This document shows, piece after piece, positions 1 through 64,000 of a stretch of 64,000 nt of DNA. The notes beneath the pieces are model-generated. The model was given only the letters and a program-made list of their open reading frames with translations, was not told the origin of the DNA and made no database searches. Position 1 is the stretch's first letter, and each line of letters opens with the position of its first letter. The position numbers and the translations under genes were made by a program. The stretch lies in IMG/VR virus record IMGVR_UViG_3300018080_000167, positions 10,774 through 74,773 of that record; one strand, written 5' to 3'. This stretch comes from a virus.

Positions 1-283
1 CTACCCAGTGTAATTTTTCATTTTTGTCTATTTTTTCCACATCGGAACCTAAAGATTTCACAGCGCATTTTAATGTTTCATATTTTGTTTTTAAGTTAAT
101 ATTTTTATTTTTTAAATCATCAATTTCATCACTGATTTCATCAAATGATTTTTCTAGTTTCGCTTGTTCGTCTTTCAATTGATTATTTTTTTTTATGCTT
201 TGATCTAATTCTGTCCAAAGTTGCCAAAGAAAAACAACTTCTGCTATAATAATAACTGCCAAAATAGATATTATCCAAGTCAT
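1..283 (-). CDS. Partial membrane-anchored coiled-coil protein (runs off the window's left edge)
   Basis: ATG at 283 overlaps upstream TGA; MTWIISILAVIIAEVVFLWQLW then a coiled-coil-like K/E/L-rich stretch. Confidence 0.6.
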   Translation of the reverse strand, partial: MTWIISILAVIIIAEVVFLWQLWTELDQSIKKNNQLKDEQAKLEKSFDEISDEIDDLKNKNINLKTKYETLKCAVKSLGSDVEKIDKNEKLHWV

Positions 284-495
284 TTTGCGTTCCTTTCTAA
301 AATTTTAATTATTTTTGCATAATTTTCTCTTATGTGTGGAAATTTACATTCTGAACAATCTTTCACCCCATTTTTTAATATTTTATAATTACCAGGACAA
401 TCTAAATGGTAAAGTGGGCAAAAACAAAATAAACAATTAATTTCTTCCATGTTGTGACATGGGTAAAAAGGACATTCTTTATATTCGAAAAACAT
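280..495 (-). CDS. Cysteine-rich small domain (zf-like) protein
   Basis: CPFYPCH..NCLFCFCPLY..C.G....KDCSECKFPH motif. Confidence 0.8.
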   Translation of the reverse strand: MFFEYKECPFYPCHNMEEINCLFCFCPLYHLDCPGNYKILKNGVKDCSECKFPHIRENYAKIIKILERNAK

Positions 496-806
496 TAAAA
501 CTTCTTATTCCCGTGTCGATATGGTCGTTGTTTATTTTTGTTGTGCTTTTTTTCTACCTCTGCAATTATGTCTATTTCTTCGTGTTCACATAGGTCAAAA
601 ATTCTAATAATCGCATCTGCAAGTTCTTCGCCAAGCCAACCATCTTCACCATCCACTTTGTGCTCTCTACATCCCTCAAGCGCTTCTGAAATCTCTGAAT
701 GTACAAGACAAAGCAATTCTGGAATAGAGCGTTCTTTATCCCACCATCCGTGTTCTTTTGCAACTTGATTGATGTCTTTGGGACTTACAATTTTTACTTT
801 TGACAT
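495..806 (-). CDS. MazG-like nucleotide pyrophosphohydrolase
   Basis: HSEISEALE and EELADAIIRIFD acidic motifs; C-terminal NKQRPYRHGNK. Confidence 0.8.
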   Translation of the reverse strand: MSKVKIVSPKDINQVAKEHGWWDKERSIPELLCLVHSEISEALEGCREHKVDGEDGWLGEELADAIIRIFDLCEHEEIDIIAEVEKKHNKNKQRPYRHGNKKF

Positions 807-819
807 AATTTTTCCTTAT

Positions 820-1029
820 TTATTTTAATAGTAGTGTCCAAAAAATAACGCCCATAAACAAAAAAGATAACAAGCAGCCAACTAAAGCCTCTCCGTCTGC
901 ATCGTCTTTATCAATAAATATATCTTCTAATTCTGATATATTAAAAATGCGTGACAAAAAAAATATGGCAAGCATTATACCAGACAATGCATGTATGAAC
1001 CCAACTACAATAAGAATTGTTGTGATCAT
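820..1029 (-). CDS. Small two-TM membrane protein
   Basis: Two hydrophobic segments; coupled to the RecQ stop. Confidence 0.6.
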   Translation of the reverse strand: MITTILIVVGFIHALSGIMLAIFFLSRIFNISELEDIFIDKDDADGEALVGCLLSFLFMGVIFWTLLLK

Positions 1030-3494
1030 TTTTCTACTCCGAAATAATCTAAAATAAAATCTCTTTTGTCCTTGGCTCTTACAAATCGTTGCATTATTTC
1101 AAGTTTGTGCAGCTTTTCTTTTTTGCGACTTTCGCTTAAATCAAAATCTATTCCAAGTTTGTCAAAACTTTTCACATTATCTGACAATACCATCACGCCT
1201 CTTTTGGGTGCTTTAAAAACGCCCCTTTTTTTCAACTCTGTTAAACATGTAGATATCTGTGCCCTTTCCAGATTGTCTTTCCCTATCATTTGTCCGAATG
1301 CACTATATGTAATTTTGTTTTCTTCTCCTACTACAAGATTATTGAGCAAATGTACATAAACTCTTTTATATAATTCAATTGATGGATGGCTAATGTCAAT
1401 AAGATATTTTCTAAGGCGTATATCATTCGGATAATAAAATAGCACACATTCAGATGGCTTTCCGTCCCGCCCTGCGCGTCCCACTTCTTGGTAATACGCC
1501 TCTATAGAGCCTGGAATTGTATAATGCAAAATGTGTCGTATATTGCTCTTGTCGATGCCCATACCTATTGCAATTGTTCCCACGATACAGGAAATATCAT
1601 TATCCATAAAAAGCTCTTGTGTTTTCTGTCTGTCCTCTTTTTTCATATCTGCGTGATATGGCAACGAAAAATCATCTATATGATAATTTTTTTTAACCCT
1701 TTCATTTATTTCTTTAGACAATACTTCGCAATCTTTTCTTGAGCCACAATAAACAATCATAGGTGGGAAACAACCATTCTTTTCATATATCGAATTAAAA
1801 TAATTATAAAATGCATCTTTTTTATCAATTGCGTATCCATGATATTCACATTTAAGCGTAAGCTCTGGACGATCAAAGCCACCTATTTTTATAAATGGCT
1901 CTTTCATTTCAAGATTTTTTGTGATATCCCACACAACCCTTTCTGTGGCTGTTGCTGTTAGTGCTACAATACTTGGATCTCCTGCAAACCTCCTTATTTT
2001 TCCTATGTCACGATATTCTTTTCTGAACTCGTGCCCCCACAGACTTACGAGATGTGCTTCATCTACCGCAATAAGCGATACATTAATCTGTGATATTATA
2101 TCTTTAAAATATTCTGTGCAAAGCAATTCTGGTGATACATATACCATTTTATATTTATTATCAATAATATCTTTAACAATCTTTCTTTTTTCTTTTTGTC
2201 CAAGAGTGCTATTTAAAAATGTAGCTGGAAGGTTACGGTTTTTTAATGCCATTACTTGATCAGCCATTAGTGAGATCAGTGGAGAAATTACAAGTGTTAC
2301 GCCATCTTTAAGTAGGGCTGGCAATTGATAAAGCATAGAATTATGTGTGATTGTAAAGTCTTCTAATAAATATCTATGATCTTTATCAAGCTGAAATCCA
2401 TAATATTGTTCATTGTCAGATATTTTTTTTATAATAAATCCTGAAACTAAGGAGTTTGTTCTTTGTCGTCTTTTACAAGCTTTTTTGCGTTTTATTCTTA
2501 ATGGTATTTGAGAGCAGTCGCCAGATATATGTATCCTATTGTATAATTTATTAGGTCCGCATTTTCCATGATGTGCATGAAGTCCTAAACTTCGTGCCAA
2601 AAACAATACATTGTCAGCCATTTTGTTAGATTTACAAGAAAACTCGTATCCACTATGTCCTAAATACCCATCTGTGTCTAATAATCCAGCTAATAATTCT
2701 AATCTATCATATTTGTTTCTATAAAGATATTGTTTTGGAATAAATTTATCGGCACACGCAATTGGTAATAATCCCAATTCTCTCAGGGCTGTTTTCAAAG
2801 GATTTTTCTGTGGTCCACGTTTTTTATTAGAAAATCTATATGCATTACAGCCACAACTATTTTGATATATGACACATTTAATATCAAAAATATCAGCCAA
2901 TTCTTGACATGCATCCTGTATCTCTACATCATTTTTTGTTACCGAAACACTATTGTCGTGTGCTAACGACCCATCTCCTAATATCATTCCAAGATAATAT
3001 GGTGGAATTTTATATTGTTTTTCTATTTGTCCAAATTTATCAACTCCTGTTCTTATTAATTTATAAATATGTTTTTTATATTTACTCCACGTCAAATATT
3101 CTTTGATGGATACATCTATAATTGGCTTGTTGTCATATCCTTTTCCTTCGTTGGTTTTTATTAGACTGATCTTATGGTGCGGAGTAGCGCCAAATGCTTT
3201 TCCTTTATGCGGAATTATGTTGTATATTACATCTCTTCCACGAGCAAGGGACAAGACAACTCTAGGCGTGTTGTCTGGACCCATAAGCTTGTCGCCAACT
3301 ATTATATTTTCCACATTTTTTATAGAGCCATCATACATTATAACTTTTGTTCCAGCCGGATGGCATTTTCCCCCACCTGTCGGCATTACTGCGAGCGTAT
3401 CTCTGTTTTCCATAATGTTTTTAATTGTTTCTTCTTGTCCTGGACGGAAAGAGTCGAAACCAAAATGTTTTTTCAATGCTTTTTTTAAGTCCAT
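1026..3494 (-). CDS. recQ: RecQ-family DNA helicase containing an intein
   Basis: FGFDSFRPGQ, MPTGGGK|S, VISPLISLM, VDEAH..S.WGHEFR, LTATAT, YYQEVGRAGRDG. Confidence 0.95.
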   Translation of the reverse strand: MDLKKALKKHFGFDSFRPGQEETIKNIMENRDTLAVMPTGGGKCHPAGTKVIMYDGSIKNVENIIVGDKLMGPDNTPRVVLSLARGRDVIYNIIPHKGKAFGATPHHKISLIKTNEGKGYDNKPIIDVSIKEYLTWSKYKKHIYKLIRTGVDKFGQIEKQYKIPPYYLGMILGDGSLAHDNSVSVTKNDVEIQDACQELADIFDIKCVIYQNSCGCNAYRFSNKKRGPQKNPLKTALRELGLLPIACADKFIPKQYLYRNKYDRLELLAGLLDTDGYLGHSGYEFSCKSNKMADNVLFLARSLGLHAHHGKCGPNKLYNRIHISGDCSQIPLRIKRKKACKRRQRTNSLVSGFIIKKISDNEQYYGFQLDKDHRYLLEDFTITHNSMLYQLPALLKDGVTLVISPLISLMADQVMALKNRNLPATFLNSTLGQKEKRKIVKDIIDNKYKMVYVSPELLCTEYFKDIISQINVSLIAVDEAHLVSLWGHEFRKEYRDIGKIRRFAGDPSIVALTATATERVVWDITKNLEMKEPFIKIGGFDRPELTLKCEYHGYAIDKKDAFYNYFNSIYEKNGCFPPMIVYCGSRKDCEVLSKEINERVKKNYHIDDFSLPYHADMKKEDRQKTQELFMDNDISCIVGTIAIGMGIDKSNIRHILHYTIPGSIEAYYQEVGRAGRDGKPSECVLFYYPNDIRLRKYLIDISHPSIELYKRVYVHLLNNLVVGEENKITYSAFGQMIGKDNLERAQISTCLTELKKRGVFKAPKRGVMVLSDNVKSFDKLGIDFDLSESRKKEKLHKLEIMQRFVRAKDKRDFILDYFGVEK
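2340..3365 (-). mobile_element. Intein (342 aa) with LAGLIDADG homing endonuclease in the RecQ Walker A motif
   Basis: Starts CHPAGTKVIMYDG after GGGK and ends FTITHN before Ser; LGMILGDGS and LAGLLDTDG motifs; removal restores GGGKSMLYQLPAL. Confidence 0.93.
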
Positions 3495-3496
3495 TA

Positions 3497-4105
3497 TTAA
3501 ATATCCAAATCAATTTTTGGCTGGTACTCTAAAAGTTCTTTAGTAAAAATATTTGGGCATTCTTTGTTGAGAATTTTATAAATTTCTTTTGCTACATTAC
3601 GAATCTCAAGTTGGGCGTGTTTGCCAAGGCGCAGCCTAAGGAATGAATACCAAGCTTGCAGGTTGCCAGTAACATTCATACTTGTTTTGTGTGCGTTACT
3701 TAGAATCATTCTTGAATCTTCATTTTTATATTTAAGATTTAATTTTCTATACCACGCAATAATTTTTTGTTGACATTCTGCAAAAAACGATTGATCCTCG
3801 ATATCAAATACGGATGGCATAATAAAGTTGATAGAATCTTCTTTATTGTAGCGCTGAGAACGAACCAAATATCGAAGGTGTGCATGTCGAGTCATTTGTG
3901 CCAAAAAAGCCCTGCTTACATCAGATATATGAAATGTTGCATATGCAAAAGACAATGCACTTAAGTGTCCTCGTTTAATAATATTCGGAAGAAATTGTTT
4001 ATGAGAGTCTTCTGTCATTTTATTAAGTGAGTCGTAACATTCTCTTGTATATATTTCAATTTTAGTTTCTGCATATTGCGTAATGTCTGCCAGCTCTACT
4101 TTCAT
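3497..4105 (-). CDS. thyX: FAD-dependent thymidylate synthase
   Basis: GHLS, SRAFLAQMTRH-x7-SQRY, LRLGKHAQLEIR. Confidence 0.9.
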   Translation of the reverse strand: MKVELADITQYAETKIEIYTRECYDSLNKMTEDSHKQFLPNIIKRGHLSALSFAYATFHISDVSRAFLAQMTRHAHLRYLVRSQRYNKEDSINFIMPSVFDIEDQSFFAECQQKIIAWYRKLNLKYKNEDSRMILSNAHKTSMNVTGNLQAWYSFLRLRLGKHAQLEIRNVAKEIYKILNKECPNIFTKELLEYQPKIDLDI

Positions 4106-4503
4106 CGAAAACTCCTTATCTGTTTTTTAAAGTCGAAAATTTCTATACCAACAACATCTGCATCGTCGTAAAGAATTGTAAACTTATCATAAGGCTGTGC
4201 AATACAGATATTTCTAAATTTACGTTTTATTTTTAGTGTGTCGGTATTATCTGAATATTCAATTGTCATTCCATCTATTTCATATTTTTCCTCTATTATT
4301 TGCCAAAAATTAAATATTTTTACACCTACAAAACTACAGCTAAATAGATCATGATATAAAATACATTGTCCATCATTTGTTACATCTCCATAGTATGCTC
4401 CATAGTTTATATGAGGAAAAAATATCATCATGGTATCTATTAAACTAATCTCTCTTATGTCTAATATTTGTGTGTTTAAATCCATCATTAATCCTTCAGT
4501 CAA
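4102..4503 (-). CDS. Hypothetical protein, possible tandem DUF2283-like domains
   Basis: MTIEYSDNTDTLKI...ILYDDADVVGIEIFDF resembles DUF2283; N-half ends similarly (FVGVKIFNF). Confidence 0.45.
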   Translation of the reverse strand: MTEGLMMDLNTQILDIREISLIDTMMIFFPHINYGAYYGDVTNDGQCILYHDLFSCSFVGVKIFNFWQIIEEKYEIDGMTIEYSDNTDTLKIKRKFRNICIAQPYDKFTILYDDADVVGIEIFDFKKQIRSFR

Positions 4504-4506
4504 TTT

Positions 4507-4746
4507 TTATTGTGACACAACATAATTAAAATATAAAGAACAATTTCTATCATCAACAAATGTAAAGACATACTTTCTTTCGCCTGAACAATATTTTATA
4601 CAACTCTTAAATATCCATTTATATTCATTAACCTCTTCAGGAAACTGAATTATTTCTGCATCTCTTACTAAACAATTTCCATTATGATTATATACTGACA
4701 CAACATCACCTTTTTCAAGTTTTAATTTATCTTTTACAAAACTCAT
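4507..4746 (-). CDS. Hypothetical protein
   Basis: ORF with AGGAG RBS, in operon. Confidence 0.6.
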   Translation of the reverse strand: MSFVKDKLKLEKGDVVSVYNHNGNCLVRDAEIIQFPEEVNEYKWIFKSCIKYCSGERKYVFTFVDDRNCSLYFNYVVSQ

Positions 4747-4816
4747 AAGATACTCCTTTTGTTCAAAAAATTGATTTGTTTATTTTCACATTTAAAAAGT
4801 AGATATTTTAATATTT

Positions 4817-5281
4817 TTAATACCATCTTGTAATTTGCATAATAAATTTATAATCAATTTGCTTTCTTTTTACTGGTCCAATTTCTGGACTGTCAAGAGC
4901 CACCTCTCTGTTGTCTCCGAGTACAAAAAATTCATCTTTCCCAAGTTCCATCATAACTTTATCTGGATTTTTAACTGTTGTAGATATATATTTTTCATTC
5001 ATTCGTAAAATTTGTCCATTTGTGTCAAGTATTGTTACTGTGTGTCTATTTACAAATACTGTTTCGCCTGGAAGTCCAACTATGCGTTTAACTAGATATT
5101 TATTTTTATACCTAAAACCAATAATATCTCCCCTATTTACATTATTTGTTGATAGACATAAACACATATCTCCATCTCCAAGTGTGGGGTTCATCGATGT
5201 CCCTACAACGTGAATAATTTTAAAATTCCAAGCAAAAATAATACATAAAATTAATATAATAAATAAAATTTTAAGTCTCAT
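4817..5281 (-). CDS. lepB: Signal peptidase I (S26)
   Basis: N-terminal TM, GTSMNPTL (Ser), LVKRIVGLPGE (Lys), FVLGDNR...DS. Confidence 0.92.
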   Translation of the reverse strand: MRLKILFIILILCIIFAWNFKIIHVVGTSMNPTLGDGDMCLCLSTNNVNRGDIIGFRYKNKYLVKRIVGLPGETVFVNRHTVTILDTNGQILRMNEKYISTTVKNPDKVMMELGKDEFFVLGDNREVALDSPEIGPVKRKQIDYKFIMQITRWY

Positions 5282-5750
5282 CTTTTAGTCCTTCATAATA
5301 TTTTTTTGCCTTAATTAAATCAATATTGTTGCTCCTTGCTTCAATCCACGGCTGCTCTTGCGTCACCAATGATTTTAGCCATTCGGAATCTCTATGTCCA
5401 TAATATTTTATAATAGCATCTATGCTTTCTTTTTGTGATATATTTAATTTTTTTAAACACCCTTTTTTTAATATAGTAGAGTATTGATATGCACCATCCC
5501 ACCCTATAATGTATTCAAATGTTGGAAAATTTACACCATATTCTGTAGCAATTGGTTGATCTGGAAACAATATTTCATCTTCCCATACAAAATGCCAAAC
5601 TTTCGCATAAAATAACAATATTATTAATTTATAAAAATCAATATGTTTATTTTTAATTCTTTTGTGTTTTAAAATATATTTTGCAATATCATGTATTGTC
5701 AACGAACAACTTTCTTTTTCTTTACTCTTGAAAATTTTTGGAAAGAACAT
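5271..5750 (-). CDS. Panacea (DUF4065/GepA/SocA) domain antitoxin-like protein
   Basis: DIAKYIL..KLIILLFYA..LFPD.PIA..YG.., IIKYYG....WL..L..QEQPW.EAR. Confidence 0.75.
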   Translation of the reverse strand: MFFPKIFKSKEKESCSLTIHDIAKYILKHKRIKNKHIDFYKLIILLFYAKVWHFVWEDEILFPDQPIATEYGVNFPTFEYIIGWDGAYQYSTILKKGCLKKLNISQKESIDAIIKYYGHRDSEWLKSLVTQEQPWIEARSNNIDLIKAKKYYEGLKDET

Positions 5751-5759
5751 ATTTTCTCC

Positions 5760-6128
5760 TTAAACTAAATGCAAATCTCCATCGGGATGCATTTTTTTAA
5801 ATTTTCTTATTGTGTCTTCTGTGCCACCAGTCCTATCTTCTGCAACACATGCTATAATTACATTTGATACACGAGCGATATCCGAATTGCGTATCAGTCC
5901 AGCCTTTCTTCCATGTTCGTCCCAATTAGGATAAAAAATAATAATTGGAATACCAGATTTTTTCGCAATTCTTTCTGCAAATCTATCACCACCCTTTGGA
6001 CAACCACCACTACAAATGTAGTCACCTTTATTATATATAGAATAAAATCTGTCGTGTACTGCAAAATAGTCATCTTCGTTGTTGCGCCGTCTACTGCCTA
6101 TAATGCCAATCACTTTTCTTTTCGACAC
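5760..6128 (-). CDS. SLOG-family (DUF2493/YspA-like) protein
   Basis: IIGSR, SGGCPKGGD, NWDEHGRKAGLIRN, GGTEDTI. Confidence 0.8.
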   Translation of the reverse strand: MSKRKVIGIIGSRRRNNEDDYFAVHDRFYSIYNKGDYICSGGCPKGGDRFAERIAKKSGIPIIIFYPNWDEHGRKAGLIRNSDIARVSNVIIACVAEDRTGGTEDTIRKFKKMHPDGDLHLV

Positions 6129-6316
6129 GACACTCTCCTAAATATATAATCAAATGAAAAATACCAAATTGTTTTAGAAATTTCTATACATAGTCCTACA
6201 AAGCCTATCTTTACAACATCATCAAAAAATAATGATAAAATTGTAGCTGACAACATAAACGATAAGGTCCTATATATAAGAGCTTTTTTAATTAATAATT
6301 TAATTTCTTTGCGCAT
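6110..6316 (-). CDS. Small membrane protein (DUF2061-like)
   Basis: KALIYRTLS..two TM..EISKTIWYFSFDYIF. Confidence 0.5.
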   Translation of the reverse strand: MRKEIKLLIKKALIYRTLSFMLSATILSLFFDDVVKIGFVGLCIEISKTIWYFSFDYIFRRVSCRKEK

Positions 6317-6780
6317 TTATCACAAAGGGCTCGTATCCATCCACCGTCCCGGAGCCGTCCTTTCTTTCCACAGATTTCACATATTTCTGCAGATTTTTCT
6401 TCTGCCTTATCTATAATATCATACATATTATCTGTACTATACGTTACATATATGCTAAGGGTGCCCCATTTTTCTTTGACTTGTATCGCTCTAAATAGCG
6501 GGCGTTCATACTTTGGCAGTTTCTTGATTTCTTTTTCAAGCTTTATAGATGTCTTTTTGAGCAACTTGAGCCAACCATCCCCGATTTCAAAGCCGAAATA
6601 CATAAGAGTGTCTCTCGGACCTCTTTTTTCTAATACATCTCTGTAAAGATTAGGACACATCTTTACTATTTTTTTTCGCATCCTAAGACTTTTCCACACA
6701 AGATATTTGTTATATGGCTTTGATAAAAAATTAATTATCTTTTTTCCTATATTCATTATTAATCCAATCTGTGTTTCCAC
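6292..6780 (-). CDS. Conserved phage protein with C-terminal zinc ribbon (start may be ~6756)
   Basis: FEIGDGW, QVKEKWGTL.IY, CEICG.KG..GWIRALCDKC. Confidence 0.7.
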   Translation of the reverse strand: METQIGLIMNIGKKIINFLSKPYNKYLVWKSLRMRKKIVKMCPNLYRDVLEKRGPRDTLMYFGFEIGDGWLKLLKKTSIKLEKEIKKLPKYERPLFRAIQVKEKWGTLSIYVTYSTDNMYDIIDKAEEKSAEICEICGKKGRLRDGGWIRALCDKCAKKLNY

Positions 6781-7654
6781 GAAATTTAATATTCATATCC
6801 TCGATATTATTTAAAAAATTGGCTGCTTCGTCCAACCCTTTATTTCTGAAGCAATATGCCAAATTAGCAATGTCTTTTACCAGACAGGAGCCAGAATACC
6901 CTAGACAACCATCTGGGCCTGGAACTTGCGAGTGACTCATGCCTATTCTTTTGTCTTCTCCAACACCCCTTCTGACAATGTTGTAATTAACGTTATGTTG
7001 TTTACACAAGGCATAAATCATATTTGAAAAATTAATTTTTGTTGCAAGAAAACTATTCGATGCCAATTTAATCATTTCTGCTTCTGTCGTATTACAAATA
7101 ACTGCTATGCAATCGCTTTCTTGTATAGAGTCAATTACATAGAAGGCTTTTGTGTCTGACTCTTTCCATTCACTAATCAAACTATTGGTGCCAAATACAA
7201 TTCTATCTGGATTTTTAAGATCAGAAAGTGGAGTAGCCTCCGTTAAGAACTCAGGCGCGAACATGATATTAAGATTCGCAAAAGTATCATTGAGCGTTTT
7301 CGTATAGCCGACAGGGACGGTAGACTTAATAATAACCGCTTGATCTTTATTTTTTGTGAGTTTAGAAATATTGTATATTGTTTCATATACAAGCGAAACA
7401 TCACATTGAAAACAATGTCCTTCTGTGCTATAACCAGTAGGTGGAGTTGGAACGCACACTAAAATAACATCGCAATTTGCTACCTCTTCCAACGGTTTTA
7501 CTGCCGGTAGTGCCCACGATTCTGGCCAATTTAAAAAATATTTTTTATTTGTGTCATATACTTTTACGTTGAAGCCCAAATCCATTAGTGCTTTTGCGTG
7601 TGTACTACCGACAAAACCTGCCCCCACAGTTCCTACGTTCTTTACATTAATCAT
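6731..7654 (-). CDS. ugd: UDP-glucose/GDP-mannose dehydrogenase family protein
   Basis: GAGFVG Rossmann, CVPTP, IKSTVPVG, PEFL.E, EAEMIKLASNSFLATKI, GYSGSCLVKD. Confidence 0.9.
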   Translation of the reverse strand: MINVKNVGTVGAGFVGSTHAKALMDLGFNVKVYDTNKKYFLNWPESWALPAVKPLEEVANCDVILVCVPTPPTGYSTEGHCFQCDVSLVYETIYNISKLTKNKDQAVIIKSTVPVGYTKTLNDTFANLNIMFAPEFLTEATPLSDLKNPDRIVFGTNSLISEWKESDTKAFYVIDSIQESDCIAVICNTTEAEMIKLASNSFLATKINFSNMIYALCKQHNVNYNIVRRGVGEDKRIGMSHSQVPGPDGCLGYSGSCLVKDIANLAYCFRNKGLDEAANFLNNIEDMNIKFRGNTDWINNEYRKKDN

Positions 7655-8337
7655 TAATATTCCTCCAAATTAAAAAAGTTATTATTCTTTTTCACCAATA
7701 TTCTCATATCAAAATATAAATTTTTAATCTTCTCTTCTTTAAGACGATACAAAAATTTACACCAATTAATTTTATCTGTGTCAAATATGTCTGCTATTTT
7801 TAAAAAATCAGAACGATTCATAACAAAGGCATATACACCGTCTATACCGCTCAAACTCTCTATTTTTTCCAATACGCTGTCCCAAGTAGCGAAGTATTTA
7901 TTTTCGTCTATTTGCCAGTGTATCGGGCGAATAACCGTGCCATTTTCTACGTTCCTCATTGTTTGTATAAACTTAGGTGATATTACAATATTCGGATTTA
8001 GCCATAATACCTTCTTTACATTAACATACTCCTTTATAATTCTTGCAATATTTTTGTATATATTATTACAATTTAATATATTTACATTGCGGAATACACT
8101 TTTATTTTCATCAATAAAATTTAGTTCTTTATCTGTAATTTTGCCTATTACACATATCTCTATATTTTTTGGGCTTTCGAGCTGCCTGTTAAGAACAAAG
8201 TGTATTAAATTATATGCATTTTCTATAGAATTATTATTTGGAATAACAATTATCATCTTTTCTTTATTTGGAGAGCTGTTCACTTCAGTTCTCTTTGCTC
8301 TTTTAATGTCTCTTATTTCTTTTCGCGTTAAAAACAT
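7654..8337 (-). CDS. Hypothetical protein, possible degenerate GT-A glycosyltransferase
   Basis: IIVIP.NN, VLWLNPNIVISP, FVMNRSDFLKI pattern; adjacent to ugd; DxD not intact. Confidence 0.4.
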   Translation of the reverse strand: MFLTRKEIRDIKRAKRTEVNSSPNKEKMIIVIPNNNSIENAYNLIHFVLNRQLESPKNIEICVIGKITDKELNFIDENKSVFRNVNILNCNNIYKNIARIIKEYVNVKKVLWLNPNIVISPKFIQTMRNVENGTVIRPIHWQIDENKYFATWDSVLEKIESLSGIDGVYAFVMNRSDFLKIADIFDTDKINWCKFLYRLKEEKIKNLYFDMRILVKKNNNFFNLEEY

Positions 8338-8669
8338 TAGTTTAATCCTATACGGAAATCACCGAAATCTATATCTTTGAATGGATTTTCTTCTCCACCC
8401 TGTCCAAACTTAATAGTTACACCGCCCTCTTCTATTTCTTCGAACGTTAGTTGCTCTGTAAGACGATTAAAAATATCTATTGTCTTTTCGACATGAGAGT
8501 TTGCAGCCTCGGCAATCATTTCTTCTGTAAATATGCCATCAATATCGCTAAACTCTATTTCTTTTTTAAGAAGTCCAAAAATTATATCTGGATTATTTGT
8601 TACAGCACTTAAAACACCTATAAAACCATAAAAGTGACTGTTTGGCAATTCCAATGTTTTTTTATTCAC
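8337..8669 (-). CDS. Hypothetical acidic protein
   Basis: ORF in operon. Confidence 0.6.
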   Translation of the reverse strand: MNKKTLELPNSHFYGFIGVLSAVTNNPDIIFGLLKKEIEFSDIDGIFTEEMIAEAANSHVEKTIDIFNRLTEQLTFEEIEEGGVTIKFGQGGEENPFKDIDFGDFRIGLN

Positions 8670-8677
8670 GTTGCCCC

Positions 8678-9034
8678 CTATTTGTTAAGCCTTGTGTATT
8701 TTTCCCACTTTGTTTGATTTTTGCGCCGCCATTCTTTCATATGCTTTGTACCTTTCCTGCGTTCTTTTAGCACCTCTTCTTTCAAATCTTTATTCTTTTT
8801 TACTTTATCTCTTTTTTTTTCAAAATTATTTATTTCCTCATCGCTGCCCTCCATTGTGTTCGCTCTTTTGATGTCTTTCCCTGGCCAGCTACCTCTTAAT
8901 ATAAAATTTGTGCTAAATTCTCTAGACATCTTTTCGCCACATTCGCACTTAACTACGCTTGGTGGCCCCTCTTGAATCGGTGCGACAATCTGTTTTTCAT
9001 TACCGCATTTTTCGCAAAAGAAATCGTAATGCAT
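8678..9034 (-). CDS. FmdB-family zinc-ribbon protein
   Basis: YDFFCEKCG....CECG..MSREFS..F.L.G..W. Confidence 0.75.
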   Translation of the reverse strand: MHYDFFCEKCGNEKQIVAPIQEGPPSVVKCECGEKMSREFSTNFILRGSWPGKDIKRANTMEGSDEEINNFEKKRDKVKKNKDLKEEVLKERRKGTKHMKEWRRKNQTKWEKYTRLNK

Positions 9035-9036
9035 TT

Positions 9037-9864
9037 TTATTTTACTCCAAAAAATTTAGTTTTTCCGCCAAGCCGCCACGCAAGCTTGACTCCATCTAAA
9101 GAATACCCATTGTTTTTGAATATTACCATTCGTAATCCTGCTTGAATAAGCATTCTAGCACACACAACGCAGGGGGGGGCGTTTATATAAGCAATACCGT
9201 CTTCTAAATCGTTCTTCGATGCTTTTGCTATCATATTCCACTCTGCGTGCATACAAAGTCCTCGTTCAAAGGTAGTGCCAGAAACAACACCTTGTCTTTC
9301 GCACACACAATCAAGCCTTGTACCTATTGGATGTCCATTTCTACCACTATATTTTATATCTCCATCCTTTACTAAAACGCATCCCATTTGTGCTCTCTTG
9401 CATTTTGATAATTGTCCAGCATTATTAGCTGCATCAATAAAATGCCTTACTTGATAATGATCATAAATTATTTTTTTCATCTTAAAATTTTGAATATTGT
9501 GCATATAAAAAAAATGAGCAAAAACATCCATAGGAATAATAACAGACATTTGATGCCCTTTTTCAATTTTTCCCGCGCAAGAAATTTCTCTTTTCAACAT
9601 AGCAGCAAGCTGCATAGAAAACTGTGTAACATATGTGCTTTGGGTCAAAGATAAAATTACTTGATCATTAAAGACAGTACACGAGAAACATTCAAGAACA
9701 GCCTTCATTACATTATTAAGCTGATCTCCATAAGAAATATTGGCAATATAATCTACCCCAGTAGTTTCTAATGTTTTCTTAAGAATTTTTTTTGTTGTAT
9801 CACTTTTTATTTGTGAAAAGTCTAATTTTTTGCACAAATATTTTATAAAGTAATATGGAAACAT
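9037..9864 (-). CDS. dCMP deaminase with N-terminal extension
   Basis: S.CKRAQMGCVLVKD, CMHAEWN, PCVVCARMLIQAG. Confidence 0.85.
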   Translation of the reverse strand: MFPYYFIKYLCKKLDFSQIKSDTTKKILKKTLETTGVDYIANISYGDQLNNVMKAVLECFSCTVFNDQVILSLTQSTYVTQFSMQLAAMLKREISCAGKIEKGHQMSVIIPMDVFAHFFYMHNIQNFKMKKIIYDHYQVRHFIDAANNAGQLSKCKRAQMGCVLVKDGDIKYSGRNGHPIGTRLDCVCERQGVVSGTTFERGLCMHAEWNMIAKASKNDLEDGIAYINAPPCVVCARMLIQAGLRMVIFKNNGYSLDGVKLAWRLGGKTKFFGVK

Positions 9865-10814
9865 TATTCGCTTCCTAACTTTTTGTAAACAAAACTTTTA
9901 AGAAAATAATTTTTTGTATCTGACTTTTCTCCAGCATTAAGTTTATCAATTTCATCTGTCATAATACTCATTTGTGTATCTGCCATATCTGCAGCGTGAA
10001 TAATAATTGCTTCTGGAATTGCTGGAGACACACATGACCCCCAACCCTTATCAACAGAACCATGATGTGACAGAATACAATGCTTCAAAAGCATAATCTC
10101 TTCATCTGTAATTTTAATATCACATTCTTTACACAAATTGGAAATAATTTCAGAACCCATTGCAATATGGTCCATAAGAGATCCAGCCTTCGTGTATTCA
10201 ATAGTAAATTTATTAAAAATATAGCTTTTAATTTTTCCTATGTCATGTAAAAGAGAAGCAGTAACAACCAAGTCTTTGTCTATAATGGTAGAATAATTCT
10301 TTGTTAGTCCTATTGCATTATATGTAACATTAATTGTGTGCTTTATAAGTCCATTCCTATATGCTTCATGAACCTTCGACGCTGCTGGTGCCTGAAAGAT
10401 TTCTTTCCCATACTTTTTAAATGCACATACCAAAAGTTTTTTATAGTTCTTATTGTTAATATCAGCTATCAAATGATTGACTTCTTCTTTATATGCAGCT
10501 ATCTCTTCGTCTGGAAGATGTGGCATCAATTCATCCATTATTTCTTCCGATGGCTCCACCTTTTTATATCCAGAGACATGAAGAGATTTACTGCCATTAT
10601 AAAGCTTCACCTGACCTTTCACTTCTAAAACATCATTCTGTTCAATTTTACATTTTGATAATGAGCTGTCCCACAAAAAACACGAACAACTCTGTCCATT
10701 CTTACACAAAGTAAATTGTACAAAACTTTTATTTCTCTTAGTTTTTCTTTCTGATACGCTCTCTATAAAACCAGTAACGGTAGCAACAGAGCCGCCATTG
10801 TAAATTGATATCAT
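9864..10814 (-). CDS. YhaM/Cbf1-like OB-fold + HD 3'-5' exonuclease
   Basis: N-terminal OB fold, PAASKVHEAY..GL..HT, LHDIGK, ILSHHG, PEA.IIH.AD. Confidence 0.88.
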   Translation of the reverse strand: MISIYNGGSVATVTGFIESVSERKTKRNKSFVQFTLCKNGQSCSCFLWDSSLSKCKIEQNDVLEVKGQVKLYNGSKSLHVSGYKKVEPSEEIMDELMPHLPDEEIAAYKEEVNHLIADINNKNYKKLLVCAFKKYGKEIFQAPAASKVHEAYRNGLIKHTINVTYNAIGLTKNYSTIIDKDLVVTASLLHDIGKIKSYIFNKFTIEYTKAGSLMDHIAMGSEIISNLCKECDIKITDEEIMLLKHCILSHHGSVDKGWGSCVSPAIPEAIIIHAADMADTQMSIMTDEIDKLNAGEKSDTKNYFLKSFVYKKLGSE

Positions 10815-11932
10815 AAAACCTCCGACAAAATACTGCTTTTGTTTTTAATTTCATTAATATTTTTTGTAGAATAAACATCTCTATATTTATTAATGACACG
10901 AATTTGAACCAATTTGTTTAAAAGATTACGCAACTTTGTGTCTGTCAATAAGTATCCGTTTGCCTCTGCATTTTCAACAATATCACAAAAGGAAGCAGCG
11001 CCACCATTGTCTTCGAGGAATTGATATACACCAACTTCAATAGAAGACAACTGCAATGCCCGAATAGGATTGCAATGTACTGTATCTGCAACCATATCTT
11101 TGACTACCTGCTTCAACTCTTCATTGTTCATTATATTTTCGCAATGAAAAAATCTTTTTGTGAACAATAAAATATCAATAACTTCAGATGCTTGTCTATA
11201 AAGTGCTTTATTAGGATCAAGAGATTCCTTCTTCTTCTCGATAAAAAGCTCTCTGCCAAAAGTGCGCTCTTCTTTATTCAAATTATAGGCACAGCGCGTA
11301 CTAAGGCGTTCGGCTATTTCTATCCAATCTTCGCGTGTAAGGCTGCATCCATACTTTTCTTGATCTGTATTAAAAATATCTTCTTCTTTATGCTGTTGCG
11401 GTTTGATATTAACAAGAGTAAATCTTTCCAGCATTGCCATCAGGTGAGGCAAATTCTTTTTTGACAACGGCAGTCCATTTGTTGCGCCAAGCAGAATGCC
11501 AGAAAATGGAGTAGGTTCAACCGATTTGCTTTTTAAGCGCGATATTGTTCCAGACGCGACTTGCTTCATAATGTGTATATGTTGCGTACTACCACAATCA
11601 AGTTCGTCCATTACAATAATACCTTCATTATTATTTACAAATAATTCAAATAGTCCAACACCAGTAGAAATACCTGAAGGAATCCATTTGCCAATTGTTT
11701 TTCCACTATCATTTTTAGCATCAAGCTCAAGCCCCTTAAAGATTGCCTTTAGCGTACTAGTTTTTCCGCCACCAGCCGTCCCAACTGCAAGACAACCCTT
11801 AAAGCCGTCCTTAAAACTTTGCCCTATGCGGTTTTCAATACCAATGTTTTTTTCTATTTTGGCACGGATAGCCTTCAAAATACTAAATGCAAAAGTAAAG
11901 TTTCCTATTTGTTTAATTTTATTTAACATCAT
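10811..11932 (-). CDS. AAA+ ATPase with C-terminal winged helix (MCM/initiator-like)
   Basis: GTAGGGKT Walker A, IIVMDELD Walker B, LGATN, MLERF arginine finger. Confidence 0.7.
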   Translation of the reverse strand: MMLNKIKQIGNFTFAFSILKAIRAKIEKNIGIENRIGQSFKDGFKGCLAVGTAGGGKTSTLKAIFKGLELDAKNDSGKTIGKWIPSGISTGVGLFELFVNNNEGIIVMDELDCGSTQHIHIMKQVASGTISRLKSKSVEPTPFSGILLGATNGLPLSKKNLPHLMAMLERFTLVNIKPQQHKEEDIFNTDQEKYGCSLTREDWIEIAERLSTRCAYNLNKEERTFGRELFIEKKKESLDPNKALYRQASEVIDILLFTKRFFHCENIMNNEELKQVVKDMVADTVHCNPIRALQLSSIEVGVYQFLEDNGGAASFCDIVENAEANGYLLTDTKLRNLLNKLVQIRVINKYRDVYSTKNINEIKNKSSILSEVL

Positions 11933-12104
11933 TACCCCATATTTCTACAACAGTTGGTCTATATCCAAATGCATTGTAGTGTCTTTTTATTTTATAATTG
12001 CCCTCCCTTAAACCTTGCCTTATTTCTTGTAGCCACTGTCCAAAAGCATCATTTCTTTTATAATTGAGTAGTGTTTCTGCCGTTACCATTGTCAGCATTC
12101 TCAA
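11919..12104 (-). CDS. Hypothetical protein
   Basis: Overlapping start/stop coupling. Confidence 0.55.
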   Translation of the reverse strand: MRMLTMVTAETLLNYKRNDAFGQWLQEIRQGLREGNYKIKRHYNAFGYRPTVVEIWGNDVK

Positions 12105-12580
12105 AAGTCAAGGTCCTCTATATTAATATCGTCTTCATCGTCGCTGTCTTCATCGCTGCTGTCAAAATCAAATAGTGAATCAACCTCAGCATCATTGTCA
12201 AGCTCTAACTCTTTTATTACATCATCAAAAGTTGTATCGTCAACATCACAGTCACAGCCTTCTTCTTCATCTTCGCTTTCATCTGCCACATCCATTTCGA
12301 CTTCATCGTCATCGCTCTCTACAACATCTGTGTCATTAGGGACAGCGTTTTCTGCCGCTTCTTCGTCATTATTAGTATAAACAGGATGGTTTCCCATATT
12401 GTCCATGTCGTGCTCATTAATGACAGCCTTTTTCTTTCCACGCGACTCTTTACAACCACTTGCCTTATTCTCATTATAAAAATCAATGCAACCTTGGCAA
12501 GTTTTCGCCCTTTTTGTCAGTCGCAAGCCTTTGTACGTCGGATGTTCTTTACAAGACATAATGCTCTCCTTACTGGACAC
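12101..12580 (-). CDS. CxxHP-YKG zinc-motif protein with very acidic tail
   Basis: CKEHPTYKGLR...CQGC followed by a D/E-rich C-terminus. Confidence 0.65.
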   Translation of the reverse strand: MSSKESIMSCKEHPTYKGLRLTKRAKTCQGCIDFYNENKASGCKESRGKKKAVINEHDMDNMGNHPVYTNNDEEAAENAVPNDTDVVESDDDEVEMDVADESEDEEEGCDCDVDDTTFDDVIKELELDNDAEVDSLFDFDSSDEDSDDEDDINIEDLDF

Positions 12581-13250
12581 TATAGTCCGATGGATTAATT
12601 TTTGTTAATTCTGTATACTTTTTCCAAAAGGTCTTTTGTGGCATTCCACAGCCTTTAAGTTTTCCTTTCTTATCAATTTCACCATAAACATATGTAGATA
12701 AACATTCTCTCGCCAATTGCCTAAATAACATTTCATCTATACCTAAATTATCGCATTGTTTTTTTGCCCAAATCCAAGCTTTTAATTCGTGGAAAAGTGT
12801 AAAGTGTTCATATTTTAATTTTGTAGTGGCATCAACCCAAGCATGTCCACACTCATGCAGTGTAAGAACAAATGTTGAATTCTTATCAAGATCACCAGAA
12901 TAAAAAAGAATTATTTGTGGTCCGCTTAGTTCATATCCCTCATATTGTGGTAGATAAAGCCCTATCTCATCTTTGTTCATTTCGTCAAGAGACAATGCAA
13001 CAGGTGGCTTGTCTTCTATACAAAAATATGTCCACTTAATATTTTTAAAAAATTCTAATATAGAAAGCCCCTTAGAGCATTGAAAATTATTAAAATATTT
13101 TTTTGTTTTATAAATTATTATTGAAAAAACTTTATCTAATTTAATTCTTTCTGCAATAGCATATCTTAAGGCTTCATCGCTTGAATCAAAATGTTTGCCA
13201 AGCTCTTTCTGTTTCCATTCCTTATAAAAAATATGCACTTTATATTTCAC
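12570..13250 (-). CDS. HExxH metallopeptidase-like protein (ImmA/IrrE-like)
   Basis: LHECGHA ... HELKAWIWA. Confidence 0.5.
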   Translation of the reverse strand: MKYKVHIFYKEWKQKELGKHFDSSDEALRYAIAERIKLDKVFSIIIYKTKKYFNNFQCSKGLSILEFFKNIKWTYFCIEDKPPVALSLDEMNKDEIGLYLPQYEGYELSGPQIILFYSGDLDKNSTFVLTLHECGHAWVDATTKLKYEHFTLFHELKAWIWAKKQCDNLGIDEMLFRQLARECLSTYVYGEIDKKGKLKGCGMPQKTFWKKYTELTKINPSDYSVQ

Positions 13251-13299
13251 CTATGCGATACTCCATATCGTGTATTTAGATAGAAAATAAATAGCTTTT

Positions 13300-13336
13300 C
13301 TATATATAATATCTACTAAATAGAAAATTTTTCCAA
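13300..13336 (-). promoter_or_regulatory. Class B phage promoter
   Basis: TTGGAA-N13-AGTAGATATTATATATAG; one of six copies. Confidence 0.7.
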
Positions 13337-13346
13337 TTATTTTATA

Positions 13347-13565
13347 TTAATTTTCTGTTTCTGCACCAACGCCATCTATTGTTTCGCCTTCAAAGTTTAC
13401 TTTACAGCGATATCCAGCTCTACATTCATCAAAGTTTGGACCATCACATGGGCAAATTCCTTCTTCGAGAAGACAGCCACATTCCTCATATGGATTGTAA
13501 AGTCCATCATAATCGTTGTCGATTAAAAAACTTTCAATAATTTCAATTATCCTTGGATTGACCAT
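13347..13565 (-). CDS. Cys-rich acidic hypothetical protein
   Basis: YDGLYN..ECGC....CPC..C.AGY. Confidence 0.6.
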   Translation of the reverse strand: MVNPRIIEIIESFLIDNDYDGLYNPYEECGCLLEEGICPCDGPNFDECRAGYRCKVNFEGETIDGVGAETEN

Positions 13566-13593
13566 CTTGATTTTCCTTAGTTATTAAAAAATT

Positions 13594-13613
13594 AGGGGGG
13601 CAAAAGCCCCCCC
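13594..13613 (-). terminator. Rho-independent terminator
   Basis: GGGGGGC-AAAA-GCCCCCC hairpin after the DUF932 gene. Confidence 0.7.
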
Positions 13614-13619
13614 AATAAA

Positions 13620-14597
13620 TTATGCCGCTACCAATTTACCTTCTGCTGCTGCAAGGCTCATTTTTTCTGCGCGAATAGACATTTTGTCAAGACTGCCGTC
13701 AAAAAGCATATTTTCTACTCGTCTTGCTGTTTTTTGCTCGCTTGTAAGATTTTTCCCTTTAATGCCACGATGATATTGGATGTATTCTATGCTAGCGTTA
13801 AATAACCCATATGCTGTCCCACGCACGCCAGGAACGTCCATTCCGCGCCCATTTTGGATCAGCTTATGAAGAAGCAAACGATTATCTTTAGCGCGACGGA
13901 TCGTGCCTTCTTGCTTAGAATCAGGCAAAGGAATAAACTTATCAACAAAAACATTTGCTGTCTTAACATCGATATTTGCACCTGAAAGATATTTCATTTC
14001 TTCTTCAAAAAGATCAAAATACTTATTGGCAGAACCAAAAATTGTGTACGCCTCATCAAGGCGCTGTTTGTAATTAAGTGTATGGCGCAACCTTACGGCG
14101 CGATTAGCACGCTGTGCCTTGGCTATTGTTGCTCTAAGCATATTCTGACACCAAATGCGAGTGGGGGTAAACGCAACGCCTATTCCAGATGACCCATCGT
14201 GTGAATTATAAAAAATTGCATATTTTTCAATTGGGTCGCCATTTACTGGTTCAAATGTTCCGTTTCCATCATTGATAACTGCCTGAAGCCAAACACGCTC
14301 TCCATTCCCAAAATATCCAGCATTTTCAACCTTTAAGTTTCCGTCTTTAACGAGTGGATCAAGAACACCGAGGGCTTCGGCGTTTTGAATGACATGGTAG
14401 CGGTTTCCAACAACACCGAGCTGCGTTCCGTCATCCTTTACATTGACAAACGCATCTTTTACCTGTTCACGATTACCCAGGATTTCAGCATACATAGGAA
14501 TTTTACTTACTTTGAAATGAATCCCTGCATTTTCAAGCGCTTCTTGTGCACTACTTACATTTTCTACTTTCCTTCCTACTGTTTCAAAAAGCTCCAT
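13620..14597 (-). CDS. DUF932 / TIGR03299 phage-plasmid-like protein
   Basis: LGVVGNRY..IQN.EA, NSHDGS, TPTRIWCQN, RHT, RGTAYGLFNA. Confidence 0.88.
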   Translation of the reverse strand: MELFETVGRKVENVSSAQEALENAGIHFKVSKIPMYAEILGNREQVKDAFVNVKDDGTQLGVVGNRYHVIQNAEALGVLDPLVKDGNLKVENAGYFGNGERVWLQAVINDGNGTFEPVNGDPIEKYAIFYNSHDGSSGIGVAFTPTRIWCQNMLRATIAKAQRANRAVRLRHTLNYKQRLDEAYTIFGSANKYFDLFEEEMKYLSGANIDVKTANVFVDKFIPLPDSKQEGTIRRAKDNRLLLHKLIQNGRGMDVPGVRGTAYGLFNASIEYIQYHRGIKGKNLTSEQKTARRVENMLFDGSLDKMSIRAEKMSLAAAEGKLVAA

Positions 14598-14625
14598 TTT
14601 TTTACTCCTTGTAAATTTGTTATCC

Positions 14626-14665
14626 TCTCATACACTGCACATTGGATTGAAATTTTTGATTATTT
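14626..14665 (-). promoter_or_regulatory. Class A phage promoter
   Basis: TTTCAATCCAATGTGCAGTGTATGAG; one of 13 copies. Confidence 0.7.
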
Positions 14666-14823
14666 TTTTAAATTTTTATTTCCATATCCCAACCGCAGTG
14701 ACAAGATACAACAATATTATTTTTGTTATAATAAATGTTTTCTACATCGATTATTCTGCAACATTCTGGACAATAAAGTGGTATTTCTGGATAATTTTCA
14801 ATTTTTTGACCCACAATAAACTC

Positions 14824-15126
14824 CTATATGTCAACATTAAAAATTTCTACATCGAAAAGCCTCAATAATTCATTGCTAATTCTTAAGTCTTCTTCATTAG
14901 CAAAAACACTTTCATCTTTCACTGTCTTGTGCCTTATAAATGCTGTAGAAATAATTTTATATGGCGTAATGCTTGCACCAACTTCTCCAGAAAAATAAAC
15001 AAATGACATGCTTTCCCCGTCTTGTGCTACAATTTCACAACGGAACATTTCGCCATATCCACTTTGTCCGATATAGCTCACATTTGTTTTTATATTATTT
15101 TTTTCAATAAAAGTTTGAATATCCAT
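14824..15126 (-). CDS. Hypothetical protein, paralogue of 29762..30139
   Basis: MDIQTFIEKNNI vs MDIKEFIKKHNI; TAATG coupling gives the start at 15126. Confidence 0.6.
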   Translation of the reverse strand: MDIQTFIEKNNIKTNVSYIGQSGYGEMFRCEIVAQDGESMSFVYFSGEVGASITPYKIISTAFIRHKTVKDESVFANEEDLRISNELLRLFDVEIFNVDI

Positions 15127-15281
15127 TAGTGCCCCTTCCAAAAATATCCATTGATGCCGAATTTAGCAACGAGAAAATCTGCCGCTCGTTCAAAATAACC
15201 GCCCTCGATGAGATTGCCTATTGCAATGATCAAAAGCATAGCTACCACAACTGCCAAAATCCATTTCAAAAGTCCAAACAT
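15126..15281 (-). CDS. Small membrane protein (51 aa)
   Basis: AGGAG RBS; MFGLLKWILAVVVAMLLIIAIG. Confidence 0.55.
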   Translation of the reverse strand: MFGLLKWILAVVVAMLLIIAIGNLIEGGYFERAADFLVAKFGINGYFWKGH

Positions 15282-15308
15282 TTTTATTTCTCCTTATTAA
15301 ATTGTTAC

Positions 15309-15384
15309 TGGTACGCCAAGAAGGATTCGAACCTTCGACAATCAGATTAGAAATCTGATACTCTATCCTCTGAGCTACTGGCGT
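15309..15384 (-). tRNA. tRNA-Arg (anticodon UCU)
   Basis: ACGCCAG acceptor, TAGCTCAG D-arm, TCAGA-TTTCTAA-TCTGA anticodon arm, GGTTCGAATCC, encoded CCA. Confidence 0.93.
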
Positions 15385-15396
15385 AAAAATGATTAT

Positions 15397-15474
15397 TGGT
15401 GGGGCCGAACGGATTTGAACCGCTAACCTATCGTTTATAAGACGATTGCGCTTACCAGATTGTGCCACGACCCC
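15397..15474 (-). tRNA. tRNA-Ile (anticodon UAU)
   Basis: GGGGTCG/CGGCCCC acceptor, ATCGT-CTTATAA-ACGAT anticodon arm, GGTTCAAATCC, ACCA end. Confidence 0.9.
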
Positions 15475-15574
15475 ATTTTTGTTATCGTACTTCCCATCCT
15501 TTAAAATTAACTATATAAGATACATTGGCTTGTGTTGTGTTATATAACTTTGCCAATTAACAAATTCGCCAGAC

Positions 15575-15751
15575 TTATTGCATTTCGCGCTCTGCCCTAA
15601 TATCTTTCTTGATCTCTTCAATATCATATAGAATTTTATTAACAACCGGATTTTTGCTTATATGATCTTCTAATTGTTCGTATTGGAAAAGAAGTTCATT
15701 GAAAAGATCAGTTTCATATGCAGTCATATGCTCTTTAAGTTGCATTGCCAT
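15575..15751 (-). CDS. Hypothetical protein
   Basis: AGGAG RBS before MAMQLKEH. Confidence 0.55.
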   Translation of the reverse strand: MAMQLKEHMTAYETDLFNELLFQYEQLEDHISKNPVVNKILYDIEEIKKDIRAEREMQ

Positions 15752-15917
15752 ATCTCCTTTTATTAAAAATAATAAATAGTTGGTTACCACACACATTACA
15801 CTTTGGTCTATTTACCCCAGGTACAATTTCTACATTATCTACCTCTTTGTTTAGCTCACTACATAGGATGTTTACGCAGCCTATTTTATAATTTTTGCTA
15901 TTAATTTTCATAAGCCA

Positions 15918-16109
15918 TCATCCTATAACAATGTCAGCATCAACTTCACAAACATTAAGAATACGCCTAGTAGTAGTTTTTTTATCACGATAATTGCTAA
16001 GTTTTAATGTAGCATCAACTAGGTTTTCAGACACAACGTAACAAGATTCTACAATTCCATCACTTGATATAGCTTCAATTTTATATAGTCTTTGTCTTTT
16101 TTTCATCAT
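15918..16109 (-). CDS. Hypothetical protein
   Basis: ORF in operon. Confidence 0.5.
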   Translation of the reverse strand: MMKKRQRLYKIEAISSDGIVESCYVVSENLVDATLKLSNYRDKKTTTRRILNVCEVDADIVIG

Positions 16110-16126
16110 GCATTCCCTTCATCATT

Positions 16127-16411
16127 TCATCTTGCACCAAATCTGTCTTGTGCCTTACAAATTGTTTTTCTCAATTCATTACAAAGGTCTGAAAATAATA
16201 TGTCTTTTTCGTCAAAATCTTCTTCAAACTTTCTAATTTCTTTTCGCAAATTTTCAATTGTTTTATTTAAATCTGTTACAAGCTCCTCGCTTTCTTCCAG
16301 TTCAATTTTAAGCCCTCTGTTTATTAATTCGTATTCATTTATTCTTTTTGTTAATTTTTTGATTGATTCTTCAAGACAATTAATTTTTAATTTTAATTTT
16401 TTACCAAACAT
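16127..16411 (-). CDS. Coiled-coil hypothetical protein
   Basis: Heptad K/E/L pattern. Confidence 0.55.
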   Translation of the reverse strand: MFGKKLKLKINCLEESIKKLTKRINEYELINRGLKIELEESEELVTDLNKTIENLRKEIRKFEEDFDEKDILFSDLCNELRKTICKAQDRFGAR

Positions 16412-16653
16412 TATACACTTCTCCTAACAAGTTTCAAAATTTTGGCTTTCAACTTTAGAGTCTTGTCCTTTGTAACAATGTCGCTTGTGTGAAAAAGATT
16501 ATTTTGCAACATTGCAAGTTTAAGCTGCGCAATGCTTACGGCAGCGTCCATCTTTGTTGTTGATATCATCATTTCTCCTTCATATTCTTTAATAAATGTT
16601 TTTACTTTTTGTAATTCAATTTCAGCTTGTTTAGCCAATTGTTTAAATGTCAT
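16411..16653 (-). CDS. Hypothetical protein
   Basis: Coupled ORF. Confidence 0.55.
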   Translation of the reverse strand: MTFKQLAKQAEIELQKVKTFIKEYEGEMMISTTKMDAAVSIAQLKLAMLQNNLFHTSDIVTKDKTLKLKAKILKLVRRSV

Positions 16654-17176
16654 TTTTTATTTGCCTACGTATGTTTCCTTTTGCCCTCTGTACTTTTAAA
16701 TATGCTGTAGATTTACTTTTGTTTATTTTTTTAGCAATTTCTCCATATTTGTATCCCAATAGTCTGAACAACATTGTATTATCGCTGTCATGTTTTGCAA
16801 GAAGCTCTCTAACATATATTTCTTCAGCTATATTGTCGTGCTGTGAAGGCATTGGAACATTAGCCGAATGTAATGTTTTGCTACAATCTGGTATTTCATC
16901 CTTGTATTTCTTCCAGTATTGATAATTCGGAAACTTTAAATAATGCCCCTGGGTGCATAACATTTGTTTAATTGAACCAATTGCCCTTTTCATCATTGTT
17001 ACTATTATTTGTTTGTCTTCAAGTTCAATATTTTTCTTTCTCAAACTTTCATATGTTTCTATGGCTGCGAGGCGCTGCTCTTGCAAACAATCTTGATCAT
17101 TGAAGCGCTCACATTCATATAGGTTTGTATGGAAAAATCTATCAAGCTGTTCTAAATAGTGTTCAATTGGTTTCAT
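16643..17176 (-). CDS. Sigma-factor-like protein (region-4 HTH)
   Basis: DCLQEQRLAAIE (region 2-like); GYKYGEIAKKINKSKSTAYLKVQRAK; AGGAGG RBS before MKPIEH. Confidence 0.6.
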   Translation of the reverse strand: MKPIEHYLEQLDRFFHTNLYECERFNDQDCLQEQRLAAIETYESLRKKNIELEDKQIIVTMMKRAIGSIKQMLCTQGHYLKFPNYQYWKKYKDEIPDCSKTLHSANVPMPSQHDNIAEEIYVRELLAKHDSDNTMLFRLLGYKYGEIAKKINKSKSTAYLKVQRAKGNIRRQIKNDI

Positions 17177-17296
17177 GCTCGCCTCCTTAGCCACTCCTTG
17201 AATTTCGGGTTTACATCGTCTTGTGAGTTGAGCCATTCCAAAACTTCTTTAGCCTTCAATTCACCACTCTTTACTTTTTGCCGCAATGATCCAGCT

Positions 17297-17638
17297 TCAA
17301 TCTTTTCCATCGTTTTCTCCTTTATTGGAAATGCGTACCTTTTGTAACAATTTCGTAATAAGTTTAATCCTTTTTGTTTTGTCTACAAATTTGCGTCGCC
17401 CAGGATTAAATTCACATTGTTGAATAATACATAAAAGTTCTGCCTTGTCCCACATTTCAGGATGGTTGTCGTGACGTGTATATCGTGGTACAAGTTTAAT
17501 ATCCTTTTTATTTACAGCTTTCTTAAGTTTTGCCTCTACAAAATCACTATGAACTGCAACATTTGTTGATTTGTCGTCAAATACATAAAGATTTTGATAA
17601 TGGCTAATGTATTGTTTTTCCATCATTAACTCCCGCAA
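17297..17638 (-). CDS. Hypothetical protein
   Basis: ORF in operon. Confidence 0.55.
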   Translation of the reverse strand: MRELMMEKQYISHYQNLYVFDDKSTNVAVHSDFVEAKLKKAVNKKDIKLVPRYTRHDNHPEMWDKAELLCIIQQCEFNPGRRKFVDKTKRIKLITKLLQKVRISNKGENDGKD

Positions 17639-17865
17639 TGATTAATAAGTGCCTCGCCGTATTCAATAAGATTTTTCCTATCTTGAATATATTCATCTGT
17701 AAGAAAAAGTGTCCCAGGTTTACATGCATACTTAATAGTTTCTAATGTAGCGTCAGACCACCGCTCCTTTTTTTTGTCGGATGTTGGGTTATATTGTTTC
17801 CCTCCAACTGATCCAAAAATTCTCTCAATAAAATGACGATAGTCTTCTAAATTGTTGTTATGCAT
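17626..17865 (-). CDS. Hypothetical protein
   Basis: AGGAG RBS. Confidence 0.55.
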   Translation of the reverse strand: MHNNNLEDYRHFIERIFGSVGGKQYNPTSDKKKERWSDATLETIKYACKPGTLFLTDEYIQDRKNLIEYGEALINHCGS

Positions 17866-17874
17866 TATTATCTC

Positions 17875-18189
17875 CTATTCATAATATTCTTCTTCGACTT
17901 CTTCCATAAGTGAAGAGATTGTTTCTCTAATTTTTGTGTTGTCAGTATCATCTATTTTGCTGTCGCGTTGCCAAAACAATAACAGACAATGGAAAAGTCT
18001 ATTTGTTGTATAATATTCATTATATTTCGGCAAAAAACTTTCAACTTCATCATAAAGGATTCTTAAACTTGAATTAATCTTTTTCTTTTTTTCTTCATCA
18101 TATTCTCTACAATAATAATAATCTGTTAAATGTTTAAAAAAATCTTTAAAAATATCAAACTTTTCGTTTATAATAGATAAATAATCCAT
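17875..18189 (-). CDS. Hypothetical protein
   Basis: AGGAG RBS. Confidence 0.55.
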   Translation of the reverse strand: MDYLSIINEKFDIFKDFFKHLTDYYYCREYDEEKKKKINSSLRILYDEVESFLPKYNEYYTTNRLFHCLLLFWQRDSKIDDTDNTKIRETISSLMEEVEEEYYE

Positions 18190-18191
18190 CT

Positions 18192-18416
18192 TTATCTCCT
18201 ATATGGGTTATAAAACCATTTCTTTACATCTCCATTTAATACATTGTCTATTCCATTAGATGCATTACGCAAAACTCTATCTGCTCTCTGGGCTTTTGCA
18301 ATTGCAACACCAATATGTCCATCATATATATCGTTCCAAATATCATGTAACATTTCTCTAGCATAGTTGATGTCTGCATTAGATTTGCTCAATTGACTTT
18401 TCTCTGCTTGTATCAT
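18192..18416 (-). CDS. Hypothetical protein
   Basis: ATGA coupling. Confidence 0.55.
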   Translation of the reverse strand: MIQAEKSQLSKSNADINYAREMLHDIWNDIYDGHIGVAIAKAQRADRVLRNASNGIDNVLNGDVKKWFYNPYRR

Positions 18417-18631
18417 TTCAGCCTCTTTCCATAGCGATATTTCATTCTGTTAAGAAACGAGACTGCCTCCTGCTCGGCAGAAAAACAATCATAAAAAACA
18501 GGTACTTTAAGCTCATTGAAAACATAAATTTCTTTCCCTTTGCGAATACCGTTACATACTCCTTGCTTTTCCATAACTTCATCAAATGTTTTTTGTCTAT
18601 TGATATTAAGTGTTGTCATAATGCACCTCAA
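18413..18631 (-). CDS. Hypothetical protein (likely start ~18619)
   Basis: GAGG RBS. Confidence 0.55.
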   Translation of the reverse strand: MRCIMTTLNINRQKTFDEVMEKQGVCNGIRKGKEIYVFNELKVPVFYDCFSAEQEAVSFLNRMKYRYGKRLK

Positions 18632-18660
18632 ATAATATTTTGTTTTTACTATTTAAAAAA

Positions 18661-18879
18661 TCATTCAACATTTTCATCACATTGGTCCTTATTAAAATAA
18701 ACTGAACAATAAGTGTCATAAAGGTCGTTAAAAAATGTACGAAATTTTTCTCTAAGTTGTTCCTTCTCTTCTTGTGAGTCAAGCTCATAATGGATATCTA
18801 TTCCCACAAATCCTTCTTGAATACCAACCGATGTGTCACCAGGAATGAAAACTTCCACCTTTTCAATTATCTCTGCCAT
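18661..18879 (-). CDS. Acidic hypothetical protein
   Basis: AGGAG RBS after class A promoter; MAEIIEKVEVFIPGD. Confidence 0.6.
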   Translation of the reverse strand: MAEIIEKVEVFIPGDTSVGIQEGFVGIDIHYELDSQEEKEQLREKFRTFFNDLYDTYCSVYFNKDQCDENVE

Positions 18880-18890
18880 AGTTTTGTACT

Positions 18891-18932
18891 CCTTACATCT
18901 ATTACACATAGGATTGACTTTTTTAATTAATT
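18891..18932 (-). promoter_or_regulatory. Class A phage promoter
   Basis: GTCAATCCTATGTGTAATAGATGTAAG. Confidence 0.7.
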
Positions 18933-18942
18933 TTTATTCATA

Positions 18943-19175
18943 TTATTTAAACATATTTTCCAAAGATTTATTTTTGTTTGTAAGCTCAACAATTTTCTTT
19001 TCCAGTTGATGGATTTTTTTGTCCTGTTTTGAAATAATTTCTTTGTATTCTGAAATACGTGATTTTAAAATATTATTCATATTTGTCCTAGAATGTAACA
19101 AAGTTTCAGAATCCTTCAAAGAAAGATGTAATTGATTAATAATTTGTCCGTCTGTCATAATTAAACTCTTTTCAT
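18943..19175 (-). CDS. Coiled-coil hypothetical protein (start uncertain)
   Basis: ORF downstream of the pentapeptide gene. Confidence 0.45.
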
Positions 19176-19847
19176 TTAATAGTTTTCGGCCTCTTCTCTT
19201 GTCATAAAAAAATGAATACCGTGTGTACAAGTTTTCCGTATATCCGTATCGAAGTGATCCGCATAGACCGTTTCACCCTCTTTGTACACTACACCCGTAT
19301 CATATAATCCGCACCCATTGCCCTCGATTACCTTCACGTATTCAGCCCTACATTTTCTTGAAGTGGGCACTGATATGCGGGCCGCCTCGGCCGGAATACG
19401 AATCTTTATGACACCCCCCCTTACGGCCTTGTATGCGATAAAACTGCCCTCCTCCGGGCATACCGCGTACGGTGAAAATTTGCAGCCATCAATATTCGCG
19501 CCCCACAAATCCGCGCGCCGCAAATCCGCGTCCCGCAAATTCGCGCCCTGTAAATCCGCGCGCCGCAAATCCGCGTCCCGCAAATTCGCGCCCTGTAAAT
19601 CCGCGCGCCGCAAATCCGCGCCCCACAAAGCCGCATCCCGCAAGTCCGCGCCCCACAAAGCCGCATCCCGCAAGTCCGCGCCCCGCAAATCCGCGTCCCG
19701 CAAATTCACACCCCACAAATCCGCGTTCCGCAAATCCACGTACCGCAAATCCGCGTCCCGCAAATCCGCGCGCCGCAAATCCGCGCCCTGCAAATTCGCA
19801 CCCTGCAAGTCCGCGCCCCTTTTAATTTCATAGCCTTTTACGTTCAT
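19176..19847 (-). CDS. Pentapeptide-repeat protein with C-terminal DUF5758-like domain
   Basis: ~22 A(D/N)Lxx repeats, then CPEEGSFIAYK..KCRAEYVKV..CTHGIHFFMTREEAENY. Confidence 0.9.
   Translation of the reverse strand: MNVKGYEIKRGADLQGANLQGADLRRADLRDADLRYVDLRNADLWGVNLRDADLRGADLRDAALWGADLRDAALWGADLRRADLQGANLRDADLRRADLQGANLRDADLRRADLWGANIDGCKFSPYAVCPEEGSFIAYKAVRGGVIKIRIPAEAARISVPTSRKCRAEYVKVIEGNGCGLYDTGVVYKEGETVYADHFDTDIRKTCTHGIHFFMTREEAENY
19490..19818 (-). repeat. 15-bp degenerate tandem repeat encoding the pentapeptides
   Basis: Recurring cgcaaatccgcg units; 45-bp and 30-bp exact duplications. Confidence 0.85.
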
Positions 19848-20059
19848 TTTATTATCCTTGTATTTTTTGTTTCAACTTTTTTTGTTTTATTTTGATTTTT
19901 ATGTACCAAGCCGGTATGTATCAAATCACAAATGGCTGTAAAAACATTGTCGTCGATTTTTTCAGCGTGTTCTTTTATTTCGTCTATCATGTCTTGCCCA
20001 AGTGTCCACTTAACCTCATTGTTATTATAAACTAAGATAATTTCCATATTGTCTTCCAT
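19844..20059 (-). CDS. Hypothetical protein
   Basis: AGGAG RBS after class A promoter. Confidence 0.6.
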   Translation of the reverse strand: MEDNMEIILVYNNNEVKWTLGQDMIDEIKEHAEKIDDNVFTAICDLIHTGLVHKNQNKTKKVETKNTRIIK

Positions 20060-20069
20060 TTTTTTTCTC

Positions 20070-20110
20070 CTTACATCTATTGCACATAGGATTGATTTTT
20101 TAAATTAATT
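20070..20110 (-). promoter_or_regulatory. Class A phage promoter
   Basis: ATCAATCCTATGTGCAATAGATGTAAG. Confidence 0.7.
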
Positions 20111-20113
20111 TTT

Positions 20114-20341
20114 TTAAATATTTTCTATTTCTTTTAGAATTTCTTTTACTATTGCCAAAGAATTTTCGTAGTCACGCTCTTTAAATTCCATAGCTCCAGA
20201 GCCAAAAAAGAGGTCCCACAAAAAATCAGCTTCTTTTTTGTCTTGTGGGCGTATTGCTTGCAATCTATAAAGTCCAATTTTTGCAAGATGATTTTTAATT
20301 TTAGTTTTAATAAAGTTATATTCTTTTTTTGAAAGACCCAT
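20114..20341 (-). CDS. Hypothetical protein (paralogue 3 of tandem trio)
   Basis: EYNFIKTKIK...LWDL. Confidence 0.6.
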   Translation of the reverse strand: MGLSKKEYNFIKTKIKNHLAKIGLYRLQAIRPQDKKEADFLWDLFFGSGAMEFKERDYENSLAIVKEILKEIENI

Positions 20342-20358
20342 TTTTTCTACTCCCAACT

Positions 20359-20676
20359 TTATAAAAGATCATATTCTACTCCATCCGATTTAATAATGTC
20401 TTTAATTGCATAAACAACAACCATTGTAATATGTGCGTGTAAAGCCTTCGGTTTAACATTATCAATAATAAAATCGACTATATCACAATCATGATAAAGT
20501 TTCCAAACAAGTGCATGCCAAGAAAAATTGCATCGTGCATATAATTTTTTATGCATCTCTTTTAATTGTTCACCATCGTATTTTTCTCTAATCTTGCTTT
20601 TTACAAATTCATAATTTTCTCTTGTCATTTCTGTGCTTTTGTCAAGTAGTGTATAGTATTTTGTAAAATTTTTCAT
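20359..20676 (-). CDS. Hypothetical protein (paralogue 2 of tandem trio)
   Basis: ENYEFVKSKIREKYDGEQL...SW..LVW. Confidence 0.65.
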   Translation of the reverse strand: MKNFTKYYTLLDKSTEMTRENYEFVKSKIREKYDGEQLKEMHKKLYARCNFSWHALVWKLYHDCDIVDFIIDNVKPKALHAHITMVVVYAIKDIIKSDGVEYDLL

Positions 20677-20966
20677 TTTTTGCTCTCTTTTGTAATAGCT
20701 TTATTTACTTCAGATTCGTCAATAATATCGCTTATTACCTTACCAACAGCAATTTGCACCTCTGTAGCATTTAAATAATTGTATAAATTACCCAAAACAA
20801 AGTACACAAGATCAATAGAAGTACAAAGAATATCCCACACGAACGATTCCCACGAAAGCCCCATACTACGCGCCAAGTGCCGCCTGTTAAGCTCAAGTTG
20901 TGCGCCGTTATAATTTTCTTTGATCTTATTTTTAATAAATTCGTAATGTTCTGTAGATATTTTCAT
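20673..20966 (-). CDS. Hypothetical protein (paralogue 1 of tandem trio)
   Basis: EHYEFIKNKIKENYNGAQL...SW..FVWD. Confidence 0.65.
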   Translation of the reverse strand: MKISTEHYEFIKNKIKENYNGAQLELNRRHLARSMGLSWESFVWDILCTSIDLVYFVLGNLYNYLNATEVQIAVGKVISDIIDESEVNKAITKESKK

Positions 20967-21700
20967 TAGTTTATCTTTCTTAATTTTAATAAACTTACAA
21001 TTCTCACCTTCTTTTTAATTCTAACACATCTATGTTGAGAAGTATTCCTGTTGCCATTTCCTCTATTTCTCCAAGCTCTTCGATTTCAGGATATTTTTCA
21101 GATAAACTAGATGTAATTTCTTTTATTTTTGTTGCTCTGCTCTCTATACATTTAATTATTGTCATTAATGTTCTCCTTTATTCAAATATTAAGCCATTTT
21201 GCCACATGAATTTCAATGGTTGATTTTGCCATTTCTGGATATTTGTTAAAAAAATTAAAATATGCTTCTCTTGCCTCTTCTCCTGCTTTGACTTCTGCTT
21301 CAATAAGCTCTAATGCTTCTTCACAGGCATTGTCGATATAATCAATATTCATTATGTTCTCCCCGTTTAATTCCTATTTAATATAGATATTATATCCGTC
21401 TATTTCAAACATTGTACGATGTTCACAACACATATATCCAGATTTGACAATACGATTTTCTTCTGGAGATATTACAGTCGTAAATTTAATATCATTGTCA
21501 TAGTTTTCGTGTTCGCAGTCTCTACACTCACAACATTGGGTTTTATTCATAATGTTTTTCTCCTAAAATAAAAAAAGCCCACGCCAAAAGAGGTGTTCTA
21601 ACGTGGACTATAAGGGAATATTTTTTAAATAAATTTATCTAAATAGGTTGAATCTGACAAGTCAAATCATCTATTTAGGTTCCAGCTTTATTGAATTTCC

Positions 21701-21742
21701 TTCTCACATACTACACGCCGGATTGAAAAAATGAGATTAAAA
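21701..21742 (-). promoter_or_regulatory. Class A phage promoter (heads three short ORFs at ~21000-21550)
   Basis: TTTTAATCTCATTTTTTCAATCCGGCGTGTAGTATGTGAG. Confidence 0.7.
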
Positions 21743-21850
21743 AATATTTTTTGTATTATAATTGTTGTAAGACAATCTATTGTTATCTAATATTAAAAAT
21801 TAAAAGAAATGACTGTTTGGAACCATTATTTGCGCTTGATACAATAAATG

Positions 21851-22033
21851 TTACATTTGACGCAATTGTTTTATCTTTTGTAACATCTCATGTTGCTTTG
21901 TCCGCAATTGGAGCAGGTCGAGGCATTCTGTGAAGTGTGCATTTTTGTCGAGCTGTTTGAGTTGTTCGTGACTAAGTTGTTGTGCAATTTCAACGAATGC
22001 TTCTACAATCTGTGAGCGCGGCTGTAACTTCAT
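21851..22033 (-). CDS. Hypothetical protein
   Basis: AGGAGG RBS. Confidence 0.55.
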   Translation of the reverse strand: MKLQPRSQIVEAFVEIAQQLSHEQLKQLDKNAHFTECLDLLQLRTKQHEMLQKIKQLRQM

Positions 22034-22547
22034 AATTTCCTCCTAAATGGTATTTTAATAAGAAAAAAAGCACTTTTTGTTTTTTAATAATACTACAAAT
22101 AAAAAGAAGAATAAGAGAGAAAGGAGTAGAAAGGGGAAGGGAGTTAGGAAAAGGTTGGTGGGTTGGGTGTTTCCTATTGTGAGATGCGCCAAAAAAATGA
22201 TAATTCTCTAACGATTTTTCCGTTTTGCTTCCGCCATTAACGTTGCCGCCCCTGCTATTACTCTTAGTAATTGCTGTTTTTAGCCAAAAAATTAACTTTT
22301 TTTTAAAAGGAGCCATTATTATTTTTATTCTCCCGACTTTTAATAATATTATTATAACGAATATTATCTAACGTATTATTGCCAAAAAAATCCTTTTTTA
22401 CATTAATAACTTCACTAATAATAGCATTTTTACTGCTTTTTTTATGTCGCCATTATTATCTAAGGTATTACGGGTGTGCCCTTATTATACAAATCGATAC
22501 AAATCGTTGTTTTTGAGCCAAAAATGGCACTTTCATTTAACACTTCT

Positions 22548-22698
22548 AACCGTCATATGACACTTTCCAACCGTCATATGACACTTTCTGAACCGTCGTG
22601 TGACATTTTCCAACCGTCATATGACACTTTCTGAACCGTCGTGTGACACTTTCCAACCGTCATATGACACTTTCTGAACCGTCGTATGACGACTTCTC
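22548..22698. repeat. Iteron-like tandem array, 7 units of 21/22 bp (43-bp higher-order period)
   Basis: AACCGTCRTRTGACACTTTC(C/TG) at 22548, 22569, 22591, 22612, 22634, 22655, 22677. Confidence 0.9.
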
Positions 22699-22703
22699 AA
22701 TTA

Positions 22704-23015
22704 TTATGTGAACGGAATAACATCGTCATCACAACCATTTATACAAGTATCAATATCATCGATTTTTTCTTTTAATATTTTATATTGTTTTTCTACATCG
22801 TCTAATCTGATATTAGCCGCATTCAGCGCTTGCAATACCTCTTCTTGGAATTTATTAAAATCATTGGCTTTAATATAATTGCCAGTATGAGTTACATTAT
22901 TAACAGTATTATTTTTTCTATAATAATATTTTCTATGATTATCACAACAAAATTTTTGTTGTTTTCCAAACAAAGGTTTTCCGCAATATTCACATTTTTT
23001 AGTATATTCTACCAT
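22704..23015 (-). CDS. Zinc-finger plus coiled-coil protein
   Basis: CEYCGK...KFCCDNHRK. Confidence 0.6.
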   Translation of the reverse strand: MVEYTKKCEYCGKPLFGKQQKFCCDNHRKYYYRKNNTVNNVTHTGNYIKANDFNKFQEEVLQALNAANIRLDDVEKQYKILKEKIDDIDTCINGCDDDVIPFT

Positions 23016-23165
23016 ATATTACCTCGATATTAAAAATTATCTTTTTTTAATGGTTTCCAACAAATCGCTGTTTTAATTTCTTCAAGCTCCTTTTTAATTT
23101 CTATATTTTCCTTTTCAAGTGCTGAAATTTTTGCCAACAGCATTTCAATTATTTCTTCAAACATT

Positions 23166-23393
23166 TTATTTTTCTTCTTCCAGACTATCGAGCCTTTCTT
23201 CGACATCACAGATGCTATTTTCAAGCTCTGCGAGCCCTTCACTTAGCTCAAGTATTGCGGGTGATTGTTCAAGAGTGTCAAGTCGATCATCCAGCCGAAT
23301 TGCAAAAGATTTAATAATTTCGAGCTTTTCTTCCAGCCTATCTATTTTTTCTTGCATTTCCTGTATCTCGACAACCATTTTGTATTCCATCAT
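23166..23393 (-). CDS. Acidic coiled-coil protein
   Basis: Heptad pattern. Confidence 0.55.
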   Translation of the reverse strand: MMEYKMVVEIQEMQEKIDRLEEKLEIIKSFAIRLDDRLDTLEQSPAILELSEGLAELENSICDVEERLDSLEEEK

Positions 23394-23575
23394 TATTCCT
23401 TTTCGTTAAGTTGCCTTTTAAGCTCTGCAATTTCTTGCTCAAGTTTATATACTTTTGATTTTGTATCGTTCATAATATTTATTATTGCCAACCATATTTG
23501 TGAAAAACTATCTGTAATTGCATTGCCTACTTCATAATCTTTATTAGCTCTTGGTACAGTTACTTTATTAAACAT
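23393..23575 (-). CDS. Small coiled-coil protein
   Basis: TAATG coupling. Confidence 0.5.
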   Translation of the reverse strand: MFNKVTVPRANKDYEVGNAITDSFSQIWLAIINIMNDTKSKVYKLEQEIAELKRQLNEKE

Positions 23576-23590
23576 AATGGGTCCTTTCTG

Positions 23591-23851
23591 CTACTTTTTT
23601 GCAGCCCTAAAAAAGTCATATAATGATTCGTGTTTATCTTTATAAAAATTTTCACCATCATCAAAGAGTGGCTCAGAAGCCTCACAGCCGTCAATTAGCT
23701 CATTTTCTTTTATCGTCTCTTCCAGTACAACATCAAACCTTTTAAGCCAATAACGCGCCTCTCCTACCGTTACACCCAAACTTTTAGCCATCTCTCGGAC
23801 ATTAGAACTTGCTTCCGCCAATTCTTTAATAGTTTTTTTGTTGATATCCAT
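23591..23851 (-). CDS. HTH DNA-binding protein
   Basis: NVREMAKSLGVTVGEARYWLKRF; AGGAG RBS after class B promoter. Confidence 0.6.
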   Translation of the reverse strand: MDINKKTIKELAEASSNVREMAKSLGVTVGEARYWLKRFDVVLEETIKENELIDGCEASEPLFDDGENFYKDKHESLYDFFRAAKK

Positions 23852-23866
23852 AATAATACTCCTTTC

Positions 23867-23903
23867 TACATATAATATCTACTATATTGTAATTTTTTCC
23901 TAA
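23867..23903 (-). promoter_or_regulatory. Class B phage promoter
   Basis: TAGGAA..AGTAGATATTATATGTAG. Confidence 0.7.
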
Positions 23904-24099
23904 TGAATTTGAAATAATTTTATTTTCTCTATTGACAGAGGGGTTCCCTTTTCTCCCTTCCCATAATTTAAGTTTATGGCGGCGGCTACCCCTTCAGGGT
24001 AAGGAGGGGGGAGCTATGCCTAACCATTATTTTTAGCAAAAAAAGCCTAAATAAAAAAGGCGCTCGCCGATTATGAAAAAAGAGACATTTTTTGGAAAA

Positions 24100-24460
24100 C
24101 CTATTGCTCATCGCTTCTGTAGAGCGTCGAAAGCACGGTGGCATATTATATTTTCCTACATGTTCGGGTGCTGGTTGCAAAGGGAACCAGGGAAGCAGAG
24201 CCAGCGCGCACCGTGAGAGGCTCACTAAAATCGATGGTCTCCCGCCACTCGTGGCGATATATGCCTCCCGCTGTTTCCAGCTACTAAGCAATATATTCTT
24301 TTCCATCGACACCTCTCTTTTTCCCTAAAGCTATTAACTTAAGGTACTTACTAATTAGGTAGCTTTCAAACCTTTGGTTTTTTTATTAAAGAGAGTAACC
24401 TGTCTGAAATCTCTCTAATTTAACAGCAAAGCGATTCGCTGTAAAGAGAACCTTTCTCTA
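24100..24460 (-). ncRNA. Candidate large structured non-coding RNA
   Basis: Nested helices, a GCTG-GAAA-CAGC tetraloop on the minus strand, elevated GC, directly downstream of a class B promoter. Confidence 0.5.
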
Positions 24461-24496
24461 TTATATAATATCTACTAAAATGCCTCTTTTATTCAA
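24461..24496 (-). promoter_or_regulatory. Class B phage promoter
   Basis: TTGAAT-N14-AGTAGATATTATATAA. Confidence 0.7.
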
Positions 24497-24796
24497 TATT
24501 TTTTAAAATTTATTTTTTTTAATGAAAATATTATAGAATTTATTATAAAATGTATTACTGCAAATATTAAAGGGGGGAGGGTTAAAGTGTAATTATAAAA
24601 GAAGTTATTAAGGATTGCCAATTTGGCAATTTCATCTCCAGTCGCTCTCGCTCTCTGAACACAAAAAGGTAATTATTATAAAAGTTATTAAAGTAAGTAT
24701 TACTGTATAACAAAAAATAAAGAAGGCGACGATTATGCCGCCCTCAATATTTTCTTGATCTTAAAAAACTATTATTATTTTGGATCAATAGAATTA

Positions 24797-25018
24797 TTAT
24801 TCTTGCTGCACCCCGTTAAAACCATTATAAATATGAACGCCCTCCTCTGTAGGTTCCCACTTCCTATAAACCTCATAGGATTGATTGCCATAGCGCACAC
24901 TAGTAAAGCGTGCTACAAGCCGCCATTCGGATGCATAATGGTAATGATCAGCTAACCAAAGCAGCATTTTTTTGTCTCTTGGCTCTGCATATTTTTCAAT
25001 TTCTTCTTTAATTTTCAT
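24797..25018 (-). CDS. Hypothetical protein
   Basis: AGGAGAG RBS. Confidence 0.6.
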   Translation of the reverse strand: MKIKEEIEKYAEPRDKKMLLWLADHYHYASEWRLVARFTSVRYGNQSYEVYRKWEPTEEGVHIYNGFNGVQQE

Positions 25019-25030
25019 AGTGTGGCTCTC

Positions 25031-25333
25031 CTAACTACAATAAAGATAAAGTTTTACACAATCTTCACCATTTTCATCTTCAAAAAGTTTAACAAGATGT
25101 CCGCTAAAAAAAGAATCTGCGTCATACCCATCAAATGGCTTCATCCAATCTGGGGGATTTGGATTATAGACGGGATTGTGAACAGCCATAAATTCGCTTA
25201 AAAAGTATTTTTCGCCGTTGTGCTCAAAGTATTGCTCCAGCTCTCCGTTTTCTTTGTCGTCTTCCCATTCTGGGATTCCGTAATTTAATTCTTTGATCCC
25301 TAAAAATTTAATATCAGGTTTATCGCACTCCAT
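25031..25333 (-). CDS. Acidic hypothetical protein
   Basis: GGAGG RBS before MECDKPD; YFEHNGEKYFLSEFM..FDGY.ADSFFSG.LVK. Confidence 0.65.
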   Translation of the reverse strand: MECDKPDIKFLGIKELNYGIPEWEDDKENGELEQYFEHNGEKYFLSEFMAVHNPVYNPNPPDWMKPFDGYDADSFFSGHLVKLFEDENGEDCVKLYLYCS

Positions 25334-25334
25334 T

Positions 25335-25511
25335 TTAATCCTCCACTTCTTCGAGTTTAAAATCGTCGCAATCAAGATAATCGTCCGCATTGTCAATATG
25401 CTCTTCATAGTCAAGCTGTTCCATCTTTGCCTTCGCTTCTTTTTCACTATCTGCTTTTACCTTGAAATATTCACGCACTGTAATTTTTTGACTAAAAATG
25501 TAAGTTTTCAT
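25335..25511 (-). CDS. Small acidic protein (58 aa)
   Basis: MKTYIFSQKITVREYFKVKADSEKEAK; GGAGG RBS. Confidence 0.55.
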   Translation of the reverse strand: MKTYIFSQKITVREYFKVKADSEKEAKAKMEQLDYEEHIDNADDYLDCDDFKLEEVED

Positions 25512-25512
25512 T

Positions 25513-25677
25513 TCATCCTCCTATAAAGTCATAAAGTTTTTCAAGTGTTTGAACAGCTCCAAAGGAATAATATTCAGCTTTCATATAACTATTATATATA
25601 AAAGTAAAATATTTGTTCCCGCCTTCATGCATAATTCTGAAATTGTAACCGTTTTGACTCCCTGTTAATGTTTCCAT
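25513..25677 (-). CDS. Small hypothetical protein (54 aa)
   Basis: AGGAGG RBS after class A promoter. Confidence 0.5.
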   Translation of the reverse strand: METLTGSQNGYNFRIMHEGGNKYFTFIYNSYMKAEYYSFGAVQTLEKLYDFIGG

Positions 25678-25688
25678 TTTTTTACCTC

Positions 25689-25730
25689 CTTACATCCTTC
25701 ACACGTAGGATTGAAAAAATAGAATGAAAA
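25689..25730 (-). promoter_or_regulatory. Class A phage promoter (leftward of divergent pair)
   Basis: TTTTCATTCTATTTTTTCAATCCTACGTGTGAAGGATGTAAG. Confidence 0.7.
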
Positions 25731-25923
25731 ATATATTTTTTTACTTATACATCTATATATAATAAACAACATCCTATGTATGGCAGTGTACATTTTTTGT
25801 ACATCGACATAAGATGTACATCATTAAAAGATACACTAATACGTTCCGTTATATCTTTACAATTAAACCTGTATTTAATATTTCCATCAATAAATTAGCT
25901 ATTAAAATTGAAAGCTGAAAAAA

Positions 25924-25964
25924 TTTTAATAAAAAAATTCAATCCGGTGTGCGGTAGATGTAAG
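25924..25964 (+). promoter_or_regulatory. Class A phage promoter (rightward of divergent pair)
   Basis: TTTTAATAAAAAAATTCAATCCGGTGTGCGGTAGATGTAAG. Confidence 0.7.
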
Positions 25965-26010
25965 CAAAAATTTAAATTTTACAAAAAACTATTATTAAAG
26001 GAGAGGCAAG

Positions 26011-26565
26011 ATGAACTACGAAAAAGAGTCTGGAAGTTTGTATGATAAAAGAGCAAGGTGGGCTTCAAGGCTCCGCAGTCTGCGCAACGAACTGAATGAT
26101 ACAGCATCAGAGCTTGGAATAGATGATTATTTTTATAATCTGTTCAACGGGGCTGGTGATGTAATCCATAGTCTTATGTGCGAATTTATTGATTCTTTGA
26201 AGGAGGATGAAATGAAAGTTGACATTGAAGACACTTTACAGAAGAATGTTGATGAGGCAATTGAAAATTTGGAAGAGCTTATTGAAGAAACATGGGAAGA
26301 CGAGGAAGAAAGAGAAGAGTTGACGGCATTTGAGATTCAACAAAAACTCGATTATGATGGTAGGATTCACGAAATTATTGATAGTGCAGTACCTATTTAT
26401 ACAAAAGAGATCAAGGATACATGGTATTTACACGAACACAAATTACTTGAGGCATACGAAAATGAAGGACTTGGGAAAAACCCCCACGAGAACGATGGGA
26501 TGGTTGCAATCTTTTGTTACATTTCACAAAAGGTTTTTGAATGGCTTTTCCAAGAGTACAATTGA
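26011..26565 (+). CDS. Acidic protein with Ocr (T7 gp0.3)-like DNA-mimic C-terminal domain
   Basis: IHEIIDSAVPIYTKEI resembles Ocr IHMAADNAVPHYYADI; internal AGGAGG-ATG start at 26212. Confidence 0.6.
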   Translation: MNYEKESGSLYDKRARWASRLRSLRNELNDTASELGIDDYFYNLFNGAGDVIHSLMCEFIDSLKEDEMKVDIEDTLQKNVDEAIENLEELIEETWEDEEEREELTAFEIQQKLDYDGRIHEIIDSAVPIYTKEIKDTWYLHEHKLLEAYENEGLGKNPHENDGMVAIFCYISQKVFEWLFQEYN

Positions 26566-26576
26566 TAGGAGGAAAA

Positions 26577-26777
26577 ATGAAAACAGCAAATAAAAAATAT
26601 CGTTATTCGCCATCTTTTTTTGATAGTATTATTGCACCACCAGACGGAATAAACGATGGAGATATTGTGACAGTTATTAATGATGCATCTTTGCCAAAGT
26701 CAAAAGGGAATTCTTTTGTGACAAAAGATGGTGGACCTGTGCGAATGGTAAACGATAATTCATTAGAAAAGGTTTAG
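26577..26777 (+). CDS. Hypothetical protein
   Basis: AGGAGG RBS; MKTANKKY. Confidence 0.55.
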   Translation: MKTANKKYRYSPSFFDSIIAPPDGINDGDIVTVINDASLPKSKGNSFVTKDGGPVRMVNDNSLEKV

Positions 26778-26786
26778 GGAGAAAAG

Positions 26787-27317
26787 ATGAGAACAAAACA
26801 ATATAATGTTTATAAATTTAACGAACTCTCAAAAGAGGCGCAAGAACAAGCAATATATAATCTCCAAGATATCAATGTAGCGCATAATTGGTGGAGCTAT
26901 ATCTACGGAATGTTTCAACAGTGCGGAATAAAAATAAAATCTTTTGATATATATAGATACCAAATAGAAATTGAATTTATCGAAGACATTGAGGATGTTT
27001 TTAGTAAACTTATTAAAGACTTTGCCCTTTATCCTGCGGAACATATTGCGTCACGATATCAACTTATGATTGAACGTAAAAAACAAGAGGCATTGAATAA
27101 TGAAGGCGTTGACCCATCTGATTTCAGTGTAGAATGTGAAGAAACTTATGATGATATTTGTGATAGTTTTAAGCACAAAATAAAAAATGAAATTTTTGAC
27201 ACATTAAAAAAAGATTACGATTATTTAACAAGCGAAAAAAGCATTGTCGAAACAATCGAACTTAATGACTACGATTTTCTAGATAATGGAGAGTTAGACC
27301 CTTTTCCAACAAGCTAA
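26787..27317 (+). CDS. Acidic conserved phage early protein
   Basis: VYKFNELSKEAQE.A...YDYLTSE.SI.ETIE.NDYDF..NG. Confidence 0.7.
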   Translation: MRTKQYNVYKFNELSKEAQEQAIYNLQDINVAHNWWSYIYGMFQQCGIKIKSFDIYRYQIEIEFIEDIEDVFSKLIKDFALYPAEHIASRYQLMIERKKQEALNNEGVDPSDFSVECEETYDDICDSFKHKIKNEIFDTLKKDYDYLTSEKSIVETIELNDYDFLDNGELDPFPTS

Positions 27318-27487
27318 CCAACGGGAGCAAAATCGCTCCCAAAGTAATTAATACGTGCAGTAATAGGTTTCGGCTTTCTCTGAGGTATTGGCGCGTGTAT
27401 TAAGGGCTTTATTACTTCTGATCTTTAAAATATTATTGTAAGTATTAAAAAAGGTATTATTGTTTAAAAACCAGGAAAATTTTTAAA

Positions 27488-27530
27488 TTTTAATATTCAA
27501 TTTTTCAATCCATAGTGCAGTAGATGTCAG
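27488..27530 (+). promoter_or_regulatory. Class A phage promoter
   Basis: TTTTAATATTCAATTTTTCAATCCATAGTGCAGTAGATGTCAG. Confidence 0.75.
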
Positions 27531-27557
27531 CAAACAATCGAATAAAAGGAGAATAAA

Positions 27558-27854
27558 ATGACACTTAACGATTTTTTAAACAGTGATTATTTTCAGAATT
27601 ACGAACACGATTTTTTCAATACTAATATCTATTTTATGTATGATAACAAGACAATAGATAGAATATTTGAAGCAAGAGAAGATGGATGTGATGGTAGGAC
27701 ACACTTTGAAGTAATAGACTTGTGGAGAGATTCAATTGATTGTGCTTGGCACGATGATGTAGTTACTGAAAAAGAATATGATGATGTTGTTGCAGAGATT
27801 AACAAGTGTGAATTGTGGCATTGTGAAAACGGTTCTTTGTTTCAAACAATTTAA
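27558..27854 (+). CDS. Small acidic protein
   Basis: AGGAG RBS; D/E-rich. Confidence 0.65.
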   Translation: MTLNDFLNSDYFQNYEHDFFNTNIYFMYDNKTIDRIFEAREDGCDGRTHFEVIDLWRDSIDCAWHDDVVTEKEYDDVVAEINKCELWHCENGSLFQTI

Positions 27855-27857
27855 TAA

Positions 27858-27900
27858 TTTTAATCTTCAATTTTTCAATCCAGTGTGCAGTAGATGTGAG
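27858..27900 (+). promoter_or_regulatory. Class A phage promoter
   Basis: TTTTAATCTTCAATTTTTCAATCCAGTGTGCAGTAGATGTGAG. Confidence 0.75.
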
Positions 27901-27929
27901 GGGAAAACAATAACAATTGGGAGGTTATT

Positions 27930-28214
27930 ATGTACGATGAAAATGAATTTGAAAAAATGGAGTGTTTGTTAGATGATTGTCGTGGGATTTATATTCCGCA
28001 AGCCTTTATTGAGTGTTATAGTTATGAACAATGGGGCATTTCCGAAGAAAATGCTACAATATTACTTAAAGGTCCTGAACCTGAAAATGAGCTTTACTGG
28101 GAAACTTGGGATGAGGTAATGCGCGATGCCGAATATACTGATGAGTTCGGTAACGTTTGGAACTTGTTTCAAGATGGCGACCTTTTCGCTGTTGTTTACA
28201 AAGAGTGTGAATAA
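27930..28214 (+). CDS. Small acidic protein
   Basis: RGIYIPQAF..GPE..E.YWETWDEV...L.QDGDLFA; GGAGG RBS. Confidence 0.7.
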   Translation: MYDENEFEKMECLLDDCRGIYIPQAFIECYSYEQWGISEENATILLKGPEPENELYWETWDEVMRDAEYTDEFGNVWNLFQDGDLFAVVYKECE

Positions 28215-28233
28215 ATCCTCCTAATCTTATAAT

Positions 28234-28266
28234 AGGACCCTGGATTGTTTCTGGGGTCCTTTTTTT
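28234..28266 (+). terminator. Rho-independent terminator
   Basis: AGGACCCTGG..CTGGGGTCCT followed by T-run. Confidence 0.75.
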
Positions 28267-28450
28267 ATTAAAGGAGTTATTATGGAATATATTATTGATT
28301 TTTGTTTCACATTAAAAACAAATAAAGATTTTTCTGATATTACCACAAAAGAATTTATCAATGCAGCAAAAAAACGCCTTGATGATGTGGAAATAGCAGA
28401 TGATATTGAGGCATTTGGTATTGTTGATGTTATTAGTGAGGAGGAATAAA

Positions 28451-28633
28451 ATGTTTGAGCGAATAAAATTTTGGAAAAGCGATCGTGTTTGGTATCGCAA
28501 GTGTGATGATAGATTCATCCTTACCACTACATTTGATTATGGTAGAAACATCGGATGTTGTGCAAGAAATTATTTTATTGCAACGATGCGTAATGCAGCA
28601 AAGGGAAGAAAAGTAATCGTGAGGCGTACATGA
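28451..28633 (+). CDS. Hypothetical protein
   Basis: GAGGA RBS; MFERIKFW. Confidence 0.5.
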   Translation: MFERIKFWKSDRVWYRKCDDRFILTTTFDYGRNIGCCARNYFIATMRNAAKGRKVIVRRT

Positions 28634-28833
28634 TTATTATTATACTTACTATTGGACTTATTATCTTATTGTATTACGGAAGTAAGCTTGATGTAGAATA
28701 TCGTAATAATGTACGTATTAAGGAGGAAAAGAAAAGACAAAAAAGATTTATTGATATGCAGAGTACACATCATCAAGGTGGTGGTTCAAATCAATATATT
28801 GGCACTATTTATAATTCTTGTGATATTTTTTGA
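28630..28833 (+). CDS. Small membrane-anchored protein
   Basis: N-terminal TM; ATGA coupling. Confidence 0.55.
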   Translation: MIIIILTIGLIILLYYGSKLDVEYRNNVRIKEEKKRQKRFIDMQSTHHQGGGSNQYIGTIYNSCDIF

Positions 28834-28875
28834 TTTTAATATTCAATTTTTCAATCCAGCGTGTTATAGGTGAGA
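28834..28875 (+). promoter_or_regulatory. Class A phage promoter
   Basis: TTTTAATATTCAATTTTTCAATCCAGCGTGTTATAGGTGAG. Confidence 0.7.
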
Positions 28876-28904
28876 GGAAACAAAATTTTTATTAGGAGGT
28901 AAAA

Positions 28905-29102
28905 ATGCTTTTTCCATTTGCTGAATACGAGAAACGCGCTAAGAAAATGACAATCGCTGAACTGTTCTATGCCAAAAGAGATGCCTATCGTGCAGCACAA
29001 TCTTTGAAGGGCGCAGATGTTCGAGGCAAGGATGAGAACTGGTATATGGATGAGTGTCATACCTATGGCGATGAAATAAGGCGGCGTCAAAAAAACGTAT
29101 AA
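28905..29102 (+). CDS. Hypothetical protein
   Basis: AGGAGG RBS; ELFYAKRDA..A...WYMDECHTY.DEIRRR. Confidence 0.65.
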   Translation: MLFPFAEYEKRAKKMTIAELFYAKRDAYRAAQSLKGADVRGKDENWYMDECHTYGDEIRRRQKNV

Positions 29103-29359
29103 TATAATTCACACAAAGGAGGAAACCTTATGTATTATATTATTGACTTTATTATGACGTTGCACGAAAAAATGGTTGAAAGAAAATTTCAAAAGAAGAA
29201 AGATAAAATTCGCAAAAAATGCAGAAAAAATCAGGTTACAAAGTCACGTTTCAAAGATAGTTCTATTGTTTAAGAAATTAAAAACTTTAACTTGGTGGGG
29301 ATGGTGCGTTACCATCCCCTTTTTTTATTATTGAAGTTATTAAAGTAAAAAAAATAAAA

Positions 29360-29400
29360 TTTTAATATTCAATTTTTCAATCCAACGAGTAGTAAATGAG
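29360..29400 (+). promoter_or_regulatory. Class A phage promoter
   Basis: TTTTAATATTCAATTTTTCAATCCAACGAGTAGTAAATGAG. Confidence 0.7.
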
Positions 29401-29430
29401 AGGGAAACAAAGATTATTAGGAGGTTGAAA

Positions 29431-29670
29431 ATGTTAAAGATTCACGCAAGTACAGCAAACACTATTCAGGCCTGGATTGATGATAATCTGGTGCTTTTCA
29501 GTTACAACACTCCTGTTGCGATTAGCACACCAACGGGATTTGTAAAGACTTCCAAAAAATGGTCCGTTACGACATCGAAACATATCAATAAGTTCTTGAA
29601 CGGACATCACGCAGAGGAGGTGAGTCAGGAAGAAATCGAAAAAATTGTGACAAAAAATACTGTTCTTTAA
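29431..29670 (+). CDS. Conserved small phage protein
   Basis: LFSYNTPVA...KKWSVTTSKHINKFL. Confidence 0.7.
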   Translation: MLKIHASTANTIQAWIDDNLVLFSYNTPVAISTPTGFVKTSKKWSVTTSKHINKFLNGHHAEEVSQEEIEKIVTKNTVL

Positions 29671-29761
29671 TCTTAATTTCGTTTGTGAATACGGTTGTAC
29701 TGTATTCTTTTTTTGCATAAGCCCCATCGTTTGGTGGGGCATTTTTATTTTTGGAGGATTT

Positions 29762-30139
29762 ATGGATATTAAAGAATTTATTAAGAAACACAATATTACA
29801 ATTGAAAGCAAAAAAACATATCAGAATCTTAATATGTCATCTTTCACAGATGCTGATCACTGGAAATGCACATTGAAGATGGATGATGCCGAACATAATT
29901 TTTTCTTTTCTAAAGGATATGGACACAAGGGGAAGGAACCTACTGCTGATGAGGTTATCGAGTGTTTCGTTTCAGATTTAAGCTTTGACGATTTGTCATT
30001 TGATGAATTTTGCGATGAGCTTGGACTTGATGCGTACAGAGAAAACAGAAGAACATATAATGCAGTTCAAAAACAAAATTATCACATTAAAATTCTTTTT
30101 GAAGATTGTTTTGATGAATTACTAAGTCTTGAATTTTAA
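29762..30139 (+). CDS. Acidic hypothetical protein
   Basis: HWKCTL..FFSKGYGH..EPTADEVI.C..SD...FDEFCDELG. Confidence 0.7.
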   Translation: MDIKEFIKKHNITIESKKTYQNLNMSSFTDADHWKCTLKMDDAEHNFFFSKGYGHKGKEPTADEVIECFVSDLSFDDLSFDEFCDELGLDAYRENRRTYNAVQKQNYHIKILFEDCFDELLSLEF

Positions 30140-30145
30140 AAATTT

Positions 30146-30175
30146 ATGCCTTGCCTAATGGTAGGGCATTTTTTT
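30146..30175 (+). terminator. Rho-independent terminator
   Basis: ATGCCTTGCC..GGTAGGGCAT followed by T-run. Confidence 0.7.
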
Positions 30176-30289
30176 ATGTCCATAAAACATTATTATTGTA
30201 GATATTAGTGCAACGTATTAGTGTAAAGCCACTAAGAAAAAATAGGTAGGTTTTCTATCGTATGATGCAAAAAAATTACATTTTTTTAA

Positions 30290-30328
30290 TTGAATGTATT
30301 AGTGCGATTAGTAGATATTAAATGTAGG
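30290..30328 (+). promoter_or_regulatory. Class B phage promoter
   Basis: TTGAAT-N14-AGTAGATATTAAATGTAG. Confidence 0.7.
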
Positions 30329-30335
30329 TGATATT

Positions 30336-30842
30336 ATGAAAAGAAAAGAGCATAAAATTATTGACTGCATTGAATGCAAACATTGTTGCAAGTGTAATAC
30401 TTGGAAACCGCTTGATGCATTTTATAAACGCAAACGTAATTTGGATGGGTTGAAGGTTCAGTGTAAAGATTGTGAGGAAGAATACCAAAAAGAGCTTCGG
30501 AAAACAGACGAATGGAAAGAATACCAAAGAGAATACAAACAGACAGAAAAATACAAAAAATACAAAAGAGAATATCAAATAGAATATCAAAGAGAATATA
30601 TATCAAGAGAAGATGTTAAAGAAAAAAAGAATGTTAGAACAAAAACAAGCCGTTTATTAAAGAAATTATTACCACAATGGAAACGTAAATATATACTATG
30701 TGAGATATGCGGCAAGGTTCCCTATGAGGAATTTCATCACTTTGTGTATAGTGCAGATAAGCTGTTGTGCGGACTTTTTGTGTGCGGGGCGTGTCATACG
30801 AGTTACATAATAAATCTTCTGATCAAGCCCCATAGGGCTTAA
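30336..30842 (+). CDS. HNH-like zinc-finger endonuclease
   Basis: CCKC..WKPL..FY....DGL..QCKDC; CEICG....FHH.....VCGACH. Confidence 0.6.
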   Translation: MKRKEHKIIDCIECKHCCKCNTWKPLDAFYKRKRNLDGLKVQCKDCEEEYQKELRKTDEWKEYQREYKQTEKYKKYKREYQIEYQREYISREDVKEKKNVRTKTSRLLKKLLPQWKRKYILCEICGKVPYEEFHHFVYSADKLLCGLFVCGACHTSYIINLLIKPHRA

Positions 30843-31177
30843 AAATAAACCACTTTTTCAATCATATCTAATAAGCAAAATCAACTTTTATATCTTATGC
30901 TGTTCGCTCCCTAATAACAATAATGCGTTTACTAAAGAAGATATTATTGTATCACCATAGGGTAATATATTAAAGCAGTTATTAAAAAAGGTATTATTGC
31001 GACATCTGGATTGACATCCTGGGACAGATCCGCTCTCATCACTTAATGGTGTATGTATTATCGTTTATATTATTGCGCTTTCTGATTTATTAAGGAACGT
31101 ATTAGTGCAAGGCGGGAGGGGTATTAAAGAAGGTATTACTGTATTATAAAGATTAAAAAAATATCAGAAAACATCTC

Positions 31178-31193
31178 TGGCACAAAATTTGCA
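31178..31193 (+). promoter_or_regulatory. sigma54 (-24/-12)-like site
   Basis: TGGCAC-AAAAT-TTGCA. Confidence 0.45.
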
Positions 31194-31336
31194 AAACATC
31201 ATATAGGTGACCCATTTTTACCTACGTAATAAATACATACTTTGCAGATTAAAATTAAGAAATGTTGTAGCTTGGCATAGAAAATGCATCTAAGGATGGT
31301 AAGATTAAAATAATGTAATATAATAGACCAAAAAAA

Positions 31337-31357
31337 TAGGCGGGTTAGACCCGCCTA
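31337..31357. terminator. Bidirectional terminator hairpin
   Basis: TAGGCGGG-TTAGA-CCCGCCTA between convergent blocks. Confidence 0.7.
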
Positions 31358-31360
31358 ATA

Positions 31361-31534
31361 TTAAACTTCCGCAACCTGAACAGCTTGGATAAAGTTCTCA
31401 TTTGAACGCATTGTTTTCTTTGCCTTTGTTATTGCCTCCCCTGCATAGTTTGCTTGTACGTATGCTTTATTACAAAAGGTACATTCTGGACATACTTTGT
31501 AAGAAGAAATGAATTCAACAAAATATTCTTTCAT
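31361..31534 (-). CDS. Small hypothetical protein
   Basis: AGGAGG RBS before MKEYFVEF. Confidence 0.55.
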   Translation of the reverse strand: MKEYFVEFISSYKVCPECTFCNKAYVQANYAGEAITKAKKTMRSNENFIQAVQVAEV

Positions 31535-31869
31535 TTTGCCTCCTAGTGTGTTAAAGAGTACCATACGCCGAAACCGCCACGAGGATAAATGCAGCGATTT
31601 TTTATTGCACACTTGATTTCAATTCCGTAATAATTTACTTTTCTTTTGAAAATCATTTTTTTAATTATCTTTAACATTATATCCCCTTAAGAATAAAACC
31701 CCCTCTCTTTTTTTTACCTATGCTTCCAAAAGGTCCATAGGATCAAAGTAATTGAAACCGTAAAGAGTGAATCTTTTGTCACGATACCCCTCATTGATTA
31801 GTGCTTCCGCATATTTCAAGAGACTTTCTTTTTCCATTTTTCCTCCTATTAAAAAAGGGTTTACTTCAT

Positions 31870-31911
31870 TCTCATTCACAGCACATCGGATTGAAAAAAT
31901 AGAGATTAAAA
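31870..31911 (-). promoter_or_regulatory. Class A phage promoter
   Basis: TTTTAATCTCTATTTTTTCAATCCGATGTGCTGTGAATGAG. Confidence 0.7.
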
Positions 31912-31929
31912 TCCCCTCTCTAAAAAGAT

Positions 31930-32232
31930 TTAATCTTCGTGTTTTTCTCTGTTTTTTTCATAACATCTTTTTGCGACCTCTTTAAAGATGTTGTTTCCAT
32001 TATCTTCCGCGCGATAATCTGTGATGTGCGTGATAAGACTATTTGTGCTTTCTTCGTCAAGACATTCGCTTTGAAGCCGACCGCGACCGGCTACCCTGAT
32101 TCTACGCTCTTTTGTGCCGCTTGCCTTGCGTGAATTGTAAATTGACCAACAAGTTGGACAATTGCCTCTCGGCTTCCTTAATCCTTTATAACGAGGATGG
32201 TTAGGACATGTTACTTGAAATAACGCTTTCAT
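31930..32232 (-). CDS. CxxHP-YKG zinc-motif protein
   Basis: CPNHPRYKGLRKPRGNCPTCW; AGGAGG RBS. Confidence 0.65.
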   Translation of the reverse strand: MKALFQVTCPNHPRYKGLRKPRGNCPTCWSIYNSRKASGTKERRIRVAGRGRLQSECLDEESTNSLITHITDYRAEDNGNNIFKEVAKRCYEKNREKHED

Positions 32233-32269
32233 AACGCCTCCTATTAAAAAATGTTTTATTGTTTGTAGC

Positions 32270-32313
32270 TCTCACATTGACTGCACATGGGATTGAAAAA
32301 ATCCGATGAAAAA
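32270..32313 (-). promoter_or_regulatory. Class A phage promoter
   Basis: TTTTCATCGGATTTTTTCAATCCCATGTGCAGTCAATGTGAG. Confidence 0.7.
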
Positions 32314-32435
32314 TCTAAAAAATTTTTTGTCTAAGATTTTGACAGGTAAATTTTACATAGGTAGAAATTACATAGGTAAAAAATCCATACTATAGAATTA
32401 TTACCTATGGTATTATTGCCTTGTTGTTGTTCACC

Positions 32436-32477
32436 TACCATTGAAAGCACATCGGATTGAAAAAATAAAGATTAAAA
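32436..32477 (-). promoter_or_regulatory. Class A phage promoter
   Basis: TTTTAATCTTTATTTTTTCAATCCGATGTGCTTTCAATGGTAG. Confidence 0.65.
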
Positions 32478-32735
32478 TAAAAAAATACAATAATAAAAAA
32501 TGATGTGCTTGTTATATATAATAGTATTATATAAAGATTAAAATAAAAAAATATAAGATATACGATTGTAAAAAATACTATGTAAAAAATGGAACATAGT
32601 AAAAAAACCATACCGAAAAATACATAGTATATTTTTTTATCCTTGTTTTTTGCGAAAAAAGAATGATTTTTTGTTTGGAACAGAACTTGCTATATATATA
32701 ATATGACAACAACAAATAAAAAAAATAAAAAAAGG

Positions 32736-32763
32736 TTGCGCAAATAAAAAAGCATCGTATACT
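32736..32763 (+). promoter_or_regulatory. Host sigma70-type promoter with A-tract UP element
   Basis: TTGCGC-16-TATACT. Confidence 0.6.
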
Positions 32764-32798
32764 TGAAATAGAGAGGAAAACAAAAAAAGGAGGTCGTT

Positions 32799-32930
32799 AT
32801 GGAAAAGGCATTGAAAGAGATCAGTATTGTAAAAAATAATGGGAAAGTAAGAGAAATAAATGGAAAAATGTATCCTGTTTGTGCATGGGACACTAAGTAT
32901 AGTAATCGTAAAAACTTAGAAAAAAAATAA
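32799..32930 (+). CDS. 43-aa basic peptide
   Basis: AAGGAGGT RBS after sigma70 promoter. Confidence 0.5.
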   Translation: MEKALKEISIVKNNGKVREINGKMYPVCAWDTKYSNRKNLEKK

Positions 32931-32937
32931 AAAATGG

Positions 32938-32965
32938 TTGCACAAACGGAAAAGGATGTTATAAT
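32938..32965 (+). promoter_or_regulatory. Host sigma70-type promoter with extended -10
   Basis: TTGCAC-16-TATAAT with TGn extension; A-tract upstream. Confidence 0.7.
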
Positions 32966-32998
32966 AGAATAGAGAGGAAAACAAATAAGGAGGTAATA

Positions 32999-33091
32999 AT
33001 GAATAGTGAAACAACAAAACGTATTGTTTATCTTGTCGTAAAAGGCATTGTATTGGGTCTTATTGTTAGTGCTATTATCGTTTTTGCATAG
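32999..33091 (+). CDS. 30-aa membrane peptide
   Basis: AAGGAGGT RBS; MNSETTKRIVYLVVKGIVLGLIVSAIIVFA. Confidence 0.5.
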   Translation: MNSETTKRIVYLVVKGIVLGLIVSAIIVFA

Positions 33092-33150
33092 TATTCAATT
33101 TATAGACCCGGTTTTTTGCCGGGTCTTTTTTTCTTTTTTCAGGAGGTCGT

Positions 33151-33636
33151 ATGATTCATTCAAATAATGTAGAATTTTCAGAACTTAATAATGGTTTTGA
33201 GATTAGATCTTTTTCGGATGGTAGAATCCCATCTGGATTCTTTTTTTATGATAACAAGAGGATCGCCGATGCATGTCGGGATGTGATACGTCAAGCCGAT
33301 TTTTTCGGCTTAGATGAAACCGATGTATATATCGGATGGATGTTTTTTGTTGAAGGTATAAAACACGATGATATTGCATTTTTAAGTGATTATACTATTG
33401 GTCAAGTAAAAGGTAGAATACAAAAAATCACAAAAAAAGCAAAAAGATTGTTAGGTTATGGAACATCTTTTGCATCTAAAAAAGGTTTTTATGACAAGGT
33501 GAAAAAAGCAAATGAAAAGATACGAAAAATGAAAAGTGTTTCATTTAAAAGTATTACAGAAAAGAAAAAATATGATTTTTTTAATCATAACATTGTACTG
33601 CATACGATGAAAAAGAGAATAGAAAAAATGAAATAA
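33151..33636 (+). CDS. Protein with sigma region-4-like HTH
   Basis: FFVEGIKHDDIAFLSDYTIGQVKGRIQKITKK; AGGAGG RBS; terminator at 33654-33679. Confidence 0.5.
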   Translation: MIHSNNVEFSELNNGFEIRSFSDGRIPSGFFFYDNKRIADACRDVIRQADFFGLDETDVYIGWMFFVEGIKHDDIAFLSDYTIGQVKGRIQKITKKAKRLLGYGTSFASKKGFYDKVKKANEKIRKMKSVSFKSITEKKKYDFFNHNIVLHTMKKRIEKMK

Positions 33637-33799
33637 AAAAAAATATATTTTTCAAGGTCGGATAAAACCGACCTTTTTTTGTGCTGAAATAATTATTAAA
33701 ATAAAAAAATATTATTCAATTGGCATAGAATTTTCCACAAAGAGTATATGTAAGGTAGCGGGTAGGGTTCTTGGAATCAAAGGTACTTTATGAAAAACA

Positions 33800-34045
33800 G
33801 GAAAATCGGCGGGGGGTGCCCAAAACAATTGTCCAGCCCCTTTTTTCATTAGGTGGGTAGTTTATATGGGCGGGGGAGGGTTTCTTTTTGATTTTTATTG
33901 AAAAATTATTTTTTTTGGGTTGAGCATTAAATTTTTTCGGGGGGGCTTGTTGAGCATTAATTTTCTGAAGAGTTGGGGGACACGTTGAAAGGATTGGGTA
34001 CTCCAAAATAATTGGGGGACACCCCAAAATAATTGGGAGACATTA
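33800..34045. other. G-run and short-direct-repeat non-coding region, possible genome end or packaging site
   Basis: G5-G8 runs; GTTGAGCATTAA x2, CCAAAATAATTGGG x2, TTGGGGGACAC x2. Confidence 0.35.
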
Positions 34046-34061
34046 TTAAATTTAAAAAATA

Positions 34062-34100
34062 TTGGAAACATTCTCTGATTAGTAGATATTGTAATATAGA
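34062..34100 (+). promoter_or_regulatory. Class B phage promoter
   Basis: TTGGAA-N13-AGTAGATATTGTAATATAG. Confidence 0.7.
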
Positions 34101-34138
34101 GGTGGGACAGTTACTTTTACCCTTAGGAGAAAATTATT

Positions 34139-34519
34139 ATGAAAGATAAGGTACTTGAGGCAATAAATGGAAATATTAAGAAATGGAAAAATATTAAACG
34201 AGGGAAAGGGGCAGATGAGGGAATAGATTGCCCTCTTTGCCAACTATTCTTTACAAATGATTGTAGGGGTTGTCCTATTTATGAACAAGGTGGTTTTCCC
34301 TACTGTGTCGCTACCCCCTGGGCTAAATGGTCTGATCATCAGCGAATTTATCACGACAGAATGGCAGGTGAAGGAGTAGGACCACTTAAGATATTGTGTA
34401 GTAAATGTAGGAGTTTGGCTGCTGAAGAGATAAAGTTTCTTAAAGGGGTTCGCAAACGATATATTAAAAATAAAAAAGATTATGAACAGATATTGCGGCT
34501 TATGACAGACACTTATTAA
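34139..34519 (+). CDS. Cys-rich hypothetical protein
   Basis: IKKW..I....CPLC....C.GCP......C. Confidence 0.65.
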   Translation: MKDKVLEAINGNIKKWKNIKRGKGADEGIDCPLCQLFFTNDCRGCPIYEQGGFPYCVATPWAKWSDHQRIYHDRMAGEGVGPLKILCSKCRSLAAEEIKFLKGVRKRYIKNKKDYEQILRLMTDTY

Positions 34520-34540
34520 TAATTTTGAAAGGAACCCATT

Positions 34541-34768
34541 ATGACAATCACACCGATTAAATGGATGCGAGTAAAGAGAAATATTCTTTTTGTATCGTCT
34601 ATTCCGGCGCTTGATGCTGAGAAAAGATGTTATGGCTTGACAGAGTTGATAAATCCGAAACAGGCGCTCTTTAATGATCGCATTGAAGTGTTGGGCAACA
34701 ATGGCAATTATATCTTCGACTTTGAGAACGAGGTGGATACCTTCTGCGAGCTTTTAAATTTCTTTTGA
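34541..34768 (+). CDS. Hypothetical protein
   Basis: ORF in operon. Confidence 0.5.
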   Translation: MTITPIKWMRVKRNILFVSSIPALDAEKRCYGLTELINPKQALFNDRIEVLGNNGNYIFDFENEVDTFCELLNFF

Positions 34769-34807
34769 TCGTCGCTATGCGACAAAAACAAGGAGAAAAA
34801 AAAAGAA

Positions 34808-35046
34808 TGAAAGCAGTATGTAAAAAATGCAAGTATTGTAGATTCGAGCAGACAATTTGGGGTTTTAATAGCTATTATAAATGTCTTGTTGAGCCAACAG
34901 ATATTACTATTGATTTTGTAACAGGAAATGTGATATCTTGTTATAGAAGGTGCTCTGATGTAAACTCAGATGGTCATTGTAAACATTTTAAATATAAGGG
35001 GTGGATAAAACTACTTTTTGACCACCTTTTCAGAGTGGGGTTTTGA
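34808..35046 (+). CDS. Cys-rich hypothetical protein (start approximate)
   Basis: CKKCKYC..C....C...N.DG.C..F. Confidence 0.55.
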
Positions 35047-35267
35047 ATATGAATGTAAATTTAATTGGAAATATACCGGCAAAAGAAAATGACTGTGTGA
35101 CGGACGACAATCTTGCAGTTGCATTGTGTACCTATTTTGAATCGCTTCCAGAATGTCCAGAGGATGATATCAATACAGAAGTTGGTAGGTCTCAGTGGGC
35201 AATGGATAAAACAGATAATCTTTTGAAAAGAATAATAGAGGTGGTTTCTAATGAAAAAACCGATTGA
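35043..35267 (+). CDS. Hypothetical protein
   Basis: Coupled ORF. Confidence 0.5.
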   Translation: MNMNVNLIGNIPAKENDCVTDDNLAVALCTYFESLPECPEDDINTEVGRSQWAMDKTDNLLKRIIEVVSNEKTD

Positions 35268-35691
35268 AATTACTACACACCAGATAAGAAATATTGTTAA
35301 AGAACAGAAAAGACTCTCAGAAATGATTCAGGATTACGCATATTCAATTGACAACGCGCTTGACGAACGCCCAGACATCCAAGGGATGATAAAACATACC
35401 GACCTTTTTCCTTGGTACTGGATAAGTTATGGCGAAAAGTGTTATGCCTTTGAGGTTGTAGAGGCATTCCCAGCCAATGAAAATGATAGGTACCCAAAGC
35501 CTGGGACACAATTATATTATAATGACGAATGCAAGGTACAAGATGAAGATGGCGTTGAAATGATGGTTAATAAAAGTATTACTACTATAGAAGAGCAGTG
35601 TGGAGATGTCGTCTGTAAGTTTATCGCAGAGGCGCACACCTATCTATTAGGGAAAGAAATTTCAAAGCTTATTAAGGGTAAAAAATTATGA
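35251..35691 (+). CDS. Hypothetical protein
   Basis: GAGG RBS. Confidence 0.6.
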   Translation: MKKPIEITTHQIRNIVKEQKRLSEMIQDYAYSIDNALDERPDIQGMIKHTDLFPWYWISYGEKCYAFEVVEAFPANENDRYPKPGTQLYYNDECKVQDEDGVEMMVNKSITTIEEQCGDVVCKFIAEAHTYLLGKEISKLIKGKKL

Positions 35692-35882
35692 AAAAACTGA
35701 TAAGAGTAGATAAGAAGAAAAACGATGGTTTTGTATATGACTATGATCAGATAGTAGAACTTACAGGTAAAACTAGGGAATATATTGGTGGTGAAGCTTT
35801 ATTTATGACAAACGTTCAAGCGGTAATTTTAGCAATGCAAGAATGTGGCTATGTTGAAGTAATTAACGAGGGGGGAGAATGA
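35688..35882 (+). CDS. Hypothetical protein
   Basis: ATGA coupling. Confidence 0.5.
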   Translation: MKKLIRVDKKKNDGFVYDYDQIVELTGKTREYIGGEALFMTNVQAVILAMQECGYVEVINEGGE

Positions 35883-36175
35883 GTAAAGCGCAAAACAAAT
35901 ATCGGCGCAGCAAAAGGGGTAAATTTAATGAGCGGCTCAATAAAAGGCTCAGACAGTGGCGTAGAGTATATGGTTATAAAACAGAAATTGATTTTGAAGA
36001 ATTTATTAAGAAATATTCAGATTGTGGGGAATGCGAATATTGTGGCGAAAAGGGTGTAAAGCTCCTTTTTCATCTTGGAAGCCATGTTGCTAAAAAGATT
36101 GATAACACAATTAGAATTGAAGACATAGATTTTATTTGTCAAAAATGTCTTTATAATGAAATAAGGAGATATTAA
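35879..36175 (+). CDS. HNH-like zinc-binding protein
   Basis: CEYCG....FH....ICQKC. Confidence 0.5.
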   Translation: MSKAQNKYRRSKRGKFNERLNKRLRQWRRVYGYKTEIDFEEFIKKYSDCGECEYCGEKGVKLLFHLGSHVAKKIDNTIRIEDIDFICQKCLYNEIRRY

Positions 36176-36176
36176 T

Positions 36177-36611
36177 TTGAATGTAACAGTATATACAGAC
36201 GGTTCATCAAACTCTATTAGGCTGTGTGGCAACAGAAGGGGTGGCTGGGCAGCAGTATTCGTAGAAGACGACAATCCAGACAAAAAGGCTATGCATATTT
36301 GCGGCGGCGAGGAAGATACTACGAACAACAGAATGGAAATGACGGCAGCGCTTGAAGCTTTAAAGTTTGCTGATCTTTATGACAATATGACAATTTATTC
36401 TGATTCGCAATATGTTGTAAAGGGGTTTAACTCTTGGATACACGGATGGTTGAAAAATAATTTTAAAGATGGTACTATAAAAAATCAGGATCTTTGGGGA
36501 AAGTTTATACCATATCTTGCAATGGATAACATTACTATTAAATGGATCAAGGGACATAGTAAGAATAGGTGGAATGATGAGGCGGATAAACTTGCTCGCC
36601 GCGCAAGGTAG
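36177..36611 (+). CDS. rnhA: Ribonuclease HI
   Basis: VYTDGS, GGWAAV, TTNNRMEMTA, SDSQYV, KNQDLW, WIKGH, NDEADKLA. Confidence 0.95.
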   Translation: MNVTVYTDGSSNSIRLCGNRRGGWAAVFVEDDNPDKKAMHICGGEEDTTNNRMEMTAALEALKFADLYDNMTIYSDSQYVVKGFNSWIHGWLKNNFKDGTIKNQDLWGKFIPYLAMDNITIKWIKGHSKNRWNDEADKLARRAR

Positions 36612-36629
36612 TTTTTAAAGGAGAAAACG

Positions 36630-36998
36630 ATGAAAGAAGAAATTTTGAAAAGAATCGACATTTTAGCAGAAAGGCTTGAGGTTACGGGGCGACAACTCTT
36701 TGGAATTGTTACAGAGGGTATATTGTATTCGAATATTGTTTATATGGTTATTTATGGTGTTGTTTTGGTTGCCCTTTTGTCTGTTTTTCGTAAATCAGCA
36801 AAAAATGTTATTGGACTTAGTAAATTATCAAAGGAAGAATGGCAAACAGAAGACGGTAAAATAGCTTTAGGAATTATTGGTTTTGCTACGCTTTGTGCGA
36901 CACTTCTTATTGTTTCCACACTTTTAATCAGTAGTATCGCAAAATGTATTGCTCCCGAATACGCCGCTGTACATGAAATTTTAGAGGTTCTTCGATGA
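36630..36998 (+). CDS. Membrane protein
   Basis: Two TM segments; C-terminal APEYAA. Confidence 0.6.
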   Translation: MKEEILKRIDILAERLEVTGRQLFGIVTEGILYSNIVYMVIYGVVLVALLSVFRKSAKNVIGLSKLSKEEWQTEDGKIALGIIGFATLCATLLIVSTLLISSIAKCIAPEYAAVHEILEVLR

Positions 36999-37699
36999 AT
37001 ATAGCTTACAATGGAGATGCTATTAAACTTGCAAAGAAAACCGAAAACGAAATTGTTGATTTAATCCTTACAGACATTCCGTATAATATTTCAAGGAAAA
37101 ATCAGCTACACACAATGGGCAGGACAGGCTTTGATTTTCAATGGGATAAAAATCAATTTCTTGTTGATTCTCTCTATTATATTTTGCCATTACTTAAAAA
37201 GGGCGGCTCTTTTATAACCTTTTCTTCTTTTGCTCAGTGTGGTGAACTTGATAAACTTATGGCAGAATGTGGAATGTTAAGAAAAGATAAGTTGATATTT
37301 GTAAAAAAGAACCCTATGCCTCGCAACATTAATAGGCGGTACGTTGCAGATGTTGAGGTTATTAATTGGTTTGTTAAGAAAGGCAAAAAGTGGACATTTA
37401 ATAAACCGCCAGAAACCCCTTATTTGCGCTCTATTCTTGAGCATCCAGTAGCTACACATAACTCAAAGTATCACCCGACAAGCAAGCCAATTGGACTTCT
37501 TAAACAGCTCATTGAGGTTCATAGCAATAAAAAGGATTTGATTTTCGATCCATTTGGCGGCAGTATGACAACTGCAGTTGCAGCCTATGAGCTTAATAGA
37601 TCCTTTTTGATATGCGAAAAGAATCAGGGTAATTTTTTGAAGGGAAAAGAGTTTCTTAAAAAGCATAGGGTTAAATTTACAGACGGAGGTAGCAGATGA
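36995..37699 (+). CDS. DNA methyltransferase (beta class, N6A/N4C)
   Basis: LILTDIPY, HPTSKP, DPFGGSMTT. Confidence 0.9.
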   Translation: MNIAYNGDAIKLAKKTENEIVDLILTDIPYNISRKNQLHTMGRTGFDFQWDKNQFLVDSLYYILPLLKKGGSFITFSSFAQCGELDKLMAECGMLRKDKLIFVKKNPMPRNINRRYVADVEVINWFVKKGKKWTFNKPPETPYLRSILEHPVATHNSKYHPTSKPIGLLKQLIEVHSNKKDLIFDPFGGSMTTAVAAYELNRSFLICEKNQGNFLKGKEFLKKHRVKFTDGGSR

Positions 37700-38067
37700 T
37701 AGCGTTGGCAGGACTATCAATTTTTCTTGTTGTTTTTTTTGTTGCATTCTATGTTGTTCTTACGCAGCGATATAGTGAAAGGATGCAAGTTGAGCAATTA
37801 AAATCAGCCCTTGGGCTTAAAACAAAGGAATTTAATAAAGAAAGAGCGGATAATGACAAAATTATGAATGACATTTTAGCAAGAAAGGAAAGAGAAAATA
37901 ATGCAGCAATATATGAGCTTGTTAAAAAACATGAGGCGGAAAAAGAAAAGCTTAAAATGATGGCTAAGTCGTATAAAGAATTATATAGCTCATTGGCGAC
38001 AATAATGGAGAATAATAAATTTGTTGCCGAAGATCAGTGGGACCCAGAAAAGGAGCCGCCGCCATAG
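37696..38067 (+). CDS. Membrane-anchored coiled-coil protein
   Basis: N-terminal TM. Confidence 0.6.
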   Translation: MIALAGLSIFLVVFFVAFYVVLTQRYSERMQVEQLKSALGLKTKEFNKERADNDKIMNDILARKERENNAAIYELVKKHEAEKEKLKMMAKSYKELYSSLATIMENNKFVAEDQWDPEKEPPP

Positions 38068-38112
38068 TGTAATGGCATCACGGCAGGTTTTCGACTTATA
38101 GTGGCGGTTCCA
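38058..38112 (+). pseudogene. Internally deleted tRNA remnant (55 nt)
   Basis: GCCGCCA/TGGCGGT acceptor plus TCCA, D-arm GTGTAATGGCATCAC, single TTCGA arm; about 21 nt missing. Confidence 0.5.
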
Positions 38113-38136
38113 CTATTTTTAAAAGGAAAAGGTGTT

Positions 38137-38397
38137 ATGATACGCAAATGCGAAGGCTGCGGGAAAGAAATTAAGATTTTGGCTAACTTTCCTGATCTTG
38201 ACAGCAAACATTTTTATTGTCCTAAATGCTTTGATAAAACTTTTGAAGAGAAAACAACCCATTGTGAAAAATGTGGCAGACAAGTTCCAAGGCGTTGTCA
38301 AAATTGTTTCCTTGAGGTTCATAATCAATCTTGGCTTTTGTGTGGAGCATGTCAAATAGAGGCTGAACGGATGATTGATAGGTGGATCAACGAATGA
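38137..38397 (+). CDS. Multi-CxxC zinc-finger protein
   Basis: Four CxxC pairs; resembles 38669..38914. Confidence 0.6.
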   Translation: MIRKCEGCGKEIKILANFPDLDSKHFYCPKCFDKTFEEKTTHCEKCGRQVPRRCQNCFLEVHNQSWLLCGACQIEAERMIDRWINE

Positions 38398-38672
38398 AGT
38401 TACTTTTTTGTACAAACTGCTATGATATTATAAGTCTTAAATCAGAGGAAAGAAGGTGTCAATGTGGAACAACAGGAGGAAAGTACCTTGATGATTTAAT
38501 GGCAGAATATTGGGGTGACAATGCTGTACCTCTTGGAATTTCTAATCCTTCTTTTGTGGCGGCATTGACTGCTGGGCAGCCAGTTGGAGATAAGGGGCTC
38601 AATTTTGAAGCATTTATAATGCCGAAGGATTGTGAAACTTTTAAAAAAATTAACAAAAGGGGAGAAAAATGA
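38394..38672 (+). CDS. Cys-containing hypothetical protein
   Basis: MKLLFCTNC.DI......C.CG..GG.Y. Confidence 0.6.
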   Translation: MKLLFCTNCYDIISLKSEERRCQCGTTGGKYLDDLMAEYWGDNAVPLGISNPSFVAALTAGQPVGDKGLNFEAFIMPKDCETFKKINKRGEK

Positions 38673-38914
38673 ATGGAGTGCGTTGCGAAGACTGCGGAAA
38701 AGAGGTAATGTTCTCTGAACAATTGTCATATAGGGTAACTGATGGAAAAAATGTGTGTGTTGATTGTTCGCACAAGAAAGCTCCTTGTGAAAAATGCGGG
38801 ATAAGAGATAATGTTACACTTGTTGAAATTGGATACAATTATTTTTTATTGTGTGAGCAATGTAGGGGTACTGTGTCTCATGTTGTAGCGGAGTGGTTAT
38901 ATGGCGACAAATAA
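38669..38914 (+). CDS. Multi-CxxC zinc-finger protein
   Basis: Four CxxC pairs. Confidence 0.6.
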   Translation: MNGVRCEDCGKEVMFSEQLSYRVTDGKNVCVDCSHKKAPCEKCGIRDNVTLVEIGYNYFLLCEQCRGTVSHVVAEWLYGDK

Positions 38915-39269
38915 GCGAAATAAAAAATTGTTGTTTACTATCGGAAAAAAAGATTTTGATATTTCATATTTTTCAGGATCAGGCGCAGGAGGTCAGCATA
39001 GAAATAAACACAAAAATTGCGTAAGGCTTAAACACAAGGATTCTGGCGCTATTGCAACTGGGCAATCACATAAGAGTAAAAAGCAGAATCTTAAAGAGGC
39101 TCTTCATAATATTGTTAAAGTTGGGAAGTTTAAAATGTGGCACAGTCAAAAGGTGCGCGAGGCATTGGACGGAATAACGCTTGAAGAAAGGGTTAATAAA
39201 ATGATGGAGCCTAAAAATTTGAAGATTGAAGGCAGAAATAAAGAAGGCAAGTGGGAGGAAATTGAATGA
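38901..39269 (+). CDS. GGQ peptidyl-tRNA hydrolase / release-factor-like protein (ArfB/PrfH-like)
   Basis: SGSGAGGQHRNK..NCVRLKH..SG......SKKQN..EA. Confidence 0.85.
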   Translation: MATNKRNKKLLFTIGKKDFDISYFSGSGAGGQHRNKHKNCVRLKHKDSGAIATGQSHKSKKQNLKEALHNIVKVGKFKMWHSQKVREALDGITLEERVNKMMEPKNLKIEGRNKEGKWEEIE

Positions 39270-40414
39270 AATTTTATACAGAAGAAAATAAAGTTATCAA
39301 GTCTTGGTGTAACAATCCAGAAGATGGTACAATTGATCAGGCTCGTAATTTAGCGAATCTCCCATTTTTATTTAAGCACGTCGCTTTAATGCCCGACGGA
39401 CATCAGGGGTACGGGATGCCAATAGGTGGCGTAATTGCTTGCAACTCAGTAGTGATTCCTAATGCTGTTGGAGTTGATATTGGCTGCGGAATGGCAGTAG
39501 TGAAGACGACATTAACAGAAATCACCATCTCTGAATTAAAAACAATTATGTCTGGAATAAGAAAGAGGATTCCAGTTGGTTTTTCTCATCACAAAAGGAT
39601 GCAAGACTTTAGCTTGATGCCAGAACTTACAGATGAGAAGATAGTAAGTGAGCAATATCTATCAGCAAGTAGGCAACTGGGCACTTTGGGTGGCGGCAAT
39701 CATTTTATTGAGATACAAAAGGGGAGTGATGGACATATTTGGATTATGATACATTCGGGCTCTAGAAATTTGGGGTATAAAGTTGCGAAATATTATAATG
39801 AAATAGCCAAGGAAGCAAACAAAAAGTGGTACACACAGGTTGATCCAAAAAATGATTTGGCTTTTCTTCCTATAGATATGGATGACTGCCAAAATTATCT
39901 TAAGGAAATGGAATATTGCCTCAAGTTTGCTAAAGCTAATCGTGCATTGATGATAGAAAATATTAAGTGTGCGTTTGGAGAAGTTTTTGCAGAAATTTCT
40001 TTTGATAACTTTATTGATATTCATCACAATTATGTTGCGATAGAAAATCATTTTGGAAAAAACGTCTGGATACATAGAAAGGGTGCGACATCTGCTAAGG
40101 AAGGACAGACAGGAATCATTCCTGGCTCACAAGGCACTAGTTCATATATAGTAAGAGGAAAGGGCAATCCAGATTCTTTCAAGTCTTGTTCACATGGAGC
40201 AGGAAGGAAGATGGGGCGCAAAGAGGCACGAAAATCTTTAAATTTAGAAGATGAACAAAAAAAATTGGATGGTGTTATACATTCTGTCAGAAGCGAAAAA
40301 GATTTAGATGAAGCTTGTGGGGCGTATAAAAATATAAATATTGTAATGGAAGAACAGAAGGATTTAGTAGATATTGTTATAAGGATGGAGCCGTTGGCTG
40401 TTATAAAGGGATAA
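39266..40414 (+). CDS. rtcB: RNA ligase RtcB
   Basis: MPDGHQGYGMPIG, VGVDIGCG, LGTLGGGNHFIE, HSGSR, HRKGAT, SHGAGR, DEACGAYK. Confidence 0.95.
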   Translation: MKFYTEENKVIKSWCNNPEDGTIDQARNLANLPFLFKHVALMPDGHQGYGMPIGGVIACNSVVIPNAVGVDIGCGMAVVKTTLTEITISELKTIMSGIRKRIPVGFSHHKRMQDFSLMPELTDEKIVSEQYLSASRQLGTLGGGNHFIEIQKGSDGHIWIMIHSGSRNLGYKVAKYYNEIAKEANKKWYTQVDPKNDLAFLPIDMDDCQNYLKEMEYCLKFAKANRALMIENIKCAFGEVFAEISFDNFIDIHHNYVAIENHFGKNVWIHRKGATSAKEGQTGIIPGSQGTSSYIVRGKGNPDSFKSCSHGAGRKMGRKEARKSLNLEDEQKKLDGVIHSVRSEKDLDEACGAYKNINIVMEEQKDLVDIVIRMEPLAVIKG

Positions 40415-40675
40415 AATATATTTAAGAAATAAAAAATTTTATTATTGCTACAACACAACATCCGACATGGCCAGAGGCGCTTGTCGTTGTTGCGATTATA
40501 ATTTCTTCTGCGTATGTTATTGTTAAGTTGAACAAATGATATTTAATAATTGCGATATGACAGATGACGGCATATATTGATATGAACGCCATTTAAGAAC
40601 ATCTAAGGTGAGTGGTTTTCTTAAAGTTAGATATACGCCAAGAGAGCCAATACCAAAAAAGGTGAGGACTGACAG

Positions 40676-40894
40676 ATGGGAAGCGAATTAGAAAAAATTA
40701 AAATTTTTAAACCTGGAGAAATACTTGAGGGTTGCTTATTAGAAGACTATTTTGTAAAACATGATGACTATCCATATCTTTCTACGTTTGGTGATACGGC
40801 GGAGGAAGCCCTCAAGGAATTTATTATAGTTTTTGTAGAACTCTTTGAATGGGAATTAGAAGAAAAAGAGTGTAATGATCAACAAAATTTATAA
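40676..40894 (+). CDS. HicB-like antitoxin domain protein
   Basis: YFVKHDDYPYLSTFGDTAEEALKE. Confidence 0.6.
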   Translation: MGSELEKIKIFKPGEILEGCLLEDYFVKHDDYPYLSTFGDTAEEALKEFIIVFVELFEWELEEKECNDQQNL

Positions 40895-41627
40895 TGAAAA
40901 ATGCGAAGAAACAATTGCGCGGATGGAAAACAACTTTTTGGATCTTGTTGTTACATCTCCACCGTATAACGTAGATTTAGGAAAAAACAAATATAATAAA
41001 AATTCATACGATTTATATTGTGACAACAAAAATCATAAAGATTATATAGAATGGCTTGGAAACATTTTTTTGTCTTTGCGTCCAAAATTGAAGGACGGCG
41101 GGCGCATCGTTATTAATGTGGGCGACTCAAAGAATGGCGCGATTCCTACTTCTTCTGATCTTATACAATATTTGTCTAATATGCATTATATTCCAATGGC
41201 ACATATTATTTGGGATAAAGGGCAAACTTCCAATAGGTCGGCTTGGGGCAGCTATTTATCGCCATCGTGCCCATCGTTTCCAACCCCCTTTGAACACATT
41301 TTAATATTTGCTAATAAAAATAAAAAATTACAATGGAAAGGTGAAACAGATTTAACAAAAGAAGAATTTGTTGCGTGGGCTACAGCATTGTGGAAATTTA
41401 AACCAGAGATAAAAGCTAAAAAAATTGGACACCCAGCCCCTTTTCCTTTGGAGTTGCCAAAGAGATGTATAAAGATGTTCTCGTGGGTAAATTCTGTTGT
41501 ATATGATCCATTTATGGGAGCAGGAACTACTGCTATTGCGTGTAAAATGCTTAACAGAAAATATATAGGATCAGAGATTAGTGAAAAATACTGCAAAACT
41601 GCAGCGGAAAGGTTAAAAAATGTATAA
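40875..41627 (+). CDS. DNA methyltransferase (beta class, SPPY)
   Basis: VVTSPPYN, HPAPFP.ELP, DPFMGAGTT. Confidence 0.92.
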   Translation: MINKIYNEKCEETIARMENNFLDLVVTSPPYNVDLGKNKYNKNSYDLYCDNKNHKDYIEWLGNIFLSLRPKLKDGGRIVINVGDSKNGAIPTSSDLIQYLSNMHYIPMAHIIWDKGQTSNRSAWGSYLSPSCPSFPTPFEHILIFANKNKKLQWKGETDLTKEEFVAWATALWKFKPEIKAKKIGHPAPFPLELPKRCIKMFSWVNSVVYDPFMGAGTTAIACKMLNRKYIGSEISEKYCKTAAERLKNV

Positions 41628-41793
41628 ATATATTTCATTTACCAATACTGAAGACTCTCTTATTAGTAAGAGAATCAATAAATTGCGCGAAGAAGGCTGG
41701 TGGATAATTTCTCATTCTTCTTCTATTGAGCCAGATAACGAGGTTGTTTCTTTTGTGTTTGAAAGGGTTTTTCAGCCAGACAAGGAGGGCTAA
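41620..41793 (+). CDS. Small hypothetical protein (57 aa)
   Basis: MYKYISF..INKLREEGWWIIS..VFER; fills the operon gap. Confidence 0.45.
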   Translation: MYKYISFTNTEDSLISKRINKLREEGWWIISHSSSIEPDNEVVSFVFERVFQPDKEG

Positions 41794-41794
41794 A

Positions 41795-42229
41795 ATGCGT
41801 AATATAATAGTATTTGACCTAGAGGGTACGCTTGGGCTTATGTCTAGTGAGAGAATCAAGTTTCTCAACGATAGAGACTGGGACAATTTTTATAAACTTT
41901 GTGATACAGATATGCCGAATCAACCCATCATTGATATTTACAAGGCATTTTGGCTATCAGGTAGAAATCTTAAAATTGTGACTGGCAGAAGCGATATTGT
42001 TAGAGATAAAACATTAAGATGGCTTGATAAGCACGGCATTTATATTAAAAGCGAAAATCTACATATGCGTCCACATGGAGATCATAGGTGTGATACTGAG
42101 TTAAAAAAAGAAATGGTCGCAGCATTTATTAATGATATATATATGGTTTTCGAAGATAGGGCGGCAGTTGTAAAGATGTGGCGAGATATGGGAATAACAT
42201 GTCTGCAGGTTTCTGAAGGAAATTTTTGA
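41795..42229 (+). CDS. HAD-family polynucleotide 3'-phosphatase (T4 PNK C-terminal domain-like)
   Basis: VFDLEGTL, VTGRSD..R..T..WL, LHMRP.GD.R.D..LK, FEDR..VV.MWR.MG..CLQV. Confidence 0.85.
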   Translation: MRNIIVFDLEGTLGLMSSERIKFLNDRDWDNFYKLCDTDMPNQPIIDIYKAFWLSGRNLKIVTGRSDIVRDKTLRWLDKHGIYIKSENLHMRPHGDHRCDTELKKEMVAAFINDIYMVFEDRAAVVKMWRDMGITCLQVSEGNF

Positions 42230-42234
42230 TATGG

Positions 42235-42271
42235 TTGAACAAAATCGCAAATTAGTAGATATTATATATAG
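42235..42271 (+). promoter_or_regulatory. Class B phage promoter
   Basis: TTGAAC-N13-AGTAGATATTATATATAG. Confidence 0.7.
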
Positions 42272-42283
42272 GAGAACATCACT

Positions 42284-42823
42284 ATGCTTTTAAAACTCTT
42301 GGACAATATATGGCTTTTTTTACGGTTTATTGATTTTCGTGTCATAGAGTCTGCAGATGATATTCCTTTCGATGTGCGATATTTTTTAAAACGTATTGTA
42401 ATGACACTTAGCTATATTAAGCCTATTTTTTTATGTGATGGTGACTATGCTGTTACAAATGGACTCTTTGCAATAATGGCACATAAATTTCGCAGAGTAG
42501 AGAAAGAAATGCGCCATTTGGTAAACTCTGGAAAATATAAAAGAGAAATCAATTGGGCTATTGACAGACTTGAAGAATTGGCGAACAATAAATTTGAAAA
42601 TGACTTTCACAATGCCCACGAAAACAAATGGGGTGAACGAGAAGTTCATCTTGATGGACAAAACTTTGATGTTTATGGAGCAAAAGCCAAGACGGAAGAA
42701 GAGAAAGAGCAGGAAAGAAAAGAATTTGTGGCTGCATACAAAGAGGCTGCAGAAAAAAGAGCAAAAACAATGCGGGATGTGATGTTGTTTATTGGAGAAA
42801 ACGCAGATCATTGGTGGGACTAA
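42284..42823 (+). CDS. Conserved phage hypothetical protein
   Basis: AGGAG RBS; C-terminal HWWD. Confidence 0.65.
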   Translation: MLLKLLDNIWLFLRFIDFRVIESADDIPFDVRYFLKRIVMTLSYIKPIFLCDGDYAVTNGLFAIMAHKFRRVEKEMRHLVNSGKYKREINWAIDRLEELANNKFENDFHNAHENKWGEREVHLDGQNFDVYGAKAKTEEEKEQERKEFVAAYKEAAEKRAKTMRDVMLFIGENADHWWD

Positions 42824-42831
42824 TAAAAACT

Positions 42832-43152
42832 ATGAAAGCTAAAACGTGCGAAGAATTAAGAAATTTGCTTTATAATGCAGCAGAAGAGTTGGCTGAAAGG
42901 GTAGCTCCACTGTATAAGGTGCTTAATTGGGAGTGGGGCATTTTCAGGAGAGGCAGGGGGCAAAACATTCCTACAGAAAAGGATATTTGTGTCTGTCTTA
43001 TCAGATTGATAAATTCATTAATAGATGAAAATATTTGTGGATATACAGAAACAGGCGGACTCTTTGTTAGAATTGAGGAAGATGAAAGCAATTGGTTTGT
43101 TGGTACAGTTGGATTTTTAGTTACAAAGGAACGTTATGTCAAAGACGAGTAA
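42832..43152 (+). CDS. Hypothetical protein
   Basis: LNWEW...IPT....TGGL. Confidence 0.55.
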   Translation: MKAKTCEELRNLLYNAAEELAERVAPLYKVLNWEWGIFRRGRGQNIPTEKDICVCLIRLINSLIDENICGYTETGGLFVRIEEDESNWFVGTVGFLVTKERYVKDE

Positions 43153-43321
43153 AAATTTTGTTAAAGTTGTTGGTGTGGAATTCGATAATGAACACGATAA
43201 AATGATTAGGGTCGAGTGTCCATATTGCAATCTTATACATAAGCATAGCGGTTATGGACTAAGACAAAGTTCGTGCTACCCTGGTGGATTTTATTATATT
43301 ATTAAGGATGCGAATGATTAA
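43136..43321 (+). CDS. Small zinc-binding protein
   Basis: CPYC..IHKH...C. Confidence 0.5.
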   Translation: MSKTSKNFVKVVGVEFDNEHDKMIRVECPYCNLIHKHSGYGLRQSSCYPGGFYYIIKDAND

Positions 43322-43502
43322 TTTAGACCCTACAAAGTTAAACCAGCTTGCAGACATTATCTTTTGTGTTGGAGCAATAGTTGGTATTATATTATTTATA
43401 ATTCTTTTAATTAATGTGATTTCTATTAAAAAAGAATTAATTCATTTAAAAAATAAGATGGAATATCAAAATATTATTACTTCTAAGATTTATAAATTAT
43501 AA
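43314..43502 (+). CDS. Small membrane protein
   Basis: One TM segment. Confidence 0.5.
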   Translation: MINLDPTKLNQLADIIFCVGAIVGIILFIILLINVISIKKELIHLKNKMEYQNIITSKIYKL

Positions 43503-43550
43503 TATGAAGAAAATTTGATTTTAACTCACAAAGCACAAGGAGAAGAATAA

Positions 43551-44546
43551 ATGGTTAAATCTGCAGTGATAACTGGTGTAAACGGACAAGATGGGGCGTG
43601 GTTGGCTAGGCATCTAGTTGATATTGGCTATCAAGTTGTTGGTGTCGTTAGGCGAGGCGCTACCGACAAGCTGTGGCGACTACGATATCTTGATCTTTTG
43701 AATAATAAGATGTTTAGTTTGGCTAGTGGAGATGTTACAGATTATGCGTCTATGGAAAGCATTTTAAAATGTCGTCCAGATGAAGTATATAATCTCGCGG
43801 CGCAGTCGCATGTCGGGGAAAGTTTCAAGGCACCAATTGCTACGGCTCAGACAAATTATATTGGTGTTGCAAACCTTCTTGAAGTTATTGCTCAAAATAC
43901 TCCAGATACCAAGTTCTATCAAGCATCTACTTCTGAGCAGATGGGTAGGGGGCAATGGAAAGAAGATGTCTTAATGAACGAAAACACATCATTTCATCCA
44001 AGAAGCCCATATGGCGTGGCGAAAGTTGCAGCCCATTATCTTACTCAAAATTATAGGGAGGCTTACAACATCTTTGGTTGTTGTGGAATTCTTTTCAATC
44101 ACGGTAGCGAATTGCGTCAGGACACATTTGTAACAGCTAAAATTTGTAAGGGTGCTGCGTTGATAGCGATAGGTGAAGCAGATAAGCTTGAGCTTGGCAA
44201 TTTGGACGCAAAGAGGGATTGGGGGTATGCGCCAGACTATGTTCGCGCTATGAACCTTATTCTTCAGCAGGAAAAGGCGGAAGACTTTGTTATTGCTACC
44301 GGACAAACTCGTAGCGTAAGAGAGTTTTGCGATGTAGCATTTGGTATGTTTGATTTGGATTATAAAAAATATGTTGTTCAGTCAGATGAATTTTATAGAC
44401 CTGCAGATGTTGGCTGCCTCATAGGTGATAGTAGTAAAGCTAAAGAAAAACTTGAATGGGAGCCAGAAACCTCCTTTGAAGAGATGGTTGCTAATATGTG
44501 CGAATTTTGGATGGATATGATTCAAAAGGGTGATAAATATGTATGA
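43551..44546 (+). CDS. gmd: GDP-mannose 4,6-dehydratase
   Basis: ITGVNGQDG, YNLAAQSHV, YQASTSE, PRSPYGVAK, GILFNH, LGNLDAKRDWG. Confidence 0.95.
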   Translation: MVKSAVITGVNGQDGAWLARHLVDIGYQVVGVVRRGATDKLWRLRYLDLLNNKMFSLASGDVTDYASMESILKCRPDEVYNLAAQSHVGESFKAPIATAQTNYIGVANLLEVIAQNTPDTKFYQASTSEQMGRGQWKEDVLMNENTSFHPRSPYGVAKVAAHYLTQNYREAYNIFGCCGILFNHGSELRQDTFVTAKICKGAALIAIGEADKLELGNLDAKRDWGYAPDYVRAMNLILQQEKAEDFVIATGQTRSVREFCDVAFGMFDLDYKKYVVQSDEFYRPADVGCLIGDSSKAKEKLEWEPETSFEEMVANMCEFWMDMIQKGDKYV

Positions 44547-44724
44547 AACTGTTACACTGCCTATTAATTTAAAAATTAAATATAAAGTTATCGAAGATAA
44601 AGATGGTGTGTCGATTGATATTCGTTATGATGAAAAGGATATCGATGCATCTATAAGCGATGCTTTTACAAAGGCATTGAAACTTGCTGTTGATACTTCG
44701 GAAACACCGAAAGAGGAAAAATAA
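44539..44724 (+). CDS. Hypothetical protein
   Basis: Coupled ORF. Confidence 0.5.
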   Translation: MYETVTLPINLKIKYKVIEDKDGVSIDIRYDEKDIDASISDAFTKALKLAVDTSETPKEEK

Positions 44725-45077
44725 TGTTTAAAGAAGAACTTGCAGACTTACTTAAAAAATATCGAATAATGTATGATAGCAAAATTCCTGACTACGATGA
44801 TCTTGCTCAGTATTTAACTGGCTGCCTTTATAAGTATAGGATTAAAGGGGGTGACCAATGGACAGATATAAAAGATGAGATGCCAGAGGAAGGAATGACT
44901 GTAATTGGATACGATGAGCTTTATTGCGACATTGGTGAGGCTGAGTTCTGTTCTTGTTTAAATGCTCTAATATTTGTTGGTAGCCGAGGAGATGATTGTA
45001 ACATTACGCATTGGATGCCTTTTCCGACACCACCAAAGAAGTTAGAAAGGATAACGAAAAATGAGAGAAACAGCTAA
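44724..45077 (+). CDS. DUF551-domain protein
   Basis: WTDIKDEMPE...ITHWMPFPTPP. Confidence 0.75.
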   Translation: MFKEELADLLKKYRIMYDSKIPDYDDLAQYLTGCLYKYRIKGGDQWTDIKDEMPEEGMTVIGYDELYCDIGEAEFCSCLNALIFVGSRGDDCNITHWMPFPTPPKKLERITKNERNS

Positions 45078-45357
45078 AGAGGGCATTTTAAAATTTGATA
45101 TCTCAGATATAGATGGAGAGTTGGCGTTTAAAAGGGCTGTGAAAGTAGATGACTATTGTGCGGCACTTTTAGACGTTGCAAATGAAGTTTTCAGACCACA
45201 CAGAAAACACGGTTATTCCAGTAAAAAACTTCAAGATATTATTAATATCTCATATGATGATGATAAGAATCTTGTTTTGGATATGATTTCTCTCTTGGAA
45301 GACATGTTTTATGAAATAATGGAAGAAAATGATATAAATTTAGACAAGCTTTATTGA
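45061..45357 (+). CDS. Conserved phage hypothetical protein
   Basis: LKFD..D....FKRAVK......L.D....FR...KHG. Confidence 0.65.
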   Translation: MRETAKEGILKFDISDIDGELAFKRAVKVDDYCAALLDVANEVFRPHRKHGYSSKKLQDIINISYDDDKNLVLDMISLLEDMFYEIMEENDINLDKLY

Positions 45358-45368
45358 TAGGAGTGTTG

Positions 45369-46175
45369 ATGGACATAGTGGCGAATGGAATTATTGGAAA
45401 ATGAAAACGTATTATTATTGATGATGAGGACTATGAAATAGTAAAAAATTTTAGATGGACATTAAAAAAAAGTTCGAATACGTTTTATGCTAAGTCATTT
45501 AATGGTGAGCACACAATACTTATGCATCGTCTTATATTGGGATTAAAATTTGGAGATAAGAGAGAAGTTGATCATATCAATAGAGATGGTATTGACAATA
45601 GGAAATGTAATTTAAGAATAGTTAATAGAAATCAACAAAATCAAAATAGACGTGCTGTTAGAAATAGATGTAGCAAATATAGAGGTGTTTGTTTTGCAAA
45701 ATGTGACTGTTGTAAATCTTTTAGGGCTGCGTTTAAAAAAGATGGTAAAACATTATGTGAAGTTATTTTTGCGACAGAAAAAATGGCTGCGTTATATTAT
45801 GATTTAATTGCATATAAACATAATTCAAAATATAATTATTTAAACTTTAAAGATATAAAATATTATGAAATTAAAAACATTATAAGCGATGAGATTAAAA
45901 AACAGGCGGAAAGAAGCGAGATCATAAGAAAAAACAAAGGTAAGGGTAATGAAAATAATATTGGGAAAAAGCTTGTAAGTTATACTAAATACACAGGTGT
46001 TGGATATCGTAAAGAAAGAAAAAAGCCCTGGTATGCATTTTGTTACATAGATGGCAAAAGGAAGAAACACATAGGGTCATATGCAACAGAGGCAGAGGCA
46101 GCTATGGCGTTTGATGAATATGTAATAAATAATAAAGTAGAGAAATATTTGCAACATTTGAATTGTGGGAGGTAA
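45369..46175 (+). CDS. HNH-AP2 homing endonuclease with in-frame TGA at codon 12 (intact ORF from 45522)
   Basis: IIDDEDY..W, MHRLIL, VDHINRDGIDNRKCNLR, two AP2-like repeats (SKYRGV, KYTGV..HIGSY.TE.EAA.AFD). Confidence 0.8.
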
Positions 46176-46176
46176 T

Positions 46177-48816
46177 GTGAAATTTACAGAAAACGGAATG
46201 AGGCTACTGAGGCGAAGGTATTTGAGAAAAGACAATAATGGAAATGTTGTTGAAACACCAGAAGAGCTTTTGGACAGGGTGAGCAAATGTCTTTCGCATT
46301 CAGAAATTTTTTATGGCGGTAAAACTAAAAGAAAAAAATGGTATAATATTATTAAAAATTCTTTGAACAATATGGAAATAATGCCATCAACCCCCATTCT
46401 TTTTAATGCTAGAGATCCTGAAATAGAAAAACCAGGGGTACTGTATGCTTGTTTTTTTGTTCCAATGTCTGATTCTATTCAGGGTATTTATTCGTGCCTA
46501 CACCTTTGTTCTTCTATTTTTAGCGCGGGTGGCGGCATAGGGACAGATGTGTCGTGTTTGCGTGAAAATGGGGCTGATATAGGTAATGGTAGGGGCGTTA
46601 GTACAGGACCAATATCATTTTTGAAAGTATTTGATGCTTCGTCTGATGCGATTTTACATGGGGGGGTCAGAAGGGCTGCCGCACTTGCATCGATGGATGT
46701 TTCACATCCAGACATAGAGCATTTTTTGCGTGTTAAAGGGGAAAACTTACAAGAAATTAATAGACTTTTGGCAATTGTTAATTCTTCTAAAGATGGCATA
46801 TTGAAAAAATATATTCAAGCTGAAATTTCTAAGTTGCAGCAACTTAGTCATTTTAATCTTTCTGTTAAGATCACAGATAAGTTTATGGATGCTGTAAGAA
46901 ATAATAAAGATTGGGAATTAATTTCTCCACATACGGGAAGCGTTGTTAAAACAATTTCTGCCGCGAAATTATTTAACGACATTTGTAGGTGTGCACATAA
47001 TTCTGCAGAACCTGGGGTTATTTTTATAGATGAAATTAATAGGCATAACCCAATGCCAAACATTGGACCAATTAATGGAACCAATGCTTGTTCTGAGGTT
47101 CCGCTTCATGATTATAATGCATGTAATTTGATATCTGTTAATTTAAATAAGTGCTTAGCTAACGAGGAGTTTTCTTTTGATGAACTGAAAAGAATCAGTA
47201 GGATAGCGCTTCGTTGCGGAGAAAATGTAATAGATGTTTCTTCATATCTTGATGAAAAGATAGAGAATATTGTTAAAAATAGTCGTGGGATTGGCGTTGG
47301 CGTTACTGGTTTTGCAGACGTTCTTGTAAGGCTTGGAATACCTTACGATAGCAAAAGAGCTAGAGATTTTGTTCGTAAAATAACAAAGGTATTAACAGAC
47401 TCATGTCGTGAAGAGTCAAAAGAGCTTGCAAAAGAAAGAGGTGTTTTTAATAATTATAAAGGATCTCTAATGGAAAAAAAGGGATTTGTTGTTAGAAATG
47501 CATTTGTCAGCGCTCTGCAGCCTACAGGATCTACTGCGATACTCGCTGGGGCATCTCAGTCAATAGAGCCATACTTTTCATTGTTTTACACTAGAAATAC
47601 TCACGAAGGCGATGTGTATGTTGAGCTTAATGAAATTTTTATTGATAAACTTAAAAAAATGAATATTGATACAGAATGTGTTGTTAATGAGCTAAAGAAA
47701 GGTAAGCAGCTTTGTGATATTGATATTATCCCAGATGAAATAAAAAGAGTTTTTGTTACATCTCATTTAATTTCAGCAGAGGGACATGTCAGAATGCAAG
47801 CTGCGGCTCAAGAAAATATAGATTTAAGCATTTCTAAAACTGTTAATTTACCATCTAATGCAACAGTAAACGATGTAAAAAATGTTTATCTGTTAGCAGA
47901 AAAACTCGGTTGTAAGGGGTGTACTGTATATAGGGATGGCTCAAGAGAGGGTGTTTTGCATTCTGTAGTCGAGAAAGAAGAGAGCGATGGTAATGAAGAG
48001 TTGCGAGACTTTTTGTATAATAAATTTGTCAAAGAGGGGCTTACGGCTAAAGAGATAGCCGACATTCTTGATGTTTCTGAATCACAAGTTTTTTCAAAGC
48101 TTAAAAGGTTTTGTATTAAGAAAAGTGATAAAAACACTACAATTTCTGCCAAAAAAATAAAACTTACTCAATCACTAAAGGAAATTATAATAGCGAATCT
48201 TCTTGTTGGTAATTCTAAAATAAACACTGTTGAGAGTCAGTCGTCTTATAGACAAGTAAGTGATCACTGTGTTTATACTAAGAATATTCGCAAAAAATTC
48301 TTGGACAACGGCATAAACTGTTCTGAGATTATGACAATTGTGACAGATAAAATATATTATTATTTTGACACTGTATTCAATAGTAATATTTATAATTTAC
48401 CAGCAGATAATGATGTGGTAGATAAGTTAAGCAGCGACGAGATTGATACGTTATTGACAAGAACTTTTGTTAGACACCTTTTTCTTGTTGGCGGAGTTCG
48501 TACAGGAAGAGGTGGAATTAAGTTTTGTTCTAAACACGGAAACTATAATAACTTAAAGAAAATTATGCAGCTTGTTGAGAAGGAGCTCGGTGTAGAATTC
48601 AGCTATAAGCAAAAGGAAAACAACAATGGAATTGTTTATATTCCTAAGAGGTGTGCGGAAGACTTTTATAATTTTATAGAGTCTGGAGAGCAAATCAATA
48701 AGATTAATTCAATACAAAGCAAGGCTACTTGTCCAGAATGTGGTGGTATGCTTAATTTTTGTGAAGGCTGTAAGACATGCGCCTCCTGCGGCTGGTCTGC
48801 TTGTAGTATTGGCTGA
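46177..48816 (+). CDS. nrdJ: Class II (adenosylcobalamin) ribonucleotide reductase with inserted HTH + degenerate LAGLIDADG domain
   Basis: RRYL, PSTPILFNA, YACF, GGGIG, GGVRRAA, EPG..FID, TNACSE, QPTGS, SISKTVN, KGCTVYRDGSR, C-terminal CPECG..CASCGWSAC; GGAGG RBS before GTG at 46177. Confidence 0.93.
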   Translation: MKFTENGMRLLRRRYLRKDNNGNVVETPEELLDRVSKCLSHSEIFYGGKTKRKKWYNIIKNSLNNMEIMPSTPILFNARDPEIEKPGVLYACFFVPMSDSIQGIYSCLHLCSSIFSAGGGIGTDVSCLRENGADIGNGRGVSTGPISFLKVFDASSDAILHGGVRRAAALASMDVSHPDIEHFLRVKGENLQEINRLLAIVNSSKDGILKKYIQAEISKLQQLSHFNLSVKITDKFMDAVRNNKDWELISPHTGSVVKTISAAKLFNDICRCAHNSAEPGVIFIDEINRHNPMPNIGPINGTNACSEVPLHDYNACNLISVNLNKCLANEEFSFDELKRISRIALRCGENVIDVSSYLDEKIENIVKNSRGIGVGVTGFADVLVRLGIPYDSKRARDFVRKITKVLTDSCREESKELAKERGVFNNYKGSLMEKKGFVVRNAFVSALQPTGSTAILAGASQSIEPYFSLFYTRNTHEGDVYVELNEIFIDKLKKMNIDTECVVNELKKGKQLCDIDIIPDEIKRVFVTSHLISAEGHVRMQAAAQENIDLSISKTVNLPSNATVNDVKNVYLLAEKLGCKGCTVYRDGSREGVLHSVVEKEESDGNEELRDFLYNKFVKEGLTAKEIADILDVSESQVFSKLKRFCIKKSDKNTTISAKKIKLTQSLKEIIIANLLVGNSKINTVESQSSYRQVSDHCVYTKNIRKKFLDNGINCSEIMTIVTDKIYYYFDTVFNSNIYNLPADNDVVDKLSSDEIDTLLTRTFVRHLFLVGGVRTGRGGIKFCSKHGNYNNLKKIMQLVEKELGVEFSYKQKENNNGIVYIPKRCAEDFYNFIESGEQINKINSIQSKATCPECGGMLNFCEGCKTCASCGWSACSIG

Positions 48817-48825
48817 TAATGCAAA

Positions 48826-48840
48826 TAAACGTATAATACA
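48826..48840 (+). promoter_or_regulatory. Class C (late) phage promoter
   Basis: AAACGTATAATA; recurs before structural genes. Confidence 0.65.
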
Positions 48841-48893
48841 ATAGGTGCTATGTTATTTATCATAATATAAGCACTATAAAGAGAGGAGAAAAT

Positions 48894-49067
48894 ATGTCTG
48901 ATTTAGAACATTATGAAAAATTAAACGCAAAAGGTTTAACGCCAAAGGTGCGTGCAATCAATCCTAAGGCGGTTTCTGCTAGCGGACTTGGTGAATTTAG
49001 GCGCGATATTTCTGATGAAGAAATAAATCGTATTATTGAGGAAAATAGAATTGGACGCCTTGATTAA
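48894..49067 (+). CDS. Small hypothetical protein (57 aa)
   Basis: GAGGAG RBS; TAATG coupling to the sigma gene. Confidence 0.55.
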   Translation: MSDLEHYEKLNAKGLTPKVRAINPKAVSASGLGEFRRDISDEEINRIIEENRIGRLD

Positions 49068-49702
49068 TGCAAAAATACAATAAAGCAAAAATAGAAAAAT
49101 TGGCAGATAGTGGCGAGTTAAAATATGAAGATGTAAGTGACATAGTAGAGTATTTAATTAATGCCAAGTCAAATAAAATTTATCAGACTATAGGGATATA
49201 TGATAGAGATGATATAGCGCAAGAATTACGCATTAAATGTTTGAAAGTATTAAAGCGTTATTCATCTGACAAGGGAGACATTGAGAATTTTCTTGGCGTT
49301 TGTATTGACAATGCTCTTATTGATCTTGTTAGAAAACACACACTCAGGAAAAGCAACGTGTGTTTTTATTGTTTGTGTTATTCTAAAGGGGAATGCAAAT
49401 ATTATGACAACATAAAAGATTGTAAAAAATATAGTGATTTTCTTGCAAAGAAAAAGGAAAAGGAATCAATATCCTTGTTGCGTGGCAATTCGTCATTTGA
49501 ATGGCGTAAGATAATAGATCAAGAAGATTCTTTTTCGCACGACTACGATATAGACGAACAAATTAAGATTGTACGCGATAATTTGAACGAGAGAAGCAAA
49601 AAGCTTTTTGATCTTATTATTGCAGGAAAAAGTATAAAGGAAGAAGAAAAGGTTATCTTATTTCAGGAGGTTAGGTATGTTGTTCGGAGATATGTGTGTT
49701 AA
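49067..49702 (+). CDS. Phage sigma70-family factor (probable late sigma)
   Basis: YDRDDIAQEL.IK....LKRY...KG....FL...IDNALIDLVRK (region 2); Cys insert. Confidence 0.75.
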   Translation: MQKYNKAKIEKLADSGELKYEDVSDIVEYLINAKSNKIYQTIGIYDRDDIAQELRIKCLKVLKRYSSDKGDIENFLGVCIDNALIDLVRKHTLRKSNVCFYCLCYSKGECKYYDNIKDCKKYSDFLAKKKEKESISLLRGNSSFEWRKIIDQEDSFSHDYDIDEQIKIVRDNLNERSKKLFDLIIAGKSIKEEEKVILFQEVRYVVRRYVC

Positions 49703-50165
49703 TACATTTATTTGTTTGTCATGCGGTGAATCAATCGATGCTAACAATGTTGTTTACGAAAAGGTTGGTGATATCAAGGTACCTAAGGCTATCAAAGATA
49801 ATGGAAAACTTTTCAAGATGATAGTTTGTCCGCATTGTATGTCTCCATACTTGGGATTTGTTCCATCAAAGTCGCATGACTCAATTCCTTTGTCATCAAC
49901 GCCATCTATATCTACTGTTGATAACAATAATGGTGAGCAAAAGAAAGATGATTTCGCTAATTTTGCATATGGAAAAGATGGGAAAAAGAAAAGTGGGAAA
50001 ACAAAAAATAAAGAGCAAAATAATGCTAAACCAGCACTAAGGAAAACTACAGAGTCTGTAAAGTGTATAGCTTGTGGGAAAGATATTGAAGTCGCAAGTG
50101 GGCACGGCGGTACTTTCGGGACTAAATGTGACGAATGTTTGAAAAAACTGCTTGGTGGAAAATGA
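49692..50165 (+). CDS. Zinc-ribbon protein (start approximate)
   Basis: CLSCG, CPHC, CIACG, CDEC. Confidence 0.6.
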   Translation: MCVNTFICLSCGESIDANNVVYEKVGDIKVPKAIKDNGKLFKMIVCPHCMSPYLGFVPSKSHDSIPLSSTPSISTVDNNNGEQKKDDFANFAYGKDGKKKSGKTKNKEQNNAKPALRKTTESVKCIACGKDIEVASGHGGTFGTKCDECLKKLLGGK

Positions 50166-51031
50166 AAAAAGATATTGAATATAAAATAAAAAGATACCTT
50201 TATGAGAATTATCAAGATAAGACAGACTCTCAGATGGCAGAAGAACTTGAGGTTGCAAGAAGCACTGTTGTAAGGTGGCGCAACACATTAGGTTTACAAA
50301 AAAGAAAAAAACAAAAGGGTGAAGAAACAGATATTTTAGAAAAATTTGAGGAAACATCTTCTGTAGACGTAAAGTCAATGACACAAAAACAGAAGAGAGA
50401 ATATTTTTTAAAAAAATTGCGGAATAATCCTAGATACCAAATTACTAAGGGGCTTCTTACAGCAGAAGAGTTGAATTTTTATGAAGCTAAATACATAGAA
50501 TATTCTACAAGTCCAGAAATAGAAACATTAACAGCGTATGAAGAAGACGATCTACATGAACTTACAATGACGCAAATCTCTAAAATGCGTATACAAAGAA
50601 TGGAATATGATGAGGTTGCTAATGGTGATCCTGTTCCAGATGTATCTCGCAATACTAAGGATAAAGATGAGACTATATTAAAACTTAAAAAAAGTCTTGA
50701 TCTTGAAAGATCTCAAAGACTAAGACGACAAGAAGATAGCGCTACAAATTTTATTAATCTTGTTAAAGAATTTAATAATGCAAAAATAAGAAATGTTGTT
50801 GGTAGAGAAGCTAATGCATTTAACGCATATGGAGATGAGTGCTTAAATAAAATGATAGAAGATGGCAATGCTTATGGTATTGAAGAAATAGATGTATCTA
50901 AATATTATGATGGAGGAAAGAATGGAGGAAGAAAAAAAGAAGAAGAATATAAAGAAAAAAAGGAAAAAGCAGAAAAGAAAAACTCCGAGGAAATTGAAAA
51001 AGATATGGGGGAAAAAGAGGCGCAAGAATAG
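50162..51031 (+). CDS. HTH protein, possible terminase small subunit
   Basis: TDSQMAEELEVARSTVVRWR; position two genes upstream of TerL. Confidence 0.5.
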   Translation: MKKDIEYKIKRYLYENYQDKTDSQMAEELEVARSTVVRWRNTLGLQKRKKQKGEETDILEKFEETSSVDVKSMTQKQKREYFLKKLRNNPRYQITKGLLTAEELNFYEAKYIEYSTSPEIETLTAYEEDDLHELTMTQISKMRIQRMEYDEVANGDPVPDVSRNTKDKDETILKLKKSLDLERSQRLRRQEDSATNFINLVKEFNNAKIRNVVGREANAFNAYGDECLNKMIEDGNAYGIEEIDVSKYYDGGKNGGRKKEEEYKEKKEKAEKKNSEEIEKDMGEKEAQE

Positions 51032-51542
51032 TCAGATTGATAACATTAAAAAATCTAAGAAAAAAATAAAGATTATTTTACCTACAATTATTGTTGACAC
51101 TAGGGAAAAATCGCCACATAAATATAAAAAAACAAAAGATAATAATGGTTACAAAATACAAAAGCTAGATGTTGGTGATTATTCACTCGAAGGATTTGAA
51201 GATTATGTTATTGTTGAGCGGAAGAATGGAATAGACGAGCTTGTCAATTGCTTTGGCAATGAGCGTGGAAGATTTATGAGAGAACTTGACAATCTTGCGG
51301 ATGTCCCATATAGGTATATTGTTGTGGAAGAAAGCCTTGGGAGAGTGTTTGGAAAACGTAGATTTTCTAGAATGGCTCCAAAATGTTTTTTATCTAACGT
51401 TTTCTCTGTTATTGTTAAACGTGAAATTCCTGTTTTCTTTTGTAAGGATAGGTCTGAGGCTCATGCACATATTTATTGGCTGCTATATAAGGCATATAGT
51501 GTCTATATGGCAGAACAAGCAGAGATTAACAAAGATGTATAA
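50922..51542 (+). CDS. ERCC4-domain nuclease
   Basis: IVDTREK, LDVGDYS, VERKN..DEL, RF.REL..L, IVVEE. Confidence 0.85.
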   Translation: MEEEKKKKNIKKKRKKQKRKTPRKLKKIWGKKRRKNSQIDNIKKSKKKIKIILPTIIVDTREKSPHKYKKTKDNNGYKIQKLDVGDYSLEGFEDYVIVERKNGIDELVNCFGNERGRFMRELDNLADVPYRYIVVEESLGRVFGKRRFSRMAPKCFLSNVFSVIVKREIPVFFCKDRSEAHAHIYWLLYKAYSVYMAEQAEINKDV

Positions 51543-51583
51543 CGTTAGAGTATATTGTAAAAACAAGGCTTTAGGAGAATAAT

Positions 51584-53365
51584 ATGCCAATTATCACTCC
51601 AGATTTGTACTGGGCTCCTTCTTTAGATATAATGGATTTTGCAGATCCCCTTAAAGCTGGTGTGTCGATACAAAGTGACGACCCTATGGCAGAGATTGTT
51701 GCAATGTCTTTTCATAGCATTGGATGGTTTTCAAAATATATACTTGGCACAGAGCTTTGTGATTATCAAATTTGTTTTCAGAAGCTTATGTGGAGTAAAA
51801 AATATCCTTTGCTTATAGCCTCTCGTGGTGCGGCAAAAACATTTTCATTGGCATTATATTCTATTTCTAGAGGGCTTTTGTTACAGGGCAGTAAAATTAT
51901 AATTGTTTCTGCATCTTTTAGACAGGCTAAGCGTGTTTTTGAGGAAATAGAGGCAATTTATAGGCGGGCTCCATTGCTGAGAGCTGCTGCAGGTTCAGCA
52001 CCAAAAAGATCTGTTGATCATTGTTTGTTTAGGATAGGCGACAGTGTTATTAAGGCACTCCCCCTTGGTGATGGTAGCAAGATTCGTGGTGAGCGTGCTT
52101 CTACTGTTCTAGTCGATGAGGTAGATTCTGTTGATCAAGAAGTTTTTAATGTTGTTGTTAGGGGTTTTGGAGCTACACAATTAGATCCAATATCTAAGCT
52201 TAAAGAATCATATAGAAACATTAATAGTTCAAAGCAGCCTAATGTTGGGAACCAAATTATTATTAGTGGAACTGCCGGATTTCAAGATGGTAATTTTCAT
52301 CAGATGTATAGACAATATTTAAAAATTATAAATTGTCAGGCTCAAGATTATGGATATAATCTTGCAGATGAGTTGGGTGAGAATTATGGCGATACATTTA
52401 TTGATTATCGTAACTATGGACTTATGATATTGCCATGGCAAAAAATACCAGAGGGTATTCTTGATCGCGACTTGATTTCTAATGCTAAAATTACAATGTC
52501 TTCGATGTTATTTAATATGGAATATAATTGTATATTTGCAGATGTTTCTCGTGGATTTTTCTCTCATAAAGCCATAGATGGTGCTACAGCGAAGGGAATG
52601 GATGGCTTTACAGTTCAAGTAAAAGGCAAAGAAGATAGAGAATATGTTATGGGTGTTGACCCAGCTAGGACTGGAGATGCATTTGCCATTGTCGTCTTGG
52701 AAATTGGTAAGCCTCACAAGGTTGTTTATATAAAAACACTTTTGGATACTAAATTTTCTGAAAGTGTAAAGGTTATAAGGCGTATATTAGCAAAATTTAA
52801 TGTGATTAGAATAGCTATGGATGCTGGTGGCGGTGGACTTACAGTCGAGGAAATGCTTGAGAATCCAGAATATTTTGTAAATGATCAAAAGCCAATCTTT
52901 GATATTGAAACAGAAAAGAAAACAAGGGATGGTGAATATATATTAAATGTTGTTAATTTTACGTCAAAGTGGATTGAGGAAGCTAATTTCTTGCTACAAA
53001 AGAATATAGAAGACTGCAGCATAATGTTTCCAAGTCGTGTGGTAAAAAGTGAAGCATATAAAGATGATAAAACTTCTGAGTTGATAGATGATACATATGA
53101 AGAAGTGAATGAGTGCAAAAGGGAAATGTATCAGATATCTGTAACGCAAACTAAAAATGGCAATAGACATTTTGATATAGACCCAACACTTGAGGCAAAA
53201 AAGAAAAAGGTGAAGCCAAGAAAAGATAGATATTCTGCATTATTGTTGGCAAATTATTTTGCAAATGAAATCATTGAAGAAAAAGCTGGGAGAAAAACTT
53301 CTAAAGACAGAATATTACAGCAATGGGATGATTTTAATGGCGGATGGGTAGACCAAATAGAATAA
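51584..53365 (+). CDS. terL: Terminase large subunit
   Basis: SRGAAKT Walker A, IRGERA.TVLVDE Walker B, FNMEYNC.F, GVDPA..GD nuclease, KDRYSA. Confidence 0.9.
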   Translation: MPIITPDLYWAPSLDIMDFADPLKAGVSIQSDDPMAEIVAMSFHSIGWFSKYILGTELCDYQICFQKLMWSKKYPLLIASRGAAKTFSLALYSISRGLLLQGSKIIIVSASFRQAKRVFEEIEAIYRRAPLLRAAAGSAPKRSVDHCLFRIGDSVIKALPLGDGSKIRGERASTVLVDEVDSVDQEVFNVVVRGFGATQLDPISKLKESYRNINSSKQPNVGNQIIISGTAGFQDGNFHQMYRQYLKIINCQAQDYGYNLADELGENYGDTFIDYRNYGLMILPWQKIPEGILDRDLISNAKITMSSMLFNMEYNCIFADVSRGFFSHKAIDGATAKGMDGFTVQVKGKEDREYVMGVDPARTGDAFAIVVLEIGKPHKVVYIKTLLDTKFSESVKVIRRILAKFNVIRIAMDAGGGGLTVEEMLENPEYFVNDQKPIFDIETEKKTRDGEYILNVVNFTSKWIEEANFLLQKNIEDCSIMFPSRVVKSEAYKDDKTSELIDDTYEEVNECKREMYQISVTQTKNGNRHFDIDPTLEAKKKKVKPRKDRYSALLLANYFANEIIEEKAGRKTSKDRILQQWDDFNGGWVDQIE

Positions 53366-53377
53366 ACGTATAATAAT
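53363..53377 (+). promoter_or_regulatory. Class C (late) phage promoter
   Basis: AAACGTATAATA. Confidence 0.65.
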
Positions 53378-53391
53378 ATAGAAATTATCTA

Positions 53392-55371
53392 ATGGAGAAA
53401 CCTATGTCTGAAAATAAATATAATAAAGATAAATCAATAGCAACATGGAACGATCTTGTTACTGATGAGTTTAATGAGAACGAAATCTGTGTAAACGACT
53501 ATTATAATGATGCTACCTATAGAACATTTGCTGGCAATCGAATAGATCTTACGTCACATAGGTCAGCCTTTTCCAATAGAAATGGCAATAATACCATTAT
53601 AGAAAAAATTTCGCAATGCAGAAAAGCCTATGAAAATATTGGTCTAATAGGAAATGTTGTTGATATTATGACAGATTTTGCACTTGAGGGTTTTCAGATA
53701 ACACATGAGATAGAGTCTGCAGAAAGGCTTTTTAATAGGTGGGCAGAAAAGGTTGATTTGTATTCTGCAGTGGAGGAAATATTGCGAGGCATATTCAGAG
53801 ATGGAAATGTTCCCATTGTTACATATAATGCCAAAATAAAAGATGAAGACATTAGTAATTTAAAAAATGTTGTTAATAAAGCTGCTGGTAGCGTATTAAT
53901 GGATAGTACAGTAAATGTTGGAGAAATACCTTATAAATTTTCGATTCTTGATGTAATGTCAATGCAAGAAGTTGGCGCTGACCTTTTTGGTAATAATCAA
54001 TATAGATATATGTTTGATCAAACTATTATAAAAAATACTTTAAATTCTGATAATAAAGAAACAAAAGAGTTGTTAGAAACTCTAAGAGAAGGGCTGTCTA
54101 CAAAAGATTGGGAAAATTTTAAAAAAAGTGGGGCATATCCATTAGATTCTTATAATCTTGAAATATTGTATTATAAAAAAGACTCTTTTGATTCTTGGGC
54201 AAATCCGATGTTGTGGCGTATTGTTGATGATCTTAAGTTTAAAAAGACATTGCGTAATATGGATATTTCTGTTGCTGAATCTATTACAAATACCATTAGT
54301 ATATTTAAACTTGGCAATGCATCTGAGGGGATGATACCATCTGCTACTCGTCTTCAAAAGTTTGCTTCATTATTAAAGAATCCTTCAAAATCTAAGCAAA
54401 TAGTGTGGGATGATTTAGTTACTGTTGAAAGCGACGACAAAGAAGTTGGGAAAGTTTTGGGAGAAGCAAAATATAAACAAGTTAATAATGATATTCTTGC
54501 TGGACTTGGCATTTCTGAGGTTTTAATAGGCGGAGATGGGGGGAATTATTCAAATTCATTTTTGAGCTGTAGAACACTCCTTGAGCGACTTGAAACAGGA
54601 AGAAACAAAGTTTTGCGATGGGTTAGGAAGCAATTGGCTGCAGCCGCCGTAGGAGTTGGTATTAAACGTATGCCAATTGTAAAGTTTGCTAATATGTCGC
54701 TTAGAGATGAAACGGCAGAAAAGAAGATGCTTCTTGAGTTACTTGATAGAAATATTATTTCTTACAAAACACTGCTTGAACGTTTTGGCGAAGATTTTAA
54801 TGTTGAAGTTAAAAGAATGCGTAGAGAAGACACGCTTCGCAAGAAGTTTGCTGAAAAATATCCTCACACATTAAGAAAGGTGGGCAAATTTGGACCACAA
54901 ATACAACAGAGCCCTATAGAATATCCGAATAGTGGAGAAGATGACAATAAGAATGGTGGCTTTCCAACCGCGCAAGGCCCCCAAGGAGACAAGGGGGGTA
55001 GACCTGGAGATGATGGCGGCAAACAAGATGTTGTCCGCGATACGAATCCGAAAGGTATGTCGTGGAGAGAGTTGTTACCATACGCTATTAAAGCCTATGA
55101 AAAAATAGAAAAAATTTCTAAAAATGAAGATGTTGCATTTAAAATGTTCAAAAGTTTGAGTGTTGAAAAAATTATAAATTTTGACATAAACACAGCTATA
55201 GATATGCTTTACACAGAAGCGCCAGCCAAGCTTGATAGGTGTGTTGATGAAGTATATGCTAAACTTGTAAAAAAATATAAAGACAAGACAGGAAATGCTC
55301 CAGGCAAGAAAAAAAAGAAAGAGCTAAAAAGTTCGGCTTGGGCAATTTGCAAAGAGCGTATGGATGAGTAA
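53392..55371 (+). CDS. Portal protein
   Basis: Follows TerL; GNVVDIMTDF, FRDGNV, YKK..FD.WA.P, ILAGLGIS..LIGG..GNYS. Confidence 0.8.
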   Translation: MEKPMSENKYNKDKSIATWNDLVTDEFNENEICVNDYYNDATYRTFAGNRIDLTSHRSAFSNRNGNNTIIEKISQCRKAYENIGLIGNVVDIMTDFALEGFQITHEIESAERLFNRWAEKVDLYSAVEEILRGIFRDGNVPIVTYNAKIKDEDISNLKNVVNKAAGSVLMDSTVNVGEIPYKFSILDVMSMQEVGADLFGNNQYRYMFDQTIIKNTLNSDNKETKELLETLREGLSTKDWENFKKSGAYPLDSYNLEILYYKKDSFDSWANPMLWRIVDDLKFKKTLRNMDISVAESITNTISIFKLGNASEGMIPSATRLQKFASLLKNPSKSKQIVWDDLVTVESDDKEVGKVLGEAKYKQVNNDILAGLGISEVLIGGDGGNYSNSFLSCRTLLERLETGRNKVLRWVRKQLAAAAVGVGIKRMPIVKFANMSLRDETAEKKMLLELLDRNIISYKTLLERFGEDFNVEVKRMRREDTLRKKFAEKYPHTLRKVGKFGPQIQQSPIEYPNSGEDDNKNGGFPTAQGPQGDKGGRPGDDGGKQDVVRDTNPKGMSWRELLPYAIKAYEKIEKISKNEDVAFKMFKSLSVEKIINFDINTAIDMLYTEAPAKLDRCVDEVYAKLVKKYKDKTGNAPGKKKKKELKSSAWAICKERMDE

Positions 55372-55377
55372 TTACAA

Positions 55378-55392
55378 TAACCGTATAATATA
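55378..55392 (+). promoter_or_regulatory. Class C (late) phage promoter
   Basis: AACCGTATAATA. Confidence 0.65.
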
Positions 55393-55408
55393 ATGAGGTA
55401 ATTTTTAT

Positions 55409-55720
55409 ATGGAGAATTTTATTACATTAATTTTTAGCGAGTATGGCGCAATAGCTGCTACAGCGTTGGTTTTTATAAGTTTATGTTGGTTTCTTTTGAA
55501 GCATATATTAGATGATCATAAAGAAGATAGGGGAAAGTGGCTTGAAATAGTTAATAAGCAAAATTGTATTATTGGTAATCATATTGATCATTTAACAAAA
55601 TCAACGAATAGCTTAACCATAAACCTAAAGAGGCACGATGACAGAACGGCAATGTTATCTAAGCAGATTGTTGATGCTATCAATAGTCAAACAGAAATTA
55701 TGAAAGCATGGAGGAAATAA
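55409..55720 (+). CDS. Membrane protein, possible holin (BhlA/UviB-like)
   Basis: N-terminal TM plus coiled coil. Confidence 0.45.
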   Translation: MENFITLIFSEYGAIAATALVFISLCWFLLKHILDDHKEDRGKWLEIVNKQNCIIGNHIDHLTKSTNSLTINLKRHDDRTAMLSKQIVDAINSQTEIMKAWRK

Positions 55721-55721
55721 A

Positions 55722-56003
55722 ATGATTAGTAAGTATATCAAAGAGCGTATTGATGCTGATGCAGAAAAAACACAAGAAAATGAAAATAAAAAAACTGAAG
55801 CGCAAGTAAAAGAACAAACAAAATTGTATTCTGTTGAGCAAATAGAGTTAAGGCTTGAGAATAATGAACAAGAAGGATGGGCTTGGATTACTGTTCATAG
55901 GGCTCATGAAACTAATGATATGTATGTTATTGTTGATGGTATGCACACAAAGGAGCAGTGGGCTGATATTGCGAATGCCATTAGGAAGCTAAGCAATGAA
56001 TAA
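55722..56003 (+). CDS. Hypothetical protein
   Basis: GGAGG RBS. Confidence 0.55.
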   Translation: MISKYIKERIDADAEKTQENENKKTEAQVKEQTKLYSVEQIELRLENNEQEGWAWITVHRAHETNDMYVIVDGMHTKEQWADIANAIRKLSNE

Positions 56004-57639
56004 TAAATATCATAAAACGCGATTAGTTGCAAAAGCGCGTATTTGCGACATTGATGATAAGGCAAAAGCTGCTATAGCTGAAGATGTTAAAAATAACGTT
56101 GCGAGTAGCAACGATGATATATATGTTGGTGCGCAACAAGACTTGATAGTTGTTGAGTCTGTTCTTGTATCAACAGGGATAAATAAGAATGATGATGTCT
56201 TTTTGCCACAAGAACTTGCATCTGTGCATGGAACTGGACGACACAAGCCAGTTAATCTAGAACACAATGATGAACAGATAGTTGGGCATATGATTGAATC
56301 ATTCCCTACTGATAAAGAAGGAAATAGGATAGGTAATGACGTTATAGATGATCCGGAGAAAATACCCGCATCTTTTGATTTGACTAATAGGGCAGTTGTT
56401 TATGCATATGTATTTCCACAATTAGCACACGATATTAGGGAGAAGGCATCAAGCAACGAACTTTTTGTGTCAGTCGAGGTATGGTATAAAGGCTACGATT
56501 ATCTCGTTGGTGACTCTATTGTTAGGCGCAATGAGAGCACAGCCATGGTGTTTGATCCGGTGTTACGTATTAATGGTGGTACTGGATTTGTAGATGGGGC
56601 AAAAGTCGGTAGAGCATTAAGGGGAATGCTTATAGCTGGCGTTGGTCTTGTCAAGAATCCTGCCAATGAGGAAAGCGTCATTAAGTCTGTATCACATGAA
56701 CCTGAAGAAAAAAATAAGGAGGTTAATGCATCTGATTTAATTGATGAATTCCGAATGGGTTATTTTAATTCCGAGGAGGTTGACATGGGAAAATCTAAAG
56801 CTGGGAAAGAAGAAGAAAAGAAAACTACCAGCACGACCGCACAATCTGAGGAAACCACAGAAGATCTTGACAAGCAAGAGGAGGGCGTCACTGGAAAAGC
56901 TGAAAATTCTGATACCTCTACGGATTCTATTGAATCTAAAGAGACTGAAGAAGAGACGGTTGAATCCAAAGAGGAAGACGTAGAAGACACAGACAAAAAC
57001 AGTGCTACAGCCAAAGAAAGTGACATTGAGGGTCAAGAAAATGCTGAAACATCTGAAGAGGGTGAATCTGAAAACGAAGAAGATCCTGAGAAATCAGAAT
57101 CGGCAGAAGATGGCGAAACAGATAGTGTTGAAGAGTCGGAAGATTCTTCGAAAGATGAAATTTCTAAACTTAAAAGTGAAATTAACGAACTTAAAAAGTC
57201 AATTGAAAGCAAAAACAAAGAATTTGAAGAAGTTGTTGCTGATCTTAAAGAGATGAGGGCGAATAAAATACGTGAAGAGCGTATAGTTGAAGCTACCGAA
57301 AAGTTGATGGTTGAAAAAGCAAATGCTGAAAAGCTTGTTGATAAAACTATTGATATGGATGCTGAAAACTTCACTTCTTATCTTAACGATCTTTTTGAAA
57401 TGTTTGGTAATAAAACAACGGCTTCTACAGAGACAAATTCTGAAGACAGCGAAGAGGAAAAACAAGAGGATGACACTGAGATTGATAAAGTTATAGATAA
57501 GGCTGTTGAGAATGCTGAAAAAGATGACAAAGATAAGGTTGATTTCAAAAATAGCGTAGATAAAGACGACTTAGTGGCTAAATTTCAAAAAGCCGTAAGT
57601 AAATTTGCGCCTAACAAACAAGAAGACAAGGAGGAATAA
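55996..57639 (+). CDS. Prohead protease / scaffold fusion
   Basis: NKNDDVF, KPVNLEH..IVGH, VSVEV, GVGLVKNPAN; acidic coiled-coil C-half with internal GAGGAGG-ATG start. Confidence 0.75.
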   Translation: MNNKYHKTRLVAKARICDIDDKAKAAIAEDVKNNVASSNDDIYVGAQQDLIVVESVLVSTGINKNDDVFLPQELASVHGTGRHKPVNLEHNDEQIVGHMIESFPTDKEGNRIGNDVIDDPEKIPASFDLTNRAVVYAYVFPQLAHDIREKASSNELFVSVEVWYKGYDYLVGDSIVRRNESTAMVFDPVLRINGGTGFVDGAKVGRALRGMLIAGVGLVKNPANEESVIKSVSHEPEEKNKEVNASDLIDEFRMGYFNSEEVDMGKSKAGKEEEKKTTSTTAQSEETTEDLDKQEEGVTGKAENSDTSTDSIESKETEEETVESKEEDVEDTDKNSATAKESDIEGQENAETSEEGESENEEDPEKSESAEDGETDSVEESEDSSKDEISKLKSEINELKKSIESKNKEFEEVVADLKEMRANKIREERIVEATEKLMVEKANAEKLVDKTIDMDAENFTSYLNDLFEMFGNKTTASTETNSEDSEEEKQEDDTEIDKVIDKAVENAEKDDKDKVDFKNSVDKDDLVAKFQKAVSKFAPNKQEDKEE

Positions 57640-57640
57640 T

Positions 57641-58090
57641 ATGGCACTTAAAGGTGAAAGACAGATTTTTGCTGAAACCGCAAAGTATCGCCTTGATGAA
57701 ATCAAGGAAAGGGGCTATTTTCTTATGCTTGATAGCTCTAATGAAGGATACGCCAAGGTAGCTGACACAAATATCTCTGCTACAGCTAATATGCTTGGCT
57801 GTTTGCTGCATGATATGATTGCAGACAATAGTGATTCTTGTCCTGCTAACCATCAAAAGGCATTTGAAGTATGGAAAGGTGGCAAGGTTCCTATTCTTGA
57901 GGCTGGTCGTATTAAGACCGATGTAACTCACGGCACAATCGCCGTTGATGATAAAGCGTATGTCAATCAGAGCGGTGTTCTTGTTAATGCTGCATCTGGT
58001 GATGGATATGTGTATAAAGAGGTCGGAGTTTTCGAAAGCACTGCAGACTCTGACGGTTATGTTGATGTGCGATTCGATTGTAGAAAGTAG
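57641..58090 (+). CDS. Head decoration / capsid cement protein
   Basis: MALKGER..G.LL.D..GGKV..L..G...TD..DSDGYV; directly before the MCP gene. Confidence 0.65.
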   Translation: MALKGERQIFAETAKYRLDEIKERGYFLMLDSSNEGYAKVADTNISATANMLGCLLHDMIADNSDSCPANHQKAFEVWKGGKVPILEAGRIKTDVTHGTIAVDDKAYVNQSGVLVNAASGDGYVYKEVGVFESTADSDGYVDVRFDCRK

Positions 58091-58103
58091 AAGGGGGTAA
58101 TAA

Positions 58104-59111
58104 ATGAAAATTTTGAATAAAAAAGCATTCCAGATGGATGACGAACACAAAGAACTCCTTCGCCAGACTGCTTCGAACGATCCTGAGGTACAGGCGAAGT
58201 ATCGACAAGCACTTGCTCAAACATTGGATGGTGCTTTTAAGTCTGCAGTTCTTGAGGAAGACACTCTTGAAGGTATTTTTGATAGGGTTATGGTTCCAGT
58301 TGGTGGAGACACAAGGTTTCCTATTCATTTTCTTGAACCAGGAGACGAAGAAGATCATGTAGCTTTTGTTATGCCTAAAGAGGGCGCGATGCCTTTGCGC
58401 ATGATCGAAGGCGATGAGATTTATGTTTCGACGTATGTTCTCGGTAATACTATTAATTGGCCTATCCGTTATGCTCGCGATGCGCGCTGGGATGTTGTTG
58501 CCGATGCAATGGATGTTTTTTACTATGGTTTTACACGCAAAATGAATGACGACGGATGGAAGACAATTATTACTTCTGCTGTAGAAAATGGTGCTGTTAC
58601 TGATAGCGATGCGGCAGATGGAACTCTTACGAAAAAGCTTTTCACTAATCTTCAGATTGGTATAAAGCGACTCACTGGTGGACGTAGGAGTAAGGTAACA
58701 GATGTTTATCTTTCTCCAGAGGCACTCGCTGACATTCGTAATTGGGGACCAACAGTAGTTGATGAAGCCACTCGTCGTCAAATTTTCCAGGGCGAACAAT
58801 CTCTTCCTGCTATTTTTGGTGTAAATCTTCATGAACATCTTGAACTTGGTGAAGGCCAGCGACTCCAGACATACATTGAGTCTTCAGATGGTCCTGATAA
58901 GAGCTCTTGGTTTACGAGCGACAAAGAATTTTGTATTGCTCTTGACTTAAGTTCAAAGCCCAACTATCCTTTCAAGATGCCTATCCGCGAAGAGCTTGGT
59001 GTATTTGATGACCAAACGATGCATAAGACAGCGCGCATGGGGGTGTATGGTTGGATGGAGCTTGGATTTGCAGTTCTTGATCAAAGATACGGTATGATAG
59101 GTACATTTTAA
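58104..59111 (+). CDS. Major capsid protein
   Basis: 335 aa; IRYARDARWDVV, YLSPEALADIRNW, GVYGWMELGFAVLD; followed by strong terminator. Confidence 0.85.
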   Translation: MKILNKKAFQMDDEHKELLRQTASNDPEVQAKYRQALAQTLDGAFKSAVLEEDTLEGIFDRVMVPVGGDTRFPIHFLEPGDEEDHVAFVMPKEGAMPLRMIEGDEIYVSTYVLGNTINWPIRYARDARWDVVADAMDVFYYGFTRKMNDDGWKTIITSAVENGAVTDSDAADGTLTKKLFTNLQIGIKRLTGGRRSKVTDVYLSPEALADIRNWGPTVVDEATRRQIFQGEQSLPAIFGVNLHEHLELGEGQRLQTYIESSDGPDKSSWFTSDKEFCIALDLSSKPNYPFKMPIREELGVFDDQTMHKTARMGVYGWMELGFAVLDQRYGMIGTF

Positions 59112-59155
59112 GATTCATAAGCTGTTATTAATACAGCATTTATAAGTTAATTTTT

Positions 59156-59190
59156 TGAGAGGGGTTTTAAAACCCCTCTCATTTTTTTTT
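59156..59190 (+). terminator. Rho-independent terminator
   Basis: TGAGAGGGGTTTT/AAAACCCCTCTCA followed by T-run. Confidence 0.85.
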
Positions 59191-59288
59191 CTCTCTGTTT
59201 ATGATTCGAAAAGTGGTAGGAGTTAGGTTAATGAATATAAAATGTAGCAATAAAAAACTGCCAACATAGTTAGGAAAAGAAAATTTTG

Positions 59289-59305
59289 AAACCGTATAAT
59301 TATAT
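59289..59305 (+). promoter_or_regulatory. Class C (late) phage promoter
   Basis: AACCGTATAATTATA. Confidence 0.65.
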
Positions 59306-59362
59306 AGAGTAAGTTTATTATTGCATATCTTTTTTTTTATTTTTTCACATTGGAGGTTTAAA

Positions 59363-59830
59363 ATGGCAAATTATTACAAATATGGTGGAACTGGACGCGG
59401 TATTGCTCTTGATTCTGATGGGAAACTTTTACTCAATGCCGATCCATCTGCAAATGGTAATGCATTTGAATATGGAACTACCGGAAGAAAAATTAAAGTA
59501 GATTCAGACGGTAAGCTTTTAGTAGACATTGAGGGCGTTAGTACAGACGGGGAGCTGGAAACTGCATCTGGACTCTTGGACACAAGGATTTCGACACTCG
59601 AAAGTAATAAGTATACAGCAGTCCTTGCGTCTGGTGACTGGGCGGCATCTGGCACACTTTATTCTCAGACAGTAAACCATGCGCTCAACGATCAGCTTGT
59701 TGCGGTACAATTTTATGATCCGACCACATATGAAAACAAGACTGTTGATCATTATGTGTTACAAGATGCTAATAATGTAGAGGTGCTTGCTTCTGGTACA
59801 GATGCCCTTGGTATTATAATTATTAGATAA
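59363..59830 (+). CDS. Short virion fibre/decoration-like protein
   Basis: 2x YG.TGR...DSDGKLL; C-terminus shared with the next gene. Confidence 0.65.
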   Translation: MANYYKYGGTGRGIALDSDGKLLLNADPSANGNAFEYGTTGRKIKVDSDGKLLVDIEGVSTDGELETASGLLDTRISTLESNKYTAVLASGDWAASGTLYSQTVNHALNDQLVAVQFYDPTTYENKTVDHYVLQDANNVEVLASGTDALGIIIIR

Positions 59831-59851
59831 TTGTTTTAGAAAGGATTTATT

Positions 59852-61507
59852 ATGGGAAACATTTTTGATTATGGGCCAACTGGAAGAGGATACACAGTAG
59901 ACTCTGAAGGAAGGCTGGAAATGAATGCAAATGCGTCTGCTAGTGGGTACCCGCTTGCATATGGGGCGACTGGCAGAGTTTTGGCCGTAGATGGCAATGG
60001 TAAGATTTTGGCAAATATTACAGACGACTATAGGGACACACTTATCAATGCTGTAGACGAGACTTTTGCAAGTGGCGCTCCGTATGCTGAGATGAAAGGG
60101 GCAATTGTCCCATTTAAGGGCAACGTTTATGCTGCAGCAGCCTCTCCTTATGGTGGAGCAAGTGATGATAAAGTGTATAAGTTGTCATTAGACTCAAGTG
60201 GTGTGTGGAAGCCATCTCTTGTTTTTCAAGCTGGTTCTGGCGGTTGTGTTCCAGGTTTGGCGGCAGTTGGCGAACGGCTTTATGCTTGTGGTGGACAATT
60301 GAGTCCATCTGGTATTGTTTGGTACACAGAGGATGGTGAAAATTGGGATGTTTTGGGACATATGCCACATGAGCCAGGGGCGAATCAGCAGCCAAGAACA
60401 CTATTAGATATGTGCGAATTTAATGGTGAGCTTGTTGTTTCTACAGCGAACAACGTATATGTTGGTCCGCAGCCTGTATATAGATGGAACGAAACAGATG
60501 AAGAGTTTCAAGTATTAACTTATGCTTATACGCACGCCGGACTTTGGGGTTGGACATGGCTGTGTGAAGCTGCTGATGGAAAATTGTTTATTGCCGCTGA
60601 CAAATGTCAGACTATAAGTATTTATGATGGGGCTATTGTTAAAACGAAAAATTTGCCAGCTCAGGCTGGTTCACAGGCTATAGAATATAATGGCAACATA
60701 TATTTGATTGCAGATAAAATTTACAGAATTTCAGATGTTGATGGTATAGAATACAATGTAGATTTTGAGCTTGATAGTAGTTTTAAGTTTGGGTCTTATG
60801 CACAATATGCAAAACCTGCCTTAGTACATAATGGAAAACTTTGGGTGTCAGCGCAAGGTATGCTTTTCTGCAAAGACAACGATGAGTGGCTAACTGTCAA
60901 TACAGCATTAAGCGGAGAGCTTGGGTATTGTAGGCGAATGTATGAAAAAGATGGCAAGATTTATGCATTTTATAAAGCTGGCTATTTAGAATTTGAAGAT
61001 AATTTGCTTTCTCCAGGAGTTCCACAGCACAATAGTTCAATCGTTCAGCACAATGATTATATTCCACAAATCCTCGATTATCTTGGTGTAAGAAGTCAGT
61101 ATCAATCAGAGAATTATTATACTAAGCAAGAAAGCTATAATATAGACGCGAACAATAAGTCTTATATGATTAATAGTAAACTTAAACGTTCTCCTGAATT
61201 TAGTGATTCTGGTGTCCTTTCTTCTGATGATACTATTCGTTCTGCAATACAAAAGTTGGATGGACACGTTTCTTCTGGTGTTGGCAAATATAATACAGTG
61301 CTTGCTTCTGGGGATTGGGTTGCCTCTGGTGTACTTTATTCGCAGACTGTGACTCACAATCTTGGCGATCGTTTTGTAACTGTCCAATATTATGATCCGA
61401 CATCATATGTTAGTGTAGATGTTGACCATCATGTATTGACAGATGCTAACAATGTAGAAGTTCTTGCTTCTGGCACAGATGCTCTTGGTGTTATTGTAAC
61501 TAGGTAG
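59852..61507 (+). CDS. Long paralogue with inserted beta-propeller-like domain (putative receptor-binding fibre)
   Basis: Same N- and C-terminal domains as 59363..59830; central FKGNVYA/FNGELVV/YNGNIYL/HNGKLWV blades. Confidence 0.65.
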   Translation: MGNIFDYGPTGRGYTVDSEGRLEMNANASASGYPLAYGATGRVLAVDGNGKILANITDDYRDTLINAVDETFASGAPYAEMKGAIVPFKGNVYAAAASPYGGASDDKVYKLSLDSSGVWKPSLVFQAGSGGCVPGLAAVGERLYACGGQLSPSGIVWYTEDGENWDVLGHMPHEPGANQQPRTLLDMCEFNGELVVSTANNVYVGPQPVYRWNETDEEFQVLTYAYTHAGLWGWTWLCEAADGKLFIAADKCQTISIYDGAIVKTKNLPAQAGSQAIEYNGNIYLIADKIYRISDVDGIEYNVDFELDSSFKFGSYAQYAKPALVHNGKLWVSAQGMLFCKDNDEWLTVNTALSGELGYCRRMYEKDGKIYAFYKAGYLEFEDNLLSPGVPQHNSSIVQHNDYIPQILDYLGVRSQYQSENYYTKQESYNIDANNKSYMINSKLKRSPEFSDSGVLSSDDTIRSAIQKLDGHVSSGVGKYNTVLASGDWVASGVLYSQTVTHNLGDRFVTVQYYDPTSYVSVDVDHHVLTDANNVEVLASGTDALGVIVTR

Positions 61508-61542
61508 TAGTATTAAATAATAGGCATTTTTAAGGCTTTATT

Positions 61543-61570
61543 ATGGGGCAGATAATTCTGCCCCATTTTT
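61543..61570 (+). terminator. Rho-independent terminator
   Basis: ATGGGGCAG..CTGCCCCAT followed by T-run. Confidence 0.8.
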
Positions 61571-61577
61571 ATACAAT

Positions 61578-61596
61578 AAGTCGTATAATTATATAG
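61578..61596 (+). promoter_or_regulatory. Class C (late) phage promoter
   Basis: AGTCGTATAATTATA. Confidence 0.6.
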
Positions 61597-61685
61597 AAAG
61601 AGTGCTGTTTATTTTATAATATGTTCAAATTATGTTGTATTATTAAACATTTTGTATATTAATTATTTTATTTTAGGAGGTTGTA

Positions 61686-62057
61686 ATGCAATTAAATTAT
61701 GAAAGTGCTAATGCTTCTTGTAGTGGTTTTATTTCTAATCTTAATGGTGGAGCTATTTCTTTTCATGACAGCGGTGATTCTGAGATTATAAATTGTGCAA
61801 TGAATACGCCCGCTTTTGATAATCCTGTCAGTGGTGTTTCTGCAATGTCTACATCTAGCACCGTACAAGATGTCTCTACTGGGTCTGGTGTTATTGATCA
61901 TGCACATTTTTTACAAGCAGACGATAGCATTTATTCTCAAATGACGTGTGCAACTAGCGGTGCAGAATTTAATTTTAGCACATTAGAATTTGACGAAGGT
62001 GAGACGCTTGTCATTGATAGTTTGTCTGTTGGATGGACTGCAACTACATTGACATAA
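61686..62057 (+). CDS. Virion structural protein
   Basis: PAFD.PVSG..A....QD....SG..DHA.F; AGGAGG RBS. Confidence 0.6.
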   Translation: MQLNYESANASCSGFISNLNGGAISFHDSGDSEIINCAMNTPAFDNPVSGVSAMSTSSTVQDVSTGSGVIDHAHFLQADDSIYSQMTCATSGAEFNFSTLEFDEGETLVIDSLSVGWTATTLT

Positions 62058-62273
62058 AAATTTATTTAAAGATCAACAAACTTTTTTATTTAAAAAGCGC
62101 AATTTATTTTTAATGGAAGGTTGATTATGATAAAAAATATTAAGCCAAAAATTTGTGCGACAATCTTTGTGAAAGATAAAAAGACAGGCTTAATCAAGTG
62201 CGATATTGGAAATAAAACAAAACTATTAACAATAGATGAGGCCAGAAAAATAATGGCTAAAAGGATATAAGTT

Positions 62274-62546
62274 ATGGCGCAAAAATTGGTGTCTTTATCG
62301 AGTCGTACTGATTTAGAAGAAGAAGAGAAGAATAAGACGCGCTATGTGGTTGCACACAACGGGCGCGACATTTATCATGCGGTAGAACTTTTTCCTGATC
62401 TTCAAGTTGCGACAGGACAGAAATATCTTGAAGTATTTGATACGAAAGAAGATGCATATTCTGTTTTTAATGAAAAAATAATGTTTGCTACCGACATTAA
62501 AGAAGCAGAAGAAGCTGAAATAGAGTTAAATAACACTAAAAAATAA
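62274..62546 (+). CDS. Hypothetical protein
   Basis: ATGQ.YLEVFDT.E; precedes the BspA gene. Confidence 0.55.
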   Translation: MAQKLVSLSSRTDLEEEEKNKTRYVVAHNGRDIYHAVELFPDLQVATGQKYLEVFDTKEDAYSVFNEKIMFATDIKEAEEAEIELNNTKK

Positions 62547-62586
62547 TTGTAATTATATTATAATTATTATTTAAAGAGGATAACAG

Positions 62587-64000
62587 ATGGCAAATTTTAT
62601 ATCTAAATGGAAAGTTATTCCTGGCGATTTGTCTATTTCTTTACCTCTTGTAAATGGTGGAACATATAATTTTGTTGTTAATTATGGAGACGCAAGTGGT
62701 GACTATACTGTTACATCATATAATGATGTTGACGCTACACATGAATATGCTGCTTCTGGTGAGTATACTGTTACAGTAAGCGGAACTATTGAAGGCTGGT
62801 CCTTTAATGATGGTGGAGATAAAGATAAGATAGTTGAAATAAGTCAATGGGGTGATCTTAGTTTTGGATCTACAGATGGTCAATTTTATGGCTGTGGCAA
62901 CTTAGATATAACAGCAACTGATGCCCCTGATTTGTCTAATACAACTAGTTTACGTTATTGTTTTCGTGATTGCTCTTCGCTTACTTCTTTAGATGTAAGC
63001 AGTTGGGACACATCAAGTGTAACAACTTTAAGTCGTTGTTTTAATGGTTGTTCTTCACTTACTTCTTTAGATGTAAGTGCTTGGGACGTATCAAGTGTAA
63101 CAATTTTATATTCTTGTTTTCATGGTTGTTCTTCGCTTACTTCTTTAGATGTAAGCGGTTGGGATACGTCAAGTGCAACAAATTTAAGAAATTGTTTTTA
63201 TGATTGTTCTTCACTTACTTCTTTAGATGTAAGCAGTTGGGATACATCAGGTGTAGAAAGTTTACAAGAATGTTTTTATAATTGTTCTTCGCTTACTTCT
63301 TTAGATGTAAGTTCTTGGGATGTATCAAGTGTAACAACCCCATATGCTTGTTTTCGTGATTGCTCTTCACTTACTTCTTTAGATGTAAGCAGTTGGGACA
63401 CATCAAGTTTAACAAGTTTACGTTATTGTTTTGAAGATTGTTCTTCACTCTCAGGATTAGAAATTCATAATTGGGATGTATCTAGTGTAACAACAGCAAC
63501 AAACTTTCTTAATGGAGCAAATAGCGCCCTTACAACATATGAATACGATCAAATATTAATTAATTGGTCAGAGCAATCTTTAAATAATAATGTTTCAATC
63601 CACTTCGGAGATGCACAATATGATTTAGGAGAACCTGAAAGTGCACATAATGTTTTAACAGATACATACGAGTGGACGATAGTAGACGGTGGAGATACAG
63701 GAAGTTATTTTTATGTTGTTGATGCGGAAATTGTCGCAGATAGTCCATTTATAGAATCTATATTAAATAGAGGTACAGATAGACATATAGATGCTGAAAT
63801 TACAGTAGACAATCCATTTATAGAGTCTGTACTTAGAAGAAGTGTGTCCAGACATATAGATGCTGAAATTACAGTAGACAATCCATTTATGGAATCCACA
63901 TTGAGTAGAAGTAAACATCTCGATGCTGAAATTACAGTAGACAATCCATTTATGGAATCCACATTGAGTAGAAGTAAACATCTCGATGCTGAAATTACAG
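62587..64000 (+). CDS. Partial PKD + BspA/DUF285 leucine-rich-repeat protein (open to the window end; absent from ORF track)
   Basis: GAGGA RBS; NFVVNYGD..THEYAASGEYTV, EISQWG..FYGC.NL...DAPDLS, 26-aa LRRs, YDQILINWS, then 21-23 aa repeats. Confidence 0.85.
   Translation, partial: MANFISKWKVIPGDLSISLPLVNGGTYNFVVNYGDASGDYTVTSYNDVDATHEYAASGEYTVTVSGTIEGWSFNDGGDKDKIVEISQWGDLSFGSTDGQFYGCGNLDITATDAPDLSNTTSLRYCFRDCSSLTSLDVSSWDTSSVTTLSRCFNGCSSLTSLDVSAWDVSSVTILYSCFHGCSSLTSLDVSGWDTSSATNLRNCFYDCSSLTSLDVSSWDTSGVESLQECFYNCSSLTSLDVSSWDVSSVTTPYACFRDCSSLTSLDVSSWDTSSLTSLRYCFEDCSSLSGLEIHNWDVSSVTTATNFLNGANSALTTYEYDQILINWSEQSLNNNVSIHFGDAQYDLGEPESAHNVLTDTYEWTIVDGGDTGSYFYVVDAEIVADSPFIESILNRGTDRHIDAEITVDNPFIESVLRRSVSRHIDAEITVDNPFMESTLSRSKHLDAEITVDNPFMESTLSRSKHLDAEIT
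62941..63490 (+). repeat. 78-bp LRR-coding tandem repeat, about 7 units
   Basis: Recurring tcttc(a/g)cttacttctttagatgtaag..tggga..catcaagt. Confidence 0.85.
63721..64000 (+). repeat. 63/69-bp tandem repeat (DAEITVDNPF.ES.L.R...H.)
   Basis: gatgctgaaattacagtagacaatccattt recurring; last two units essentially identical. Confidence 0.85.

What the first reader, a model, noticed from the sequence alone, without database searches (positions are those of the whole stretch)
47992..48681. Class II RNR carries an in-frame HTH plus catalytically eroded LAGLIDADG domain with no intein ends
Seen: about 230 aa lie between the NrdJ core end (VYRDGSREGVL) and the C-terminal Cys-rich tail (CPECG..CASCGWSAC). 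They comprise an HTH (LYNKFVKEGLTAKEIADILDVSESQVFSKLKRF) and a two-motif LAGLIDADG-like fold (LTQSLKEIIIANLLVGNS; FVRHLFLVGG; IVYIPKRCAEDFYNFI). The catalytic acidic residues expected at GDG and DDG are missing, and there is no Cys/Ser start or His-Asn end. Known: WhiA is a domesticated LAGLIDADG DNA-binding protein. Inference: a homing endonuclease domesticated as a permanent DNA-binding module of the reductase, for autoregulation or for tethering dNTP synthesis to phage DNA.
Basis: partly seen in the sequence, partly recalled or inferred. Interest (0 to 1): 0.8.

Follow-up and report, generated by a model that had tools for sequence, protein, structure and literature searches.

The report
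Dead homing endonuclease built into phage RNR
A phage vitamin-B12-dependent ribonucleotide reductase carries, as a permanent and strongly conserved part of its C-terminal arm, a helix-turn-helix plus an I-SceI-like homing-endonuclease domain that has lost its catalytic residues; this looks like a selfish DNA-cutting gene recruited into an enzyme rather than spliced out of it.

Summary
The gene at window 46165-48816 (+) encodes an 883-aa class II RNR (NrdJ). Residues 610-841 hold an HTH and a two-lobed LAGLIDADG domain. They lie between the barrel end (VYRDGSREGVL, aa 588-598) and the six-Cys zinc-finger tail (aa 856-881).

- **Homology:** the module matches free-standing HTH+LAGLIDADG_2 homing endonucleases over its whole length (hhalign 99.4%, E 3e-21).
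- **Fold:** the model (pLDDT 85.7) matches I-SceI best (Z 15.7).
- **Catalytic residues:** both Asp positions are replaced (LLGDG to LLVGNS; [YI]GDG to LVGG).
- **Not spliced:** there is no Hint domain and no group I/II intron.
- **Conservation:** at least 15 viral or metagenomic NrdJ share the module. It is as conserved as the catalytic barrel (57% vs 58% mean pairwise identity).
- **Fixed in one clade:** the bearers form one clade, and no near relative lacks the module.
- **Position:** it sits exactly where ordinary NrdJ carry the IscU-like/TSCPD domain, which this clade lacks.

So the domestication reading is supported. The function was not tested. I favour WhiA-like DNA binding driven by the HTH (about 45%) over a structural or oligomerisation replacement for the TSCPD domain (about 35%). 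I class it as a new variant of a known kind. The scan had noted this same stretch once before, in an overlapping window of the same genome.

The parts
46165..48816 (+). nrdJ gene: 883-aa class II (B12-dependent) ribonucleotide reductase, including the stop codon
   Evidence: ORF. NCBIfam TIGR02504 NrdJ_Z scores 553 bits against a cutoff of 400. Pfam Ribonuc_red_lgN covers aa 6-85 and Ribonuc_red_lgC covers aa 95-589.
46447..47958 (+). Catalytic barrel (aa 95-598), ending in VYRDGSREGVL
   Evidence: Pfam PF02867, E 1.7e-124. The catalytic-type residues C96, N307, C309, E311 and C320 are invariant in alignment A1.
47959..48000 (+). Flexible acidic linker (aa 599-612)
   Evidence: pLDDT below 50 at model residues 1-7. 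No invariant columns and 42% mean pairwise identity.
48001..48129 (+). Helix-turn-helix module (aa 613-655) of the type found as DNA-binding repeats in free-standing phage homing endonucleases
   Evidence: Pfam HTH_23 and Sigma70_r4 hits, below threshold. phmmer hits to multi-HTH HNH and LAGLIDADG endonucleases. Helices at model residues 4-50, pLDDT about 90. It is the best-conserved segment of the protein: 67% mean pairwise identity, 13 of 43 columns invariant.
48160..48399 (+). LAGLIDADG lobe 1 (aa 666-745)
   Evidence: [quoted passage not shown] I-SceI match with Z 15.7 over model residues 56-243. 64% mean pairwise identity.
48196..48216 (+). Remnant of LAGLIDADG motif 1, NLLVGNS. The catalytic Asp of LLGDG is replaced by Asn here, His in most relatives, and Pro or Thr in others.
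   Evidence: Alignment blocks. GDG of P0038 aligns to the I-SceI and I-WcaI motif.
48457..48687 (+). LAGLIDADG lobe 2 (aa 765-841)
   Evidence: Model topology, VIA and Foldseek matches, hhalign.
48481..48498 (+). Remnant of LAGLIDADG motif 2, FLVGGV. The catalytic Asp of [YI]GDG is replaced by Gly. Only the distant P0018/P0019 branch keeps an acid there (LSEGT).
   Evidence: alignment block.
48688..48729 (+). Short variable linker (aa 842-855)
   Evidence: pLDDT below 50 at model residues 247-253. 24% mean pairwise identity and no invariant columns.
48730..48813 (+). Cysteine-rich zinc-finger tail (CRD) with six invariant Cys: C856, C859, C869, C872, C875, C880
   Evidence: Invariant columns in A1. 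The same pattern occurs in ordinary NrdJ L087 and L091. CRD function is described in PMC5704485.

Best explanation
A free-standing phage homing-endonuclease gene of the HTH + monomeric LAGLIDADG_2 (I-SceI-like) type became fused in frame into the variable C-terminal arm of a phage NrdJ. It sits between the catalytic barrel and the zinc-finger tail that re-reduces the active site, in the place where ordinary NrdJ carry the IscU-like/TSCPD domain. It then lost both metal-binding acids and has been inherited vertically as a fixed, translated, unspliced domain of the enzyme.

Shown here: the homology, the fold, the loss of the acids, the absence of a splicing apparatus, the position, and the clade-wide conservation.

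Inferred: the function. Most likely the module still binds nucleic acid, chiefly through its well-conserved HTH, with the dead LAGLIDADG saddle as an auxiliary or partner-binding surface, as in WhiA. That would anchor the reductase, or its mobile reducing arm, to specific phage DNA, giving local dNTP supply or feedback on expression. I put identity and origin at about 0.9 and the DNA-binding function at about 0.45. The confidence of 0.55 is for the statement as a whole.
For: - **Homology over the whole module:** phmmer hits P0028, P0029, P0038 and P0039 align to insert residues 4-229 of 230. These proteins have LAGLIDADG_2 at E 1e-19 to 1e-29 and intact GDG motifs. hhalign gives 99.4%, E 2.9e-21.
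- **Fold:** pLDDT 85.7; I-SceI Z 15.7, I-DmoI Z 13.6, WhiA Z 12.7.
- **Acids lost:**, with the link to I-SceI by sequence.
- **Not spliced:** no Hint or intein family; no group I/II intron in 45300-49200 at E up to 10; the open frame is kept in all relatives.
- **Selection:** insert 57% vs barrel 58% mean pairwise identity; HTH 67%; lobe 1 64%; linkers 24-42%.
- **Fixed, single origin:** the 12 bearers form one clade (support 1.0) sister to TSCPD-bearing NrdJ. Every NrdJ with at least 46% barrel identity has the module and lacks PF12637; all more distant ones carry PF12637 or other tails.
- **Vertical inheritance:** synteny is conserved, with GDP-mannose dehydratase upstream and a sigma-like gene downstream.
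- **Slot of TSCPD:**; PMC9669993 section 2.4.
- **For DNA binding:** the HTH keeps the consensus of endonuclease DNA-binding repeats ([TQK][IV]xx[RWK]L[KR][KRQ][FY]x[IV]) and is basic in most members. Invariant polar residues lie on the saddle strands (Q692, S694, R696, T727, D728, D735, T736). WhiA is a precedent (PMC3384342, PMC3240954).
Against: - No binding data and no candidate target site were found.
- The LAGLIDADG part has a net charge of -9 to +7 across the clade (median near -1). It is not the uniformly basic surface of active endonucleases, although the four free-standing relatives are only -1 to +5.
- The module sits where a domain suspected of mediating oligomerisation normally sits (PMC9669993), so a purely protein-level role is a serious alternative.
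- The full-length AlphaFold model was too poor (pLDDT 66.5, pTM 0.58) to show whether the module docks on the barrel.
- The tree is midpoint-rooted and built from a limited sample of 156 NrdJ.
Confidence: 0.55

Rival explanations
1. Structural or oligomerisation substitute. The dead endonuclease fold no longer binds nucleic acid. It serves as a rigid spacer or protein-protein interface (subunit cross-talk, higher oligomers, or docking of an unknown reductant) that positions the zinc-finger tail, taking over whatever the IscU-like/TSCPD domain does.
For: - It occupies the same slot as TSCPD, which this clade lacks.
- The TSCPD/IscU-like domain and the CRD are linked to oligomerisation and inter-subunit electron transfer (PMC9669993; PMC5704485).
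- The LAGLIDADG part is neutral to acidic in most members.
- For WhiA, the literature suggests the LAGLIDADG domain may have given up DNA binding in favour of protein contacts (PMC3384342).
Against: - A mere spacer would not need an HTH kept at 67% identity with its recognition-helix consensus intact.
- Some NrdJ join the tail directly to the barrel, about 20 aa apart, so no spacer is required for catalysis.
Confidence: 0.35
2. RNA-directed role. The module acts like a LAGLIDADG maturase or a translational autoregulator that binds the nrdJ mRNA or another phage RNA.
For: LAGLIDADG proteins that lost nuclease activity can become RNA-binding maturases (PMC3384342). The bI3 maturase appears among the structural matches (Z 9.3).
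Against: No intron was detected in or near the gene. The closest structural matches are DNA enzymes, not the maturase. The HTH is of the DNA-binding repeat type found in endonucleases.
Confidence: 0.07
3. It is still a mobile or removable element: an unrecognised intein, an intron-encoded ORF read through by chance, or an active in-frame endonuclease that homes into insert-less nrdJ alleles.
For: RNR genes are hot spots for inteins, introns and free-standing endonucleases (PMC3045599). Relatives of this very protein carry true inteins elsewhere in the barrel. An HNH endonuclease gene lies directly upstream.
Against: - No Hint fold or family is present, and no ribozyme.
- Both catalytic acids are missing across the main clade.
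- There is no presence/absence polymorphism: all near relatives carry it.
- The linkers are only 14 to 16 aa, and the frame is kept open at 44-72% protein identity.
Confidence: 0.03
4. Assembly or gene-calling artefact: a chimeric contig or a frameshift fusing two genes.
For: The window is an uncultivated virus record estimated to be 41% complete.
Against: The same architecture appears in at least 15 independent assemblies from several sources (JGI, ENA, NCBI, Logan) and in 3 IMG/VR contigs of 80-151 kb.
Confidence: 0.01

Closest known systems
WhiA/DUF199 (bacterial transcription factor; domesticated LAGLIDADG + HTH)
   Same: A monomeric two-lobed LAGLIDADG fold without the catalytic acids, joined to a sigma-region-4-like HTH. 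WhiA is among the structural matches (3hyi, Z 12.7). In WhiA, DNA binding is driven mainly by the HTH (PMC3240954).
   Different: - No sequence-family relationship was detected.
- The domain order is reversed: the HTH is N-terminal here.
- The nearest relatives are free-standing phage I-SceI-like endonucleases, not WhiA.
- The module is embedded inside a metabolic enzyme rather than being a stand-alone regulator.
- It is an independent and much more recent domestication.
Free-standing HTH + LAGLIDADG_2 homing endonucleases of phages (e.g. P0028, P0038; I-SceI/I-WcaI family)
   Same: Homologous over the whole module (hhalign 99.4%), with the same HTH-linker-two-lobe layout and the same fold.
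   Different: - Those proteins keep LLGDG and [YI]GDG; here both acids are replaced.
- Those are separate genes; this one is an internal domain flanked by the RNR barrel and zinc finger.
- There is no sign of mobility.
IscU-like/TSCPD domain plus zinc-finger CRD of ordinary long-tailed NrdJ (Burnim 2022, PMC9669993; Loderer 2017, PMC5704485)
   Same: The same position between the barrel and the six-Cys zinc finger, and the same zinc-finger tail.
   Different: The fold and ancestry are unrelated. The TSCPD HMM and Pfam PF12637 do not hit the module. PMC9669993 does not mention an endonuclease, LAGLIDADG or HTH domain in class II C-termini.
Aeromonas phage Aeh1 split NrdA (mobE insertion; Crona 2010, PMC3045599)
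   Same: A homing-endonuclease insertion into a phage RNR gene whose by-products became functional parts of the enzyme.
   Different: In Aeh1 the gene is split, the endonuclease stays a separate active gene, and only short tails were co-opted. Here the whole endonuclease coding region is translated in frame as a domain and is catalytically dead.
Inteins with LAGLIDADG endonuclease domains in RNR genes
   Same: An in-frame LAGLIDADG domain inside an RNR. True examples occur in this protein's own relatives (P0012, P0013, P0015, P0018).
   Different: No Hint splicing domain. It belongs to LAGLIDADG_2 rather than the intein-type LAGLIDADG_3. It lies in a linker rather than a conserved catalytic motif, and it is not removable.

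Membership tests
LAGLIDADG homing endonucleases (PF03161 LAGLIDADG_2, I-SceI-like) | [quoted passage not shown] | tested here: met
   Model pLDDT 85.7. I-SceI: Foldseek E 4e-8 and VIA Z 15.7, rmsd 3.1, 182 residues aligned.
LAGLIDADG homing endonucleases (PF03161 LAGLIDADG_2, I-SceI-like) | Sequence homology to family members | tested here: met
   hhalign 99.4%, E 2.9e-21, against free-standing members; phmmer. The window protein alone scores 19-23 bits, below Pfam's 25-bit cutoff. Only 3 of 11 clade members hit at E up to 0.01. P0018 and P0019 pass the cutoff.
LAGLIDADG homing endonucleases (PF03161 LAGLIDADG_2, I-SceI-like) | Acidic metal-binding residue at the end of each LAGLIDADG helix | tested here: not met
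   Motif 1 is LLVGNS (Asn, His, Pro or Thr in relatives). Motif 2 is LVGG (Gly). Mapped to I-SceI through P0038.
LAGLIDADG homing endonucleases (PF03161 LAGLIDADG_2, I-SceI-like) | Mobility: patchy presence or absence among close host alleles | tested here: not met
   All NrdJ with at least 46% barrel identity carry it, and none of those beyond do. The bearers are monophyletic.
LAGLIDADG homing endonucleases (PF03161 LAGLIDADG_2, I-SceI-like) | Site-specific DNA cleavage | not testable with these tools
   Needs a biochemical assay.
Intein | Hint splicing domain (blocks A, B, F, G) | tested here: not met
   No Hint or Intein_splicing hit at E up to 1, whereas relatives' true inteins are detected. 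The model accounts for all 285 residues without a Hint fold.
Intein | Cys/Ser/Thr at the N-terminal junction and His-Asn followed by Cys/Ser/Thr at the C-terminal junction | tested here: not met
   There is no His-Asn before C856. The junction linkers are variable and have no conserved nucleophile.
Group I/II intron with an encoded ORF | Ribozyme core flanking or embedding the ORF | tested here: not met
   Rfam scan of 45300-49200 at E up to 10 returns only a chance snoRNA hit. The protein-level constraint runs through both junctions.
Class II RNR (NrdJ, dimeric type with CRD) | RNR barrel plus N-terminal helical domain, with the catalytic Cys/Asn/Glu set | tested here: met
   TIGR02504 scores 553 bits against a cutoff of 400. 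PF02867 and PF00317 hit. C96, N307, C309, E311 and C320 are invariant.
Class II RNR (NrdJ, dimeric type with CRD) | C-terminal six-cysteine zinc-finger CRD | tested here: met
   C856, C859, C869, C872, C875 and C880 are invariant. The pattern is the same in L087 and L091. See PMC5704485.
Class II RNR (NrdJ, dimeric type with CRD) | IscU-like/TSCPD domain in long C-termini (not universal in the family) | tested here: not met
   PF12637 is absent. A custom TSCPD HMM hits 112 of 156 other NrdJ but none of the 12 clade members.
WhiA/DUF199 | N-terminal LAGLIDADG domain followed by a C-terminal HTH, with WhiA family sequence signatures | tested here: not met
   The order is reversed here, and no WhiA family hit appears in Pfam or NCBIfam. 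The resemblance is structural only (Z 12.7). It works like WhiA at most and is not a member.

The most novel reading that the evidence does not exclude
The reductase is a sequence-specific DNA-bound enzyme. The HTH plus dead LAGLIDADG module parks NrdJ on defined sites of the phage genome (origin, replication factories or its own promoter). This would couple dNTP synthesis physically to replication, or let the enzyme double as a WhiA-like transcription factor. It would be the first RNR with a built-in DNA-targeting domain, and a case of a phage turning a selfish endonuclease into part of a metabolic enzyme.
Probability: 0.35. Interest if true: 0.8.

Novelty: new variant of a known kind. Interest (0 to 1): 0.6.

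Why it matters
Homing endonucleases that land in essential genes are normally tolerated because they are spliced out (introns, inteins) or because they split the gene. Here the whole endonuclease is kept in frame as a domain of the enzyme. It is stripped of its nuclease residues and conserved as tightly as the active-site barrel.

That adds a third outcome: absorption. It is also a second, independent domestication of a LAGLIDADG+HTH unit besides WhiA.

It also shows that the poorly understood IscU-like/TSCPD slot of class II RNRs can be refilled with an unrelated fold. This gives a natural experiment on what that slot does.

If the module binds DNA, it bears on the old question of how dNTP synthesis is coupled to replication in phage-infected cells.

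Standard annotation misses the domain: the precomputed Pfam entries list only the RNR domains, plus HTH_23 in one member.

Tried and rejected
- **No dN/dS:** none was computed. The only DNA pairs available (window, L001-L003) are about 45-55% identical at the protein level, so synonymous sites are saturated. Protein-level conservation by region was used instead.
- **Phage GenBank collection:** no DNA match. The insert gave only weak HTH hits by tblastn. The nearest isolated-phage NrdJ is 33% identical and lacks the module.
- **Pattern scan:** a scan of viral contigs with the single insert sequence found nothing. The alignment-based scan found 3 loci.
- **Metagenome and genome scans:** these picked barrel patterns and returned generic NrdJ. 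They served only as comparators.
- **Full-length AlphaFold model:** too poor to judge domain docking.
- **Charge analysis of the LAGLIDADG part:** inconclusive.
- **HTH profile search:** an HMM of the clade's HTH found no match in 144 other NrdJ C-termini. The HTH seen in L043 is therefore unrelated.
- **Rhodobacter phage match:** the apparent extension into the HTH region is spill-over into the neighbouring gene.
- **Own virus record:** no second copy of the module.
- **Upstream DNA:** a look at the DNA upstream of nrdJ for a shared operator gave only a promoter-like ACGTATAATAC element.
- **Readings rejected:** intein, intron, TSCPD and assembly artefact, for the reasons given under the rival explanations.
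Full report
**What is there.** The window is part of an uncultivated virus record of 74.8 kb, estimated 41% complete. A single ORF at 46165-48816 (+) encodes an 883-aa protein. It is a class II, B12-dependent ribonucleotide reductase:
- NCBIfam TIGR02504 NrdJ_Z scores 553 bits against a cutoff of 400.
- Pfam Ribonuc_red_lgN covers aa 6-85 and the barrel covers aa 95-589.
- The residues expected of an active RNR (C96, N307, C309, E311, C320) are invariant among relatives.

The barrel ends with VYRDGSREGVL (aa 588-598). The protein ends with a six-cysteine tail: CPECG...C..C..CG....C, aa 856-881. Ordinary NrdJ have the same tail. It corresponds to the zinc-finger CRD that shuttles electrons to the active site (PMC5704485). 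The finding's coordinates, 47992-48681, correspond to aa 610-839.

**What the 230 residues are.** Single-sequence Pfam hits are suggestive but below threshold: HTH_23 at E 7e-5 and LAGLIDADG_2 at E 1e-4 to 1e-3. Only 3 of 11 relatives reach E 0.01 for LAGLIDADG_2. This is why the public precomputed annotations list only the RNR domains, plus HTH_23 in one member.

Three stronger tests settle it.
1. An exhaustive phmmer search of 1.84 billion representatives finds other NrdJ with the same insert. It also finds free-standing proteins of 300-400 aa that align to the insert from end to end: P0028, P0029, P0038 and P0039. These are bona fide HTH + LAGLIDADG_2 homing endonucleases (E 1e-19 to 1e-29) with intact LLGDG and [YI]GDG motifs. 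P0038 aligns by sequence to I-WcaI and I-SceI (E 3e-9 and 1e-7).
2. A profile-profile comparison of the NrdJ inserts against these endonucleases gives 99.4% probability, E 2.9e-21, over 219 columns. It covers the HTH and both lobes.
3. An AlphaFold model of aa 599-883 is confident (pLDDT 85.7). [quoted passage not shown] Its best structural matches are I-SceI (Foldseek E 4e-8; VIA Z 15.7, rmsd 3.1, 182 residues) and I-WcaI, then I-DmoI (Z 13.6), intein endonuclease domains and WhiA (Z 12.7).

**Catalytic erosion.** In the alignment with the free-standing enzymes:
- Motif 1, LL-GDG, reads LLVGNS in the window. It reads LVGHS in most relatives, IGSPS in two, and LLGTS in the distant P0018/P0019 branch.
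- Motif 2, [YI]GDG, reads LVGG. Only P0018 and P0019 keep an acid there (LSEG).

These are the positions of the metal-binding Asp residues of I-SceI-type enzymes, as established for the family (PMC3384342). Loss of cleavage activity is therefore a strong inference, not a measurement.

**Not an intein, not an intron, not TSCPD.**
- No Hint or intein family is found in the window protein. The true inteins in its relatives P0012, P0013, P0015 and P0018 are detected readily.
- The model leaves no unassigned residues for a Hint domain.
- Rfam finds no group I or II intron between 45300 and 49200 even at E 10. The reading frame stays open and under protein-level constraint through both junctions in all relatives.
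- Pfam TSCPD (PF12637) hits the equivalent region of ordinary NrdJ (L087, E 1e-23). A TSCPD HMM built here hits 112 of 156 comparator NrdJ. Neither hits any member of this clade.

**Where it sits and how it got there.** Among 156 NrdJ collected from viral, metagenomic and genomic contigs, the stretch between barrel and zinc finger falls into three groups:
- a TSCPD domain plus a low-complexity linker (112 sequences);
- short or absent, with the zinc finger as close as about 20 aa to the barrel (31 sequences);
- the endonuclease module, in this clade only (12 sequences).

TSCPD is the "IscU-like" domain of Burnim et al. They describe class II long C-termini as IscU-like plus zinc finger. Their text mentions no endonuclease, LAGLIDADG or HTH domain (PMC9669993).

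A maximum-likelihood tree of the barrels puts the 12 module-bearing proteins in one clade (support 1.0, long stem). The clade is sister to seven TSCPD-bearing NrdJ (support 0.97, midpoint root).

A search with the barrel alone shows that every NrdJ with at least 46% barrel identity carries the module and lacks PF12637. The next-best hits (45% or less) nearly all carry PF12637. So there is no presence/absence polymorphism of the kind a mobile element leaves.

Gene order around nrdJ is shared with L001 and L003: GDP-mannose 4,6-dehydratase upstream and a sigma-region-2-like gene downstream.

The parsimonious history is this. A free-standing HTH-LAGLIDADG endonuclease gene inserted in frame into the permissive arm of an ancestral phage nrdJ. 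The TSCPD domain was lost, the nuclease died, and the fusion has been inherited vertically since. The P0018/P0019 branch is 36-38% identical in the module. It has the same junction spacing and a motif 2 that still holds Glu, so it looks like an earlier-diverging or slower-decaying state.

**Selection.** Across 11 relatives, mean pairwise identity by region is:

| Region | Mean pairwise identity |
|---|---|
| Barrel | 58% |
| Whole insert | 57% |
| HTH | 67% |
| LAGLIDADG lobe 1 | 64% |
| LAGLIDADG lobe 2 | 52% |
| Zinc finger | 63% |
| Three linkers | 24-42% |

Invariant columns make up 23% of the insert and 26% of the barrel. Decaying junk would not look like this. The module has a function.

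**What it does (inference).** Two readings remain.

*Favoured, about 45%: WhiA-like nucleic-acid binding.*
- The HTH is the best-conserved piece.
- It keeps the consensus of the DNA-binding repeats of phage endonucleases.
- It is basic in most members.
- Several invariant polar residues lie on the predicted saddle strands.
- In WhiA, the one well-studied domesticated LAGLIDADG+HTH protein, DNA binding is driven mainly by the HTH. The saddle has an altered charge and may serve protein contacts (PMC3240954, PMC3384342).

A DNA-bound RNR could supply dNTPs locally or feed back on expression.

*Alternative, about 35%: a structural or oligomerisation replacement for the IscU-like domain.* The module would position the reducing tail or mediate subunit cross-talk.
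- The slot is the same.
- The CRD region is implicated in oligomerisation (PMC5704485, PMC9669993).
- The LAGLIDADG part is neutral to acidic in most members.

I could not discriminate further. The full-length model was poor and no candidate DNA site emerged.

**Comparison with known systems.** The module works most like WhiA but is not a member. The domain order is reversed, there is no family signature, and the ancestry is different and more recent. It descends from LAGLIDADG_2 endonucleases but fails their defining catalytic and mobility features.

The nearest precedent within RNRs is phage Aeh1. There a mobE insertion split nrdA, and short insertion-derived tails became assembly domains (PMC3045599). 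Here the entire endonuclease was absorbed in frame.

The literature searches found no description of this architecture. I rate it a new variant of a known kind (endonuclease domestication), with moderate to high interest.

**Limits.**
- No dN/dS could be computed.
- The tree is midpoint-rooted on a limited sample.
- All functional statements are inference.
- An earlier first-stage note on the same stretch, read in an overlapping window of the same genome, says the same as the finding. It added nothing independent.

Noticed in passing
window 45393-46175 (+): An HNH_3 + AP2-like free-standing homing-endonuclease gene lies directly upstream and overlaps the nrdJ start by 11 nt. Its N-terminal 39 codons (KRIIIDDEDYEIVKNFRW...) are in frame with the ATG at 45522 but lie behind a stop. 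The natural-looking ATG at 45401 is one base out of frame at an A-run (MKTYYY***). This is either a homopolymer sequencing error or a recently broken endonuclease gene. L003 has a DNA methylase at this position instead.
   Followed up: partly
L043:2805-3281 (+): An unrelated metagenomic NrdJ carries a different HTH (HTH_Mga/DeoR-like, sub-threshold) between the barrel and a normal TSCPD domain. The clade's HTH profile does not hit it. The linker after the barrel seems to have acquired DNA-binding-type modules more than once.
   Followed up: partly
P0012, P0013, P0015, P0018 (relatives); L002:5454-9047: Several members of the same NrdJ clade carry genuine inteins (Intein_splicing, LAGLIDADG_3, Hint_2) inside the barrel, in addition to the fixed dead module. 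One protein therefore holds both a spliced and an unspliced LAGLIDADG domain.
   Followed up: partly
P0018 aa 1355-1569; P0019 aa 167-377: A distant branch of module-bearing NrdJ keeps LLGTS and LSEGT, so an acid is retained in motif 2. It also passes Pfam's LAGLIDADG_2 threshold. This is a possible intermediate stage of decay, or a nickase-like remnant.
   Followed up: no
window 48829-48839; L003 5861-5871: The element ACGTATAATAC (an extended -10-like box) lies just downstream of nrdJ in the window and just upstream of nrdJ in L003. There are 5 matches with up to 1 mismatch in the window against about 1 expected. It may be a shared phage promoter element.
   Followed up: partly
window 43551-44546, 49067-49702; L001 and L003 equivalents: The neighbourhood is conserved across related viral contigs of 96-151 kb: a GDP-mannose 4,6-dehydratase gene upstream and a sigma-70 region-2-like gene downstream of nrdJ.
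   Followed up: partly
P0054-P0069: A group of NrdJ-like proteins of 1417-1498 aa (barrel + TSCPD, 32-35% identity) scores very high against the barrel query. Their length suggests duplicated or tandem RNR modules, or very large insertions.
   Followed up: no
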